Source: Promethearchaeota archaeon (GTDB lineage Archaea; Asgardarchaeota; Lokiarchaeia; Sigyniarchaeales; SOKP01). Taken from it: a stretch of DNA of 32,000 bases. The stretch covers positions 36,310-68,309 of the forward strand of contig JBHLOC010000018.1 of the NCBI GenBank assembly GCA_048940925.1. Reading direction: 5' to 3'. Below the pieces are notes generated by a model. The model searched no databases. It had not been told where the DNA came from and was given only the letters and a program-made list of their open reading frames with translations. The position numbers were made by a program, and so were the translations under genes. Position 1 is the first letter of the stretch. The number at the start of each line of letters is the position of its first letter. Below are positions 1 to 32,000 of the stretch, in pieces.

Positions 1-1
1 A

Positions 2-130
2 CCTGATATGTATGAATGCACTGCTTGTGGTTATATTGGACTCTTTTATATTGAAGTTGATTCAGAAGATTATCAATTGGATCAAGAAGAAAGCTCTGTT
101 AATTTAAAGGAAAAAGACAATAATGTGTGA
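2..130 (+). CDS. 3' end of a gene starting upstream of the window (42 C-terminal codons, CxxC-containing, function unknown)
   Basis: Frame open from the window edge: PDMYECTACGYIGLFYIEVDSEDYQLDQEESSVNLKEKDNNV. Stop TGA at 128-130 overlaps the GTG at 127 of the next gene (GTGTGA). Confidence 0.35.
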   Translation, partial: PDMYECTACGYIGLFYIEVDSEDYQLDQEESSVNLKEKDNNV

Positions 131-1068
131 TATTGATGGAACAACTACTAAAAGATGCTGAAAGAATTAGATCCCTTGAAATTCAAGGCGCTACTAATGT
201 AGCTATTAGTGCGATTGATTTTTTAAGTAATTATGCGAAAAGATTAAAATGTGAAAACTTAGAGAGCGGTTTTGAGCATCTTTATAATGCAAGAGATATT
301 TTAATTGAAACAAGACCAACTGAGCCAGCTATGAAAAATGGTTTAAAATTTATAATAAATAAATTAGAAGAAGAAAAAGATCATTGTGATGCGGAGTACA
401 TTTCTGATATTATTGAAAAGTATAAAAATCAATATTATGATATGCTCCAAAATTCAAAGAAAAAAATTGCTCAAATTGGTGCTCGGCGAATCCCCGCTGC
501 CAGTAAGAAATATATTGTAATGACTCACTGTCATTCATCTTTAGTTGTTGCTATTTTATTAGAAGCTAAAAAACAGGGAAAAAATTTCAAGGTAATAAAT
601 ACTGAAACCCAACCGAGATTACAAGGTCGCAAGACAGCAGAAAAGCTATTAGATGCTGGAATTGAAGTTACTCACATTGTTGATAGCGCCATGCGATGGG
701 CTGTTAGACATTTTCAAGTAGATCTAATTATAATAGGGGCAGATAGCATAACTTCTGAGGGGACAATAATCAACAAAATAGGATCACGATTGTTGGCATT
801 AGTAGCTCATGAAGAACACGTTCCTTTTTATGTTGCATCTCCCTTATTGAAATATAATCCAGAAACCAATCTGGGTATTTTAGAAACTATCGAAATGAGA
901 GATCCAAACGAAATATGGGAAAATCCTCCTAAAGGGATTAAGATTCTAAATCCTGCATTCGAAACTGTAAGCAGAAGATATATTGATGGGTTAATTACAG
1001 AAGCGGGAATATTTGCTACGAGTCATGTACCAAATTATTTCGTTAAATTATATCCAGAAATGGCATAA
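127..1068 (+). CDS. ribose-1,5-bisphosphate isomerase (eIF-2B alpha/beta/delta-like family)
   Basis: 313-aa ORF with the family-typical block LIIIGADSITSEGTIINKIGS. It lies tail-to-tail with a type III RuBisCO gene, its partner in the archaeal AMP/NMP salvage pathway. Start is GTG 127 or ATG 136. Confidence 0.75.
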   Translation: MILMEQLLKDAERIRSLEIQGATNVAISAIDFLSNYAKRLKCENLESGFEHLYNARDILIETRPTEPAMKNGLKFIINKLEEEKDHCDAEYISDIIEKYKNQYYDMLQNSKKKIAQIGARRIPAASKKYIVMTHCHSSLVVAILLEAKKQGKNFKVINTETQPRLQGRKTAEKLLDAGIEVTHIVDSAMRWAVRHFQVDLIIIGADSITSEGTIINKIGSRLLALVAHEEHVPFYVASPLLKYNPETNLGILETIEMRDPNEIWENPPKGIKILNPAFETVSRRYIDGLITEAGIFATSHVPNYFVKLYPEMA

Positions 1069-1078
1069 TTTTCTTTAT

Positions 1079-2359
1079 TTAAGACGTACCCCATTTTTCA
1101 ATTGCTCTAGCTAATTCAATATTGTTTTTAGCATATTCTTTTAACTCATAACCTTCTAAAACAGCATTAATTGCTTGTCTAATTGCTTTTGCTCCAGCTT
1201 CAGTACCATCCGGATGTCCATGACACCCTCCTCCAAATTGAAATACCATATCCTTGCCTAAAATTTCGACTAATTCAGGAATATGCAATGGACTTAAACC
1301 TCCCGAAGCAACCGGTAGAGTGGGTTTGATTGTTCCCCACTCTTGATTAAGAACTGTTTGATTATTGTCTTCAATTTTGGATTTTGTAATTACTTGATTA
1401 ATTTCTAATACTTCTTTTTTAGCACCTTCCATTTTTCCTACTACCGTTCCTGTATGTAATTGATCCATACCAATTAATCTCATTAGTTTTGCTAAAGCTA
1501 GCATTGTCACTCCATGCTTTTTATTTCTAGTAAAAGCGGCATGCATTGCTCTGTGAGCATGAAGTACTAGGTCTTTATCATCGAGATATTCTCTAATTTC
1601 TTGTAGGGCTGAAAAACCTATGGTTACTATATCTACCATTACATATTCTCCCCCATTATCAAAAACATAATCTGCTCGTTTTTTCATAGTGCTAAGAGGA
1701 GATGTTATATTCGGCATATAGAATTTCCTTTCTCCTATTTCTGTTTCAATTCTATCACGGATTTTCAATGTTTCTGTAATTCTTGTCTCAAATTTATTAA
1801 AAACCATACTTGTTAAGTTTTCATCATCTTTAACAATGTCTAGTCCCCCTCTCCAAGCTTCTCCACACACTTTTGCATGCTCGATTTCATTCAATCCTAC
1901 CTTGGGCTTTACAATTGTTCCTACAAGTGGACGATCTCTAACTTTGGTCAATTTTCTAATACCTTGAATTCCGAATTTTGGTCCCTTATATGACTTTATA
2001 ATATTTTGAGGAAAACTTATATCTAATAATCTCAAATATTTTAGAGCTTTCATTCCAAAAATATTTCCTGCAACAGCACTTAATATTTGAGGTATATTTT
2101 CAATTTCGAAAAGTTCTTGAGTATAAGCAATTTTTACAATATTTTTTTCAGGATTAATATAAAAAACCGCTGGCTTGAGTCTTCTAGCAATATCTGCAGA
2201 TAAGGTAGCAATCTCTGTCCACGTTCCTATTGAGCTTTCTTTCGCAATTTCTTCACACGCTTGTTCAATATTTTTACAATCTGGTGCTTTTTCTACATAA
2301 TACATTGCAATGAGATCATTCTCATTTGGTTTATAGCTTAAATTTATATAGTCTACCAA
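1079..2359 (-). CDS. rbcL: ribulose-1,5-bisphosphate carboxylase/oxygenase large subunit, form III
   Basis: 426-aa ORF collinear with archaeal RbcL. Matching blocks: GNIFGMKALKYLRL, KPKVGL, GGLDIVKDDENLTS, HAHRAMHAAFTR, SGGL, GGGCHGHPDG, ELARAIEKWG. Apparent TTG start. Confidence 0.92.
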   Translation of the reverse strand: MVDYINLSYKPNENDLIAMYYVEKAPDCKNIEQACEEIAKESSIGTWTEIATLSADIARRLKPAVFYINPEKNIVKIAYTQELFEIENIPQILSAVAGNIFGMKALKYLRLLDISFPQNIIKSYKGPKFGIQGIRKLTKVRDRPLVGTIVKPKVGLNEIEHAKVCGEAWRGGLDIVKDDENLTSMVFNKFETRITETLKIRDRIETEIGERKFYMPNITSPLSTMKKRADYVFDNGGEYVMVDIVTIGFSALQEIREYLDDKDLVLHAHRAMHAAFTRNKKHGVTMLALAKLMRLIGMDQLHTGTVVGKMEGAKKEVLEINQVITKSKIEDNNQTVLNQEWGTIKPTLPVASGGLSPLHIPELVEILGKDMVFQFGGGCHGHPDGTEAGAKAIRQAINAVLEGYELKEYAKNNIELARAIEKWGTS

Positions 2360-2492
2360 TTAGTTTCACCAAACTTGATTTTATTTGCAACATAAATAAA
2401 TGTATAAATATTTCTCAATAAGAAATGAGTTATAATTATAAAATCATAAAAAATTAATAATATTTTTAATTATCTTACAGAGTGAAGAATCT

Positions 2493-2804
2493 ATGAGTGA
2501 AGAAAAAAGCAAGATTATGACTATAAACGTTAAAGATCTTAGTTTTAAAAGTGAACAGTATGTTCTTGATTTGATAAGATTCTTATCAGAGGCACTACCT
2601 CAAATAAATCTTGATCGTGAAGCGAATGATATTAGTGTTGAAATGCCAATTGAATTATCTAAGAGAGCTTTAAAATTAAGAATTAAGAAATTTTTGTATA
2701 AAAAAGGTTTAAACAAAGATTTTAGACCCATTTCACATAAATCAATAGATTCAGAAGGATATATTGTAAAAGAAAAGAAAATAGCAGAATTAAGTTATTA
2801 TTAA
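2493..2804 (+). CDS. small basic protein, possible eukaryote-type ribosomal protein eL22 homolog
   Basis: 103-aa ORF. The C-terminal half, ISVEMPIELSKRALKLRIKKFLYKKGLNKDFRPIS, resembles the remembered eL22 block [35 protein letters not shown]. The match is by eye only. Confidence 0.4.
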   Translation: MSEEKSKIMTINVKDLSFKSEQYVLDLIRFLSEALPQINLDREANDISVEMPIELSKRALKLRIKKFLYKKGLNKDFRPISHKSIDSEGYIVKEKKIAELSYY

Positions 2805-2854
2805 ACCTTATTCTCTTTAATTATAATTATATAGTTAAAAACCTATACTTAGTT

Positions 2855-3829
2855 GTGTCTTTGAATATTATAAATCTCAATTTATCAATCAATTCTATTG
2901 ATGACTTGATAAGATGTGTTAATTTAGCAAGTCTCTTAGAATTATCAGGGTGGCCAAAACCTGGAAATGTACATCGCACTAAAAATTTTGAACGTACTAA
3001 ATATGAACATTTTTTGGCAGGAATTACCGCTATTCAACCAAATTTTGGAGATTTTTGTAAAAGAATCTTCCAATATTCATTTGAAAATAAAAAAGATTTT
3101 AAAGAAATAAAAATGGGTCTCTTCTTTAAAAAAGCTGCACATGAAATGATGAGATGGCAAAGCGGAGGAAATGTATTATTAGGACATATTTTGATATTAA
3201 GTCCCCTTGTAGCTGCTGCTACAATTTGCTTAAAAAAAGGGAAAACTAACTTTTCAGATTTTAAATTCTATTTAACTAAAATTGTTGAAGAAGCTACTGT
3301 TGATGATACAATTTATTTATATAAGACAATAAAGCAATGCAACCCTGGAGGATTAGGGAAGATTGATAAATATGATATTTATGATGAAAATGCATTAAGG
3401 GATATAAGATCAGATAAAATTAAATTAAAAAGAATTTTTGAATTATCCAAAGATTATGATTTAATTAGTTTAGAGTATTCTACTAGTTTTAAGATAATTC
3501 TAAGTGAAGGTCTTCCATATTTTTTAGAAGTATACAATAATTTTGGGGATCTAAATATAGCAATCGTAAATACATTTTTAAAGATACTTTCAGTACATCC
3601 AGATACCCTTATAATTAGAAAATCAGGATTAGATGCTGCCTTATATGTTTCAAAATCAGCATCAGAAATTTTGGAATTCGGAGGAATTTCTTCAGAAAAA
3701 GGTTTTAAACTGTCTTACCAATTAGATAAAGAATTACAAGAAAAAAAAGGGAAAATGAATCCAGGAACTACTGCTGATCTTCTTGCAGGAATAATATTAT
3801 GTGCTCTGCTTTTTGGTTTAAGATTTTAA
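2855..3829 (+). CDS. triphosphoribosyl-dephospho-CoA synthase (CitG/MdcB) family protein
   Basis: 324-aa ORF, GTG start. N-terminal KPGNVHR and C-terminal NPGTTADLLAG resemble the CitG family motifs. Confidence 0.6.
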   Translation: MSLNIINLNLSINSIDDLIRCVNLASLLELSGWPKPGNVHRTKNFERTKYEHFLAGITAIQPNFGDFCKRIFQYSFENKKDFKEIKMGLFFKKAAHEMMRWQSGGNVLLGHILILSPLVAAATICLKKGKTNFSDFKFYLTKIVEEATVDDTIYLYKTIKQCNPGGLGKIDKYDIYDENALRDIRSDKIKLKRIFELSKDYDLISLEYSTSFKIILSEGLPYFLEVYNNFGDLNIAIVNTFLKILSVHPDTLIIRKSGLDAALYVSKSASEILEFGGISSEKGFKLSYQLDKELQEKKGKMNPGTTADLLAGIILCALLFGLRF

Positions 3830-3903
3830 ATTCCAAAAAATTATTTGGTAGAATTAATTATTTTTATTTAGTTTAAACTCAACACATATAGGATTAGAAC
3901 TTT

Positions 3904-4254
3904 ATGGAATTCTGTGATGAATGTGGCAGTATGATGCTCCCTTCTAAGATAAATGGTAAAAAAGTATTTAAGTGTAAATGTGGTGCAATAAAAGATTTTT
4001 CTGAGGAAAAATCAGGATCTTACAAATTGACTACTAAGATTGAGCACTCTATCAGAAATGAGGTCACAAACTTAGCTGAAGTATTAGATTGGAAAGAAGA
4101 AAACTTACGGAGTACAATTAAGAACTTTAAATGTCCTCGGTGTGGGTATGACAAGGCACATCTAGAAACACGCCAAACAAGAAGTGCGGATGAAGGAATG
4201 ACCCATTTTATTGTGTGTCTAAAATGTGGTCGTCATATAAAAATAAGAAGTTAA
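3904..4254 (+). CDS. tfs: transcription factor S (TFIIS-like cleavage factor / RpoM family)
   Basis: 116 aa. N-terminal zinc ribbon CDECG...CKCG. C-terminal TFIIS-type zinc ribbon CPRCG...QTRSADEGMT...CLKCG with the acidic DE hairpin. Confidence 0.85.
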   Translation: MEFCDECGSMMLPSKINGKKVFKCKCGAIKDFSEEKSGSYKLTTKIEHSIRNEVTNLAEVLDWKEENLRSTIKNFKCPRCGYDKAHLETRQTRSADEGMTHFIVCLKCGRHIKIRS

Positions 4255-4266
4255 AACAAGAATTTA

Positions 4267-4518
4267 TTAATCAAAAAGCATTTTTAGCAACTCTATTTTA
4301 TCCATATCGATTAGTAAATCAATTTGTATAATCTTATTAGAATTTCTTATACCCGCGATAATTTTTATTTGTTTTGAAGAGATATCAAGCTTTTTTTTCA
4401 AAAAGTGTATTAATTCTTTATTCGCTTTATTTTGAACAGGTTTTGAACGAAGAAAAATTGTTAAATATTCATTATTATCAACTAGACGTTGATTTTTTGA
4501 ATTTGGTCTAATATTCAA
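4267..4518 (-). CDS. DUF167/YggU-like small protein
   Basis: 83 aa. The segment ANKELIHFLKKKLDISSKQIKIIAGIRNSNKIIQI matches the remembered DUF167 pattern. Confidence 0.45.
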   Translation of the reverse strand: MNIRPNSKNQRLVDNNEYLTIFLRSKPVQNKANKELIHFLKKKLDISSKQIKIIAGIRNSNKIIQIDLLIDMDKIELLKMLFD

Positions 4519-4583
4519 TTTTAGTATAAAAGTCTTATCTGATTTCTTTATAAGAAATGAAATTGTAAATTCCTCATATGTTT

Positions 4584-5972
4584 TTATATTAAATCGTCTA
4601 TACTAGTTTTCAATCTAATATAAGAAGGTTTTGACAATCGAATACCACCCGCTAATTTGTGTCCCCCACCTAATCCTCCTAATTCATTTTTTATTTTAGA
4701 GATAATTTTATTTACACCATTCTCTGAATTATTTTCAAGGAATTTTCTTGAGCATCTGATACTTAGCTTAATTGTCCCTGATTTCTTTTCAAGACCACCT
4801 AATAATAAAATTTTATCAGAATCAAAAAGCCCATTTACAGTACTAAAACTTGCTGTATCCGACCAGTTACTTGGTGGAATTTTCCCTTTCACTTCTACAA
4901 AAATTGCTTTCTCTGTTTCATAGCGAGGTAATTCATTAGCAATAATTTTCAAATTCTCTGAGAGATGTTCAATATATTCAGAATAAATAGTTTTTGCATA
5001 ACGTGTTATGTTCCTCAACTGTATAATCGAAATAGCCGCACTGATATTTTTGAAGCATAAAATATTTAATAAAAGTGCATGTTCAAAAGCAAAGTTTAAT
5101 AAGCCTGATTTATACGGGATAAGCGCATAATGACCAGTATTGTTCATATTTAATTCTTTTTGAATTTTATAAATTTCATTCTTGTTTAATTCAATAACTT
5201 TTTTTTTTGGATTTATTTGTAGATTATTTAAAAATATATTAATTTTTTGATCTGATTCTCCACCTAATCCCTCAATAAATGGTAAAATACTGTATTTTAG
5301 ACCATTTTTTATAGAATTGTACATACTTCCAAAAAGAATAAGTCCATCTTTGTCTTCAATGAGCTCTTCATCTATCAATTCTTGATATACCTCACGATTA
5401 TATGATTTAAGTTTATCCATCGATTTTAAAGAATCTCCAGCAATACCTATAACTGCTAACCATCCTTGCTTTATTATTTTTGGAGTTACTTCTTTAGCAA
5501 ACATATATGCTAAAGTGGCTCCTGCTATATGTTCAAGTCCATCGTACCCATGCATAGTGGGGTTGACGAAAAATAAATTTTCAGGGAATTTAAAAATTTT
5601 AAAATCATCATCTACTTCATGGTGATCGAGAATAAAAAAAGTCTCTTTTCTGTTTCTTATTATTGGTATTAGTTCTGAGAGATTAGATCCCACATCAGTA
5701 AAAAAAAAGGCAGTTTTAGGATTCTGTCTGCTAGATAAAATACCTTTTAAATAATTTGCCCAAGAAACAGATCTATTATAAATAAAATAATCATAATTTA
5801 AATTTAACTTATATAATAAATTTTGGATTATATGAAGGCTACTAATTCCATCAGCATCATTATGGGATATAGTGATAACTTTTGAATAATCTCCATCTAT
5901 AAAATGATCTACAGCGTTACCAAAATCTTCCATAAATTTTGATTTATCTGGCTTTTTGACCATTTTAATCAT
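4584..5972 (-). CDS. DHH/DHHA1 phosphoesterase, RecJ/GAN (Cdc45-like) family
   Basis: 462 aa. DHH motifs HNDADGISS and LDHHE. DHHA1 motif GGGHKLAGG near the C-terminus. Confidence 0.75.
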   Translation of the reverse strand: MIKMVKKPDKSKFMEDFGNAVDHFIDGDYSKVITISHNDADGISSLHIIQNLLYKLNLNYDYFIYNRSVSWANYLKGILSSRQNPKTAFFFTDVGSNLSELIPIIRNRKETFFILDHHEVDDDFKIFKFPENLFFVNPTMHGYDGLEHIAGATLAYMFAKEVTPKIIKQGWLAVIGIAGDSLKSMDKLKSYNREVYQELIDEELIEDKDGLILFGSMYNSIKNGLKYSILPFIEGLGGESDQKINIFLNNLQINPKKKVIELNKNEIYKIQKELNMNNTGHYALIPYKSGLLNFAFEHALLLNILCFKNISAAISIIQLRNITRYAKTIYSEYIEHLSENLKIIANELPRYETEKAIFVEVKGKIPPSNWSDTASFSTVNGLFDSDKILLLGGLEKKSGTIKLSIRCSRKFLENNSENGVNKIISKIKNELGGLGGGHKLAGGIRLSKPSYIRLKTSIDDLI

Positions 5973-6261
5973 TTTAAACCTAAATTTAATAATCTATAAT
6001 GTGTTCATTTTGTTAAATTGATCTAAATAAACTATAGTCAATTTAAAATTAGTAAAGCGCCAAAACTTCAAATTTAATTATACTAGATATACTTTTTTTC
6101 ATTAAAAATCTTATAAATTCCAAATAAATTTAATGGTTATAAATATTCCGATTTGTTTAGAGATTATAAGCGAAAAGTTGATAAAAATTAAAATCTGTAG
6201 AAAAATTATTTAAATTTAGTTAATTTTTTGTTGTAAATATCTTTGAACCAAACAACTAAAT

Positions 6262-7977
6262 ATGATTATTAATAATCAATCAAGAAAGATAAAATGGATA
6301 AGTATTTTTGCTGTAATTTTCATAATATTTGCTATTTGCCTTCCAGGAGCATTAAAATATGGGAACAGCAAATCTAACTCTGTTTTTAATCCAAATGATT
6401 CTATTAGAGATTCTAACAATACAAATTATTTTTCAAAGGAAAATTATAGTGAAATTCTTTCAACTGAAAAACATGGTTTAGGAAATATAACTATAACTGA
6501 CTTGATTTTTAATAGATTAGAATTAGGTATCTGTAGCAATAATGATACCTATCCTCTTCTTGCCAAAGATTTTAATTCTACTGCGATAAATATGACTATT
6601 GAAGGTTTTAAATTTATAAAAGTTGTCACACCAGCTAGGAATGACAATCTTGATGATTCTTTCCCCAATAAAAATAATATTACTGTACTTTTGAATGAAT
6701 CTCTTTACTTTAAGTATAATAATTCAAAAACAGGCTATTTAATTTATCTTTCTCGTTTAGCAAAAACTCGTCTTATTGATTTCTATATACAGAATGGAAC
6801 AAATAAAGTGAAACTTGAAGAAAAAACAGATTATCATTTTGATAAACATAATTTTATTGTATTTCACTATAAGGATTTTTTCCGCGAAGATCCAACATTT
6901 AATTTTTCTGGCAAGATTTTTAATTTTTCAATGTATCTTATATGGGAATGGGATATATTTATAGAAAATTGGGATCTAGTCCAAACTAATGATCTAATGG
7001 TAGGAAAAGCATTAGAAAATTACTCAGTTGATTATACATACAGTTTCAATTTAGTAGGAAAAAAGCATAACCAAAGCAATTTAGCTCCTTTTATTGATAC
7101 AGATAATTTGTATGGTGCCTTGAGGATTGATTTATTTGATAAAGAGCTATTAAATGACCACATTTTAGAATTAAATAATGAGATAGTGGATATTAACACT
7201 CATTTAAATCCAAATAAAACTATAAATGTTTTACCATCTGATTTTTTTTTATTGAATTCTAGCAGTTTTAGATTAAATTTTACTACAATATTCACCTTGA
7301 GATTTGTGGATCCTGTTGGAAGATTTTGGTCTATCGATAGACTTGTAGCAAAGCGGGATGTACGAGAAAGGATTTATTTTCCTTCCTTAATTGCAGGACC
7401 AAAGCATTTTTATCTAAAATCTTTAACTTTTTATGAGCCTAGTATTCTTTTTGAAAATATGATTAGTGCTTATCCATTGTTCGAAAGAGAGATGGATTAT
7501 TATTATATAAATACATCTATACCGGGAGAAACGAAGTTGATGGTGAATATGCCTTTTCTGATTTTTGGAGAAACATGCCCTTTTAGCCTTAAGTATAATA
7601 CTTCAACAACTTTGAAAATTATTATTACCGATACCATCCGTATGCCCTTAATAGGAGCAAAAGTTGAACTTTTTTATAATGGAGTAGAATATGGAACATA
7701 CATTTCAAATAATGAAGATCAACCAATACCGCTTGGAAACACAAATGAGAATGGTGAAATCATTCTAAATAACGTTATTATTGGAAATTACACTGTGAGA
7801 GTGTATTACAGAAATTCATTTATTAAGGAAGCCTCAGTCAATACTTACAAGGCAAGTAATTATGTGCGCACTAACATACTCCATTTTCCTGTCTGGATAG
7901 TGGTTTTTGGAGCCTTAAGTGGGACTTTTATAGCTATAGGTATGATATATTATCTAAAAAATAAAAAATTACGATAA
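6262..7977 (+). CDS. hypothetical cell-surface protein (N- and C-terminal TM anchors, sequon-rich, C-terminal carboxypeptidase-regulatory-like beta domain)
   Basis: 571 aa. N-terminal hydrophobic segment WISIFAVIFIIFAICL. C-terminal TM WIVVFGALSGTFIAIGMIYYL followed by KNKKLR. About 20 or more N-x-S/T sequons. GAKVELFYNG...NGEIILNNVIIGNYTVRVYY resembles a CarboxypepD_reg fold. Confidence 0.5.
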   Translation: MIINNQSRKIKWISIFAVIFIIFAICLPGALKYGNSKSNSVFNPNDSIRDSNNTNYFSKENYSEILSTEKHGLGNITITDLIFNRLELGICSNNDTYPLLAKDFNSTAINMTIEGFKFIKVVTPARNDNLDDSFPNKNNITVLLNESLYFKYNNSKTGYLIYLSRLAKTRLIDFYIQNGTNKVKLEEKTDYHFDKHNFIVFHYKDFFREDPTFNFSGKIFNFSMYLIWEWDIFIENWDLVQTNDLMVGKALENYSVDYTYSFNLVGKKHNQSNLAPFIDTDNLYGALRIDLFDKELLNDHILELNNEIVDINTHLNPNKTINVLPSDFFLLNSSSFRLNFTTIFTLRFVDPVGRFWSIDRLVAKRDVRERIYFPSLIAGPKHFYLKSLTFYEPSILFENMISAYPLFEREMDYYYINTSIPGETKLMVNMPFLIFGETCPFSLKYNTSTTLKIIITDTIRMPLIGAKVELFYNGVEYGTYISNNEDQPIPLGNTNENGEIILNNVIIGNYTVRVYYRNSFIKEASVNTYKASNYVRTNILHFPVWIVVFGALSGTFIAIGMIYYLKNKKLR

Positions 7978-7983
7978 ATTACT

Positions 7984-8310
7984 TTGATTGTTATTTTCTG
8001 TGATAATATAGAAGATTTTATTTTATTTTTAAAGAAACGAATAATGGATGAGATCTTTTATGAATTCAAAGAAATTACAAGTGATTCATTGTCAATTAAA
8101 GGAACTATTGAAATTGTGCTTCATTTTTTAGCTAAAATTGAAGAAATTATTGTACTTTATGAGACTAAGCAAATAATAGTGAAATCTAGTGATTCTAATA
8201 TTGATAAACAAGTAATTAACGCTTTAAAAAATATTTTTCAAGGAGTTGATGCCTCATTATCACTTGTAAAGGGAAAAATAAGAGAGATATTCCTAAGCTA
8301 TTCTTCATAA
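7984..8310 (+). CDS. hypothetical protein
   Basis: 108-aa ORF with a TTG start; an ATG at 8044 is equally possible. No recognisable motif. Confidence 0.3.
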   Translation: MIVIFCDNIEDFILFLKKRIMDEIFYEFKEITSDSLSIKGTIEIVLHFLAKIEEIIVLYETKQIIVKSSDSNIDKQVINALKNIFQGVDASLSLVKGKIREIFLSYSS

Positions 8311-8349
8311 ATTTGAGGTAAAATAAGAGGAATATTTAATATTTTCATT

Positions 8350-9939
8350 TTATTTATGGTTGATTTGTTCCCCATATCCTATTAGTCGATAACGCCTATT
8401 AATTATACGAGAAATAGCATATATGAAATCTTCAGGGGGACAAATAGGAGGTGTAAGTTTTATAATAACACTATTTTTTAAAATTTTCGTAACAGTCCCA
8501 CCTGTTTTTTCCGTTCCTACTACAAGTAATAATTTCTCTCCATGTTTGAGAGGTTGAACTTTCATTTGAACTTCAGATCCAATAACTCTATCTAAAAGAT
8601 TTACATTCAGCTCAACTTCGCTAAGAATTTTAGGTAATGTTCCTATTTTTCCAACTAAATGGCCAATTAGATGATCTCCTTTTGTTAACGCGGGATCTAA
8701 TTTTGTACCTAACCCTATGAGACCTCCAGGTTTAGCATTTTCCAAAGGATTATTTCCTTGGCTTATACTTACAACCGTAGATTTTAATGGTACATACTGA
8801 TCTTTAACTCGTATCCCCGGGCTAATTTCGATTTGGTCTCCAACTATTATTTTTCCTTTTAAAACAGAGCCCCCTATTACACCACCTTTTAAATCCTTAA
8901 TTTCTTTACCTGGACGATTGATATCAAAGGATCTCGCAATTAAAAATTGAAATGACTCCTCCTCTTTAAATTTTGGAGTAGGAATAACCTCTTCAAAAGC
9001 TCTTATTACAAGATTTATATTCGCCCCAAAAACTGCCGATAAGGGTATAATTGGAGCATTTTCAGCAACAGTTCCTTTTATAAATTCTTTTATTTGTTGA
9101 AAGTTCTCTAAGGCTTGTTCTCGAGAAACAGCATCAATTTTATTTTGTAATATAATAATATTTTTTATGCCCGCAATATTTAAAGCCGCTAAGTGTTCCC
9201 GTGTTTGAGGTTGAGGGCATTGCTCATCAGCTGCAATTAAAAGGCAAGCCCCATTCATTAATGATGCACCACTTAACATAGTTGCCATTAATATCTCATG
9301 ACCAGGCGCATCAACAAATGAGATATTTCTTCTAAATTCTAGATTTCCTTTACATTTTGGGCAAGAGAATCGAGCTTGTCCTTTTTCTCTATCTTTTTCT
9401 GCAAGATAAGCCGTTGTATATTCATTACATTCGGAACAATAAAGAATTGAGGCATTAGAATACCCTAACTTTATTGAAATTCCTCTTTCTTGCTCTTCTG
9501 AGTGGCGATCAGTCCAATCTCCAGTTAGGGCTTTTACTAGGGTTGTCTATATGTTTCATGAAGGATTCCTTCAAAAAATTCCATGATCAACATGCCCTAC
9601 AAGCCCTATATTACATTCTGCTTGTTGTTTGATTAATTCTTTTATCTTCTTAGCTTTCTCTTTCGAAACTGGCTTTGCTTTAGGTTTAGATATCGTTTCT
9701 TCTTTAATTATTTCTTTCACTTCATCAGATTGTTCTATTTTTTGACTTTTCTTTAGAATTTTTTTAGCATTTGTAATATACTTCTCTGCTGTTGCTTTTC
9801 CAACACCTTTTATTTTTAGCTTTAATAAATCCTTGGGTTCAGCATTTGCAAGTTTTTCAACAGAATCAATATTAGCAGCCTTTAATCTTTCTGCTGTTGC
9901 TTTTCCAATTCCACTTACATCTTCCAATTTATATGACAT
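8350..9939 (-). CDS. eif2g: translation initiation factor aIF2 gamma with N-terminal (HhH)2 extension, interrupted in the P-loop by a 30-nt intervening sequence (exons 9939..9579 and 9548..8350)
   Basis: ORFs 9571..9939 and 8350..9288 are in the same frame, and 9289-9548 is open in that frame. Concatenated sequence: ...NIGLVGHVDHG[K]TTLVKALTGDWTDRHSEEQERGISIKLGY...CSEC...CPKC...FVDAPGHEILMATMLSGA...QNKID...RSFDINRPG. This is collinear with aIF2-gamma, including the zinc knuckle. Exon lengths of 361 + 1199 nt give 1560 nt, which is 520 codons including the stop. Confidence 0.85.
9549..9578 (-). other. candidate bulge-helix-bulge (BHB) intron in the aIF2-gamma mRNA
   Basis: Minus-strand sequence is GGAA|UUUUUUGAAGGAAUCCUUCAUGAAACAUAU|AGACA. 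It contains in-frame TGA, TGA and TAG. Removing it restores GGA AAG ACA (G-K-T). The structure has 3-nt bulges AAU/AUA, a central helix AUGG/ACAU and an internal hairpin UUUUUGAAGG-AAU-CCUUCAUGAA. Confidence 0.6.
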
Positions 9940-10068
9940 TATAGTTTTATTTTATATTATTTAGGTCCTATATATCTAGTTTCCTAAGAACAATTAAGCT
10001 AGTATTTTTTATTAAATTATTCAATATATTGACTACTTTAAAAAGAATTAACTTTAAGATCAATTAAA

Positions 10069-10293
10069 TTATTTTGTTTTAATTGTTTTAATCCCACCAG
10101 GTTTTTTTTCCATCTCTTTATAGGACACTCTTAAAAGGCTATCTACATAAAAAGTCGATAGTTTTTTACAGTGATTACACATAATATAGACAGGTGCTGG
10201 ATATTGAGTAGGATCTATATCATCCATCTCAATCTTAAATGTAATTTTAGCTTCACAGTGTGGACAAAAATTAAATCGGAGAGGCATATTCAT
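10069..10293 (-). CDS. small zinc-ribbon protein (CxxC...CxxC), function unknown
   Basis: 74-aa ORF with the Cys pairs CPHC and CNHC. Confidence 0.45.
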   Translation of the reverse strand: MNMPLRFNFCPHCEAKITFKIEMDDIDPTQYPAPVYIMCNHCKKLSTFYVDSLLRVSYKEMEKKPGGIKTIKTK

Positions 10294-10385
10294 TTAATTT
10301 AATTTTATAATAAATAGATTCTTATTTCTATTATATTTATTTTAATATAAAATTAATAGTAAAAATTACCTGTTACTGATTCTAA

Positions 10386-12512
10386 ATGGCTAAAGTATTA
10401 TTAAAAATAATTATTTGTTCATTTCTTATACTTCTGATTTCCTTTCCATTTTTAAACTTATTATTAGTTTATTATGTGGATAATTCAAATAATTTAGAGT
10501 TTCCAGGAACAGATATTGATCTTAGTAATAACTCTAAAGTCGATTTATCCTTATTACCAAAAATTGATTATGAAGTATTAAATAACCTTTGGTATAATCC
10601 AAAGATCGAAATGTTGATTATAACACCCAATAGATCCGATTTCATAAATACTATTAAACCATTGGCAGATTGGAAAAATGAAAAAGGTGTAAAGACGATT
10701 ATCTTAAGTAATTATTCATTATATAATGGTGTGGATGATGCTAATTCTATTAGAAATATGATAAAAACTTACTATGAAAAAGAAAATATTAAATGGGTTC
10801 TTTTAGCTGGTGATGCCCAAGATGATTTGATCCCTATTAGAAAGGTTTATAATCCCGATGTATTAAGATGGGGTGAGGGAGCTAAAGAATCGATTCCAGG
10901 TGATTATTATAAACCAACTGATTTTTATTATGCGGATCTCACAGGCAGTTGGGATAGTGATGGTGATGGAAACTGGGGAGAGGCTCCTCAAGATAATACT
11001 TATGGTTTAGATGAGATCTCATGGATTCCTGAAGTCTATGTTGGTCGCTTTCCAGCTGATACAGCTAATGAACTTGAAATTTTGGTAAACAAAACATTAA
11101 ATTATGAAGTGGATCCTAATATTGGTAATTGGATGAATAGAATGCTTTTAGCGGGCGGGATATCTAGTTATGTTCCCCAAGAATATGAAAGCCGCTTAAC
11201 AGATTACATTATCCAAAATTATGCTAAATCTGAAATGAATTATACTCATTTAGTAGAAGAAGATGGTAACCTTACACAATCAAGTCTCAAAAATTATTTT
11301 AATCAGGGATACTCAACAGTAATAATGGCAGGTCATGGAAGCCCTACAGCTTTCTATCGAAATCCTAGTCGAGTAGGTTATTCATCTTCAGATGCAAACT
11401 CAAGCTTGAATGCCTATATGCCGTCTTTAGTGTATCTCGATGCCTGTTCCACCTCTAGCTATGATTATAATGATAATAATTTAGGAGAAGTTTTAATAAA
11501 TAGATTAAATGGTGGTGCTATTGGTACAATTGGAGCCCTAAGATTTAGTTATTATTTCGAAAATGATGATAATCTTGAAAAATTAAATCGTGGGAATGCG
11601 AAATTATTTTGGGAAGAATTTTTTCTTAATAAAAAATTTCAACAAGGTAAAGCATTGTATGATTCTAAGGTTTCTTACATAAATAGTGATTATTATAAGA
11701 GAGGGGACGGATCTACTGATTATGATTTTGAACGTAAAAATATCTTAACTTATTGTCTTTTAGGTGATCCTGAAGTTGATATCTTTACTGATCAACCAAG
11801 AAAAGCATTAGATCCATTTAGTGAAGATATTTATGCAGGTCAATTAGTTAGTCTTGTTATTAAAGATAAATATAATCAGATAGTTCCAAATGCAAGAGTT
11901 CACTTTAAAACTGTAGATAACATATATTATACTGTATATGCGGATGCTAATGGAGTAGTAGAGTTTAGAGTTCCCGCACAAACCACTCAAATATATAATG
12001 TGACAATTACGGGACATAATTTGATACCTTCCAATTTTAGTTTTTTAACATTAAGAGATAATACAATGCCAGAATTAAGCAGTGTAGATATTGTTCCTCA
12101 AAACCCAAATACAGCAGATACTCTTTATTTCAATATCACAGCTTTTGATAATCTTTCGGGGTTAGAAAGTGTCTATCTATTCATTTCTAAAGATAATTTC
12201 AAACATTATTCCAATTATAGCGGGTCAAATGGAATCTTAGATAATGAACGCAGGTTTATGCTCGATATTGGTAAATTAAAACCTGGAAAATATTCGTACC
12301 TTATCACTTTAAGAGATTATGCTAATAATACAAAAATTTTTTATGATAACAGTTTTAAATTTACAATACCTAGACCTTTGATGGATTATATACTTCCTAT
12401 TTCTTTAATGATAATAATAGGAGCTGCAGGAATTTCAATTTTTATCTTTTATGAGGGATTCCTAACCTATTTCAAAAAAATAAGAAATTTTGAAAAAAAT
12501 TTATCATCATAG
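10386..12512 (+). CDS. peptidase C25 (gingipain-like, caspase-fold) family surface protein
   Basis: 708 aa with an N-terminal signal/anchor segment. C25-like layout: MLIITP..., WVLLAGDAQDDLIP, VYVGRFP. Candidate catalytic His is in MAGHGSP and Cys is in YLDACSTS. C-terminal Ig/CarboxypepD_reg-like repeats and a C-terminal TM (ILPISLMIIIGAAGISIFIF). Confidence 0.65.
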   Translation: MAKVLLKIIICSFLILLISFPFLNLLLVYYVDNSNNLEFPGTDIDLSNNSKVDLSLLPKIDYEVLNNLWYNPKIEMLIITPNRSDFINTIKPLADWKNEKGVKTIILSNYSLYNGVDDANSIRNMIKTYYEKENIKWVLLAGDAQDDLIPIRKVYNPDVLRWGEGAKESIPGDYYKPTDFYYADLTGSWDSDGDGNWGEAPQDNTYGLDEISWIPEVYVGRFPADTANELEILVNKTLNYEVDPNIGNWMNRMLLAGGISSYVPQEYESRLTDYIIQNYAKSEMNYTHLVEEDGNLTQSSLKNYFNQGYSTVIMAGHGSPTAFYRNPSRVGYSSSDANSSLNAYMPSLVYLDACSTSSYDYNDNNLGEVLINRLNGGAIGTIGALRFSYYFENDDNLEKLNRGNAKLFWEEFFLNKKFQQGKALYDSKVSYINSDYYKRGDGSTDYDFERKNILTYCLLGDPEVDIFTDQPRKALDPFSEDIYAGQLVSLVIKDKYNQIVPNARVHFKTVDNIYYTVYADANGVVEFRVPAQTTQIYNVTITGHNLIPSNFSFLTLRDNTMPELSSVDIVPQNPNTADTLYFNITAFDNLSGLESVYLFISKDNFKHYSNYSGSNGILDNERRFMLDIGKLKPGKYSYLITLRDYANNTKIFYDNSFKFTIPRPLMDYILPISLMIIIGAAGISIFIFYEGFLTYFKKIRNFEKNLSS

Positions 12513-12513
12513 T

Positions 12514-13071
12514 TTAGTGTTCTTGCTTTTCGATTTTATCTTTCTTCATTCTTAATAAGTATAAAATTGAACTCACACTCCCGAAAATACCTTGGATAAT
12601 TAAGGCTAAAGATATTAATAAAACAGCTAGTAAATCCTTAAAAACAAATAGAAATATAATAATAAAAATTCCAGCTACTGTAAATTTCAAAATAGAGGAA
12701 AGTTCGCTGAATACAATTTTCCAGCTTTTAGATTCCTTTACTCTCATTTCTAACTCTTCATGATATTTTTCTTCTCCAATTTCTTTTATATACCAGCTCC
12801 CTTCTATGTTATTTGCAAAAATTAAAATACTCCACCATAATATAAAGAAACTAAAATAAAAATCTAATGACCCTAATATTATAATAGGTATTTGCATTAG
12901 AATCATTCCTTTCCAACCTACACGTCTAGCTATTTTGTTTGTTTCTAATTTCAATTCTTTAGAAACATATCTAGTGCTAAGTATATCAAGTAATCTTCCT
13001 ATAAATGTTAAAAATGCATTTATCAAATATTGATACCAGTGTACATCACGTATAATTAATTGAAATATCAT
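12514..13071 (-). CDS. hypothetical integral membrane protein
   Basis: 185-aa ORF with about 4 hydrophobic helices. No recognisable motif. Confidence 0.45.
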   Translation of the reverse strand: MIFQLIIRDVHWYQYLINAFLTFIGRLLDILSTRYVSKELKLETNKIARRVGWKGMILMQIPIIILGSLDFYFSFFILWWSILIFANNIEGSWYIKEIGEEKYHEELEMRVKESKSWKIVFSELSSILKFTVAGIFIIIFLFVFKDLLAVLLISLALIIQGIFGSVSSILYLLRMKKDKIEKQEH

Positions 13072-13226
13072 ATTCTTCAGCTCTCCTTGCGATCTTCCTT
13101 TTGAATTTAATCTTTTTAATGAAAAACTTTTTTTATTACTCTTTATTCTTCTAACTACACTTTACCAAATAAGTAAAGATTTACATTGTAAATAATAGTA
13201 CTTATTAGATGGTAAAATGTGGTTTT

Positions 13227-13241
13227 ATAACCACATAAATA
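13227..13241 (+). repeat. 5' arm of a 15-bp perfect inverted repeat (processing stem) flanking the 5S rRNA unit
   Basis: ATAACCACATAAATA is the exact reverse complement of TATTTATGTGGTTAT at 13393-13407. Confidence 0.8.
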
Positions 13242-13254
13242 TATAGCATTTTGC

Positions 13255-13267
13255 TAAGCGCCGGATG
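13255..13267 (+). other. 5' half of the BHB-like processing motif (outer helix UAAGCG, central CCGG, bulge AUG)
   Basis: 13255-13260 pairs with 13389-13394. 13261-13264 pairs with 13382-13385. 13265-13267 is unpaired. Confidence 0.6.
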
Positions 13268-13387
13268 TTAAACTTATAAGTGTTGCAGGATAGTACTGCA
13301 GTTGCGATCTGTGGGAAACCTCAAACTGTGAGTTCGCTCACGGTCATGGCTTTAAAGGATAATACCCGGTCCCATCCGAACCCGGAA
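13267..13387 (+). rRNA. rrf: 5S rRNA, circularly permuted gene order (gamma domain - helix I closed by UUCG - helix II/III/loop C)
   Basis: 121 nt. Blocks present: ACCCGGUCCCAUCCGAACCCGGAA (13364-13387), GGUCAUGGC (13342-13350), GGAUAGUACUG...GGGAAACC (13288-13320) and the helix I hairpin CUGUGAG-UUCG-CUCACGG (13326-13343). Joining the ends gives the conserved CCCGGAA|GUUAAAC. Confidence 0.8.
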
Positions 13388-13394
13388 ACGCTTA
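13382..13394 (+). other. 3' half of the BHB-like processing motif (central CCGG, bulge AAA, outer helix CGCUUA)
   Basis: Complementarity as listed for 13255-13267. The AAA bulge is at 13386-13388. Confidence 0.6.
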
Positions 13395-13407
13395 TTTATG
13401 TGGTTAT
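13393..13407 (+). repeat. 3' arm of the 15-bp inverted repeat flanking the 5S rRNA unit
   Basis: TATTTATGTGGTTAT is the reverse complement of 13227-13241. Confidence 0.8.
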
Positions 13408-13503
13408 TAATGACATTAACCTTTTGTTTCTCTAAAAATAAATTTTTATACGATTAATTATAAATCTAATTAATATTTCATAATAAATTAGCTGAAAACA
13501 CAT

Positions 13504-14055
13504 ATGCCAAAAAAGTATATAGTTTTCTTTAAAACTATCGGTAGAAAATGGTTTCTATTTCTTATTATTATAATAATTATCGTGGCAATTTATAACCCCA
13601 TAGCTGCAATTTGGATGACTGGCATCACTTTAATATTATTCTTTTTATCTTATATTCCAGGAATATTATTTAAGAAGAAATTGCTCAAATTTATGAATAA
13701 ATTTTTTAAAATTGAAGATGAATTAATAGCTCGAACATTAAAGAAACCCTTGAAAAGAATTCAAGAATATATGTTTGATTTTTCTCAAAAACAAGATAAA
13801 AAGAAATGGTTGATTGTATTTCTAAATAAACAATATATATTTTACCATCAAAAAACCATTCAGGCATTTATGGATCTTTTCAAAAAAGGTTATAGTGAGA
13901 AAGAAATTCTTGATAATCTAACTGATTACAAAATCGACATTAGAGCTGAGGTTAAAGCAATAAAAGATACTTTAATTAAACTTAAAAGAATAAGTGAAAG
14001 AGAGATTTCTGTAAAAGAACGTTATGAAAAACAAAGATTTAAATCATCACTTTAG
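13504..14055 (+). CDS. hypothetical membrane protein (two N-terminal TM helices, Lys-rich cytoplasmic domain)
   Basis: 183-aa ORF with hydrophobic segments WFLFLIIIIIIVAIY and AIWMTGITLILFFLSYIPGI. Confidence 0.45.
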   Translation: MPKKYIVFFKTIGRKWFLFLIIIIIIVAIYNPIAAIWMTGITLILFFLSYIPGILFKKKLLKFMNKFFKIEDELIARTLKKPLKRIQEYMFDFSQKQDKKKWLIVFLNKQYIFYHQKTIQAFMDLFKKGYSEKEILDNLTDYKIDIRAEVKAIKDTLIKLKRISEREISVKERYEKQRFKSSL

Positions 14056-14090
14056 AAAAGAATTAATTATAAAAAAGAAAAAAATAATAT

Positions 14091-14384
14091 TTAATCTATA
14101 GCTCCGAATTTTAGATCAAAACTATAATATTTTCGAACTGGTTTTTTAACATTCCAAACACAATTTAAACCTTTCTCGAACTGAACAAGATCACCTTTCT
14201 TGAATTCTATTTTCTCTCCTGTATTTGGATCTGTTACTTCTACTTCTCCCTCAAGAACATAGCAAGTTTCAGTATCTCCATAAGACCAATCAAATTCACT
14301 TACTTCTTTACTCCACGTTCCCCAGGATTTAACATTTAATTTATCTAATTGCTCTTCGGACGGTACATTCTTTTTCATTTTCAT
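14091..14384 (-). CDS. cupin-fold protein (DUF861/cupin_3-like)
   Basis: 97 aa. W..W...F.W.Y...E.CYVLEG.V.V....G....F..GD...F..G....W.V...V.K.Y matches the remembered DUF861 pattern. Confidence 0.6.
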   Translation of the reverse strand: MKMKKNVPSEEQLDKLNVKSWGTWSKEVSEFDWSYGDTETCYVLEGEVEVTDPNTGEKIEFKKGDLVQFEKGLNCVWNVKKPVRKYYSFDLKFGAID

Positions 14385-14738
14385 TTTTAACGCACTTAAA
14401 ATAAAATTTCAATTATGTTTTATTAAATATTTTTTAAACAATGAATTGAGAGAAAATATTGTTCCTAGATTAATAAAATTTATTTTGAAAATCAATATTA
14501 ATGAATTATATTATCAAAAAAGAATAAAAAACAAAAAGAAAAAATTATTCTCATAAATATTAATTTAAGTTTAAAATTCTGATTAAGTAAACAATATTAA
14601 ATCAAAAAAAGATTATAATTATAACATAAAATTATTAATCTATTTTAAAAGCCTTTACATCTAATAATTAAGATAGCTCGGTCAAAAGTCAAAACAAGAT
14701 TAGAAGATTATCCAAAAAAATAAAATGAGATAATTTCC

Positions 14739-15260
14739 ATGCCTAAGAAATTTATACTCAAGATCCTTACAGCGGGAGAAGGGGGTGTTGGCAAAACTAC
14801 GCTCTTACATAGATACGTAGAAGGTAAATTCTCATCAGAAACGAAAATGACTATTGGAGTAGAGTTTTTTCTGAAAGAAGTCGAAATTGATCAAAAACAA
14901 TGCACCCTCCAACTCTGGGATTTTGGAGGACAAGAGAGATTTCGTTTTTTACTTGAAAGTTATGTATTAGGAGCGAAAGGTGCATTACTAATGTTCGATT
15001 TGACTAGGATCTCAAGCCTTGAAAATCTAAATCAATGGATAAGGATCGTTCGAAAGGGAGATCCAAACCTCCCAGTCCTCTTTCTTGGTACTAAATTGGA
15101 TTTGGAAAATGAGATTCAGGTTGATGATGATTATGCAAAATCTTTTTTAAATGAATTTAATTTAATGGGCTTTTTAAAAATCTCTTCAAAAACTGGTGAA
15201 AATGTTAGTGAGGCTTTTAGTATATTAACAAAAAAAATATTAGAGCGACAGACTTATTGA
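14739..15260 (+). CDS. Ras-superfamily small GTPase (Rab-like)
   Basis: 173 aa. G1 GEGGVGKT, G2 region MTIGVEF, G3 WDFGGQERF, G4 GTKLD, G5 SSKTGENV. Confidence 0.85.
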   Translation: MPKKFILKILTAGEGGVGKTTLLHRYVEGKFSSETKMTIGVEFFLKEVEIDQKQCTLQLWDFGGQERFRFLLESYVLGAKGALLMFDLTRISSLENLNQWIRIVRKGDPNLPVLFLGTKLDLENEIQVDDDYAKSFLNEFNLMGFLKISSKTGENVSEAFSILTKKILERQTY

Positions 15261-15263
15261 AAA

Positions 15264-15701
15264 TTGAGCCTCAATTTAATCATTATTGATTCTAATTTTA
15301 TTCTTCTTCCTTTTCAATTTAAAGTGGATTATTTACATGAAATAAGGCACATTATAGAGGGTAAACTTAAGTTCATTATATACCAACAAGTTTTGAATGA
15401 ACTTGAATCAAAGAAAAAAAGAGAATCTCGTGCTACTAAATTTATCAGGCTTCTTGAGTCAGGTTTATCATATTTAGACAAGCATAAAAGTGATTATGAT
15501 TTTAATTTTTTGGATGATGTTAAAAACTCTGATGAGACCACAGATGATTTTCTATTGAGAAAACTAACAGGCTTAAAAAAGGAAGGTAATATCCTTTATC
15601 TTGCTTCAAATGATTCAGAATTACGTAAAAAAGCAAGAGAACGAGAAATAAATACAATTTTCCTTAGGAAAAAAAAATATTTGTTTATAGAGAGAGTTTA
15701 A
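15264..15701 (+). CDS. PIN-domain nuclease, Fcf1/Utp24-like (COG1412-type)
   Basis: 145 aa. N-terminal IIIDSNFILLP, then VLNELE, DDFLL and the C-terminal LASNDSELRKKARE..INTIFLR, fitting the Fcf1-type PIN pattern. TTG start lies 3 nt after the stop of the upstream GTPase gene. Confidence 0.6.
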   Translation: MSLNLIIIDSNFILLPFQFKVDYLHEIRHIIEGKLKFIIYQQVLNELESKKKRESRATKFIRLLESGLSYLDKHKSDYDFNFLDDVKNSDETTDDFLLRKLTGLKKEGNILYLASNDSELRKKAREREINTIFLRKKKYLFIERV

Positions 15702-15857
15702 AAAATTATTAATAGGACTATAAAATCATATTATATATTAGAATATAAATTAGTAATTGCATTTAAAAGATTCAATAAAGAATTGTTATACTTTAGTTAT
15801 TCCAAGGTTTATCTAAAATCGAGATTTATCGCACAATTATAAATAGGAGGGAAAAGG

Positions 15858-16373
15858 TTGTCCAAACCAATGATTATAAAGTGTATTACAGCAGGAGATG
15901 GTGGTGTGGGTAAAACAACACTCCTTTATCGATATGTGGAGGGAAGATTTTTAGCAGACACACGTATGACCTTAGGTGTAGAGTTTTTCATAAAAGAAGT
16001 AGATGTTGGAAGGAAAAAGATAAATTTACAGGTGTGGGATTTTGGAGGTCAGGAGCATTTTCGACCATTATTAAAAAATTATGCATTGGGGGCAAGGGGA
16101 GCATTATTACTTTTTGATCTTACTAGACCATCAAGCTTAGACAAAATTGACCAATGGGTTAATATCTGTAGAGAAGATAACCCCAATATACCTATTATTT
16201 TTTTGGGTACAAAACTAGATTTAACTGATTTAATATCTGTTGATGACAGTTATGCATTGAGATTTAAAACTAAGTATAATTTTCTTGATTATTTAAAAAT
16301 CTCCTCGAAAACTGGTGAAAATGTGAATTTAGCATTTAAGATGTTAGCAAAAGAAATCATAAGGAATTTATAA
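15858..16373 (+). CDS. Ras-superfamily small GTPase (Rab-like), paralog of 14739..15260
   Basis: 171 aa. GDGGVGKT, MTLGVEF, WDFGGQEHF, GTKLD, SSKTGENV. GGAGG lies upstream. Start is TTG 15858 or ATG 15870. Confidence 0.85.
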   Translation: MSKPMIIKCITAGDGGVGKTTLLYRYVEGRFLADTRMTLGVEFFIKEVDVGRKKINLQVWDFGGQEHFRPLLKNYALGARGALLLFDLTRPSSLDKIDQWVNICREDNPNIPIIFLGTKLDLTDLISVDDSYALRFKTKYNFLDYLKISSKTGENVNLAFKMLAKEIIRNL

Positions 16374-16389
16374 GATTGTACTCTTAATA

Positions 16390-17589
16390 TTAAATCCTGT
16401 TCATCAGAATATTTGTAATAGCTTTTTTATTTAAATTAACAGGATTATTCTTTAATCCAGTCTTTTCTAAAATTTTATTAATATCATCTTCTTTTATGCC
16501 ATATTTAGCTAGCTTATCAATTTTTAAATCTTCTGTCCATTTTTCAAGAGTTTTTATTAATATTGTAGTATAGTGGTCTATTTCATCGTTGTCTATCTCT
16601 TCTTTACCTATTAATAAAGCACCAATTTTAGCATGTTTTCTCAACCCTACTTTACCTGATGGTCCAGATTCCAGCAAAATTTTAATATTCATCTTAGTAG
16701 CTTCAGCTAGAAGTGTACCACATATTACACCATGAGGAACATCAAAAAATCCTCCAATTGAAGAAGCTAATCCATGAACTATTCCTAAACCTGCATTTGC
16801 TAATGAAATTCCGGACATAAGTGAGCCATATGCCATTGCTGCTCGAACATTGATATTTGATGCTCCAGTTGAACACGCTAAGATTAAATTTTCACTCATA
16901 TATTTCATCCCACTTAAAGCTAAAGCATCAGTTATAGGATTAGCTTTTGGAGAGACATAAGCTTCAAGTAATTGTGTAAAGGCATCCATTCCACACGCGG
17001 CAGAAATAGCTGGTGGACAAGAAATCATTAACTCAGGATCGATTATTGCTACATTTGGTATTAAATTATCGTGACGAAGGGATTTCTTAAACCCATTTGG
17101 ACCTATCTCACTAATAACTGCATTTTTAGTAGCTTCACTTCCTGTACCTGATGTAGTTGGAATCGCTATATATGGAATTTTCTGACCATCATGAACTTTG
17201 TCGCCTACTCCTTCTAAGTAATTCTTAATTGAATCTCTTTTTGGAATCATTGCGGAAATTGCTTTACCTGCATCTGTAACACTTCCTCCTCCTATACCAA
17301 CGACTAAATCAGGTTTATTATCTCTATATTGTCTTGCTACGTTATCAACTATATTAGGAGAAGGTTCACCCGAAATTGAAACAACTGAATAGTTGTATGA
17401 TGCATTTTCTAATTTGTTTATTATCTCATCCCACTTTCCAGATCTTTTAAGTGATTTTTCACCTATTACAAACAACATATTCTTTCCATACATAGGCAAT
17501 ATATCAAAAAGTTGAGTTAATTTACCAGAACCAAAAATTATATGAGGGATACTAGCAAAATTAAAAGAAAAAACCATGTTATTCATCAT
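16390..17589 (-). CDS. iron-containing (group III) alcohol dehydrogenase
   Basis: 399 aa. GGGSVTDAGK nucleotide-binding motif, PTTSGTGSE, and the His-rich metal-site region GIVHGLAS...PHGV. Confidence 0.85.
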   Translation of the reverse strand: MMNNMVFSFNFASIPHIIFGSGKLTQLFDILPMYGKNMLFVIGEKSLKRSGKWDEIINKLENASYNYSVVSISGEPSPNIVDNVARQYRDNKPDLVVGIGGGSVTDAGKAISAMIPKRDSIKNYLEGVGDKVHDGQKIPYIAIPTTSGTGSEATKNAVISEIGPNGFKKSLRHDNLIPNVAIIDPELMISCPPAISAACGMDAFTQLLEAYVSPKANPITDALALSGMKYMSENLILACSTGASNINVRAAMAYGSLMSGISLANAGLGIVHGLASSIGGFFDVPHGVICGTLLAEATKMNIKILLESGPSGKVGLRKHAKIGALLIGKEEIDNDEIDHYTTILIKTLEKWTEDLKIDKLAKYGIKEDDINKILEKTGLKNNPVNLNKKAITNILMNRI

Positions 17590-17744
17590 ATTTGATTTTA
17601 CTTTTACCTTAATTATAATATTTTCAAACTAAAATAAAATTTTAATGCATGTAACATTAAATCATTAATATTGCTATAATAAGATTTTTAACTTAGCTTA
17701 GATAATTTGTTTTATAATACGAGATGAAGGAATACTGATTTAAA

Positions 17745-18083
17745 ATGAAAAAAGTCAATGAAAATGAATTTGAATACAGAAAAGGAGAAAGTGGCGTAAA
17801 ATATTTAATGCGAGGACCAAGTATAGATTGGGGATTAATATTACTGAAACCAGGTGAAATGATGGGTGATAAAGCCCATGGACATAATTTCATTGATGAA
17901 ACATTCTATTTTGTAGAGGGTAATGGTGTTATGATTGTTAATGATAAAGAATTTCCAGCACCTCAAGGTAGTGTATTTCTTTGTGAACCCAAAGAAATGC
18001 ATAATATCAGGAATGATTCTGATAAATCCATCAAAATTGTATTTATTAAGGGAGAATACAAGCCGGATGATAAGATTGAATAA
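17745..18083 (+). CDS. cupin domain protein
   Basis: 112 aa. Cupin motifs GDKAHGHNFIDETFYFVEG and FLCEPKEMHNIRN. Confidence 0.6.
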   Translation: MKKVNENEFEYRKGESGVKYLMRGPSIDWGLILLKPGEMMGDKAHGHNFIDETFYFVEGNGVMIVNDKEFPAPQGSVFLCEPKEMHNIRNDSDKSIKIVFIKGEYKPDDKIE

Positions 18084-18104
18084 TAAATTTTAGATAAAAA
18101 ATAA

Positions 18105-18494
18105 TTGAGAGATAATATGGCTAAAAAAAAAGGAAAAAAAGGAAAGAAAGGAAGATCATCTGATCAACCAGTAATTACTAGGGTTAAATTCCCGAATAAA
18201 GAACTGGGAGAAATGTTCGCAATTGTGATTGATATTTTAGGAGGAGATAGGATGCGAGTATTCTGTGAGGATGGTAAACACCGAATAGGAAGAATTCGTG
18301 GTAAAATAAAGAAGAGGGTATGGATAAGGCGCGGAGATCTGACGATAGTGAATCCATGGGACTGGGAAACTGAAACTAAAGATGGATTAGGGAAATGCGA
18401 GATCACATGGAGATATACACGCGCTGAAATCTCATGGCTTGAGCGTAAAAATAGAATTCCAGATATATTAGATATAAATAATATCCCTTTTTAA
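18105..18494 (+). CDS. eif1a: translation initiation factor aIF1A (eIF1A, S1/OB fold)
   Basis: 129 aa. Basic N-terminus, then GEMFAIVIDILGGDRMRVFCEDGKHRIGRIRGKIKKRVWIRRGDLTIVNPWDW, typical of aIF1A. The in-frame ATG at 18117 is the more likely start. Confidence 0.85.
   Translation: MRDNMAKKKGKKGKKGRSSDQPVITRVKFPNKELGEMFAIVIDILGGDRMRVFCEDGKHRIGRIRGKIKKRVWIRRGDLTIVNPWDWETETKDGLGKCEITWRYTRAEISWLERKNRIPDILDINNIPF
18437..18494 (+). repeat. direct repeat copy 1 (last 58 nt of aIF1A including its stop)
   Basis: GCTTGAGCGTAAAAATAGAATTCCAGATATATTAGATATAAATAATATCCCTTTTTAA recurs at 18983-19040 with 4 mismatches. Both copies are followed within 5-10 nt by ATAATAGGC. Confidence 0.8.
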
Positions 18495-18618
18495 TTCAGA
18501 TAATAGGCGAAGTTTTCTCACAGATATAACAAGATTTAAATTGAACTATCTATCACTATAATGTAAATCATAATAACTCATCTAAATTTTACAAATTTTG
18601 GATTGAAAAAGTGTCAAT

Positions 18619-18900
18619 ATGCGTGATAAAAGGAAAATTATAATAAAAGATCCTAAATTATGGAATCTTTGAAATTCATTAAGAGGAATTATTTTTTTAG
18701 CCTATCAAAAAGAGCTTGAAGAGACTGAGGAGGATAGGCTCAATTGGTCACGTAGGAGATCATTAAGAAAATCAATTTGCTTATGCCAAATATGTGGGCA
18801 GATTGATAAAGATATGATCTATATTTCAAATTTAGACTAATGGCTTTGTATTGATTGTCAATCTCTCAGAGAGAAAGCAGATTCTCAAAGAGTCGAATAA
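18619..18900 (+). pseudogene. decayed small zinc-ribbon gene with two in-frame stops
   Basis: A single frame reads MRDKRKIIIKDPKLWNL*NSLRGIIFLAYQKELEETEEDRLNWSRRRSLRKSICLCQICGQIDKDMIYISNLD*WLCIDCQSLREKADSQRVE*. TGA is at 18670 and TAA at 18838. The CxxC-x17-CxxC ribbon spans the second stop. Confidence 0.45.
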
Positions 18901-18982
18901 AGCTTAAAAGAATAATATATCTAGGGGAATTAATAATTCCTTAAAATTCATTTTATTTAAAATAATTAAAAGTTTAATAGTA

Positions 18983-19040
18983 GCTTGAGCGTAAAAATAG
19001 AATTCCAGAGATATTAGATATTAATAATATCCCATTTTAT
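18983..19040 (+). repeat. direct repeat copy 2 (non-coding duplicate of the aIF1A 3' end)
   Basis: 54 of 58 positions are identical to 18437-18494, and the stop TAA is changed to TAT. Confidence 0.8.
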
Positions 19041-19212
19041 CACATTAAATATAATAGGCTCTCTACTCTAGTATTTAAACCTTTTTAACACAATTGACAT
19101 TTAGAATCACAAAAAAGCAAAATTTTATAACGTAGTAATACCTAGTAAGCTTATACTTATTTTTCTTTTTATATTTTTAAAACCCAAATTCAAATGAGAT
19201 TCGTGATAAAAC

Positions 19213-19965
19213 TTGTCTGAAAAAGAAGAAAATTTAAATGAAGGTGAAGAATTTTCGATTGATGAGAGCTCTTTATCGGAATCTGAAGAAGAAAAAGGAG
19301 AATTAACAACTCTTTTTGCTGTAAGAACAACAATTAATCAAGAGAGTAATATTCTCAAACAAATTTTTTATCGTTTCCGTATATTAGACACTATACCTGA
19401 TATCCGCGCTATGCTTGTTTCTCCTCTTCTACCGGGCTATATATTTTTCGAAGCTCCCACTAAGAGAGAGGTTCAAATCGCTGTACAAGGAATACCTCAT
19501 ATCAAAGGAAGAATTGTCCAAAATATCGAATTAAGTGAATTGAAACATGTTTTACTCCCAAGAAGTGTCACTGAATATTTAGAAGAAGGAGACACGGTTG
19601 AAATTATTAGTGGTGTGTTTGAAGGTGCAAGAGCTATCGTCATGCGGATGCCTCATGATACATCAAGCAGTGAGGAAGTTGTTGTTCGATTGCTACAAGA
19701 AGAAACTCCTATAACAATTAAAATTCATGGAGATTTTTTAAAGCTAGTTGAAAAGAAGAAACCTGTCGCTGAGATTGTCCCTGAAATTAAAGTTTCAGGA
19801 GGTACTGTCACAGATATAGAAAAAGCAATATCTTTTGAAGATGAATTTGAAGAGTTTGAAGAGGAATATCCAGAAAGTTTGAGAAGTGAAGAAACTGAAG
19901 AATACTCTGATGAAGAAGAGGAACTCGAAGAAGAAGATGAATGGGCTAAATTTGATGGTTTCTAA
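19213..19965 (+). CDS. spt5: transcription elongation factor Spt5 (NusG family; NGN + KOW) with acidic N- and C-terminal extensions
   Basis: 250 aa. NGN-like LFAVRTTINQE...PGYIFFEA...IPHIKG. KOW GDTVEIISGVFEGARAIVMRM. Acidic N-terminus (about 30 aa, S/E-rich) and acidic C-terminus (about 50 aa). TTG start. Confidence 0.8.
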   Translation: MSEKEENLNEGEEFSIDESSLSESEEEKGELTTLFAVRTTINQESNILKQIFYRFRILDTIPDIRAMLVSPLLPGYIFFEAPTKREVQIAVQGIPHIKGRIVQNIELSELKHVLLPRSVTEYLEEGDTVEIISGVFEGARAIVMRMPHDTSSSEEVVVRLLQEETPITIKIHGDFLKLVEKKKPVAEIVPEIKVSGGTVTDIEKAISFEDEFEEFEEEYPESLRSEETEEYSDEEEELEEEDEWAKFDGF

Positions 19966-20183
19966 CTCAAATTTATTTACATTCAATTTTTTTATTTCAA
20001 TAATAGGGATAAATTGCATTAATTAAACAAATCTTTTGTTCTCATATGAAATAGAATGGAAATATTGCTATTCGTTGCATTAACCTTATGAATCTAATAA
20101 ATAAGAGGATTTTTATATTTGAACTTTTTTTAAAGAAATAATAAAAATTTGAAATTTAGAGTAAAAATCATCTATTGAGTTAA

Positions 20184-20933
20184 ATGATTAAAAATATCTT
20201 CATCATGAAATCCACAGGGGAGTTAATTTTTTATAAAACCTATGAAGATATTTTTAATGTAAAACTTACAAGTAGTTTTTTAAGTGCGATCTTCTCATTT
20301 GTAAAACAAACATTAAAAACTGAAGAATTATCTGAAATTGAAGTAGGGCTCTTTAGGTTTATATTTGAAATTGAGAAAATGGGGAATGATGAATTACTAT
20401 TTGCATTATTTAGTGATCGAACTGAAAATTTAATCGAGTTAAGAAAACAATTACGAGAAGTAAAAAATCAATTTTTAAATAGATTTGATGTTAACTTATT
20501 AACTGATCATTATGATGGCGAGATTTCAAAATTTCTCGATTTTGAAAATAATATTAATGACATCATGGAAAGTAGTAAGCCATTGATCTCAAAAGAAATC
20601 CATGGAGATTTAATAAATATTTTTAATGAGCTGCATACATTCTCTTCTTTCGTCGTATCTTCAGCATTATTAACTCAGACAGGAAGAGTAATAGTTTCCT
20701 ATTTAGAACATAATGTTCTTACAGAAATCATACGACTTCTAGAGGGTAGATTTCTGGCAGGAAATTATAAAGTTAATGAGCTAATATCATTAGAAAAATT
20801 TGGCGTGCTTTCATTGGTAGGAATCAATGATAGTTATATATCAGTAATTCAATTTAAAAAAAATTGCCCTTTTGAGACAGGGTTAGTCATTTCAAAAAGA
20901 TTCTCAAATAGACTGCAAAAACTTATTTGTTAA
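20184..20933 (+). CDS. hypothetical protein, possible longin-like N-domain plus Roadblock/LC7-like C-domain
   Basis: 249 aa. The N-terminus IFIMKSTGELIFYKTY....LTSSFLSAIFSFVKQ resembles longin/SNARE-like folds. The C-terminus VVSSALLTQTGRVIVSYLE...VLSLVGINDSYISVIQF resembles Roadblock. Pattern level only. Confidence 0.35.
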   Translation: MIKNIFIMKSTGELIFYKTYEDIFNVKLTSSFLSAIFSFVKQTLKTEELSEIEVGLFRFIFEIEKMGNDELLFALFSDRTENLIELRKQLREVKNQFLNRFDVNLLTDHYDGEISKFLDFENNINDIMESSKPLISKEIHGDLINIFNELHTFSSFVVSSALLTQTGRVIVSYLEHNVLTEIIRLLEGRFLAGNYKVNELISLEKFGVLSLVGINDSYISVIQFKKNCPFETGLVISKRFSNRLQKLIC

Positions 20934-21124
20934 ATTTTTTGAGATAAATTGACCGAAATATAGTAATTATTATCTATTTCATAAAAAATTTTAAAAAAAC
21001 AATAAGCCAATATGTAATATCGTTAATTTGATTTCCAAAAATTAAAAAGTCATTTTACATTTTACACTAGTGTAATTACTTATCTAATAAACATAAAATA
21101 AATAAGAATTAGGGGTAAAAATAA

Positions 21125-22408
21125 ATGTCAAGATTTGTTGATCAGGTTATCAATGATGAGATTTTAGATAAACTAAGCCTAAAGAATCGATATTCCTTTT
21201 TAAATAATAATCTAATGGCAATTTTAACTGCAGACCAATTTAATTTCCTGAAAAGAGTTCAAAAGTTTTGTATGAGATTTGAAAAGAAAAATGGGATCAC
21301 TCACGGTCCAAATGAAGATATATACGAATGGATACCAACTTTTGGAGCTGAGGGTTATATTACAAGAGCACATAATTTTGAAATGATTGATGTCAATTAT
21401 GAATACTATGGGGCTGTGCCTGATTTTCTGCGCTATTTAGCCATTGATATGTTTGATACTCAATTCGCAATGGGAAGTGGTGCTACAGTATTAGCAATTA
21501 ATCCTATTTATGAGCACCATGAAAATATTCCTGAGAGGCTAGATGCGATAAAAGATCTTGTGACAGGCAAAGGATCAGGCTGCATATGTATCACGGAACC
21601 TGAAAGAGGTTCTGATGCAGTCCACCAATTAAGCACTTGTGACGAGCAGGAAGATGGCAGCTTTTTACTCAATGGTGAAAAGGTTTTTAATACTAATGCC
21701 CCAAAAGCAAAATGGGCTGTTGCTTATGCTACTGCAGAAAAGAACAATGGAAATTTAATGGCACAGTTCTTGATCAATACAAACTGGGAAGGGTGGAAGT
21801 GTGAAAGAGTGAACATTCCCTGGGTTCCAAAACTATATTTAGGTCATGAATGGTTTGAAAATCTTAGAGTTCCAAAAGAATATATCTTAGGACCTGTCGG
21901 TAAAGGAAGAGAACATCTCTTTGAAGGCTTAGTCCCTGAGCGAATTGGTATTGCATGTGGAGCCATTTCTCAATGTTGGGGAGCAATATCTCACGCTGCA
22001 ATTTATGCTAATTTAAGAAAACAATTTGATCAAGAAATCCTTAAATTTCAAGGGGTTGGATTTCTTTTAACAGATTTATGGGCAAAAACTACGAATTTAA
22101 CCCTGGGACTATTAAAATTCTGTGAAGCTTACGACGATAAGATGGAAAAATTCGAAGGAAAAATACCTGGAAATATTTCACGAGCAATGGTTGCAAGTGC
22201 CTCTCAATTTAAGTATCATTGTACTAATCTTTCTAAACGAATCTGTTATGAAGCTGCCAATTTAATGGGTGGCGCAGGATTATCAGATAATACCATGATG
22301 CAAGATTATGTAAATATTTCCAGAATTCAAGAAATTGTAGGAGGAAGCAGACAAATTCAACAATACATTATGAGTATGGCACTCCGCCAACTATTTAAAA
22401 TGATATAA
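21125..22408 (+). CDS. acyl-CoA dehydrogenase family protein (paralog 1)
   Basis: 427 aa. ITEPERGSDAV (TEPxxGSD motif), NGEKVFNTNA, and a C-terminal GGSRQIQQYIM block equivalent to the ACAD EGTxEIQ region. Confidence 0.8.
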   Translation: MSRFVDQVINDEILDKLSLKNRYSFLNNNLMAILTADQFNFLKRVQKFCMRFEKKNGITHGPNEDIYEWIPTFGAEGYITRAHNFEMIDVNYEYYGAVPDFLRYLAIDMFDTQFAMGSGATVLAINPIYEHHENIPERLDAIKDLVTGKGSGCICITEPERGSDAVHQLSTCDEQEDGSFLLNGEKVFNTNAPKAKWAVAYATAEKNNGNLMAQFLINTNWEGWKCERVNIPWVPKLYLGHEWFENLRVPKEYILGPVGKGREHLFEGLVPERIGIACGAISQCWGAISHAAIYANLRKQFDQEILKFQGVGFLLTDLWAKTTNLTLGLLKFCEAYDDKMEKFEGKIPGNISRAMVASASQFKYHCTNLSKRICYEAANLMGGAGLSDNTMMQDYVNISRIQEIVGGSRQIQQYIMSMALRQLFKMI

Positions 22409-22722
22409 ACTCTTTTTTTTTTTATTAGATATTTCTTTTTACTTATTCTATATTAATAATTCCTAACTAACTAATCTCAGAAGAGAGAAACATGGAAGAA
22501 TTACTTAATATTGCGAAAAATGCCTTTCCACCAGTATCAGGAAGGACTTGAAAAACATTATAAACAGTTTTTTATCCAATTTTATTCATACCTTCTTTTG
22601 ATCAAATCAATTTAATTTAACGTATAATTTTAAAATTAGAATTTCTTTTTGAAGATATTGTTTTATTATTGAAAAATTGATATAAATTATATCATAATTA
22701 AAAATTATGAGAGTTAAGTACT

Positions 22723-24015
22723 ATGAGTGAAAATAAGCGATATAAAACTCAGGTTATTAATGATGAGATCCTTGAAAAATTAAGTCTTGAACACCGTTAT
22801 AATTTTGTAAAAGATAATCTAAGAGTAATTTTAACTGAGGCTCAATTTAATTTTCTTACAAAAGTTCAGGATTTCTGCTTAAACTATGAATCTAAAAATA
22901 AAATAACCCATGGTCCTAATGAGGACGTTTATGAGTGGTATGCTGATTTTGGAAAAGAGGGTTATATCACCCGACAAACGCCATATGAATGCATAGACTT
23001 GAATTATGAAGAATACGGAATGGCTTTTGAATTTATGAGAATTCTCGCTCTTGATAACTTCGATCCTCAATTTGCAATGGGTTCGGGAGCAACTGTTATT
23101 TGTCTTAACCCGATTTATGCCCACCATGAAAACATTCCCGAAAGACTAGAAGCTTTGAAAGAGCTTGTCACGGGTCAAGCAGTGGGGTGCTTGTTAATGA
23201 CTGAACCAGAAAGAGGATCTGATGCAGTTCATCAATTAACGACTTGTGATGAACAGGAAGACGGGAGCTTTTTGCTTAACGGAACCAAGATTTTTAATAC
23301 CAATGCGCCCAAATCAAAATGGGCTGTTGCATATGCCACAGCAGAAGAAAATCAAGGTAATTTAATGGGACAGTTTTTAATTAATACTTCTTGGGAGGGG
23401 TGGAACTGTGAACGTGTAGGAATACCCTGGGTGCCAAAACTGTTTATAGGAAAGGAACTCCTTGAGAATCTGAGAGTACCAAAAGAGTACGTCTTGGGAG
23501 GAATTGGTAAAGGAAGAGAGCATCTTTTTGAAGGGTTGATTCCCGAGAGAATAGCTATCGCAGTGAGGTGTATAAGTGCGTGTTGGGGCGCGTTAGCTCA
23601 TGCTGTTATTTATGCCAATATGAGAAAGCAATTCGATCAACAAATTTTGCTGTTTCAAGGAGTTGGTTTTTCATTAGCAGATTTATGGGCTAAAACAACA
23701 GCATTGACTCATGGAGTCCTAAAGTTCGCAGAAATTTACGATGAGAAACACGAAAAATATGGTGACAACTTACCAGATCCGATAGCTCAGTCAATGGTTA
23801 ACTCAGCAAGTCAATATAAATATATATGTGCCAATTTAGCTAAAGAAGTATGCTTTGAAGCGGCTAATTTAATGGGAGGAGCTGGTGTATGTGATAATAC
23901 TTTAATGCATGATTATATTAGTGTTTCACGGATCTTAGAAGTAGTAGGAGGTACAAAACAGATCCAGCAATTTATAATGAGCAGAGGCCTGAAAAGACTA
24001 TTTAAAACCCTTTAA
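22723..24015 (+). CDS. acyl-CoA dehydrogenase family protein (paralog 2)
   Basis: 430 aa, collinear with 21125..22408 and roughly two-thirds identical by eye. MTEPERGSDAV, NGTKIFNTNA, GGTKQIQQFIM. Confidence 0.8.
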   Translation: MSENKRYKTQVINDEILEKLSLEHRYNFVKDNLRVILTEAQFNFLTKVQDFCLNYESKNKITHGPNEDVYEWYADFGKEGYITRQTPYECIDLNYEEYGMAFEFMRILALDNFDPQFAMGSGATVICLNPIYAHHENIPERLEALKELVTGQAVGCLLMTEPERGSDAVHQLTTCDEQEDGSFLLNGTKIFNTNAPKSKWAVAYATAEENQGNLMGQFLINTSWEGWNCERVGIPWVPKLFIGKELLENLRVPKEYVLGGIGKGREHLFEGLIPERIAIAVRCISACWGALAHAVIYANMRKQFDQQILLFQGVGFSLADLWAKTTALTHGVLKFAEIYDEKHEKYGDNLPDPIAQSMVNSASQYKYICANLAKEVCFEAANLMGGAGVCDNTLMHDYISVSRILEVVGGTKQIQQFIMSRGLKRLFKTL

Positions 24016-24080
24016 ATTAATTTTTTTTCAAAGAAAGAAATAGAAAGAAAACAAAAGTTAATTTTTTTATTTATTATAGG

Positions 24081-24290
24081 TTATTCCTCTTCTTCTTCTT
24101 CCAATAGTTCTTCTATTTTATCTTCTAATTCTTCAATTTTATCGTCGATTTCAGCGATTTTATTATATGTTTCACATGTCTCGCACGCATCGGGTTCCTC
24201 GCATTTTGGGAGAGTATCACAAATTTCCTCTAATTTATCTCTCTCATCTAATAGTTTTTCAATTTCCTCTTCTAGTTTTTCAATACTCAT
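24081..24290 (-). CDS. small highly acidic coiled-coil protein with central 4-Cys cluster
   Basis: 69 aa. MSIEKLEEEIEKLLDERDKLEEICDTLPKCEEPDACETCETY...EEEEEE. Lies directly downstream of the permuted GTPase on the same strand. Confidence 0.4.
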   Translation of the reverse strand: MSIEKLEEEIEKLLDERDKLEEICDTLPKCEEPDACETCETYNKIAEIDDKIEELEDKIEELLEEEEEE

Positions 24291-24359
24291 ATTTCACACC
24301 TATTTTTGTTAAGGTAATTAAGAAGTGATAATTTAATTTTTTTTCTTTGCAAATTTTTT

Positions 24360-25190
24360 TTATCTAAAAAAAGTCAAATACACATATGTAACTATCAATA
24401 TCGCTATGATGATCAAGAAAAGAATAATAAAACATTTCCTTGATTTCTTACTTTTTATAAATTCTTTCCCTTCTAAGATAAGAGTTTCTTGATCACCATT
24501 ATCCAGTGTTGTATCTTTAATTAAAAACTGCCCAGTATCAGTTTGAATTATCTCTAATTCTTCCCTTTTTTGCAATTTTTTAGTTAATTTTCTGAATTCC
24601 TTTACTGATTTCTTAATTAAATCTTGAGTTTCTTTGGGTAAATCATCATCCCGAATTTCAAGATCTTGTGTCATAAAATCTAAACCAACAGTTAACTTGT
24701 AATCTGCTTCAAACTCTTTATTAACAAAAGATTTGATTAATGAAGACTTCCCTACAGCAGCTTCCCCAACAAGCAATATTTTAAACCTAAAATGATCAGA
24801 ATTGATAATTTCACCTAACCTTGCTTTAAAATCTAGCAATGAGATTAATGCTAACCTATAAAATAACTTATCTACGTTATTTTTTTCTAAGGCTGATGTT
24901 TCTATAAACTCAAATAGATTGTATTGATTTAATTTTTGAAGTATTTTATCTTTTGGAACTGCTTCTCCGATATCTTTCTTTAAATCATTTTTATTTCCAA
25001 CTAAGATAATTGGGATGTTTCCTGAATGTTCACGTAAATCTTTAAAATATTCGTCAATATTTTCGAGGGTATCAGGTCTAGAAAGATCAAATACTAATGC
25101 AACTGTAGCAACTCCGTTAAAAAAATCAGTTTTAAAGAAGCTAAACCGCTCTTGACCTGCGATATCCCAAAGACTTAGAGTTACTCTCAT
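24360..25190 (-). CDS. circularly permuted Rab-like small GTPase with C-terminal transmembrane anchor
   Basis: 276 aa. G3 WDIAGQERF (aa 8-16), G4 GNKND (65-69), G5 ETSA (97-100), then G1 GEAAVGKS (142-149) and G2 YKLTVGLDF (164-172). TM CFIILFLIIIAILIVTYVYLTFF (253-275). An in-frame TAG lies 5 codons upstream of the ATG, and the upstream region is AT-rich non-coding. Confidence 0.75.
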   Translation of the reverse strand: MRVTLSLWDIAGQERFSFFKTDFFNGVATVALVFDLSRPDTLENIDEYFKDLREHSGNIPIILVGNKNDLKKDIGEAVPKDKILQKLNQYNLFEFIETSALEKNNVDKLFYRLALISLLDFKARLGEIINSDHFRFKILLVGEAAVGKSSLIKSFVNKEFEADYKLTVGLDFMTQDLEIRDDDLPKETQDLIKKSVKEFRKLTKKLQKREELEIIQTDTGQFLIKDTTLDNGDQETLILEGKEFIKSKKSRKCFIILFLIIIAILIVTYVYLTFFR

Positions 25191-25327
25191 TAAAGGTTCA
25201 GACCTCTACTTTTGGTTCAATAAGATAATTTTAATTGTCATTATTATAAAATATTAAAAATTGATATAATTTAAAATTAAAAAAGCGATTTCAATTTATT
25301 GAATAAATAATTAGAATTCTATATTTA

Positions 25328-25840
25328 CTATAATTTTTTCTCTAAAATTTCTAGCATGTCTTCTTCGAGAGTAGGATGCCATTTTGGATTTTCAACTATA
25401 GTGCCTATAAGATCACCAGTTTTGTTAAAGAAATAGAATGTTGGGATTGCTTTTAAGTCAAATTTTGGATCAACAGCTTCAGGTGGAGAACGTTTTTTAT
25501 GCCATCTAGGCTCTCCGGGTTTATCTATAGCGTTTACCATAATGCCATACAAAATTTGTAATGTTACATCATCTGAACTTATGGTTTTCATTATTTTTAT
25601 CATATAAGGCACATTCTTAGTGCAATCAGGGCACCAATCTGCACCCAATACAACTATTTTTAACTTTTGATTTTTTTCTTTCAATATATTTTGGATTTTT
25701 TCAATAATTTCTGACTTTGGTGTATAATTTTCAAGATTGCTGTTGATTATTGGCTTATCTTTATTGAGATTTATATACTCATCAGGAGTTAAAGTTGGAG
25801 ATATTAGATCGTAATATTTTAATTCACTCATATTTAACAT
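25328..25840 (-). CDS. thioredoxin-fold protein (WCPDC active site)
   Basis: 170 aa. VVLGADWCPDCTKNVP is a CxxC redox motif in thioredoxin-like context, and IPTFYFF is a cis-Pro loop-like segment. Confidence 0.65.
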   Translation of the reverse strand: MLNMSELKYYDLISPTLTPDEYINLNKDKPIINSNLENYTPKSEIIEKIQNILKEKNQKLKIVVLGADWCPDCTKNVPYMIKIMKTISSDDVTLQILYGIMVNAIDKPGEPRWHKKRSPPEAVDPKFDLKAIPTFYFFNKTGDLIGTIVENPKWHPTLEEDMLEILEKKL

Positions 25841-25983
25841 AAGAGAAATCTTTTTTAAAAAAATTATTTTAATAACTAATAAAAATTCATCAGATAAACA
25901 TTATTAGGAAGAAATTATAAAAATTGTTGGAAATTTACTTTTACCTCCTATTCACTGAAAAAAATGAAAAAGGTGTAGTTTAA

Positions 25984-27822
25984 ATGATAAAAGGATTTAG
26001 AGGAAGTTTGTTATCAATAGATTTAACAAAATCTAAAGTAAGTAAAATACCATTAGACAATGAAATTGCTAAAACTTATCTTGGAGGTGCAGGTTATGCT
26101 TGTCGTTATTTATATGATAAATTGGATAAAAATACAGATCCTCTTTCTCCTGAAAATATCTTAATAATAATGAATGGCCCCTTAAATGGTACTTTTGCAC
26201 CTAATACAGGAAGATGGGTTGTATGTTCAAAATCTCCTTATACGGACATATGGGGGGAATCTAATTGTGGTAGTTGGTTTGGAGCAGAAATAAAAAAAGC
26301 AGGATATGATGGGATAATAATTTCTGGAGCTTCAGACGTTCCAGTTTATATAGAAATTAATGATGAGGAAGTAAATATAAAAGATGCAGGTTTCTTATGG
26401 GGAAAAGGTACTTATTTTACTACCAAGAAACTCAAAGAAGTTTTTGGGAACCCTAAAGCTAAAGTTGCTTGTATAGGTCAGGCTGGCGAAAATCTTGTTA
26501 AATATGCTAATATAATCTCTGAAGAAAGAGCGGCAGGAAGAACGGGTATGGGAGCTATTTTAGGAGCGAAAAATTTAAAAGGAATTATTGTTAAAGGTAG
26601 TAAAACTCACTTAGACGTAGCCAATGAAGAAAATCTAAAAGTAGCAATTAAAAATGCAAGAGATTATGTACGATCCGCTATTACTACTGAAGCTCTACGT
26701 TTATTTGGCACATCAGCTTTATTAGATACATATAATATTACAGGAGAATTAGACATTAAATATTTTAATCAATCACCATGGAAAAACGCTTATAAGATTT
26801 CTGGTATCACTATGGCACAAGATCTACTGGTTAAAAATAGATATTGTCATTCATGTGTGATAGGATGTGGTCGTAGAGTCGCTATTAAAGAAGGTGTATA
26901 TAAAACAGAAGAAATAGAAGGGCCTGAATATGAAACGATTGTAAGTTATGGGAGTTTATTTTTAAATGATAATCTAGAATCAATTGTATATATGAATAAA
27001 AAATGTTTTGACTATGGAATAGATACTATAAGTTCTGGAGGAGTAATTTGCTGTTTAACCCATCATTTTCTTTTAAATAATATTTCTTCCAAAGAAATTG
27101 ATGGAATAAAACCTGAATGGGGTAATATTAATATTGCTGAAAAACTTTTAGAAAAAGTTGTTTATCGAGAGGGGATAGGTAATGTCTTAGCAGAAGGATC
27201 TAACGCTCTTGCCAGAAAATTTAATTTTTCTCAAGATGAGATTGCTACAGTAAATGGATTAGAAGTTACTTACCATGATATACGATCTAATTATGGGATG
27301 GCAATTGCTTATGGTCTTGGAGGGGCACATAAAGGACCTTCACATAATCTCTGTGATATGTATTATGTGTTAATGGGGATACCATTCGAAGAGATAAATG
27401 CTCCAACACTGACACTTGATAATTTTTCAGACGATGAAGATATGGCAAAAACTTGTTCAAAAATTATGGATTATCGGGCGCTATATAGTTCTATTATAAT
27501 GTGTTCTTTTTGTAATCCGTTACCCTCTCAAGTTGCAGCTTTAATAGAACATACTACTGGTTTGAAATTTGGTTTAGATGAAATTAAATTATATGGAGAA
27601 AGGATTTTGAATCTTAAAAGAATGTTTAATATTAAAATGGGTTTGACTCCTGCCGATGACAGATTACCACAAATTCTTTTAAGACCTTTTTCAAATGGTG
27701 GATCTGCTGGAAAGTCGCCGAATTTTGAAAAGTTAAAGAAATTATTTTATCAATATCGTGAGTGGGACCTAGTAACTGGAAAACCAAGTGAAAAAAAGTT
27801 AAAAACATTGAATATAAAATAA
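25984..27822 (+). CDS. aor: aldehyde:ferredoxin oxidoreductase (tungstopterin AOR family)
   Basis: 612 aa. N-terminal G...L.IDLT......IP.......LGGAGYA pattern, the 4Fe-4S ligand cluster CHSCVIGCGR, EGPEYET, and a length typical of AOR. Confidence 0.9.
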   Translation: MIKGFRGSLLSIDLTKSKVSKIPLDNEIAKTYLGGAGYACRYLYDKLDKNTDPLSPENILIIMNGPLNGTFAPNTGRWVVCSKSPYTDIWGESNCGSWFGAEIKKAGYDGIIISGASDVPVYIEINDEEVNIKDAGFLWGKGTYFTTKKLKEVFGNPKAKVACIGQAGENLVKYANIISEERAAGRTGMGAILGAKNLKGIIVKGSKTHLDVANEENLKVAIKNARDYVRSAITTEALRLFGTSALLDTYNITGELDIKYFNQSPWKNAYKISGITMAQDLLVKNRYCHSCVIGCGRRVAIKEGVYKTEEIEGPEYETIVSYGSLFLNDNLESIVYMNKKCFDYGIDTISSGGVICCLTHHFLLNNISSKEIDGIKPEWGNINIAEKLLEKVVYREGIGNVLAEGSNALARKFNFSQDEIATVNGLEVTYHDIRSNYGMAIAYGLGGAHKGPSHNLCDMYYVLMGIPFEEINAPTLTLDNFSDDEDMAKTCSKIMDYRALYSSIIMCSFCNPLPSQVAALIEHTTGLKFGLDEIKLYGERILNLKRMFNIKMGLTPADDRLPQILLRPFSNGGSAGKSPNFEKLKKLFYQYREWDLVTGKPSEKKLKTLNIK

Positions 27823-27844
27823 GATCCTCATGGAATTACTGTAT

Positions 27845-28375
27845 TTATTCTCTTTTTTTACTTTTTAAGATTAATTTTGTTAATAAATTGAATATTTTGT
27901 GGACATTTTCTCCAGTTTTAGAGCTACATTCTATAAAACCATCAGCATCTTTGAGGTTTGCTATCTCCATTGCCTTTCTAGTTGAGATCTCTTTAAGATG
28001 CATTAAATCAGTTTTTCCACCAACAAAGATGATAGGTATATCATATTCAATTTCTTTTTTAACAATCTCAAACCAATCATCTACATGAGCTAATGATCCA
28101 TAATTAGTAATATCATACATAAAAATAGCTCCACTTGCGCCTCGGATGTAAGAAGGAAAAAGAAATCTGAATCTTTCCTCTCCAGCAAAATCCCAAATTT
28201 GAAGTTTTACCATTTCATCATCTACTTCAATTGCTTTCAATAAAAAGTCTACACCTAATGTCATTTGAATGTTTTCCTTAAATAGATTCGTTAAGAATCT
28301 GTGAGCTAAAGTAGTCTTTCCGGTTTTACTATCTCCAAATAGTACTATTTTGAAAGTTGAAGTATAAGATGCCAA
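27845..28375 (-). CDS. Ras-superfamily small GTPase (Rab-like) with Glu in place of the catalytic Gln
   Basis: 176 aa. G1 GDSKTGKT, MTLGVDF, G3 WDFAGEERF, G4 GGKTD, G5 CSSKTGENV. TTG start. Confidence 0.8.
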   Translation of the reverse strand: MASYTSTFKIVLFGDSKTGKTTLAHRFLTNLFKENIQMTLGVDFLLKAIEVDDEMVKLQIWDFAGEERFRFLFPSYIRGASGAIFMYDITNYGSLAHVDDWFEIVKKEIEYDIPIIFVGGKTDLMHLKEISTRKAMEIANLKDADGFIECSSKTGENVHKIFNLLTKLILKSKKRE

Positions 28376-28487
28376 CCCACTAGACCCAAACTAATTATTT
28401 AACCTAACTTTATAGGTATCTAGTTGATAACATGATTAATATAGGTTTGTCATTTAAAAATTTATTTTTGAGTTGTGAAAAATCCGA

Positions 28488-30815
28488 TTAATTTTTGAGC
28501 AATTCTTTTTTATTATTTTCTATTAGTATATTTAAAAGCTTACGAGCTCCCTCTTTTGATAAATGCTGATTTTGATTTCCACACTTTGGAGAGTATATAC
28601 AACCTCCACAACCTTCAGAACAGTTACAGGAATTTAATAGTTCATACGTCAAAAAAAATAACTTTTCTAATTTTTGATATAATAATTCTGAAATTCCTAT
28701 ACCTCCTCTATATGCATCATAAATATAGATTATTGGTTGTTGTTTCACGGGGTCAAAATCTATTGAAACACCGCCCAAATCCCATCGGGAAATTTGAGCT
28801 AATGTTGGCGCTATTGCTATCATAGCATGTTCAATAGCATGGATACAATCACCTATTAAATACCCTTTTGCCTCAATTTCTTTTTGATAATCAAAAGGTA
28901 TTAGGAACCAAAGTGCCTGACTCTCAAATTCAATAAGAGGGATATCTTCTAATGGGTGTCGTGACCGAATTTCTTGAGTTACGGTATCAATAACTTTATA
29001 GGAGTAATATTGATGTTCTACTTTTACATTGCCGAAAAAGGCTTCAATTTCGTTATTTGGGCCGATTTTACTTTCAGATATTATTTCGAGGGGAGTAATA
29101 TCTGTATGTTTTAAAGATTGAGTATAATAATCAACATTTGCTTTTTTCAAATATATTAGCCTCTTAATTAAATCGAGTTCTTCCACTATATACATCTCTG
29201 CTTCGTATAAATAAACAGCTCCCTCATGTAGATCGCGAAAAACATAACTTTCATCCTCAACAGTTAAGAGTTCTTCACTTGAATCAGTTCTAAGTAAAAT
29301 TTTATAACTCTTAGTCGAGAGATCATTTAGTCCAAATCTCTCATTGGGAAAGAAATCACTATTCCAATAATACTTATCACCTCTATGCATAATAAAAGAT
29401 TCTGAAACCAATTCTTCCAAACATTCTATAAATAAATCTTTATTATTAATACCAAATTTCTCAAAATCACCGATTTTAATGGGAATTTCTTTAGATCCAC
29501 AACATAAGTGATTTTTTATAAGATATTTATTGTTTAATGTAATAAGAATATCTTCTTTAATAGGTCCAAATAACTGATCAGGATTATGAATATAAAATAA
29601 ATCTAATGGATTAGTCATAGGAATGAGTGTTGATATAGAGAGATCAGTTCCTCTTCCAGAACGTCCAATTTGTTGTTTAAAACTTGAAATAGTTCCTGGA
29701 AAACCCGAAGTAATTGTAGCGTTTAAATCGCCTATATCAATTCCTAATTCAAGAGCATTAGTAGAACTTATACCTAAAATCTTTTTATTTTTAAAATTTT
29801 GCTCTATTTCCCTTCTTTTTGTCTTACTTATTCCTGCTCGATAACTATATATTTTATCTTTTAACCTAGGAATAGCATTTCGAGTCCAAATTGCCTGTAA
29901 TTCAGCCATTTTTCTTGAAAGTGTAAAAGTCAGCGTTTGAATTCCATTCTTAAATTTTAAATGACTTACAAATAAATTCTTAGTTTCTTGATGAGCTGAT
30001 CGATATTTATTAGAAACTTCATCATATGGTAAATCCCATAGTATCACTTTTTTAGTACCTGAAGGAGAATCATCTTTCTCAATAATAACAAATTCTTCAC
30101 CAACTAATTTCTCAGAAAATTCTTTTGGATTATGAATTGTAGCACTTGATAAGATCCATTGTGGGTTAATATTATAAGTCTCAAGCATTCGTTTTAATCT
30201 TCTAAGTAATAATGCAAAATTTGAGCCAAAAATCCCCCGATATATATGAATTTCATCCAATACAATATATTTAAGATTTTGACATATTCTCCTCCACTTT
30301 TGTTTAAACCAAGGTAAATAAAAATGAAGTCCATAAGGATTAGTAATGATAATATTAGCGTTAGATAACACAAGTCTTTTTTGGTTAGCCTCTACATCTC
30401 CATCGTAAACACCAACTCTATTTTGTTTAATATTTGTCTCTGATAATAGTTTTGATAAAATTGCATGTTGATCTCTAGCTAATGCTTTAGTTGGGAAGAT
30501 ATAAATTGCTGTTGTTTTAGGGTCTTTAAAAATTGATTGTAATACAGGGATATTGTAACAAAGAGATTTTCCAGATGCGGTAGAAGTAACTATAACTGTA
30601 TTTTTACCATTGCCAATCATATTTATTGCTTCTGCTTGGTGTCTCCATAATTTAATATTATTTTCATCAAGCCAGCGTTGGAGTCGTTTTCTAAGAGGTT
30701 CTTTCAGATCACCATATTGAGCTTTCTTTTCAGGAATATGTTCTATATGACATATTTGATTATGATAATAATCTTGAGATTTTATGAACTCTAAAAATTC
30801 CTCGAAATCAACCAT
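28488..30815 (-). CDS. DEAD/DEAH-box helicase with C-terminal DUF1998 zinc domain (YprA/MrfA-like)
   Basis: 775 aa. Motif I TSTASGKS, motif II LDEIH, motif VI QQIGRSGRG. C-terminal Cys cluster CNCSEGCGGCIYSPKCGNQNQHL, typical of DUF1998. Confidence 0.85.
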   Translation of the reverse strand: MVDFEEFLEFIKSQDYYHNQICHIEHIPEKKAQYGDLKEPLRKRLQRWLDENNIKLWRHQAEAINMIGNGKNTVIVTSTASGKSLCYNIPVLQSIFKDPKTTAIYIFPTKALARDQHAILSKLLSETNIKQNRVGVYDGDVEANQKRLVLSNANIIITNPYGLHFYLPWFKQKWRRICQNLKYIVLDEIHIYRGIFGSNFALLLRRLKRMLETYNINPQWILSSATIHNPKEFSEKLVGEEFVIIEKDDSPSGTKKVILWDLPYDEVSNKYRSAHQETKNLFVSHLKFKNGIQTLTFTLSRKMAELQAIWTRNAIPRLKDKIYSYRAGISKTKRREIEQNFKNKKILGISSTNALELGIDIGDLNATITSGFPGTISSFKQQIGRSGRGTDLSISTLIPMTNPLDLFYIHNPDQLFGPIKEDILITLNNKYLIKNHLCCGSKEIPIKIGDFEKFGINNKDLFIECLEELVSESFIMHRGDKYYWNSDFFPNERFGLNDLSTKSYKILLRTDSSEELLTVEDESYVFRDLHEGAVYLYEAEMYIVEELDLIKRLIYLKKANVDYYTQSLKHTDITPLEIISESKIGPNNEIEAFFGNVKVEHQYYSYKVIDTVTQEIRSRHPLEDIPLIEFESQALWFLIPFDYQKEIEAKGYLIGDCIHAIEHAMIAIAPTLAQISRWDLGGVSIDFDPVKQQPIIYIYDAYRGGIGISELLYQKLEKLFFLTYELLNSCNCSEGCGGCIYSPKCGNQNQHLSKEGARKLLNILIENNKKELLKN

Positions 30816-31053
30816 AAATAGTCTAACTATCTATAATGTTCAATATCAATTAAAAATTATAAAGAGAATAGGATTAATTATTTTCCAAAAAAGTTTCTTA
30901 ATTTACCATAATTGAAAAAATAATTCAGGTTCTTTTTGATATAGCTTTTGGAAATAGAATATATTGCTATTTATCTACTACAATTTTAAAAATACTAACA
31001 TTTTAATGAAATCGTATCAAATTTATATAAACAACTATCTATTTTTGTATAAA

Positions 31054-32000
31054 ATGACTGACATTGACTGGGAAAAAATCGAATTTTTACAATTTTTAAA
31101 TGAATATGATAAAGATATTATTATTCAAAATGCTCCAGAATTATTATATTCAAAAAAAGATAAAGAACATGAAGCATTCAATTCTTTAATTGCATTTTTT
31201 TTCCTTTCTGGGGCATTACTGATTTATATTGCTCTTAGTTATTTTCTAGCATCTGTCTATTTCAATTTAATTTTATTAATTGTTGTAATAATTATAGCAG
31301 GGATTATTGACGTTTTATTATTTATTAATTATATTAAATCTAATGTATATATTAAACCATTAGAATGTTGGGTCGAAATTTTCAAAGGTAAAGAACAAGA
31401 TGATTTTAATTTTTATTGTTTTGTTTATTATCCCGTGTTTTCTGGAAAATGTCATCCCAATGAAGCTAAGAATGCTATTTTGAAACTCTATCAAGAACAA
31501 ATCTTAAGGAGTAAAATTGATATTACTCAAATTGAAGTTTATTTAAAGATAAGTAAACAAAGTCATAAAAAAATTGGTTATTTTTTTCAATATGCTGAAG
31601 GGAAATCTTTTATTTATGAGGAAGTAAATCGCAATTCTTGGAAATTTTTTTCATCTGATATATCAGGAGATGATAATTTTATTGCAATAGCAAATTGGTA
31701 TCACCAGTTTGAATGGCGTAATGATCTTGAATTCGATTTTGACAAATTACATGAATATGCTCCTTGGGTTATTCAAAGATGGGATGCTGACAATTTAAAA
31801 CCCTTAAATGATGATTTTAAAAAAAAAATTAATTGGGATTTGAGAGATATTAACTCAAGCCCAAAATTAAAACCATGGTTAGATAATTTTGAAGATCAAG
31901 CTTATGAAAATCCAAAGCCTGATAGAGAAATGAGAATAATTAATGAAGCTATTGATAAAATTATAGGATATGAAAAAGAAATAAAAAAAGCAAGAGATAT
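31054..32000 (+). CDS. hypothetical membrane protein, 5' part (runs off the window end)
   Basis: ATG at 31054, then 315 codons without a stop, checked codon by codon to position 32000. Not in the ORF track because no stop is reached. Two hydrophobic helices (LIAFFFLSGALLIYIALSYFL, NLILLIVVIIIAGIIDVLLFI). Confidence 0.5.
   Translation, partial: MTDIDWEKIEFLQFLNEYDKDIIIQNAPELLYSKKDKEHEAFNSLIAFFFLSGALLIYIALSYFLASVYFNLILLIVVIIIAGIIDVLLFINYIKSNVYIKPLECWVEIFKGKEQDDFNFYCFVYYPVFSGKCHPNEAKNAILKLYQEQILRSKIDITQIEVYLKISKQSHKKIGYFFQYAEGKSFIYEEVNRNSWKFFSSDISGDDNFIAIANWYHQFEWRNDLEFDFDKLHEYAPWVIQRWDADNLKPLNDDFKKKINWDLRDINSSPKLKPWLDNFEDQAYENPKPDREMRIINEAIDKIIGYEKEIKKARD

What the first reader, a model, noticed from the sequence alone, without database searches (positions are those of the whole stretch)
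9541..9591. 30-nt BHB-type intron splitting the P-loop codons of the essential aIF2-gamma gene
Seen directly: ORFs 9571..9939 and 8350..9288, plus the open stretch 9289-9548, are one frame of a well-conserved aIF2-gamma with no other lesion. The interruption lies inside GHVDHGKT. The minus strand reads GGA A|UUUUUUGAAGGAAUCCUUCAUGAAACAUAU|AG ACA ACC. The 33 nt between the Gly and Thr codons carry three in-frame stops (TGA, TGA, TAG), and the invariant Lys codon is missing. Deleting exactly 9578..9549 (30 nt) recreates GGA AAG ACA (G-K-T). I could find no other excision that does so. The RNA folds as a BHB. The exon-exon helix is GUUG(A)UC 9591-9585 / GACAAC 9547-9542. The central helix is AUGG 9584-9581 / ACAU 9554-9551 (3 Watson-Crick pairs plus G.A). 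The 3-nt bulges AAU 9580-9578 and AUA 9550-9548 lie on opposite strands. The intron hairpin is UUUUUGAAGG-AAU-CCUUCAUGAA 9577-9555 (8 WC, 1 GU, 1 UU). Cleavage between bulge nucleotides 2 and 3 falls exactly on the two splice sites demanded by the protein sequence. Established: BHB introns in archaeal protein-coding mRNAs are very rare (cbf5 in Crenarchaeota is the classic case). An intron in aIF2-gamma, placed in the GTP-binding loop, would be new to me. It would make translation initiation capacity dependent on the tRNA splicing machinery.
Basis: partly seen in the sequence, partly recalled or inferred. Interest (0 to 1): 0.9.

Follow-up and report, generated by a model that had tools for sequence, protein, structure and literature searches.

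The report
Tiny tRNA-type intron in aIF2-gamma
An essential translation-initiation gene of an Asgard archaeon is interrupted, in the middle of its GTP-binding loop, by a 30-base insert that has the shape cut out by the tRNA-splicing enzyme; the same 29-30-base insert sits at the same codon in dozens of related environmental genomes, making it only the second coding-region intron of this kind known in archaea.

Summary
On the minus strand, removing 9578..9549 turns GGA A|30 nt|AG ACA into GGA AAG ACA. That yields an intact 519-aa HhH-aIF2-gamma (NCBIfam eif2g_arch 551 bits).

It is neither an assembly error nor a pseudogene.
- The insert is identical in independent Logan assemblies, including a strain 1.1% diverged (9 synonymous, 1 conservative change, none in the insert).
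- A degenerate-pattern scan found 33 more metagenome contigs with a 29- or 30-nt insert at exactly this codon, in three sequence classes (24 distinct sequences).
- One cut rule, between bulge nucleotides 2 and 3, restores G-K-T and a full-length ORF in every complete gene.
- The 29-nt classes put the two exons in different DNA frames.
- dN/dS is 0.05-0.15.
- The central helix is 100% paired in the 29-nt classes, and the hairpin shows compensatory changes.
- Exon synonymous sites that pair (His CAU 34/34, Lys AAG, Leu CUA) are constrained only in intron-bearing alleles.

Seventeen species-representative orthologs and 120 database homologs lack the insert, so its distribution is patchy. No RNA evidence was obtainable. 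Literature searches found only cbf5 (Crenarchaeota) and the Haloferax HVO_1309 5'UTR intron as precedents. Verdict: a real bulge-helix-bulge (BHB) pre-mRNA intron, a new member of a known kind.

The parts
9579..9939 (-). aIF2-gamma exon 1. It holds the ATG at 9939, an N-terminal HhH domain, a K/E-rich linker and the start of the G domain, and ends ...GHVDHG + A (GGA A).
   Evidence: Gene callers report it as a 122-aa fragment.
9549..9578 (-). 30-nt BHB intron (class A): UUUUUUGAAGGAAUCCUUCAUGAAACAUAU. It has three in-frame stops.
   Evidence: Identical in L037 and L038. Homologous 30-nt introns occur in L042, L050, L056, L058, L060 and L067.
8350..9548 (-). aIF2-gamma exon 2. It begins AG ACA ACC (completing the Lys codon, then TTLVK...) and ends at the stop codon 8352..8350. 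There is no in-frame start codon before 9288.
   Evidence: Substitutions in 9289-9548 of strain L038 are 5 synonymous and 1 N->D.
9581..9584 (-). Central 4-bp helix H2, 5' strand (exon): AUGG, from the CAU-GGA codons.
   Evidence: His codon CAU in 34/34 intron-bearing genes against 9/17 intron-less.
9551..9554 (-). Central helix H2, 3' strand (intron): ACAU. It forms A-U, U-A, G-C and G.A. In the 29-nt classes it is CUAU or CCAU, with all four positions paired.
9578..9580 (-). 5' bulge AAU. The predicted cut is between 9579 and 9578.
   Evidence: bulge 1 = AAU 27, UAU 6, UAC 1. The cut rule is as stated for cbf5 in PMC2738675.
9548..9550 (-). 3' bulge AUA. The predicted cut is between 9549 and 9548.
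   Evidence: bulge 2 = AAA 30, AUA 2, ACA 1, UAA 1.
9555..9577 (-). Intron hairpin H3: UUUUUGAAGG-AAU-CCUUCAUGAA. The GAAGG/CCUUC apex is strong and the outer U-rich pairs are weak.
   Evidence: Compensatory GAAGA/UCUUC in L067.
9585..9591 (-). Exon-exon helix H1, 5' strand: GUUG(A)UC, from the Val-Asp-His codons.
   Evidence: Three pairs are fixed by the amino-acid-determined bases. The MFE uses a shifted register, UGUU/GACA.
9542..9547 (-). Exon-exon helix H1, 3' strand: GACAAC, from the Lys-Thr-Thr codons.
   Evidence: Lys AAG (the G pairs with C 9585) in 26/34 intron-bearing genes against 2/17 intron-less.
9595..9608 (-). Outer exon-1 strands (UAGGGCUU 9608-9601 and UAGGG 9599-9595). They pair with exon 2 and close the whole motif.
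   Evidence: Exon1/exon2 duplex energy is -15.4 kcal/mol in intron-bearing genes against -10.4 in intron-less genes.
9526..9542 (-). Outer exon-2 strands (CCCUA 9542-9538 and AAGCCCUA 9533-9526), the partners of the previous part.

Best explanation

Structure. The transcript folds so that the exon bases AUGG (His-Gly codons) pair with the last intron bases (ACAU here; CUAU or CCAU elsewhere), forming the 4-bp central helix. This helix is flanked by two 3-nt A-rich bulges on opposite strands. The motif is closed on one side by the intron's own hairpin. On the other side it is closed by exon-exon pairing between the Val-Asp-His and Lys-Thr-Thr(-Leu-Val) codons.

Mechanism. The tRNA-splicing endonuclease (EndA) cuts between bulge nucleotides 2 and 3 on each strand. 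In Asgard archaea this enzyme is the broad-specificity (alpha-beta)2 type with the L1 loop. An RtcB-type ligase then joins GGA A to AG ACA. That recreates the invariant P-loop lysine codon and releases a 30-nt (elsewhere 29-nt) intron, probably as a circle. Unspliced mRNA can give only a ~120-aa HhH-domain fragment, which ends 2-13 codons (2-3 in classes A and B) beyond the splice site.

Shown: the motif, its conservation and covariation, exact restoration of the ORF in 34/34 cases, and purifying selection on exons and intron.

Inferred: which enzymes act, that splicing happens, and that the intron is circularised.
For: - Gene identity and unique excision.
- Independent assemblies: the insert is identical in Logan contigs from two sample groups, one a strain with 11 SNPs per 962 nt, of which 9 of the 10 coding changes are synonymous and none falls in the intron. 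Exon-1 fragments are present in NCBI, JGI, ENA and Logan clusters.
- Wider occurrence: 33 further contigs carry a 29- or 30-nt insert at the same codon, with 24 distinct sequences in 3 classes. The single cut rule restores GHVDHGKTT in all of them and full-length 514-578-aa ORFs in all 16 complete genes.
- Frame: the 29-nt introns shift the frame between exons in DNA, so only removal of the insert can work.
- Selection: dN/dS is 0.05-0.15 in most comparisons (up to 0.26 in one close pair), with dS up to >1 between intron-bearing genes. The intron is more conserved than flanking synonymous sites (p-distance 0.11-0.25 vs 0.29-0.45).
- Structure counts: the BHB core is 83% paired against 32-42% in slid registers, and 0 of 500 shuffles reach its covariation score. 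In the 29-nt classes H2 is 100% paired, H3 is 98% paired with UA<->CG compensation, and the outer exon helix is 90% paired. The class C consensus folds into the full BHB without constraints.
- Exon codon choice specific to intron-bearing alleles: His CAU 34/34 vs 9/17; Gly GGA/GGU only; Lys AAG 26/34 vs 2/17 (Fisher p = 5e-5); Leu CUA 25/34 vs 2/17. The exon-exon duplex is -15.4 vs -10.4 kcal/mol.
- Close intron-less allele: L073 is 93% identical to L063, yet has 6 synonymous changes within -22..+5 of the junction. Five fall at H2 or exon-exon-helix pairing bases and one at bulge nucleotide 1.
- Literature: the cut rule between bulge nt 2 and 3 matches cbf5 (PMC2738675). Asgard archaea have the (alpha-beta)2 EndA with the L1 loop, as do the cbf5-splicing Crenarchaeota (PMC5829648).
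Against: - There is no transcript, protein or enzymatic evidence. None of 10 spliced full-length proteins is present in the 15-billion-protein collection.
- RNAalifold predicts no structure on the mixed-class alignment.
- In classes A and B the unconstrained consensus prefers a competing CAUG...CAUG exon hairpin.
- The BHB costs ~6-7 kcal/mol over the MFE in class B and 9.4 in L056.
- In the window's own class the central helix has a G.A. H1 has a bulged A and alternative registers. The site scores only 8/12 in my generic BHB filter.
- EndA and RtcB are not in the window, and no tRNA genes were detected in any held locus.
- The sequences are phylogenetically related, so shuffle and Fisher statistics overstate independence.
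- The genome's copy number of aIF2-gamma is unknown.
Confidence: 0.85

Rival explanations
1. The insert is removed at the RNA level, but not by EndA/RtcB. Another nuclease/ligase pair could do it, or the structure could serve a different processing pathway that happens to resemble a BHB.
For: The enzymes are inferred only. The window's class has a relaxed motif (G.A in H2). In class B the BHB is not the thermodynamically preferred fold.
Against: The geometry (3-nt bulges, 4-bp helix, cuts between bulge nt 2 and 3) is exactly the EndA substrate in 27/34 copies, and the cut sites coincide with the only ORF-restoring junction. No other archaeal mRNA splicing system for 30-nt introns is known (PMC10485636).
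Confidence: 0.07
2. The ribosome deals with the insert by programmed bypassing (as in T4 gene 60) or frameshifting, and the mRNA is not spliced.
For: The codon before the insert is GGA in 27/34, the gene-60 take-off codon. A hairpin follows, and in class A and B copies a stop codon lies 2-3 codons downstream. In class B a -1 shift would read through the 29 nt into the exon-2 frame (read from the sequences).
Against: No matching landing GGN codon precedes AAR-ACN, so bypass cannot regenerate the invariant Lys. The -1 route would insert 10 residues between G and K of GxxxxGK[ST] and works only for class B; class A has stops in frame. Neither route explains the conserved pairing of intron 3' bases with AUGG, or the exon-exon helices.
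Confidence: 0.03
3. This is a pseudogene or inactivated copy. A second, intact aIF2-gamma elsewhere in the genome does the work, and the BHB-like fold is incidental.
For: Only 32 kb of this genome is visible. The LCGC14 metagenome contains both an intact homolog (P0115) and an intron-bearing fragment (KKN00364.1), though probably from different organisms.
Against: dN/dS is 0.05-0.15 over dS >1, with both exons kept intact in 16/16 complete genes, including those whose exons are out of frame in DNA. The within-species comparison is 9 synonymous to 1 non-synonymous. The intron itself and the exon pairing positions are under constraint.
Confidence: 0.03
4. The insert is an assembly or sequencing artefact.
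For: None found.
Against: The same insert appears in per-run Logan assemblies from 6 samples, in 33 JGI/NCBI contigs, and in fragment clusters from NCBI, JGI, ENA and Logan.
Confidence: 0.005

Closest known systems
cbf5 pre-mRNA intron of Crenarchaeota (Desulfurococcales/Sulfolobales; Watanabe 2002, Yoshinari 2006, Yokobori 2009 = PMC2738675)
   Same: A short BHB intron inside the coding region of an essential RNA/translation-related gene. The motif is relaxed or unconventional. Cut sites lie between bulge nt 2 and 3 and coincide with the ORF-restoring junction. The host has the (alpha-beta)2 EndA with the L1 loop. The distribution is patchy, with lineage-specific loss. The BHB-forming ends are conserved while the interior varies.
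   Different: The gene (aIF2-gamma P-loop), the phylum (Asgard rather than TACK) and the sequence all differ. The size is very uniform (29-30 nt). There are three sequence classes at one site. Splicing here is not yet shown experimentally, whereas cbf5 has cDNA and in vitro cleavage data.
HVO_1309 5'UTR BHB intron of Haloferax volcanii (PMC7714728; PMC10485636)
   Same: An mRNA substrate of the archaeal splicing endonuclease; removal is needed for efficient expression.
   Different: It lies in the 5' UTR, not the coding sequence. It is cut by an alpha2 homodimeric EndA that needs a strict BHB. It is known from a single organism.
Archaeal tRNA/rRNA BHB introns, including the abundant non-canonical tRNA introns of Asgard archaea (PMC11291895; PMC5829648; PMC6379350)
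   Same: The same recognition motif (3-nt bulge / 4-bp helix / 3-nt bulge), the same presumed enzymes, and a similar length to small tRNA introns.
   Different: The host RNA is an mRNA, so the 5' strand of the central helix and the closing helix are built from codons. Exon pairing therefore has to be maintained through synonymous sites.
XBP1/HAC1 unconventional mRNA splicing in eukaryotes (IRE1 + RtcB/Trl1)
   Same: A very short non-spliceosomal intron (26 nt in XBP1) excised from an mRNA by a protein endonuclease at structured sites and sealed by an RtcB-type ligase. Removal changes the reading frame, as in the 29-nt classes.
   Different: The endonuclease (IRE1) and the motif (twin stem-loops) differ. 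XBP1/HAC1 splicing is a regulated stress switch, and no regulation is shown here.
Inteins in GTPase/ATPase P-loops
   Same: An intervening element lodged in the most conserved motif of an essential gene. A probable intein sits one codon downstream in a DPANN aIF2-gamma (L031, GHVDHGK|C...).
   Different: Inteins are removed at the protein level, are hundreds of codons long, and are in frame without stops. This insert is 29-30 nt with stops or a frameshift.

Membership tests
Archaeal BHB (bulge-helix-bulge) intron | Two 3-nt bulges on opposite strands separated by a 4-bp helix (PMC6379350) | tested here: met
   Canonical 3-4-3 geometry with all four H2 pairs standard in 27/34 copies (classes B and C). 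In the window's class A (7/34) the geometry is kept, but the fourth H2 pair is G.A, which makes it a relaxed BHB.
Archaeal BHB (bulge-helix-bulge) intron | Flanking helices on both sides of the bulges (hBHBh') | tested here: met
   The intron hairpin H3 is 98% paired with compensatory changes. The exon-exon side has a 2-bp H1a (65-73% paired) plus either the 6-bp Val/Thr helix or a 10-bp outer helix (90% paired). It is weaker and variable in register.
Archaeal BHB (bulge-helix-bulge) intron | Cleavage between bulge nucleotides 2 and 3 gives the functional mature RNA (PMC2738675) | tested here: met
   Applying this rule restores GHVDHGKTT in 34/34 copies and full-length ORFs in 16/16 complete genes. 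This is a sequence inference, not a cleavage assay.
Archaeal BHB (bulge-helix-bulge) intron | Base pairs maintained by covariation across homologs | tested here: met
   0/500 shuffles reach the covariation score; slid registers give 27-47% pairing against 83-92%. Caveat: RNAalifold on the mixed alignment predicts nothing, and the sequences are related.
Archaeal BHB (bulge-helix-bulge) intron | Excision by EndA and exon ligation by RtcB; spliced RNA and circular intron detectable | not testable with these tools
   No RNA data. An exact-sequence lookup of 10 spliced proteins found none.
Archaeal BHB (bulge-helix-bulge) intron | Host encodes an EndA able to accept relaxed motifs | not tested
   Not in the 32-kb window. 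The literature states that Asgard archaea have the (alpha-beta)2 EndA with the L1 loop (PMC5829648).
cbf5-intron family (homologous descent) | Located in cbf5 with sequence similarity to crenarchaeal cbf5 introns | tested here: not met
   The gene is aIF2-gamma. It works like the cbf5 intron but is not a member of that family.
Programmed translational bypass (T4 gene 60 type) | Matched take-off and landing codons flanking the gap, so that the product is continuous | tested here: not met
   No GGN landing codon precedes AAR-ACN in any class, and the Lys codon exists only after excision.
Intein / group I / group II intron | Large element (>130 aa in-frame, or >200 nt catalytic RNA) | tested here: not met
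   The insert is 29-30 nt, with stops or a frameshift. There was no Rfam hit in the window.

The most novel reading that the evidence does not exclude
The intron may not be a passive passenger but a control point. The BHB is built partly from exon-1 codons about 350 nt downstream of the start codon, so translating ribosomes would melt it. Splicing would then compete with translation of the unspliced mRNA. Low initiation activity (little aIF2) would favour folding and splicing and so raise aIF2-gamma output, giving a homeostatic loop. High initiation would instead yield the free ~120-aa HhH-domain protein.

A related possibility follows from the codons themselves. The invariant Val-Asp-His/Lys-Thr-Thr codons form most of the exon helix on their own, so GHVDHGKTT P-loops may be a preferred landing site. 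Such a site could be repeatedly colonised by BHB introns, which would explain three dissimilar classes at one site. If so, similar introns should exist in other translational GTPases of Asgard archaea.
Probability: 0.15. Interest if true: 0.85.

Novelty: new member of a known kind. Interest (0 to 1): 0.72.

Why it matters
Reviews up to 2023 list only two archaeal mRNAs spliced by the tRNA endonuclease: cbf5 in Crenarchaeota and a Haloferax 5'UTR. They also state that more probably remain to be found (PMC7714728, PMC10485636).

- **A second coding-region case.** This is the first in Asgard archaea, the closest known prokaryotic relatives of eukaryotes. It sits in the catalytic P-loop of an essential, universally conserved initiation factor.
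- **A natural comparative series.** There are 24 intron variants in 3 classes, with close intron-less sisters. This allows study of how protein-coding sequence and an RNA processing signal co-evolve through synonymous sites, and of how such introns are gained and lost.
- **Annotation.** The exon-1 fragments are in public databases as 'hypothetical protein', 'ribosomal protein S13' or 'RecB family nuclease'. Marker-gene sets that use aIF2-gamma will see a truncated or missing gene in these MAGs.
- **Testability.** If culturable or transcriptome-sampled Lokiarchaeia carry the intron, mRNA splicing by the tRNA machinery in the eukaryote-sister lineage becomes directly testable.

Tried and rejected
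1. **RNAalifold on the MAFFT alignment of all classes.** It predicted no structure. The hairpins of the classes are not column-homologous, so I used named-structure counts and per-class consensus folds instead.
2. **Generic scan for other BHB introns that fuse two long ORFs, over 0.58 Mb of Asgard sequence.** It gave 430 candidates against 432-478 in mis-registered controls, so it has no power in this AT-rich DNA. It also missed the window's own relaxed site. It says nothing for or against other introns.
3. **Fuzzy search for extra copies of the three intron classes elsewhere.** All 47 hits are at the aIF2-gamma site, so there is no sign of mobility in the held sequence.
4. **tRNA search in the window and 39 loci, to show intron-containing tRNAs in the same genomes.** ARAGORN found none, so this was uninformative.
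5. **Rfam on the window.** No hits.
6. **Exact look-up of 10 spliced proteins, to find intron-less twins or cDNA.** None found.
7. **Second interrupted GTPase?** ORF 24360..25190(-) looked like one, but it is a rearranged or permuted Ras-like domain with no room for a missing exon.
8. **Rejected mechanisms.** Read-through or an alternative genetic code is rejected: TGA and TAG both occur in frame, and 29-nt inserts are out of frame. Frameshifting and bypassing are rejected because no route regenerates Lys. Intein and group I/II intron are rejected on size.
9. **Pfam scan of 28 window ORFs.** No other split gene, and no EndA or RtcB.
Full report
**Observation**

The window is a 29.5% GC archaeal contig. 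On the minus strand an ORF of 122 aa (9939..9571) ends in ...NIGLVGHVDHGIF*. After three in-frame stops, the same frame continues open from 9548 to the stop at 8350.

The sequence at the break is CAT GGA A|TTTTTTGAAGGAATCCTTCATGAAACATAT|AG ACA ACC. Removing 9578..9549 gives GHVDHGKTTLVK and a 519-aa protein. This protein has three parts:
- an N-terminal helix-hairpin-helix domain (PF14520, residues 5-53);
- a Lys/Glu-rich linker;
- a complete aIF2-gamma.

The aIF2-gamma assignment rests on GTP_EFTU, domain 2 and eIF2_C in Pfam, and on NCBIfam TIGR03680 at 550.8 bits against a cut-off of 514.5 and PRK04000 at 559 against 315. No other excision regenerates the Lys codon.

**Host and orthologs**

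The 120 best database homologs are intact 505-534-aa HhH-aIF2-gamma proteins, 73-86% identical. Where named, they are from Promethearchaeota/Lokiarchaeia-type Asgard MAGs.

In the GTDB species-representative genomes, 17 such orthologs were fetched. All read GGN AAR ACN without interruption. The HhH fusion is therefore normal for the clade, and the insert is not.

**Not an artefact and not a decaying gene**

The two gene fragments are found, exactly, on per-run Logan assemblies.
- L037/L039 (ERR15824517; the contig is seen in 4 samples) is 99.9% identical to the window.
- L038 (SRR30758841; 2 samples) is 98.9% identical.
- Both carry the identical 30-nt insert.

In L038, 10 of the 11 differences are in the coding sequence as defined by splicing. 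Nine are synonymous and one is N->D. None is in the insert. Six lie in 9289-9548, a stretch that no start codon could bring into translation without splicing.

**The insert is a family**

I wrote a degenerate pattern for any 15-45-nt insertion between the Gly codon and the Thr-Thr codons of Asgard-type aIF2-gamma. It left the His, Gly, Lys and Leu synonymous sites free, and I validated it on the window.

One scan of JGI metagenome contigs returned 33 contigs. All have an insert of 29 or 30 nt at exactly this position. With the window this makes 34 copies and 24 distinct intron sequences. They fall into three classes:

| Class | Length | Copies | Consensus | H2 3' strand |
|---|---|---|---|---|
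| A (includes the window) | 30 nt | 7 | UUUAUUGAAGGAUUCCUUCAUAAAACAUAA | ACAU |
| B | 29 nt | 20 | UGAAUUAGUCAUUUCGACAAUUCCUAUAA | CUAU |
| C | 29 nt | 7 | UGAUAAUGUCAUUUCGACAUUUCCCAUAA | CCAU |

Classes B and C are clearly related to each other. Class A is not obviously related to them.

A single rule restores G-K-T in all 34: exon 1 ends GGNA, and exon 2 starts AR-ACN. It gives full-length 514-578-aa proteins in all 16 genes that are complete on their contig.

The 29-nt introns put the exons in different frames in DNA. An in-frame, translated insertion is therefore impossible, and the insert must be removed.

**Selection**
- Between intron-bearing genes, dN/dS is 0.05-0.15 in most comparisons (up to 0.26 in one close pair), even where dS exceeds 1 (e.g. 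window vs L067: dN 0.11, dS 1.44).
- Within classes the intron is more conserved than third positions of identical-amino-acid codons nearby (0.17 vs 0.29 in A, 0.11 vs 0.33 in B, 0.25 vs 0.45 in C).

**Structure**

The required splice sites fall between nucleotides 2 and 3 of two 3-nt bulges. Bulge 1 is AAU/UAU/UAC. Bulge 2 is AAA in 30/34. The bulges are separated by a 4-bp helix made of exon AUGG and the four intron bases before the 3' bulge. This is the rule documented for cbf5 (PMC2738675) and the textbook BHB (PMC6379350).

*Pair counts on the MAFFT alignment of 30 distinct sequences*
- The named core is 83% paired, against 32-42% when the 3' partners are slid.
- Its covariation score is reached by 0 of 500 shuffles.

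*Pair counts on the gap-free alignment of the 24 distinct 29-nt sequences*
- H2 is 100% paired (G-U/G-C alternation at one pair).
- The hairpin is 98% paired, with UA<->CG<->UG<->AU exchanges.
- A long exon-exon helix (GACUAGUGGG / CC-A-CACUAGUC) is 90% paired.

*Folding*
- Class C folds into the complete helix-bulge-helix-bulge-helix from thermodynamics plus covariation alone. Five individual sequences have the BHB as their MFE.
- The mixed-class RNAalifold run predicts nothing.
- In classes A and B a competing CAUG...CAUG hairpin in the HVDH codons wins the unconstrained fold.
- The BHB costs 0.8-1.6 kcal/mol over the MFE in six of the seven class A sequences (1.5 in the window). It costs about 6-7 in class B and 9.4 in L056.
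- The window's class has a G.A as the fourth central pair, and an H1 with a bulged A and alternative registers. It is the most relaxed version.
- For the window alone, 104 of 200,000 shuffles of the insert match the observed core.

**Exons carry the imprint of the intron**

Three of the six H1 pairs are fixed by amino-acid-determined bases of Val-Asp-His and Lys-Thr-Thr. This may be why the site can host a BHB. The free synonymous positions differ between intron-bearing and intron-less genes:

| Position | Role | Intron-bearing | Intron-less |
|---|---|---|---|
| His codon feeding H2 | CAU needed for the U-A pair | CAU 34/34 | CAU 9/17 |
| Gly third base | bulge nt 1 | A or U only | 13/17 A or U |
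| Lys codon | G pairs with C in H1 | AAG 26/34 | AAG 2/17 (p = 5e-5 on distinct sequences) |
| Leu codon | CUAG in the outer helix | CUA 25/34 | CUA 2/17 |

The predicted exon1/exon2 duplex energy is -15.4 vs -10.4 kcal/mol.

An intron-less allele, L073, is 93% identical to class B L063. It differs at six synonymous sites within -22..+5 of the junction: CUA->CUU, GUG->GUA, GGC->GGU, CAU->CAC, GGA->GGU and ACC->ACU. Five are at H2 or exon-exon-helix pairing bases, and one is at bulge nucleotide 1. The downstream exon differs at only about 1 site in 20-25. All these statistics are inflated by shared ancestry, but they point the same way.

**Distribution**
- In a neighbour-joining tree of the G domain, intron-bearing genes are scattered among intron-less ones. 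Class B forms clades, while classes A and C are dispersed (low resolution).
- Presence and absence alternate at shallow depth. The window is as close to intron-less L001 (dS 0.42) as to intron-bearing L050 (dS 0.45).
- This fits repeated precise loss, as proposed for cbf5 (PMC2738675). Repeated gain is not excluded.
- No copy of any class occurs elsewhere in 583 kb of held sequence.

**Mechanism**

The only mechanism consistent with all three classes is RNA-level excision at the two bulges followed by ligation. That is the EndA/RtcB pathway.

Asgard archaea are reported to have the (alpha-beta)2 endonuclease with the L1 loop. This is the broad-specificity type shared with the Crenarchaeota that splice cbf5 (PMC5829648). 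That report makes the relaxed class A motif plausible.

Bypassing and frameshifting fail because nothing but excision recreates the Lys codon. Pseudogene and artefact fail on the selection and replication data.

Without splicing, the mRNA yields only a ~120-aa HhH fragment ending IF*/IY* (class A), MN*/MI* (class B) or after 2-13 codons (class C).

**What is known**

Eight full-text searches and the reviews read list only two mRNA BHB introns: cbf5, and the Haloferax HVO_1309 5'UTR (PMC7714728, PMC10485636, PMC6379350). Nothing on aIF2-gamma or on Asgard mRNAs was found. The library is incomplete, so prior description cannot be excluded.

Public records carry the exon-1 fragment as 'hypothetical protein LCGC14_1138550' (KKN00364.1, the Loki's Castle metagenome), 'ribosomal protein S13' or 'predicted RecB family nuclease'. 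This suggests the split gene has gone unrecognised in these annotations.

**Limits**
- There is no RNA, protein or enzyme evidence. None of ten spliced proteins exists as a called gene in the 15-billion-protein collection.
- Copy number in this genome is unknown.
- EndA and RtcB were not seen here.
- My generic scan for further mRNA introns had no power.

**Verdict**

This is a genuine, conserved BHB-type pre-mRNA intron in the P-loop of aIF2-gamma. It is a new member of a known but very rare kind.

Noticed in passing
window 9625-9939 (-), and P0001-P0120: aIF2-gamma in this clade carries an N-terminal helix-hairpin-helix domain (PF14520, residues 5-53; RadA-N-terminal-like) joined by a ~50-residue Lys/Glu-rich linker. 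All 120 best homologs have it. This is why exon-1 fragments get annotated as S13 or RecB nuclease. The function of an HhH module on aIF2-gamma is unexplained.
   Followed up: partly
window 24360-25190 (-): A 276-aa ORF whose Ras-family motifs are in permuted order: G3 WDIAGQE, G4 NKND, G5 SAL, then a G1 P-loop GEAAVGKSS and a G2 region. A charged linker and a C-terminal transmembrane helix follow. A remnant 'MTIKIILL' beta-1 strand lies just upstream of a stop. It may be a circularly permuted or rearranged small GTPase.
   Followed up: partly
L031 2102-4001 (Ca. Iainarchaeum, JAZDMJ010000054.1): The aIF2-gamma P-loop reads GHVDHGK|CIAAEE..., and the rest of the gene resumes ~1.9 kb downstream. 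This is probably an intein inserted one codon after the Asgard intron site. Two different kinds of intervening element therefore target the same loop.
   Followed up: no
P0127 (KKN00364.1), P0128 (MBA7514627.1), P0155: Exon-1 products of intron-bearing aIF2-gamma genes are deposited as 'hypothetical protein', 'ribosomal protein S13' and 'predicted RecB family nuclease'. The gene would be scored as truncated or missing in marker-gene analyses.
   Followed up: partly
L073 about 2140 (Ga0366832_1213859): The intron-less allele closest to class B has a 1-nt deletion 641 nt downstream of the junction, which truncates the called protein at 343 aa. This could be an assembly error in a short contig or a real frameshift.
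   Followed up: no
window 1-32000: The window is rich in translation/transcription genes and Asgard 'eukaryotic signature' genes. It holds an aIF2B-family protein (127-1068), aIF1A (18105-18494), Spt5-NGN (19213-19965), TFS (3904-4254), a weak eL22 match (2493-2804), four Ras-like GTPases and a longin-like protein (20184-20933). It also holds a RuBisCO large-subunit homolog (1079-2359).
   Followed up: no
window and 39 Asgard loci (about 0.35 Mb): ARAGORN finds no tRNA gene at all. Either none happens to lie there, or intron-rich Asgard tRNA genes escape the tool, as the literature suggests (PMC5829648, PMC11291895).
   Followed up: no
window 9585-9591 / 9542-9547 and the same codons in all GHVDHGKTT GTPases: The invariant codons Val-Asp-His (GUN GAY CAY) and Lys-Thr-Thr (AAG ACN ACN) are intrinsically complementary: G-C, U-A, G-C, plus C-G and U-A when the Lys codon is AAG and the Asp codon is GAU. 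Any translational GTPase with this P-loop offers a ready-made exon helix for a BHB intron. Other GTPases were not examined.
   Followed up: no

What the first reader, a model, noticed from the sequence alone, without database searches (positions are those of the whole stretch)
13227..13407. Gene-level circularly permuted 5S rRNA, restored only by BHB cleavage and end-joining
Seen directly: the only strongly GC-enriched non-coding island in the window contains every 5S rRNA element, but in rotated order. ACCCGGUCCCAUCCGAACCCGGAA (13364-13387, helix III/loop C, the most conserved 5S block) sits at the 3' end of the island. What must follow it in any 5S lies upstream at 13267-13325: GUUAAAC, the helix II return strand CUUAUAAG, the loop-E-like GGAUAGUACUG...GGGAAACC, and helix IV CUGCAG-UUGCGAU-CUGUGG. 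The two strands of helix I are normally the free 5' and 3' termini. Here they are covalently linked by a UUCG tetraloop (CUGUGAG-UUCG-CUCACGG, 13326-13343) and run straight into GGUCAUGGCUUUAAAGG (loop A/helix II). The segment 13267-13387 is 121 nt, normal 5S size. Joining 13387 to 13267 gives CCCGGAA|GUUAAAC, the conserved CCCGGAAGUUAAGC context. The flanks form a bulge-helix-bulge fold. The outer helix is UAAGCG 13255-13260 / CGCUUA 13389-13394. The 4-bp central helix is CCGG 13261-13264 / CCGG 13382-13385. The 3-nt bulges AUG 13265-13267 and AAA 13386-13388 lie on opposite strands. Cutting between bulge nucleotides 2 and 3 (the rule I recall for the archaeal splicing endonuclease) lands exactly on 13266|13267 and 13387|13388. 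The inner helix is weak, so this is a relaxed HBh-type motif. A perfect 15-bp stem (13227-13241 / 13393-13407) clamps the unit. Inference: the transcript is excised by EndA and circularised by an RtcB-type ligase, giving a circular (or later re-opened) 5S rRNA. Permuted tRNA genes, a permuted SRP RNA in Thermoproteus and circular pre-16S/23S intermediates are established. I am not aware of a gene-level permuted 5S rRNA in archaea.
Basis: partly seen in the sequence, partly recalled or inferred. Interest (0 to 1): 0.93.

Follow-up and report, generated by a model that had tools for sequence, protein, structure and literature searches.

The report
Circularly permuted 5S rRNA gene
In this Asgard archaeon and at least 18 relatives, the 5S ribosomal RNA gene is written "back half first", flanked by an archaeal splicing signal that should cut out the RNA and join its ends; this has apparently not been reported and may explain why 5S genes go undetected in these genomes.

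Summary
Window 13267-13387 (+) holds every 5S rRNA element in rotated order. Helix I is closed by a UUCG loop. The break lies between CCCGGAA and GUUAAAC.

Rfam's 5S model sees only fragments (22-28 bits; threshold 38). A covariance model built only from conventional 5S of unrelated archaea, permuted in silico at that break, matches exactly 13267-13387 end to end (51.4 bits, E 6e-9). The same seeds in normal order give 19.8 bits over 22 nt.

The locus is syntenic in 19 distinct Asgard (Promethearchaeota, apparently Lokiarchaeia-like) sequences. After in-silico excision and rotation, 93% of cells pair in the canonical 5S fold. Seventeen of 36 pairs show compensatory changes. The leader-trailer stem also covaries.

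One subclade has a second breakpoint inside loop C. Two lineages carry short intron-like inserts. In the second breakpoint and one insert, only a cut between bulge nucleotides 2 and 3 restores the canonical sequence.

No RNA data were available, so ligation, circularity and absence of a conventional copy are inferred. No report of an archaeal permuted 5S was found in the searchable literature.

The parts
13121..13137 (+). Candidate archaeal promoter (BRE/TATA-like GAAAAACTTTTTTTATT)
   Evidence: A GAAAAAnTTTAATTATT-like element lies 120-150 nt upstream of the 5' cut in most related loci; it is at -84..-67 in L097, and variant forms occur in several others. Its function as a promoter is inferred.
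13164..13213 (+). Conserved leader hairpin (AAUAAGUA 13168-75 / UACUUAUU 13199-206 and extensions)
   Evidence: Inverted repeats I2 and I13. Reading the relatives' sequences by eye, the arms differ between lineages yet still pair: GCAAGC/GCUGC in L010 and GUUAGC/GCUAC in L030. Role unknown.
13227..13241 (+). Processing stem, 5' arm (AUAACCACAUAAAUA)
   Evidence: Perfect 15-bp complement of 13393-13407. On alignment A3, 86% of cells pair and 6 of 14 pairs show changes on both sides. The stem sequence is entirely different in L097 (UUUUCAGUUGUU/AACAACUGAAAA).
13244..13256 (+). Small leader hairpin at the junction (UAGC-AUUUU-GCUA)
   Evidence: Present in the MFE fold. All 5 pairs covary across relatives, for example GUAGC/GCUAC and UAAGC/GCUUA.
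13257..13260 (+). BHB outer helix, 5' strand (AGCG)
   Evidence: Pairs with CGCU 13389-13392. The GCG/CGC core is paired in all 19 sequences but is nearly invariant. L097 has an inserted U-A pair.
13261..13264 (+). BHB central 4-bp helix, 5' strand (leader CCGG)
   Evidence: Complementary to 13382-13385 and paired in 19 of 19 sequences; five have CUGG, giving a U-G wobble. It competes with CCGG 13366-69 in the MFE fold.
13265..13267 (+). 5' bulge AU|G; inferred cut between 13266 and 13267
   Evidence: The first two nucleotides vary (AU, AC, AA) and the third is always G, the first nucleotide of the mature sequence. No inner helix follows.
13267..13387 (+). Permuted 5S rRNA unit, 121 nt. Gene order is the 3' part (model positions about 52-120), then the UUCG loop, then the 5' part (positions 1-51)
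   Evidence: Model R1 hits 13267-13387 end to end at 51.4 bits, E 5.6e-9. Rfam RF00001 matches 13336-13387 as model positions 1-51 at 28.5 bits. The canonical fold is 93.4% paired with 17 of 36 covarying pairs.
13273..13281 (+). Helix II, 3' strand
   Evidence: Pairs with 13349-13357. Six of 9 pairs show changes on both sides.
13283..13325 (+). Gamma domain: helix V (13283-89 / 13319-25), loop E (AUAGUA 13290-95 / GAAA 13315-18), helix IV (13296-301 / 13309-14), loop D (13302-08)
   Evidence: Helices IV and V each have 4 of 6 covarying pairs. Several relatives carry about 30-nt extensions of helix IV.
13326..13343 (+). Helix I closed by a tetraloop: 3' strand CUGUGAG (13326-32), UUCG (13333-36), 5' strand CUCACGG (13337-43)
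   Evidence: 99% of cells pair and 3 of 7 pairs covary. The loop is UUCG in most sequences, UUAG in three type-B sequences, and is replaced by a 35-nt hairpin extension in L010/L060/L071.
13344..13365 (+). Loop A (13344-48), helix II 5' strand (13349-57), loop B region (13358-65)
   Evidence: Collinear with conventional 5S in alignment A1. Rfam alignment.
13366..13385 (+). Helix III and loop C (CCGGUC-CCAUCC-GAAC-CCGG)
   Evidence: Rfam RF00001 partial hit at model positions 26-52, 22.1 bits. Invariant in all relatives.
13382..13385 (+). BHB central helix, 3' strand; the same CCGG is the 3' strand of helix III in the mature fold
   Evidence: The two pairings are mutually exclusive, so a conformational switch is inferred.
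13386..13388 (+). 3' bulge AA|A; inferred cut between 13387 and 13388
   Evidence: The first two nucleotides are always AA (the conserved AA of GGAAG). The third varies (A, G, U).
13389..13392 (+). BHB outer helix, 3' strand (CGCU)
13393..13407 (+). Processing stem, 3' arm (UAUUUAUGUGGUUAU)
13421..13432 (+). T-rich stretch (CTTTTGTTTCTC), a possible archaeal terminator
   Evidence: Read from the sequence. Inference only.

Best explanation
This is the functional 5S rRNA gene of an Asgard (Promethearchaeota, apparently Lokiarchaeia-like) archaeon, encoded in circularly permuted order.

Inferred pathway:
1. Transcription starts upstream, probably from a conserved BRE/TATA-like element near 13121-13137. 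It yields a precursor whose leader and trailer form a long processing stem (13227-41 / 13393-407).
2. At the inner end of that stem a relaxed bulge-helix-bulge motif forms. It has an outer helix AGCG/CGCU, a 3-nt bulge AAA, a 4-bp helix made of leader CCGG with CCGG 13382-85, and a second 3-nt bulge AUG that is not followed by an inner helix.
3. The archaeal splicing endonuclease (EndA) cuts between bulge nucleotides 2 and 3, at 13266|13267 and 13387|13388.
4. An RtcB-type ligase joins A13387 to G13267. This recreates the universal ...CCCGGAA-GUUAAAC... sequence.

The product is a 121-nt covalently closed 5S rRNA. Its helix I is capped by the UUCG loop instead of having free ends. It most likely stays circular in the ribosome.

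Shown here:
- the permuted order
- conservation and covariation of the 5S fold and of the processing stem
- the motif geometry
- that the 2|3 cleavage rule alone regenerates canonical 5S sequence at a second breakpoint and at one of two intron-like inserts in relatives.

Inferred: the start site, cleavage by EndA, ligation, the circular final form, and that this is the only 5S gene.
For: 1. Order test. Model R1, built from conventional 5S of unrelated archaea permuted in silico, hits 13267-13387 end to end at 51.4 bits, E 5.6e-9. It hits every type-A relative at the predicted ends with 37-59 bits. The same seeds in normal order (R2) give 19.8 bits over 22 nt. Rfam RF00001 finds model positions 1-51 at 13336-13387 only when the stretch is cut there (28.5 bits). 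It finds nothing at the gathering threshold in the window or in nine related loci, while conventional controls score 77-98 bits.

2. Purifying selection on the fold. Across 19 distinct sequences, 93.4% of cells pair, 17 of 36 pairs have compensatory changes, 0 of 500 shuffles reach this, and slid controls reach only 24-44%.

3. The leader-trailer stem covaries, so the 5' arm is transcribed. The precursor folds with z = -4.1.

4. Bulge positions discarded by a 2|3 cut vary, and those retained are invariant.

5. A second breakpoint (type B; L134, L135, L142, L145) lies inside loop C. Its motif is GCG-CUGG-AA|C ... CCGG-UC|A-CGC. Only the 2|3 cut restores GGUC-CCAUCC. Model R3, permuted at that site, hits these loci end to end at 46-54 bits, against about 19 bits for R1 on L134 and L135, the two that matched it at all.

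6. L136/L137 carry a 31-nt loop-C insert with a 4/4 central helix and a strong inner helix. A 2|3 cut restores UCCCAU-CCGAAC.

7. Lineage competence, from the literature. Asgard archaea have the (alpha-beta)2 EndA with the L1 loop that accepts relaxed BHB motifs (PMC5829648). Circular 16S and 23S transcripts are seen in Asgard metatranscriptomes (PMC12918454).

8. No conventional-order copy was seen. All 14 hits of the loop-C 17-mer that lie in a 5S context in Asgard-labelled or unlabelled-archaeon genomes are permuted. The conventional junction 24-mer in JGI metagenomes hits only GC-richer conventional 5S genes resembling the Thaumarchaeota 5S of L120.
Against: - There is no RNA-level evidence of any kind. 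The ligated junction has not been observed.
- The BHB outer and central helices are invariant, so there is no covariation for the motif itself.
- The inner helix is missing.
- The MFE fold pairs the leader CCGG with the other CCGG (13366-69). The BHB conformer is 3.5 kcal/mol less stable.
- In most type-A loci the leader CCGGAAG duplicates the mature CCGGAAG. There the reconstitution argument rests on the variants AU, AC and A/G/U, and on type B.
A conventional 5S copy elsewhere is therefore not excluded.
- The 3' half alone gave no Rfam hit.
Confidence: 0.8

Rival explanations
1. The gene is a functional permuted 5S, but the ends are not joined. Precursor trimming or EndA cleavage without ligation leaves a linear, permanently permuted 5S with a nick at GGAA/GUUAAAC, held together by helices II and III. 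This would resemble the brown-algal mitochondrial permuted 5S.
For: Permuted 5S molecules that stay permuted exist in stramenopile mitochondria (PMC4267664). The fold around the break is held by helices II and III. No junction read has been seen.
Against: The break falls within some of the most conserved sequence of 5S: the GGAAG bulge region in type A and loop C itself in type B. The flanks form a splicing-type motif whose 2|3 rule regenerates canonical sequence exactly at two different breakpoints. The intron-like inserts in L136/L137 and L140/L141 would split the RNA unless exons are ligated. Archaeal EndA products are normally ligated by RtcB (general knowledge). Circular rRNA species are reported in Asgard archaea (PMC12918454).
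Confidence: 0.1
2. The circle is only an intermediate. After ligation the RNA is re-opened in or near the helix I loop, giving a conventional linear 5S, as happens with permuted tRNA genes.
For: Permuted tRNA precursors are circularised and then cut to standard ends (summarised in PMC10085705). Circular pre-16S and pre-23S are usually re-linearised (PMC12918454).
Against: The helix I cap is a conserved stable tetraloop (UUCG in 16 of 22 sequences, UUAG in 3), or in three loci a structured 35-nt hairpin extension. No second BHB or other recognisable processing signal was seen there. The Thermoproteus permuted SRP RNA stays circular (PMC4731332). No enzyme is known that would define 5S ends inside a tetraloop (my assessment).
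Confidence: 0.15
3. The locus is a rearranged relic or pseudogene. Alternatively the inverted repeat marks a mobile element, or a promoter-like AAATATATA sits inside the 5' arm with transcription starting near 13267. The working 5S would be a conventional gene elsewhere.
For: A TATA-like AAATATATA lies at 13237-13245 inside the 5' arm. The window's genome is a draft.
Against: The locus is syntenic and intact in 19 distinct sequences with compensatory changes in four helices. The stem arms covary as RNA, including completely different sequences in L097 and L046, so the 5' arm is transcribed. A promoter-like element is conserved further upstream. No conventional-order copy of this 5S type was found in the genome or metagenome scans.
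Confidence: 0.03

Closest known systems
Circularly permuted SRP RNA gene of Thermoproteus tenax (Plagens et al. 2015, PMC4731332)
   Same: It is a gene-level circular permutation of a universal, structured non-coding RNA. Canonical gene searches fail on it. [quoted passage not shown] This is the closest mechanistic analogue.
   Different: It is a different RNA (SRP RNA, not ribosomal) in a different phylum (Thermoproteota). Its expression, cleavage and circularity were shown experimentally; here they are only inferred. The present case shows two breakpoints and additional intron-like inserts across a whole clade.
Permuted tRNA genes (Cyanidioschyzon merolae; some archaea), processed through a circular intermediate
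   Same: The 3' half precedes the 5' half, the normal ends are joined by a linker, and a BHB-type motif forms at the junction of leader and trailer (summarised in PMC4267664, and PMC10085705).
   Different: There the linker is removed by tRNA end-processing enzymes, so the final product is linear and conventional. Here the linker is a conserved tetraloop with no evident processing signal.
Archaeal pre-16S/23S processing stems with BHB, circular pre-rRNAs, and the circularly permuted or circular 23S of Pyrococcus, Thermococcus and other archaea (PMC7758197, PMC12918454, bioRxiv 2026.03.23.713588)
   Same: A long leader-trailer stem contains a BHB, followed by EndA cleavage and ligation of the rRNA ends. 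Circular or RNA-level permuted rRNA can sit in ribosomes.
   Different: Those genes are collinear, and the permutation arises only at the RNA level. 5S is explicitly described as not going through circularisation (PMC12918454). Here the gene itself is permuted and ligation is needed to restore a conserved internal sequence.
Permuted mitochondrial 5S rRNA of brown algae and other stramenopiles (Valach et al. 2014, PMC4267664)
   Same: It is a 5S rRNA whose helix I is replaced by a closed hairpin, and it is missed by standard models.
   Different: It is organellar. The termini lie at the junction of the alpha and gamma domains. It has no BHB and no ligation, and the final product stays permuted. 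Here the break is in the beta domain (helix III or loop C) and is flanked by a splicing motif. In the permissive Rfam scan, RF00001 was the only 5S-type family to match the locus.
Small BHB introns in archaeal rRNA and tRNA genes, including relaxed HBh'/hBH motifs cut by (alpha-beta)2 EndA
   Same: The motif has a 4-bp helix flanked by 3-nt bulges, cleavage between bulge nucleotides 2 and 3, and one flanking helix missing. Asgard EndA is of the broad-specificity type (PMC5829648).
   Different: In the 5S locus the excised 'intron' is the functional product. I found no report of introns in 5S rRNA genes.

Membership tests
5S rRNA (Rfam RF00001) | Reaches the curated Rfam score (38 bits) as a collinear gene | tested here: not met
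   There are no hits at the gathering threshold in the window or in nine related loci. The best native hit is 22.1 bits over model positions 26-52. Conventional controls score 77-98 bits.
5S rRNA (Rfam RF00001) | Full-length match to a 5S covariance model once the order is corrected | tested here: met
   R1, built from permuted conventional seeds with no sequence of this lineage, gives 51.4 bits end to end at 13267-13387. Conventional-order R2 gives 19.8 bits locally. RF00001 positions 1-51 match at 28.5 bits on the truncated stretch. The 3' half alone gave no Rfam hit.
5S rRNA (Rfam RF00001) | Three-way junction with helices I-V supported by covariation; conserved loop A, C and E sequences | tested here: met
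   93.4% of cells pair. Covarying pairs: helix I 3 of 7, helix II 6 of 9, helix V 4 of 6, helix IV 4 of 6. Helix III is invariant. The sequences are collinear with conventional 5S after rotation.
5S rRNA (Rfam RF00001) | Is the 5S component of the large ribosomal subunit | not testable with these tools
   Needs sequencing of ribosome-bound RNA or cryo-EM.
BHB-processed permuted non-coding RNA genes (permuted tRNA, Thermoproteus SRP RNA) | The 3' part is encoded before the 5' part, with the normal termini joined by a linker | tested here: met
   The linker is UUCG at 13333-13336.
BHB-processed permuted non-coding RNA genes (permuted tRNA, Thermoproteus SRP RNA) | Leader and trailer form a bulge-helix-bulge: a 4-bp helix between two 3-nt bulges on opposite strands, with flanking helices | tested here: inconclusive
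   The central helix is paired 4/4 and the outer helix 3-6 bp in all 19 sequences. Both are invariant, so covariation gives no support. The inner helix is absent (relaxed HBh'/BHL type). The MFE fold prefers another partner for the leader CCGG by 3.5 kcal/mol.
BHB-processed permuted non-coding RNA genes (permuted tRNA, Thermoproteus SRP RNA) | Cutting between bulge nucleotides 2 and 3 and joining the ends recreates the canonical sequence | tested here: met
   Type A...CCCGGAA+GUUAAAC. Type B...CCCGGUC+CCAUCC, where shifting the cut by one nucleotide gives a non-canonical sequence. L136 insert: UCCCAU+CCGAAC. Discarded bulge positions vary and retained ones do not.
BHB-processed permuted non-coding RNA genes (permuted tRNA, Thermoproteus SRP RNA) | Junction-spanning or circular RNA detected; cleavage by EndA demonstrated | not testable with these tools
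   No transcriptome data can be searched by nucleotide sequence here. The scan of JGI metagenome contigs for the ligated junction returned only conventional 5S genes of other archaea.
BHB-processed permuted non-coding RNA genes (permuted tRNA, Thermoproteus SRP RNA) | The host encodes a splicing endonuclease able to cut relaxed motifs, and an RNA ligase | not tested
   Literature only: Asgard archaea carry (alpha-beta)2 EndA with the L1 loop (PMC5829648). Neither EndA nor RtcB was found among the window's ORFs of 110 aa or more.
Archaeal rRNA processing stem (16S/23S type) | Long helix between 5' leader and 3' trailer enclosing the rRNA, maintained by covariation | tested here: met
   The stem is 14-15 bp, 86% of cells pair, and 6 pairs have changes on both sides. 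The stem sequence is unrelated in L097 and L046.
Stramenopile mitochondrial permuted 5S (mtPerm-5S type) | Termini at the junction of the alpha and gamma domains; the product remains permuted; no splicing motif | tested here: not met
   The break here is in the beta domain and is flanked by a BHB-like motif. In the permissive Rfam scan RF00001 was the only 5S-type family to match. The family is as described in PMC4267664.

The most novel reading that the evidence does not exclude
In a large clade of Asgard archaea, the closest known prokaryotic relatives of eukaryotes, the only 5S rRNA is made from a permuted gene and functions in the ribosome as a covalently closed circle. The 5S gene in this clade behaves like the 'disrupted' tRNA genes of archaea: the breakpoint has moved at least once (GGAA|GUUAAAC versus GGUC|CCAUCC), and short BHB introns have entered loop C. 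This would explain why 5S genes are not found in some closed Asgard genomes.
Probability: 0.55. Interest if true: 0.92.

Novelty: new variant of a known kind. Interest (0 to 1): 0.88.

Why it matters
- 5S rRNA is usually treated as the easiest RNA gene to find, and as an rRNA that does not go through BHB circularisation in archaea (PMC12918454). A clade-wide permuted 5S gene would add a ribosomal RNA to the very short list of RNAs whose genes are permuted and repaired by the splicing machinery. So far that list holds tRNAs and one SRP RNA.

- It predicts a circular 5S rRNA inside ribosomes of Asgard archaea.

- It gives a concrete, testable explanation for 'missing' 5S genes. Wu et al. could not predict 5S in closed Heimdallarchaeum genomes (PMC8813620). 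It also bears on MAG quality calls that require a 5S gene, since none of the nine related loci scanned reached the Rfam threshold.

- The two breakpoints and the intron-like inserts give a natural series for studying how permuted genes arise and how relaxed BHB motifs are recognised.

- Practically, annotation pipelines need permuted 5S models of the R1 and R3 kind.

Tried and rejected
1. Rfam on the 3' half alone (13267-13336, 5'-truncated) gave no hit. The Rfam evidence therefore covers only the 5' half.

2. RNAalifold on the mixed alignment of conventional and rotated sequences (A1) recovered only helices II and III, because the ends were misaligned. I replaced it with an explicit structure on a lineage-only alignment (A2).

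It is useful for finding permuted loci but not for proving that a conventional copy is absent.

4. The metagenome scan for the ligated junction was meant to catch RNA-derived contigs or conventional-order copies. It returned seven conventional 5S genes of GC-richer archaea resembling the Thaumarchaeota 5S of L120. This gives no junction evidence, and both large scans are now spent.

5. Thermodynamic folding does not by itself give the BHB central helix.

6. A TATA-like sequence inside the 5' arm suggested a start site near 13267. I rejected this because the arm covaries with the trailer and a promoter-like element is conserved further upstream.

7. The flanking 183-aa and 185-aa ORFs were checked for a functional link such as a ligase or nuclease. 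They look like membrane proteins with no Pfam match, and they are syntenic along with the whole neighbourhood.

8. The first alignments of permuted conventional seeds (A4, A5) misregistered helix I between the two seed groups. I rebuilt them with one natural flanking nucleotide per side (A6, A7).

9. A neighbour-protein NJ tree was used as a rough phylogeny. It places type B in one subclade but next to type-A L005/L087. It is too weak to decide between a single origin and a reversal.
Full report
**Observation.**
- The most conserved 5S block, ACCCGGTCCCATCCGAACCCGGAA, lies at 13364-13387, at the 3' end of the island.
- The sequence that follows it in any 5S (GTTAAAC, the helix II return strand, loop E, helix IV) lies upstream, at 13267-13325.
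- The two strands of helix I are joined by TTCG (13326-13343).
- The 15-bp inverted repeat 13227-41 / 13393-407 is perfect. It is one of only two such repeats in the window.
- Rfam at its curated thresholds finds nothing in the 32 kb, and ARAGORN finds no tRNA.
- With permissive settings, RF00001 matches only model positions 26-52 at 13363-13388 (22.1 bits).
- When the searched stretch is cut at 13387, Infernal's truncated-hit mode aligns 13336-13387 to model positions 1-51 (28.5 bits, E 8e-5). The other half alone gives nothing.

**Whose genome.** The neighbours are an aIF-2B-family protein, a type III RuBisCO, TFS, aIF2-gamma, aIF1A, Spt5, five Ras-family GTPases and a longin-domain protein. 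The ORF just downstream is 100% identical to a protein of a 'Promethearchaeota archaeon' MAG. It has more than 200 homologues in Asgard MAGs, including Lokiarchaeota-labelled ones and the LCGC14 sediment metagenome. The window is therefore an Asgard chromosome, apparently Lokiarchaeia-like; the class was not established.

**Relatives.** The gene order is Peptidase_C25 / 185-aa / [island] / 180-aa / cupin / Ras / PIN / Ras / Fe-ADH. It is kept in related genomes, and the island is there too. Within what it returned, 14 hits lay in the permuted 5S context, all in Asgard-labelled or unlabelled-archaeon genomes. Conventional context appeared only in Methanomassiliicoccales-type and Thaumarchaeota genomes. 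Altogether there are 19 distinct units. None of the nine related loci scanned reaches the Rfam threshold, whereas the conventional controls score 77-98 bits.

**Order test.** I could not submit a rotated sequence to a model search, so I permuted the model instead.
- Ten conventional 5S sequences from Methanomassiliicoccales and Thaumarchaeota were cut in silico at GGAA|GTTAA, and their helix I ends were joined by TTCG.
- The resulting model R1 contains no Asgard sequence. It hits the window at exactly 13267-13387, end to end, at 51.4 bits, E 5.6e-9. It hits every type-A relative at the predicted ends with 37-59 bits.
- The same ten sequences in normal order (R2) give 19.8 bits over 22 nt in the window.
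- Rotated units align collinearly with conventional 5S.

**Covariation.** I excised each unit in silico, opened it in the helix I loop, and aligned the 19 sequences (A2). On this alignment the canonical 5S structure is 93.4% paired and 17 of 36 pairs show changes on both sides. No shuffle out of 500 reaches this, and sliding the partners drops pairing to 24-44%. Helix I, the helix that is loop-closed in the gene, has three covarying pairs. Helix III is invariant.

**Flanks.**
- On constructs of leader plus trailer (A3), the long stem is 86% paired with six covarying pairs. In L097 and L046 it has entirely different sequences that still pair. The 5' arm is therefore part of the RNA.
- A small leader hairpin (13244-56) also covaries.
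- A BRE/TATA-like element is conserved about 130-150 nt upstream of the 5' cut; in the window it is at 13121-13137.
- Together these argue against a start site near 13267.

**The splicing motif.**
- In all 19 sequences the leader ends GCG-C(C/U)GG-ANG and the unit ends CCGG-AAN-CGC. This gives an outer helix, a 3-nt bulge on the 3' strand, a 4-bp helix and a 3-nt bulge on the 5' strand. That is the strand arrangement of the archaeal BHB as I recall it from pre-tRNA.
- The helices are always paired but do not vary, so covariation says nothing about them.
- No inner helix follows the 5' bulge. The motif is of the relaxed kind.
- The MFE fold pairs the leader CCGG with the other CCGG of helix III. 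The BHB conformer costs 3.5 kcal/mol more.
- According to Kaneta et al., Asgard archaea have the (alpha-beta)2 endonuclease with the L1 loop that accepts relaxed motifs (PMC5829648).

**Why I still believe the cut sites.**
1. In the 5' bulge the first two nucleotides vary (AU, AC, AA) and the third is always G. In the 3' bulge the first two are always AA and the third varies (A, G, U). That pattern is expected if the cut falls between nucleotides 2 and 3 of each bulge.
2. One subclade (L134, L135, L142-147) has a different breakpoint inside loop C. The gene starts ...GCG-CUGG-AA|C-CAUCCGAACCCGGAAGUUAAAC and ends ...ACCCGG-UC|A-CGC. Here the leader is not a copy of the mature sequence. Only the 2|3 cut restores GGUC-CCAUCC. 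A model permuted at that site (R3) hits these loci end to end at 46-54 bits. R1 gives about 19 bits on L134 and L135 and no reported match on L142 or L145.
3. L136/L137 have the type-A break plus a 31-nt insert in loop C. The insert has a 4/4 central helix (UCCC/GGGA), a strong inner helix, and bulges AU|U and AA|C. The same rule restores UCCCAU-CCGAAC.
4. L140/L141 have a different 30-nt insert with a weaker motif.

**Mechanism, marked by status.**
- Shown: permuted order; selection on the 5S fold; a transcribed processing stem; motif geometry; sequence restoration by the 2|3 rule.
- Inferred: promoter and terminator; EndA cleavage; RtcB ligation; a 121-nt circle.
- I think the circle is the final form. 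The helix I cap is a conserved tetraloop (UUCG or UUAG), or in L010/L060/L071 a structured 35-nt extension. No processing signal is evident there. The permuted SRP RNA of Thermoproteus also stays circular (PMC4731332).

**What is not settled.**
- No RNA evidence was available.
- The junction scan of metagenome contigs returned only conventional 5S genes of other archaea.
- A conventional copy in this draft genome cannot be excluded.

**Literature.** Full-text searches for permuted, circular, split or intron-containing 5S returned only the stramenopile mitochondrial case. Searches combining 5S with Asgard, Lokiarchaeota or BHB found no report.
- A 2023 survey of natural RNA permutations lists 5S only from that mitochondrial study (PMC10085705).
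- A 2026 paper states that archaeal 5S does not go through circularisation (PMC12918454).
- Wu et al. note that 5S genes could not be predicted in closed Heimdallarchaeum genomes (PMC8813620).
- Subscription-only papers are outside the library.

**Verdict.** This is a real, conserved, gene-level circularly permuted 5S rRNA. It works like the permuted SRP RNA and permuted tRNA genes but applies the mechanism to a ribosomal RNA. It occurs across an Asgard clade with a moving breakpoint and intron-like inserts. It is best classed as a new variant of a known kind, and it is of high interest.

Noticed in passing
L136:1228-1378 and L137 (same sequence; GCA_964486045.1 CAZALK010000001.1): The permuted 5S unit carries a 31-nt insert in loop C: CCCAT[TGGGGCAGGGATAATACCCGGTCCCGGGAAA]CCGAAC. 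The insert contains a duplicate of GGATAATACCCGGTCCC. It fits a BHB-like intron with central helix UCCC/GGGA, bulges AU|U and AA|C, and a strong inner helix. I found no report of introns in 5S rRNA genes.
   Followed up: partly
L140:1223-1375 and L141:1223-1375: A different 30-nt insert lies in loop C: CCCATACCGAA[AACCCAACTTGATTCGAG(G/A)TGGATCGGGAA]CCCGGAA. Its BHB-like motif is weaker (central helix 3 of 4 pairs), and its boundaries are ambiguous within a run of A. The restored loop C would read CCCAUACCGAAC, one nucleotude longer than in the window.
   Followed up: partly
L010:4414-4564, L060, L071: The UUCG cap of helix I is preceded by a 31-nt insertion, giving a 35-nt loop: UUGAUUGCGCGCUUCGCGCCGCAAGCAAAGAUUCG. 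It folds as an extension of helix I with its own UUCG hairpin (-16.7 kcal/mol). An expansion at this position is possible only because helix I has no free ends.
   Followed up: partly
L005:2738-2887, L087, L115:5612-5761, L116, L133:1209-1359, L145:1238-1387: Helix IV / loop D is lengthened by about 30 nt in several lineages, with different sequences in each. These are either 5S expansion segments or further excised inserts. The base of helix IV still pairs.
   Followed up: partly
L132:1000-1500 versus L133:1000-1500: Two contigs from related sediment metagenomes encode the identical 180-aa protein (P0112). Only L133 has the permuted 5S upstream. In L132 the sequence left of 'ttattacctatttc' is unrelated and an LRR protein gene is adjacent. 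This could be a rearrangement, strain variation or an assembly join.
   Followed up: no
window:13153-13236: The leader contains a conserved hairpin (arms around 13168-75 / 13199-206). It also contains a mini-hairpin ATGTGGTT/AACCACAT (13217-24 / 13229-36), whose 3' arm is also the start of the long processing stem. The two structures therefore compete for AACCACAT.
   Followed up: partly
window:20187-20260: The only other perfect inverted repeat of at least 15 nt within 250 nt in the window is ATTAAAAATATCTTCATCA / ATGAAGATATTTTTAAT. It sits at the very start of the ORF 20184-20933, which has a weak longin-domain (Fuz_longin_1) match.
   Followed up: no
window:8350-9288 (-): The aIF2-gamma-like ORF is only 312 aa. 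It matches the GTP_EFTU profile only from position 85 onward, so the N-terminal P-loop part seems to be missing from the called ORF. The same 312-aa gene is called on the Logan contig L001.
   Followed up: no
window:24360-25190 (-): A 276-aa ORF has two partial Ras-family matches, the first starting at profile position 47. It may be a fused or truncated pair of small GTPases. Four other, full-length Ras-family genes are in the window.
   Followed up: no
window:1-32000: ARAGORN finds no tRNA gene, and Rfam at its curated thresholds finds no RNA family, anywhere in 32 kb of an archaeal chromosome that encodes several translation factors.
   Followed up: no

What the first reader, a model, noticed from the sequence alone, without database searches (positions are those of the whole stretch)
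24360..25190. Circularly permuted Rab-like GTPase (G3-G4-G5-G1-G2) with a C-terminal membrane anchor
Seen directly: the protein begins with beta3/G3 (RVTLSLWDIAGQERF) and continues through G4 (GNKND), G5 (ETSA) and a helix-5-like segment. Only then, after a roughly 15-aa linker, come beta1/G1 (FKILLVGEAAVGKSS) and G2 (YKLTVGLDFMTQDLEI). Every element of one Ras-like domain is present exactly once, so this is a true permutation with the new termini in the beta2-beta3 interswitch hairpin. It is not a truncated tandem. An in-frame TAG lies 5 codons upstream of the ATG, and the upstream 137 nt are AT-rich non-coding, so no missing N-terminal exon is evident. Established: the known cpGTPases (RsgA/YjeQ, YlqF, YqeH) have the order G4-G5-G1-G2-G3 and belong to the TRAFAC ribosome-assembly group. 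A Rab/Ras-like domain opened in the interswitch is a different topology. After the domain come a charged coiled-coil-like region and a TM helix (aa 253-275), giving a tail-anchored membrane GTPase reminiscent of prenyl-anchored eukaryotic Rabs.
Basis: partly seen in the sequence, partly recalled or inferred. Interest (0 to 1): 0.8.

Follow-up and report, generated by a model that had tools for sequence, protein, structure and literature searches.

The report
Circularly permuted membrane-anchored Asgard Rab-like GTPase
This Asgard archaeal gene encodes a Rab-like GTP switch whose sequence halves are swapped (G3-G4-G5-G1-G2) and which carries its own membrane anchor; the same swap is known in eukaryotic cpRAS, but here it arose separately and is conserved in dozens of Asgard genomes.

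Summary
Window 24360-25190 (-) encodes a 276-aa protein. Residues 5-113 match Rab11 residues 57-163, and residues 133-180 match Rab11 residues 4-51. Each G motif occurs once, in the order G3-G4-G5-G1-G2. A basic amphipathic helix, a variable linker and a C-terminal transmembrane helix follow.

It is not a pseudogene or a fusion artefact. The same permuted gene sits in the same neighbourhood in 62 species-level Asgard genomes. All catalytic residues are invariant, dN/dS of the G domain is about 0.1, and AlphaFold gives one compact domain (pTM 0.83).

Eukaryotic cpRAS (Elias & Novotny 2008) has exactly this topology. Phylogeny shows an independent origin: the Asgard family forms its own clade (95% bootstrap) among canonical Asgard Rab-like GTPases, whereas cpRAS groups with HRAS/RAP1A (100%).

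About a third of members carry a membrane anchor, and anchoring looks ancestral. A 69-aa very acidic four-Cys protein is encoded downstream in 52 of 62 loci.

I found no description of this family in the searchable literature. Verdict: a new variant of a known kind, and moderately to highly interesting, because published analyses found no membrane-association signal in archaeal Rab-like GTPases.

The parts
24360..25190 (-). Whole gene: 276-aa circularly permuted Rab-like small GTPase with a C-terminal anchor
   Evidence: ORF. Pfam Ras E=1.4e-37 in two stretches. 100% identical to an NCBI 'MAG: GTP-binding protein [Promethearchaeota archaeon]'.
25202..25206 (-). Shine-Dalgarno-like GAGGT, 12-16 nt upstream of the ATG
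   Evidence: Read directly. Its function is inferred.
24834..25187 (-). N-terminal segment, aa 2-119: beta3, switch II/alpha2, beta4, alpha3, beta5, alpha4, beta6, alpha5 of the Ras fold
   Evidence: Aligns to Rab11B 57-163. DSSP elements of the AF2 models. Foldseek superposes it on Rab11/Rab10/Sec4/RhoA at rmsd 1.2-2.2 A over 101-122 columns.
25152..25166 (-). G3 motif D9-I-A-G-Q13 (Walker B Asp, switch II Gly, catalytic Gln)
   Evidence: D9, G12 and Q13 are invariant in 62 aligned family members.
24984..24995 (-). G4 motif N66-K-N-D69 (guanine specificity)
   Evidence: K67 and D69 are invariant; N66 is conserved in at least 90%.
24891..24902 (-). G5 motif E97-T-S-A100
   Evidence: S99 is invariant; T98 and A100 are conserved in at least 90%.
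24789..24833 (-). New connector, aa 120-134 (D-F-K-A-R-L-G-E-I-I-N-S-D-H-F), joining alpha5 to beta1. It replaces the free termini of a canonical GTPase.
   Evidence: It lies between the two Rab11 alignment blocks. G126 is invariant across the 62-row alignment A3; D120, R124, E127 and R135 are conserved in at least 90% of A3 rows, and D120, R124 and R135 are invariant within the small subclade (A1). pLDDT 86-94, with a short strand at 128-130.
24651..24794 (-). C-terminal segment of the G domain, aa 133-180: beta1, P-loop, alpha1, switch I, beta2
   Evidence: Aligns to Rab11B 4-51. pLDDT about 90 for beta1, the P-loop and alpha1, and 88 for beta2.
24744..24767 (-). G1/P-loop G142-E-A-A-V-G-K-S149
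   Evidence: G142, V146, G147 and K148 are invariant.
24675..24701 (-). G2/switch I and the start of beta2: Y164-K-L-T167-V-G-L-D-F172 (Rab-type T-[IV]-G-x-D-F)
   Evidence: Y164 and T167 are invariant. Aligns to Rab11 STIGVEF.
24558..24644 (-). Post-beta2 segment, aa 183-211: conserved D-L-P-x-E cap plus a basic amphipathic helix (net charge +7 over 186-209, hydrophobic moment up to 0.72)
   Evidence: AF2 predicts a helix at 186-211 with pLDDT about 90. P185 and E187 are conserved in at least 90% across both subclades. dN/dS is 0.09-0.11, as constrained as the G domain.
24441..24557 (-). Variable acidic linker, aa 212-250 (predicted disordered)
   Evidence: pLDDT below 50. dN/dS about 0.8-2.7. 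Not alignable between homologues.
24366..24434 (-). C-terminal transmembrane tail anchor, aa 253-275, preceded by KSKKSRK. Only one residue (R276) follows it.
   Evidence: Hydropathy 3.12. AF2 helix 251-275 with pLDDT 86-97. An equivalent helix is present in 22 of 61 complete orthologues/paralogues. dN/dS 0.18-0.5.
24081..24290 (-). Conserved downstream neighbour: a 69-aa very acidic (net charge -23) helical protein with a C-x5-C-x5-C-x2-C motif. Candidate partner (inferred).
   Evidence: Same strand, 69 nt downstream. A homologue lies downstream on the same strand in 52 of 62 cp loci. The family is Asgard-only and unannotated.
25328..25840 (-). Conserved upstream neighbour: 170-aa Thioredoxin_9 protein
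   Evidence: Pfam PF14595, E=1e-13. Present upstream of the cp gene in most loci.

Best explanation
The gene encodes a functional small GTPase of the Asgard Rab-like group whose G domain is circularly permuted. The chain starts at beta3/G3 and runs through G4, G5 and alpha5. A conserved connector of about 14 residues then leads into beta1/G1, alpha1, switch I/G2 and beta2, where the domain ends. The pieces fold back into one ordinary Ras-like domain that binds and hydrolyses GTP. This last step is inferred from intact, invariant catalytic residues and from the predicted fold; it was not assayed. Because the chain leaves the domain from the end of beta2, everything downstream hangs from the interswitch edge: a strongly conserved basic amphipathic helix, a disordered acidic spacer of about 40 residues, and a tail-anchor transmembrane helix. 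The protein is therefore a GTP/GDP switch tethered permanently to the cytoplasmic face of the cell membrane, without lipidation (predicted). Its most likely job is to recruit or release partner proteins at the membrane according to nucleotide state. The acidic 69-aa four-Cys protein encoded next to it in most genomes is the best candidate partner (inferred from synteny and charge complementarity only). In evolutionary terms, the permutation happened once, early in Asgard archaea. It arose from a canonical Asgard Rab-like gene, plausibly through fusion of tandemly arrayed same-frame GTPase genes followed by trimming. It is independent of the eukaryotic cpRAS permutation.
For: Permutation: there are two complementary alignments to Rab11, and Pfam Ras matches in two stretches.
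A real, constrained gene: all 120 closest database clusters have the same motif order at the same positions. There are 62 loci in species-representative Asgard genomes. The residues contacting nucleotide and Mg (D9, G12, Q13, K67, D69, S99, G142, G147, K148, T167) are invariant. dN/dS is 0.07-0.12 for the G domain and 0.09-0.11 for the post-beta2 helix.
Single fold: the AF2 model of aa 1-212 has pLDDT 85.2 and pTM 0.83, with all Ras-fold elements in rotated order and low confidence only at the two switch regions. The beta3-to-alpha5 part superposes on Rab11, Rab10 and Sec4 at 1.2-2 A.
Membrane anchor: hydropathy is 3.12, the helix sits at the extreme C-terminus and a basic cluster lies on its N-terminal side. 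The anchor recurs in 22 of 61 complete ORFs, including the most divergent branches and the second subclade.
Single, independent origin: the Asgard cp clade has 95.5% bootstrap support and sits among canonical Asgard GTPases (about 44% identity to P0154 and P0161). cpRAS groups with HRAS and RAP1A at 100%, and shares only 23-28% identity with the window protein.
Raw material: arrays of adjacent same-frame canonical GTPase genes exist in the same genomes.
Partner and neighbourhood: the acidic 69-aa gene lies downstream on the same strand in 52 of 62 loci.
Against: Nothing here is biochemical; GTP binding, hydrolysis and membrane insertion are all inferred. Closure of beta1-alpha1-beta2 onto the rest of the domain rests on AF2 confidence only. 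About two thirds of family members lack the TM helix, so membrane anchoring is not obligatory for the family's function. The partner hypothesis rests on gene order in a lineage where the whole neighbourhood is syntenic, so adjacency could be inherited rather than functional.
Confidence: 0.8

Rival explanations
1. It is a recent fusion/deletion pseudogene or an assembly artefact. In this view it was made from two adjacent normal GTPase genes: the 3' part of one joined to the 5' part of the next.
For: Asgard genomes do carry arrays of adjacent canonical GTPase genes in the same frame, and these give pseudo-'permuted' tblastn alignments (L067-L074). The window itself has three canonical small GTPase genes.
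Against: The same permuted ORF, with the same start and the same connector, occurs in 62 species-level genomes of several Asgard lineages and in a conserved neighbourhood. Catalytic residues are invariant. dN/dS is about 0.1. The connector itself is conserved (G126 invariant; D120, R124 and R135 in at least 90% of rows).
Confidence: 0.01
2. It is a member of the eukaryotic cpRAS family, either by common descent (an Asgard ancestor of cpRAS) or by horizontal transfer.
For: The motif order G3-G4-G5-G1-G2 and the break point in the beta2-beta3 turn are identical.
Against: Identity to five cpRAS domains is 23-28%, against about 44% to canonical Asgard GTPases. cpRAS is 54% identical to HRAS and clusters with HRAS/RAP1A at 100% bootstrap. 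cpRAS has the RAS-type G2 motif YDPTIEDSY, whereas this protein has the Rab-type YKLTVGLDF. cpRAS sits inside 840-3900-aa VWA or macroglobulin proteins, whereas this protein stands alone.
Confidence: 0.03
3. The chain does not close on itself. Two molecules would complement each other instead, with beta1-alpha1-beta2 of one packing onto beta3-to-alpha5 of the other, giving an obligate domain-swapped dimer at the membrane.
For: Permuted and split proteins often swap domains. The connector is short (about 14 residues). Nothing here measures oligomeric state. The sequential structure search cannot verify intramolecular packing.
Against: The AF2 monomer model is confident (pTM 0.83), with pLDDT about 90 for beta1 and the P-loop and 86-94 for the connector. 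In Ras-like folds the N-terminus of beta1 and the C-terminus of alpha5 lie close together (established knowledge), so 14 residues is ample. cpRAS has an even shorter connector.
Confidence: 0.1
4. It is a pseudo-GTPase: it keeps the fold as a membrane-bound scaffold but no longer cycles nucleotide.
For: Breaking the interswitch hairpin was once argued to be incompatible with proper folding (Anand et al., as quoted). One divergent long-form relative (L076) has a degenerate G3, WDPPGD.
Against: In this protein and its close relatives every nucleotide-contacting residue, including the catalytic Gln13 and switch I Thr167, is invariant. A dead scaffold would not be expected to keep them.
Confidence: 0.06

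Closest known systems
cpRAS domain of eukaryotic CPRas proteins (Elias & Novotny 2008, Biol Direct 3:21; PMC2430557)
   Same: Both have the same circular permutation, G3-G4-G5-G1-G2, with termini in the beta2-beta3 turn and alpha5 joined directly to beta1. Both keep all G motifs.
   Different: cpRAS is RAS-family (54% identity to HRAS, TIE-type G2). It is eukaryote-only and embedded in large VWA or macroglobulin-like proteins with no TM anchor. The window protein is Rab-like, archaeal, stand-alone and tail-anchored. It shares only 23-28% identity with cpRAS and falls in a separate clade, so the topology is convergent.
Canonical Asgard Rab-like small GTPases (for example Thorarchaeota Rab, PDB 7EZB; relatives P0154 and P0161 found here)
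   Same: These are the closest sequence relatives (about 44% identity after rotation). They share signatures such as GxAAVGK[ST]S, WDIAGQERF and VFDL[ST]R, and they come from the same organisms.
   Different: They have the normal order G1 to G5 and are 170-185 aa long. Published analyses report no membrane-association signal in them (PMC4915359). The window protein is permuted and adds a basic amphipathic helix and a TM anchor.
YRG / cpGTPases (RsgA/YjeQ, YlqF/RbgA, YqeH, YawG/Lsg1)
   Same: They are circularly permuted P-loop GTPases that still fold and hydrolyse GTP.
   Different: They use a different break point (order G4-G5-G1-G2-G3, opened between beta3 and alpha2). They belong to the TRAFAC ribosome-assembly group and are universal and ancient. 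NCBIfam scores here are far below their cut-offs: YqeH 21 vs 297, YlqF 15 vs 208, RsgA 13.5 vs 483.
Eukaryotic small GTPases anchored by a protein transmembrane helix (Miro with a C-terminal tail anchor; SR-beta with an N-terminal TM). Comparison from general knowledge.
   Same: In all of them a Ras-superfamily G domain is held at a membrane by its own TM helix rather than by a lipid.
   Different: Those G domains are not permuted and belong to other subfamilies (Miro/Rho-like, Arf-like). No homology of the anchors is implied. This comparison was not tested here.

Membership tests
Ras superfamily small GTPase (P-loop, TRAFAC class) | G1 GxxxxGK[ST], G2 Thr, G3 DxxG, G4 [NT]KxD and G5 [ES]xSA all present | tested here: met
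   GEAAVGKS (142-149), T167, DIAGQ (9-13), NKND (66-69), ETSA (97-100). These residues are invariant across the family. Pfam Ras scores 129 bits against a cut-off of 21.6.
Ras superfamily small GTPase (P-loop, TRAFAC class) | Motifs in the canonical order G1-G2-G3-G4-G5 | tested here: not met
   The order is G3-G4-G5-G1-G2.
Ras superfamily small GTPase (P-loop, TRAFAC class) | A single alpha/beta Ras-like fold | tested here: inconclusive
   The AF2 model has pTM 0.83 and pLDDT 85, with all elements present. Two thirds of the fold superposes on Rab11 at under 2 A. A permutation-aware superposition of the remaining third could not be run.
Ras superfamily small GTPase (P-loop, TRAFAC class) | Binds and hydrolyses GTP | not testable with these tools
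   This needs biochemistry.
Eukaryotic Rab family | Rab-specific RabF motifs (IGVDF, KLQIWDTAGQE, RFRSIT, YYRGA, LVYDIT) | tested here: inconclusive
   There are partial matches only: VGLDF, LSLWDIAGQE, RFSFFK, FFNGV, LVFDLS (read from the sequence; RabF consensus from general knowledge). The best PDB matches are Rab11, Ypt31/32 and Sec4, but the NJ tree places the protein with Asgard-specific GTPases rather than inside eukaryotic Rabs.
Eukaryotic Rab family | C-terminal Cys prenylation motif | tested here: not met
   The C-terminus is ...YLTFFR. The only nearby Cys (C253) is at the start of the TM helix.
cpRAS (Elias & Novotny 2008) | Motif order G3-G4-G5-G1-G2 | tested here: met
cpRAS (Elias & Novotny 2008) | RAS-family affinity (TIE-type G2) and monophyly with the cpRAS domains | tested here: not met
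   G2 is YKLTVGLDF. Identity to cpRAS is 23-28%. cpRAS, HRAS and RAP1A form a clade at 100% bootstrap that excludes the window protein.
cpRAS (Elias & Novotny 2008) | Embedded in a large protein with a VWA (Sec23/24 trunk) or macroglobulin-like region | tested here: not met
   The protein is 276 aa with no other Pfam domain. The long-form relatives have a different C-terminal region with no Pfam match.
YRG circularly permuted GTPases (RsgA, YlqF, YqeH) | Order G4-G5-G1-G2-G3 and family-level HMM match | tested here: not met
   The order differs. NCBIfam equivalog scores are 13-21 bits against cut-offs of 100-483.
Tail-anchored membrane protein | A single hydrophobic helix within about 30 residues of the C-terminus, no N-terminal signal sequence, and the bulk of the protein cytosolic | tested here: met
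   The TM helix spans 253-275 of 276 with hydropathy 3.12. KSKKSRK lies on its N-terminal side. The N-terminus is beta3 of the G domain. Actual insertion was not tested.

The most novel reading that the evidence does not exclude
The permutation is adaptive and builds an Arf-like output into a Rab-like scaffold. Cutting the beta2-beta3 turn frees beta2 to shift with switch I when GTP binds. The only thing attached to the freed end of beta2 is the conserved basic amphipathic helix, which is as constrained as the G domain. Nucleotide state would then directly control whether that helix lies on the membrane or binds the very acidic 69-aa neighbour protein. On this reading the family is an ancient, Asgard-wide, intrinsically membrane-coupled GTPase switch that predates eukaryotic lipid-anchored Rabs and Arfs and was not inherited by eukaryotes.
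Probability: 0.15. Interest if true: 0.85.

Novelty: new variant of a known kind. Interest (0 to 1): 0.62.

Why it matters
There are three reasons.

1. This is a second, independent occurrence of a permutation that a systematic survey (Anand and colleagues, as quoted by Elias & Novotny) considered structurally unlikely, because it breaks the beta2-beta3 turn. Here it is kept under strong purifying selection across a whole archaeal lineage, so the Ras fold tolerates opening the interswitch, and may even exploit it.

2. A standing question in eukaryogenesis is whether the many Asgard small GTPases act on membranes. Published analyses found no prenylation site, polybasic region or other membrane signal in archaeal Rab-like proteins (PMC4915359; PMC4917890). 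This family has both a polybasic amphipathic helix and, in about a third of members, a transmembrane anchor. That gives a concrete protein to localise and to use as bait.

3. Surveys that discard 'incomplete' or 'divergent' GTPase sequences may have dropped this family, because each half looks like a fragment.

Tried and rejected
- **Rotated-sequence AlphaFold prediction.** I tried this in order to superpose the whole domain on Rab.
- **Foldseek on both native models.** It aligns only the sequential beta3-to-alpha5 block, so it cannot by itself prove closure. I relied on pTM and pLDDT instead.
- **Biopython bootstrap.** It timed out and I replaced it with a numpy/NJ implementation.
- **Tandem two-domain Asgard protein P0141 as a duplication intermediate.** Its domains group with other canonical Asgard GTPases, not with the cp clade. 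It is not a specific ancestor.
- **Apparent 'permuted' hits L067-L074 in the genome scan.** These turned out to be separate adjacent canonical genes in the same frame. L075, L077-L084 are canonical genes matched by two HSPs.
- **P0261, a permuted-order Rab7-like sequence.** It comes from a foraminiferan transcriptome (Bolivina). It may be a partial tandem transcript and I left it unresolved.
- **Weak Pfam hits to SNARE (E=0.011) and COG2_N in the tail.** I rejected these as low-complexity or TM matches below the cut-offs.
- **Literature searches.** I searched for Asgard plus permutation, transmembrane or small GTPase and found no description of this family. Absence from the held library does not prove the family is undescribed.
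Full report

Yes. The ORF listing finds a 276-aa ORF at 24360..25190 on the minus strand with an ATG start. Read on the minus strand, an in-frame TAG lies six codons before the ATG. The 137-nt spacer up to the preceding gene (25191-25327) is AT-rich and carries a GAGGT 12-16 nt before the start.

Pfam Ras matches at E=1.4e-37 in two stretches. Residues 2-114 align to profile positions 47-157, and the P-loop region (about 137-182) matches the start of P-loop GTPase profiles. phmmer against all PDB chains shows the permutation explicitly. For Rab11B, query 133-180 aligns to residues 4-51 and query 5-113 aligns to residues 57-163. The two blocks are complementary and do not overlap, and the break falls in the beta2-beta3 turn.

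The motifs are G3 DIAGQ (9-13), G4 NKND (66-69), G5 ETSA (97-100), G1 GEAAVGKS (142-149) and G2 T167 in YKLTVGLDF. The last 23 residues before the terminal Arg form a strongly hydrophobic segment (mean hydropathy 3.12) preceded by KSKKSRK.

**2. Is it a real gene or an accident?**

A search of 5.8 billion protein clusters returned an identical NCBI entry, 'MAG: GTP-binding protein [Promethearchaeota archaeon]'. It also returned more than 100 close relatives (E below 1e-90) labelled Promethearchaeota, Loki-, Thor-, Hermod-, Hod- and Odinarchaeota. NCBI places Promethearchaeota in the kingdom Promethearchaeati. All 120 listed hits have the five motifs in the same permuted order at the same positions.

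A scan of one genome per GTDB species found 62 loci encoding the permuted protein, all in Asgard MAGs. Sixty-one of the ORFs are complete.

In a 62-sequence alignment the residues that contact nucleotide and Mg are invariant: D9, G12, Q13, K67, D69, S99, G142, G147, K148 and T167. Parts of the new alpha5-to-beta1 connector are also invariant or nearly so (G126, D120, R124, R135).

Nei-Gojobori dN/dS against the three closest orthologues gives:
- G domain: 0.07-0.12
- helix after beta2: 0.09-0.11
- acidic linker: about 0.8-2.7
- TM helix: 0.18-0.5

This is a gene under purifying selection, not a recent fusion or deletion product. The orthologous loci carry the same permuted gene, not two adjacent normal GTPase genes.

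**3. Does it fold as one domain?**

AlphaFold2 on the full protein with 50 homologues gave pLDDT 68 and pTM 0.60. The low regions were the linker and the two switch regions.

A second model of aa 1-212 with 62 homologues gave pLDDT 85.2 and pTM 0.83. Its elements run in the order beta3, alpha2, beta4, alpha3, beta5, alpha4, beta6, alpha5, a short strand, beta1, alpha1, beta2, and then a long C-terminal helix. Only switch II (block 11-20, pLDDT 56) and switch I (block 161-170, pLDDT 47) are uncertain, as is usual for nucleotide-free predictions.

Foldseek against PDB superposes the beta3-to-alpha5 block on Rab11, Rab10, Sec4 and RhoA at 1.2-2.2 A over 101-122 columns. Foldseek aligns sequentially, so it cannot score the rotated third. 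Closure is therefore strongly suggested (pTM 0.83; pLDDT about 90 for beta1 and the P-loop) but not shown by a permutation-aware superposition.

**4.

Elias and Novotny (2008, PMC2430557) described cpRAS, a RAS-family domain with exactly the order G3-G4-G5-G1-G2. They found it in large VWA- or macroglobulin-type proteins of Dictyostelium, Naegleria, Acanthamoeba, Capsaspora, Monosiga and a few animals, and regarded it as eukaryote-specific. The topology is therefore known.

**5. Is the window protein a cpRAS?**

No. I took five cpRAS sequences from that paper's supplement and rotated them, and the Asgard sequences, to canonical order.

Identities of the window domain:
- about 44% to canonical Asgard proteins P0161 and P0154
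- 34-36% to Rab11, Rab7 and Rab5
- 27% to HRAS
- 23-28% to cpRAS

By contrast, cpRAS is 54% identical to HRAS.

In a bootstrapped NJ tree the 14 Asgard permuted sequences form one clade (95.5%). That clade has two subclades (99.5% and 95%) and lies among canonical Asgard GTPases. cpRAS, HRAS and RAP1A form a separate clade at 100%. The G2 motif is Rab-type (T-V-G-L-D-F), not RAS-type (T-I-E-D-S-Y). The two permutations are therefore convergent.

The same genomes carry arrays of adjacent canonical GTPase genes in the same reading frame (L067 and L071). That is the kind of substrate from which fusion followed by trimming could generate a permutant. This origin is an inference. A fused tandem protein (P0141) shows no special affinity to the cp clade.

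**6. Family anatomy beyond the window**

The search of 50%-identity representatives shows a second subclade. It includes long forms of 428-755 aa (P0128, P0131, P0132, P0145, P0148; also L076). In these, the permuted G domain is N-terminal and is followed by a low-complexity linker, a conserved region with no Pfam match, and C-terminal hydrophobic helices. It also includes 284-316-aa forms with a single C-terminal TM helix (P0134, P0138).

Among the 61 complete ORFs in species representatives, 22 have a C-terminal TM helix. The helix occurs in the window's own group, in the most divergent members of the small subclade, and throughout the second subclade. The TM-less 206-226-aa proteins form a tight 66-73%-identity cluster. 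This pattern suggests, as an inference, that the anchor is ancestral and was lost in that cluster.

All members keep a D/E-x-L-P-x-E cap and a basic amphipathic helix directly after beta2. In the window protein this helix has net charge +7 over residues 186-209 and a hydrophobic moment up to 0.72.

**7. Neighbourhood**

The cp gene lies in a conserved block. The usual order is: AFOR, Thioredoxin_9, a ~680-aa protein with no Pfam match, a methyltransferase, the cp GTPase, an HD-domain gene on the opposite strand, a 68-72-aa acidic protein, and then acyl-CoA dehydrogenases.

The acidic small gene is downstream on the same strand in 52 of 62 loci and directly adjacent in 21. The window, like L005-L007, has the compact form: Trx_9, then the cp GTPase, then the 69-aa gene after a 69-nt gap. 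It lacks the 680-aa, methyltransferase and HD genes anywhere in its 32 kb.

The small protein has net charge -23, two predicted helical halves and a C-x5-C-x5-C-x2-C motif. Its family is Asgard-only and unannotated. Charge complementarity with the +7 helix makes it a candidate partner, but the whole region is syntenic, so this remains a hypothesis.

**8. How it most likely works**

- **Shown:** a permuted but complete and constrained G domain, a predicted single fold, and a predicted tail anchor.
- **Inferred:** the protein binds and hydrolyses GTP like its canonical relatives. It sits on the cytoplasmic face of the membrane, held by the C-terminal helix through a flexible spacer of about 40 residues. 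It recruits partners according to nucleotide state.

Because the chain exits from beta2, the conserved basic helix is attached directly to the switch I/interswitch element. A more speculative reading follows from this. Nucleotide-driven movement of switch I and beta2 might reposition that helix on the membrane or on the acidic partner, by analogy with the Arf interswitch toggle. I give this 0.15.

**9. Novelty and interest**

Full-text searches found no description of a permuted or TM-anchored Asgard small GTPase. The searches combined Asgard with permutation, transmembrane, Rab-like and small-GTPase terms, and I checked the main Asgard GTPase papers individually. One survey explicitly set aside 'incomplete' and 'divergent' sequences.

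Earlier analyses concluded that archaeal Rab-like proteins lack any membrane-association signal. I therefore rate this a new variant of a known kind: a known topology, arising independently, in a new lineage, with a new architecture. Interest is about 0.6.

Noticed in passing
window ~8350-9939 (-), insertion at about 9549-9578: The aIF2-gamma gene is interrupted inside its P-loop. The frame reads GHVDHG-IF*RNPS*NI*-TTLVKALTG. Removing 30 nt (UUUUUUGAAGGAAUCCUUCAUGAAACAUAU) restores GHVDHG-K-TTLV, and the Lys codon is split A|AG. The RNA folds (dG -16.2, z -1.97) into a hairpin flanked by an exon-pairing helix, and it can be drawn as a relaxed bulge-helix-bulge with both junctions after the second base of a 3-nt bulge. 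This is a candidate archaeal mRNA mini-intron. The gene also has an N-terminal extension with two HhH-like repeats (GIGKATAERL, GVGKATAEKY).
   Followed up: partly
window 24081-24290 (-): A 69-aa protein with net charge -23 and a C-x5-C-x5-C-x2-C motif between two helical halves. It has an SD-like GGTG before its ATG. Its family (48 clusters, 68-83 aa) is found only in Asgard MAGs, and every member is annotated hypothetical or carries an unrelated automatic label (prefoldin subunit 5, FtsB, PspA). It travels with the cp GTPase gene in 52 of 62 genomes.
   Followed up: partly
window 20184-20933 (+): A 249-aa ORF with a sub-threshold match to the first longin domain of FUZ/MON1/HPS1 (PF19036, E=8e-5, 23 bits against a cut-off of 26). 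This could be a longin-type GTPase regulator, encoded 3.4 kb from the cp GTPase.
   Followed up: no
window 14739-15260 (+), 15858-16373 (+), 27845-28375 (-): Three canonical-order small GTPase genes (Pfam Ras E=4e-44, 6e-40 and 2e-45) lie in the same 32 kb. The first two flank a PIN-domain gene (15264-15701). The third (176 aa) is a conserved member of the cp GTPase neighbourhood; its homologue sits next to the DEAD/MZB helicase and Trx_9 genes in other genomes.
   Followed up: partly
L001 3154-5205; L003 2175-4217; most of L008-L059: A ~680-aa protein with no Pfam match, plus a class I methyltransferase, sit immediately upstream of the cp GTPase gene in most Asgard genomes. Both are absent from this window. 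They may belong to the same functional module.
   Followed up: no
P0128, P0131, P0132, P0145, P0148; L076 3956-5548: These are long-form paralogues (428-755 aa). Each has an N-terminal permuted G domain, a Pro/Lys/Glu-rich linker, a conserved C-terminal region (KxTVFYxxQMNP...FPGC...PLDARKD...TPTKVVKQT) with no Pfam match, and terminal hydrophobic helices. L076 has a degenerate G3 (WDPPGD).
   Followed up: partly
P0261 (EukProt, Bolivina argentea): A 243-aa foraminiferan sequence has a Rab7-like domain in the same permuted order (G3..G5 followed by G1-G2). It could be a third independent permutation, or a partial transcript of a tandem multi-Rab gene such as P0122, P0126 or P0130.
   Followed up: no
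window 2493-2804 (+), 1079-2359 (-), 10386-12512 (+): The context genes fit an Asgard genome. There is a weak ribosomal L22e match (E=7e-5, 23.5 bits against a cut-off of 23.6). There is a RuBisCO large-subunit homologue next to an eIF-2B-family (PF01008) protein gene (127-1068, +). There is also a 708-aa Peptidase_C25 (gingipain-type) protein.
   Followed up: no
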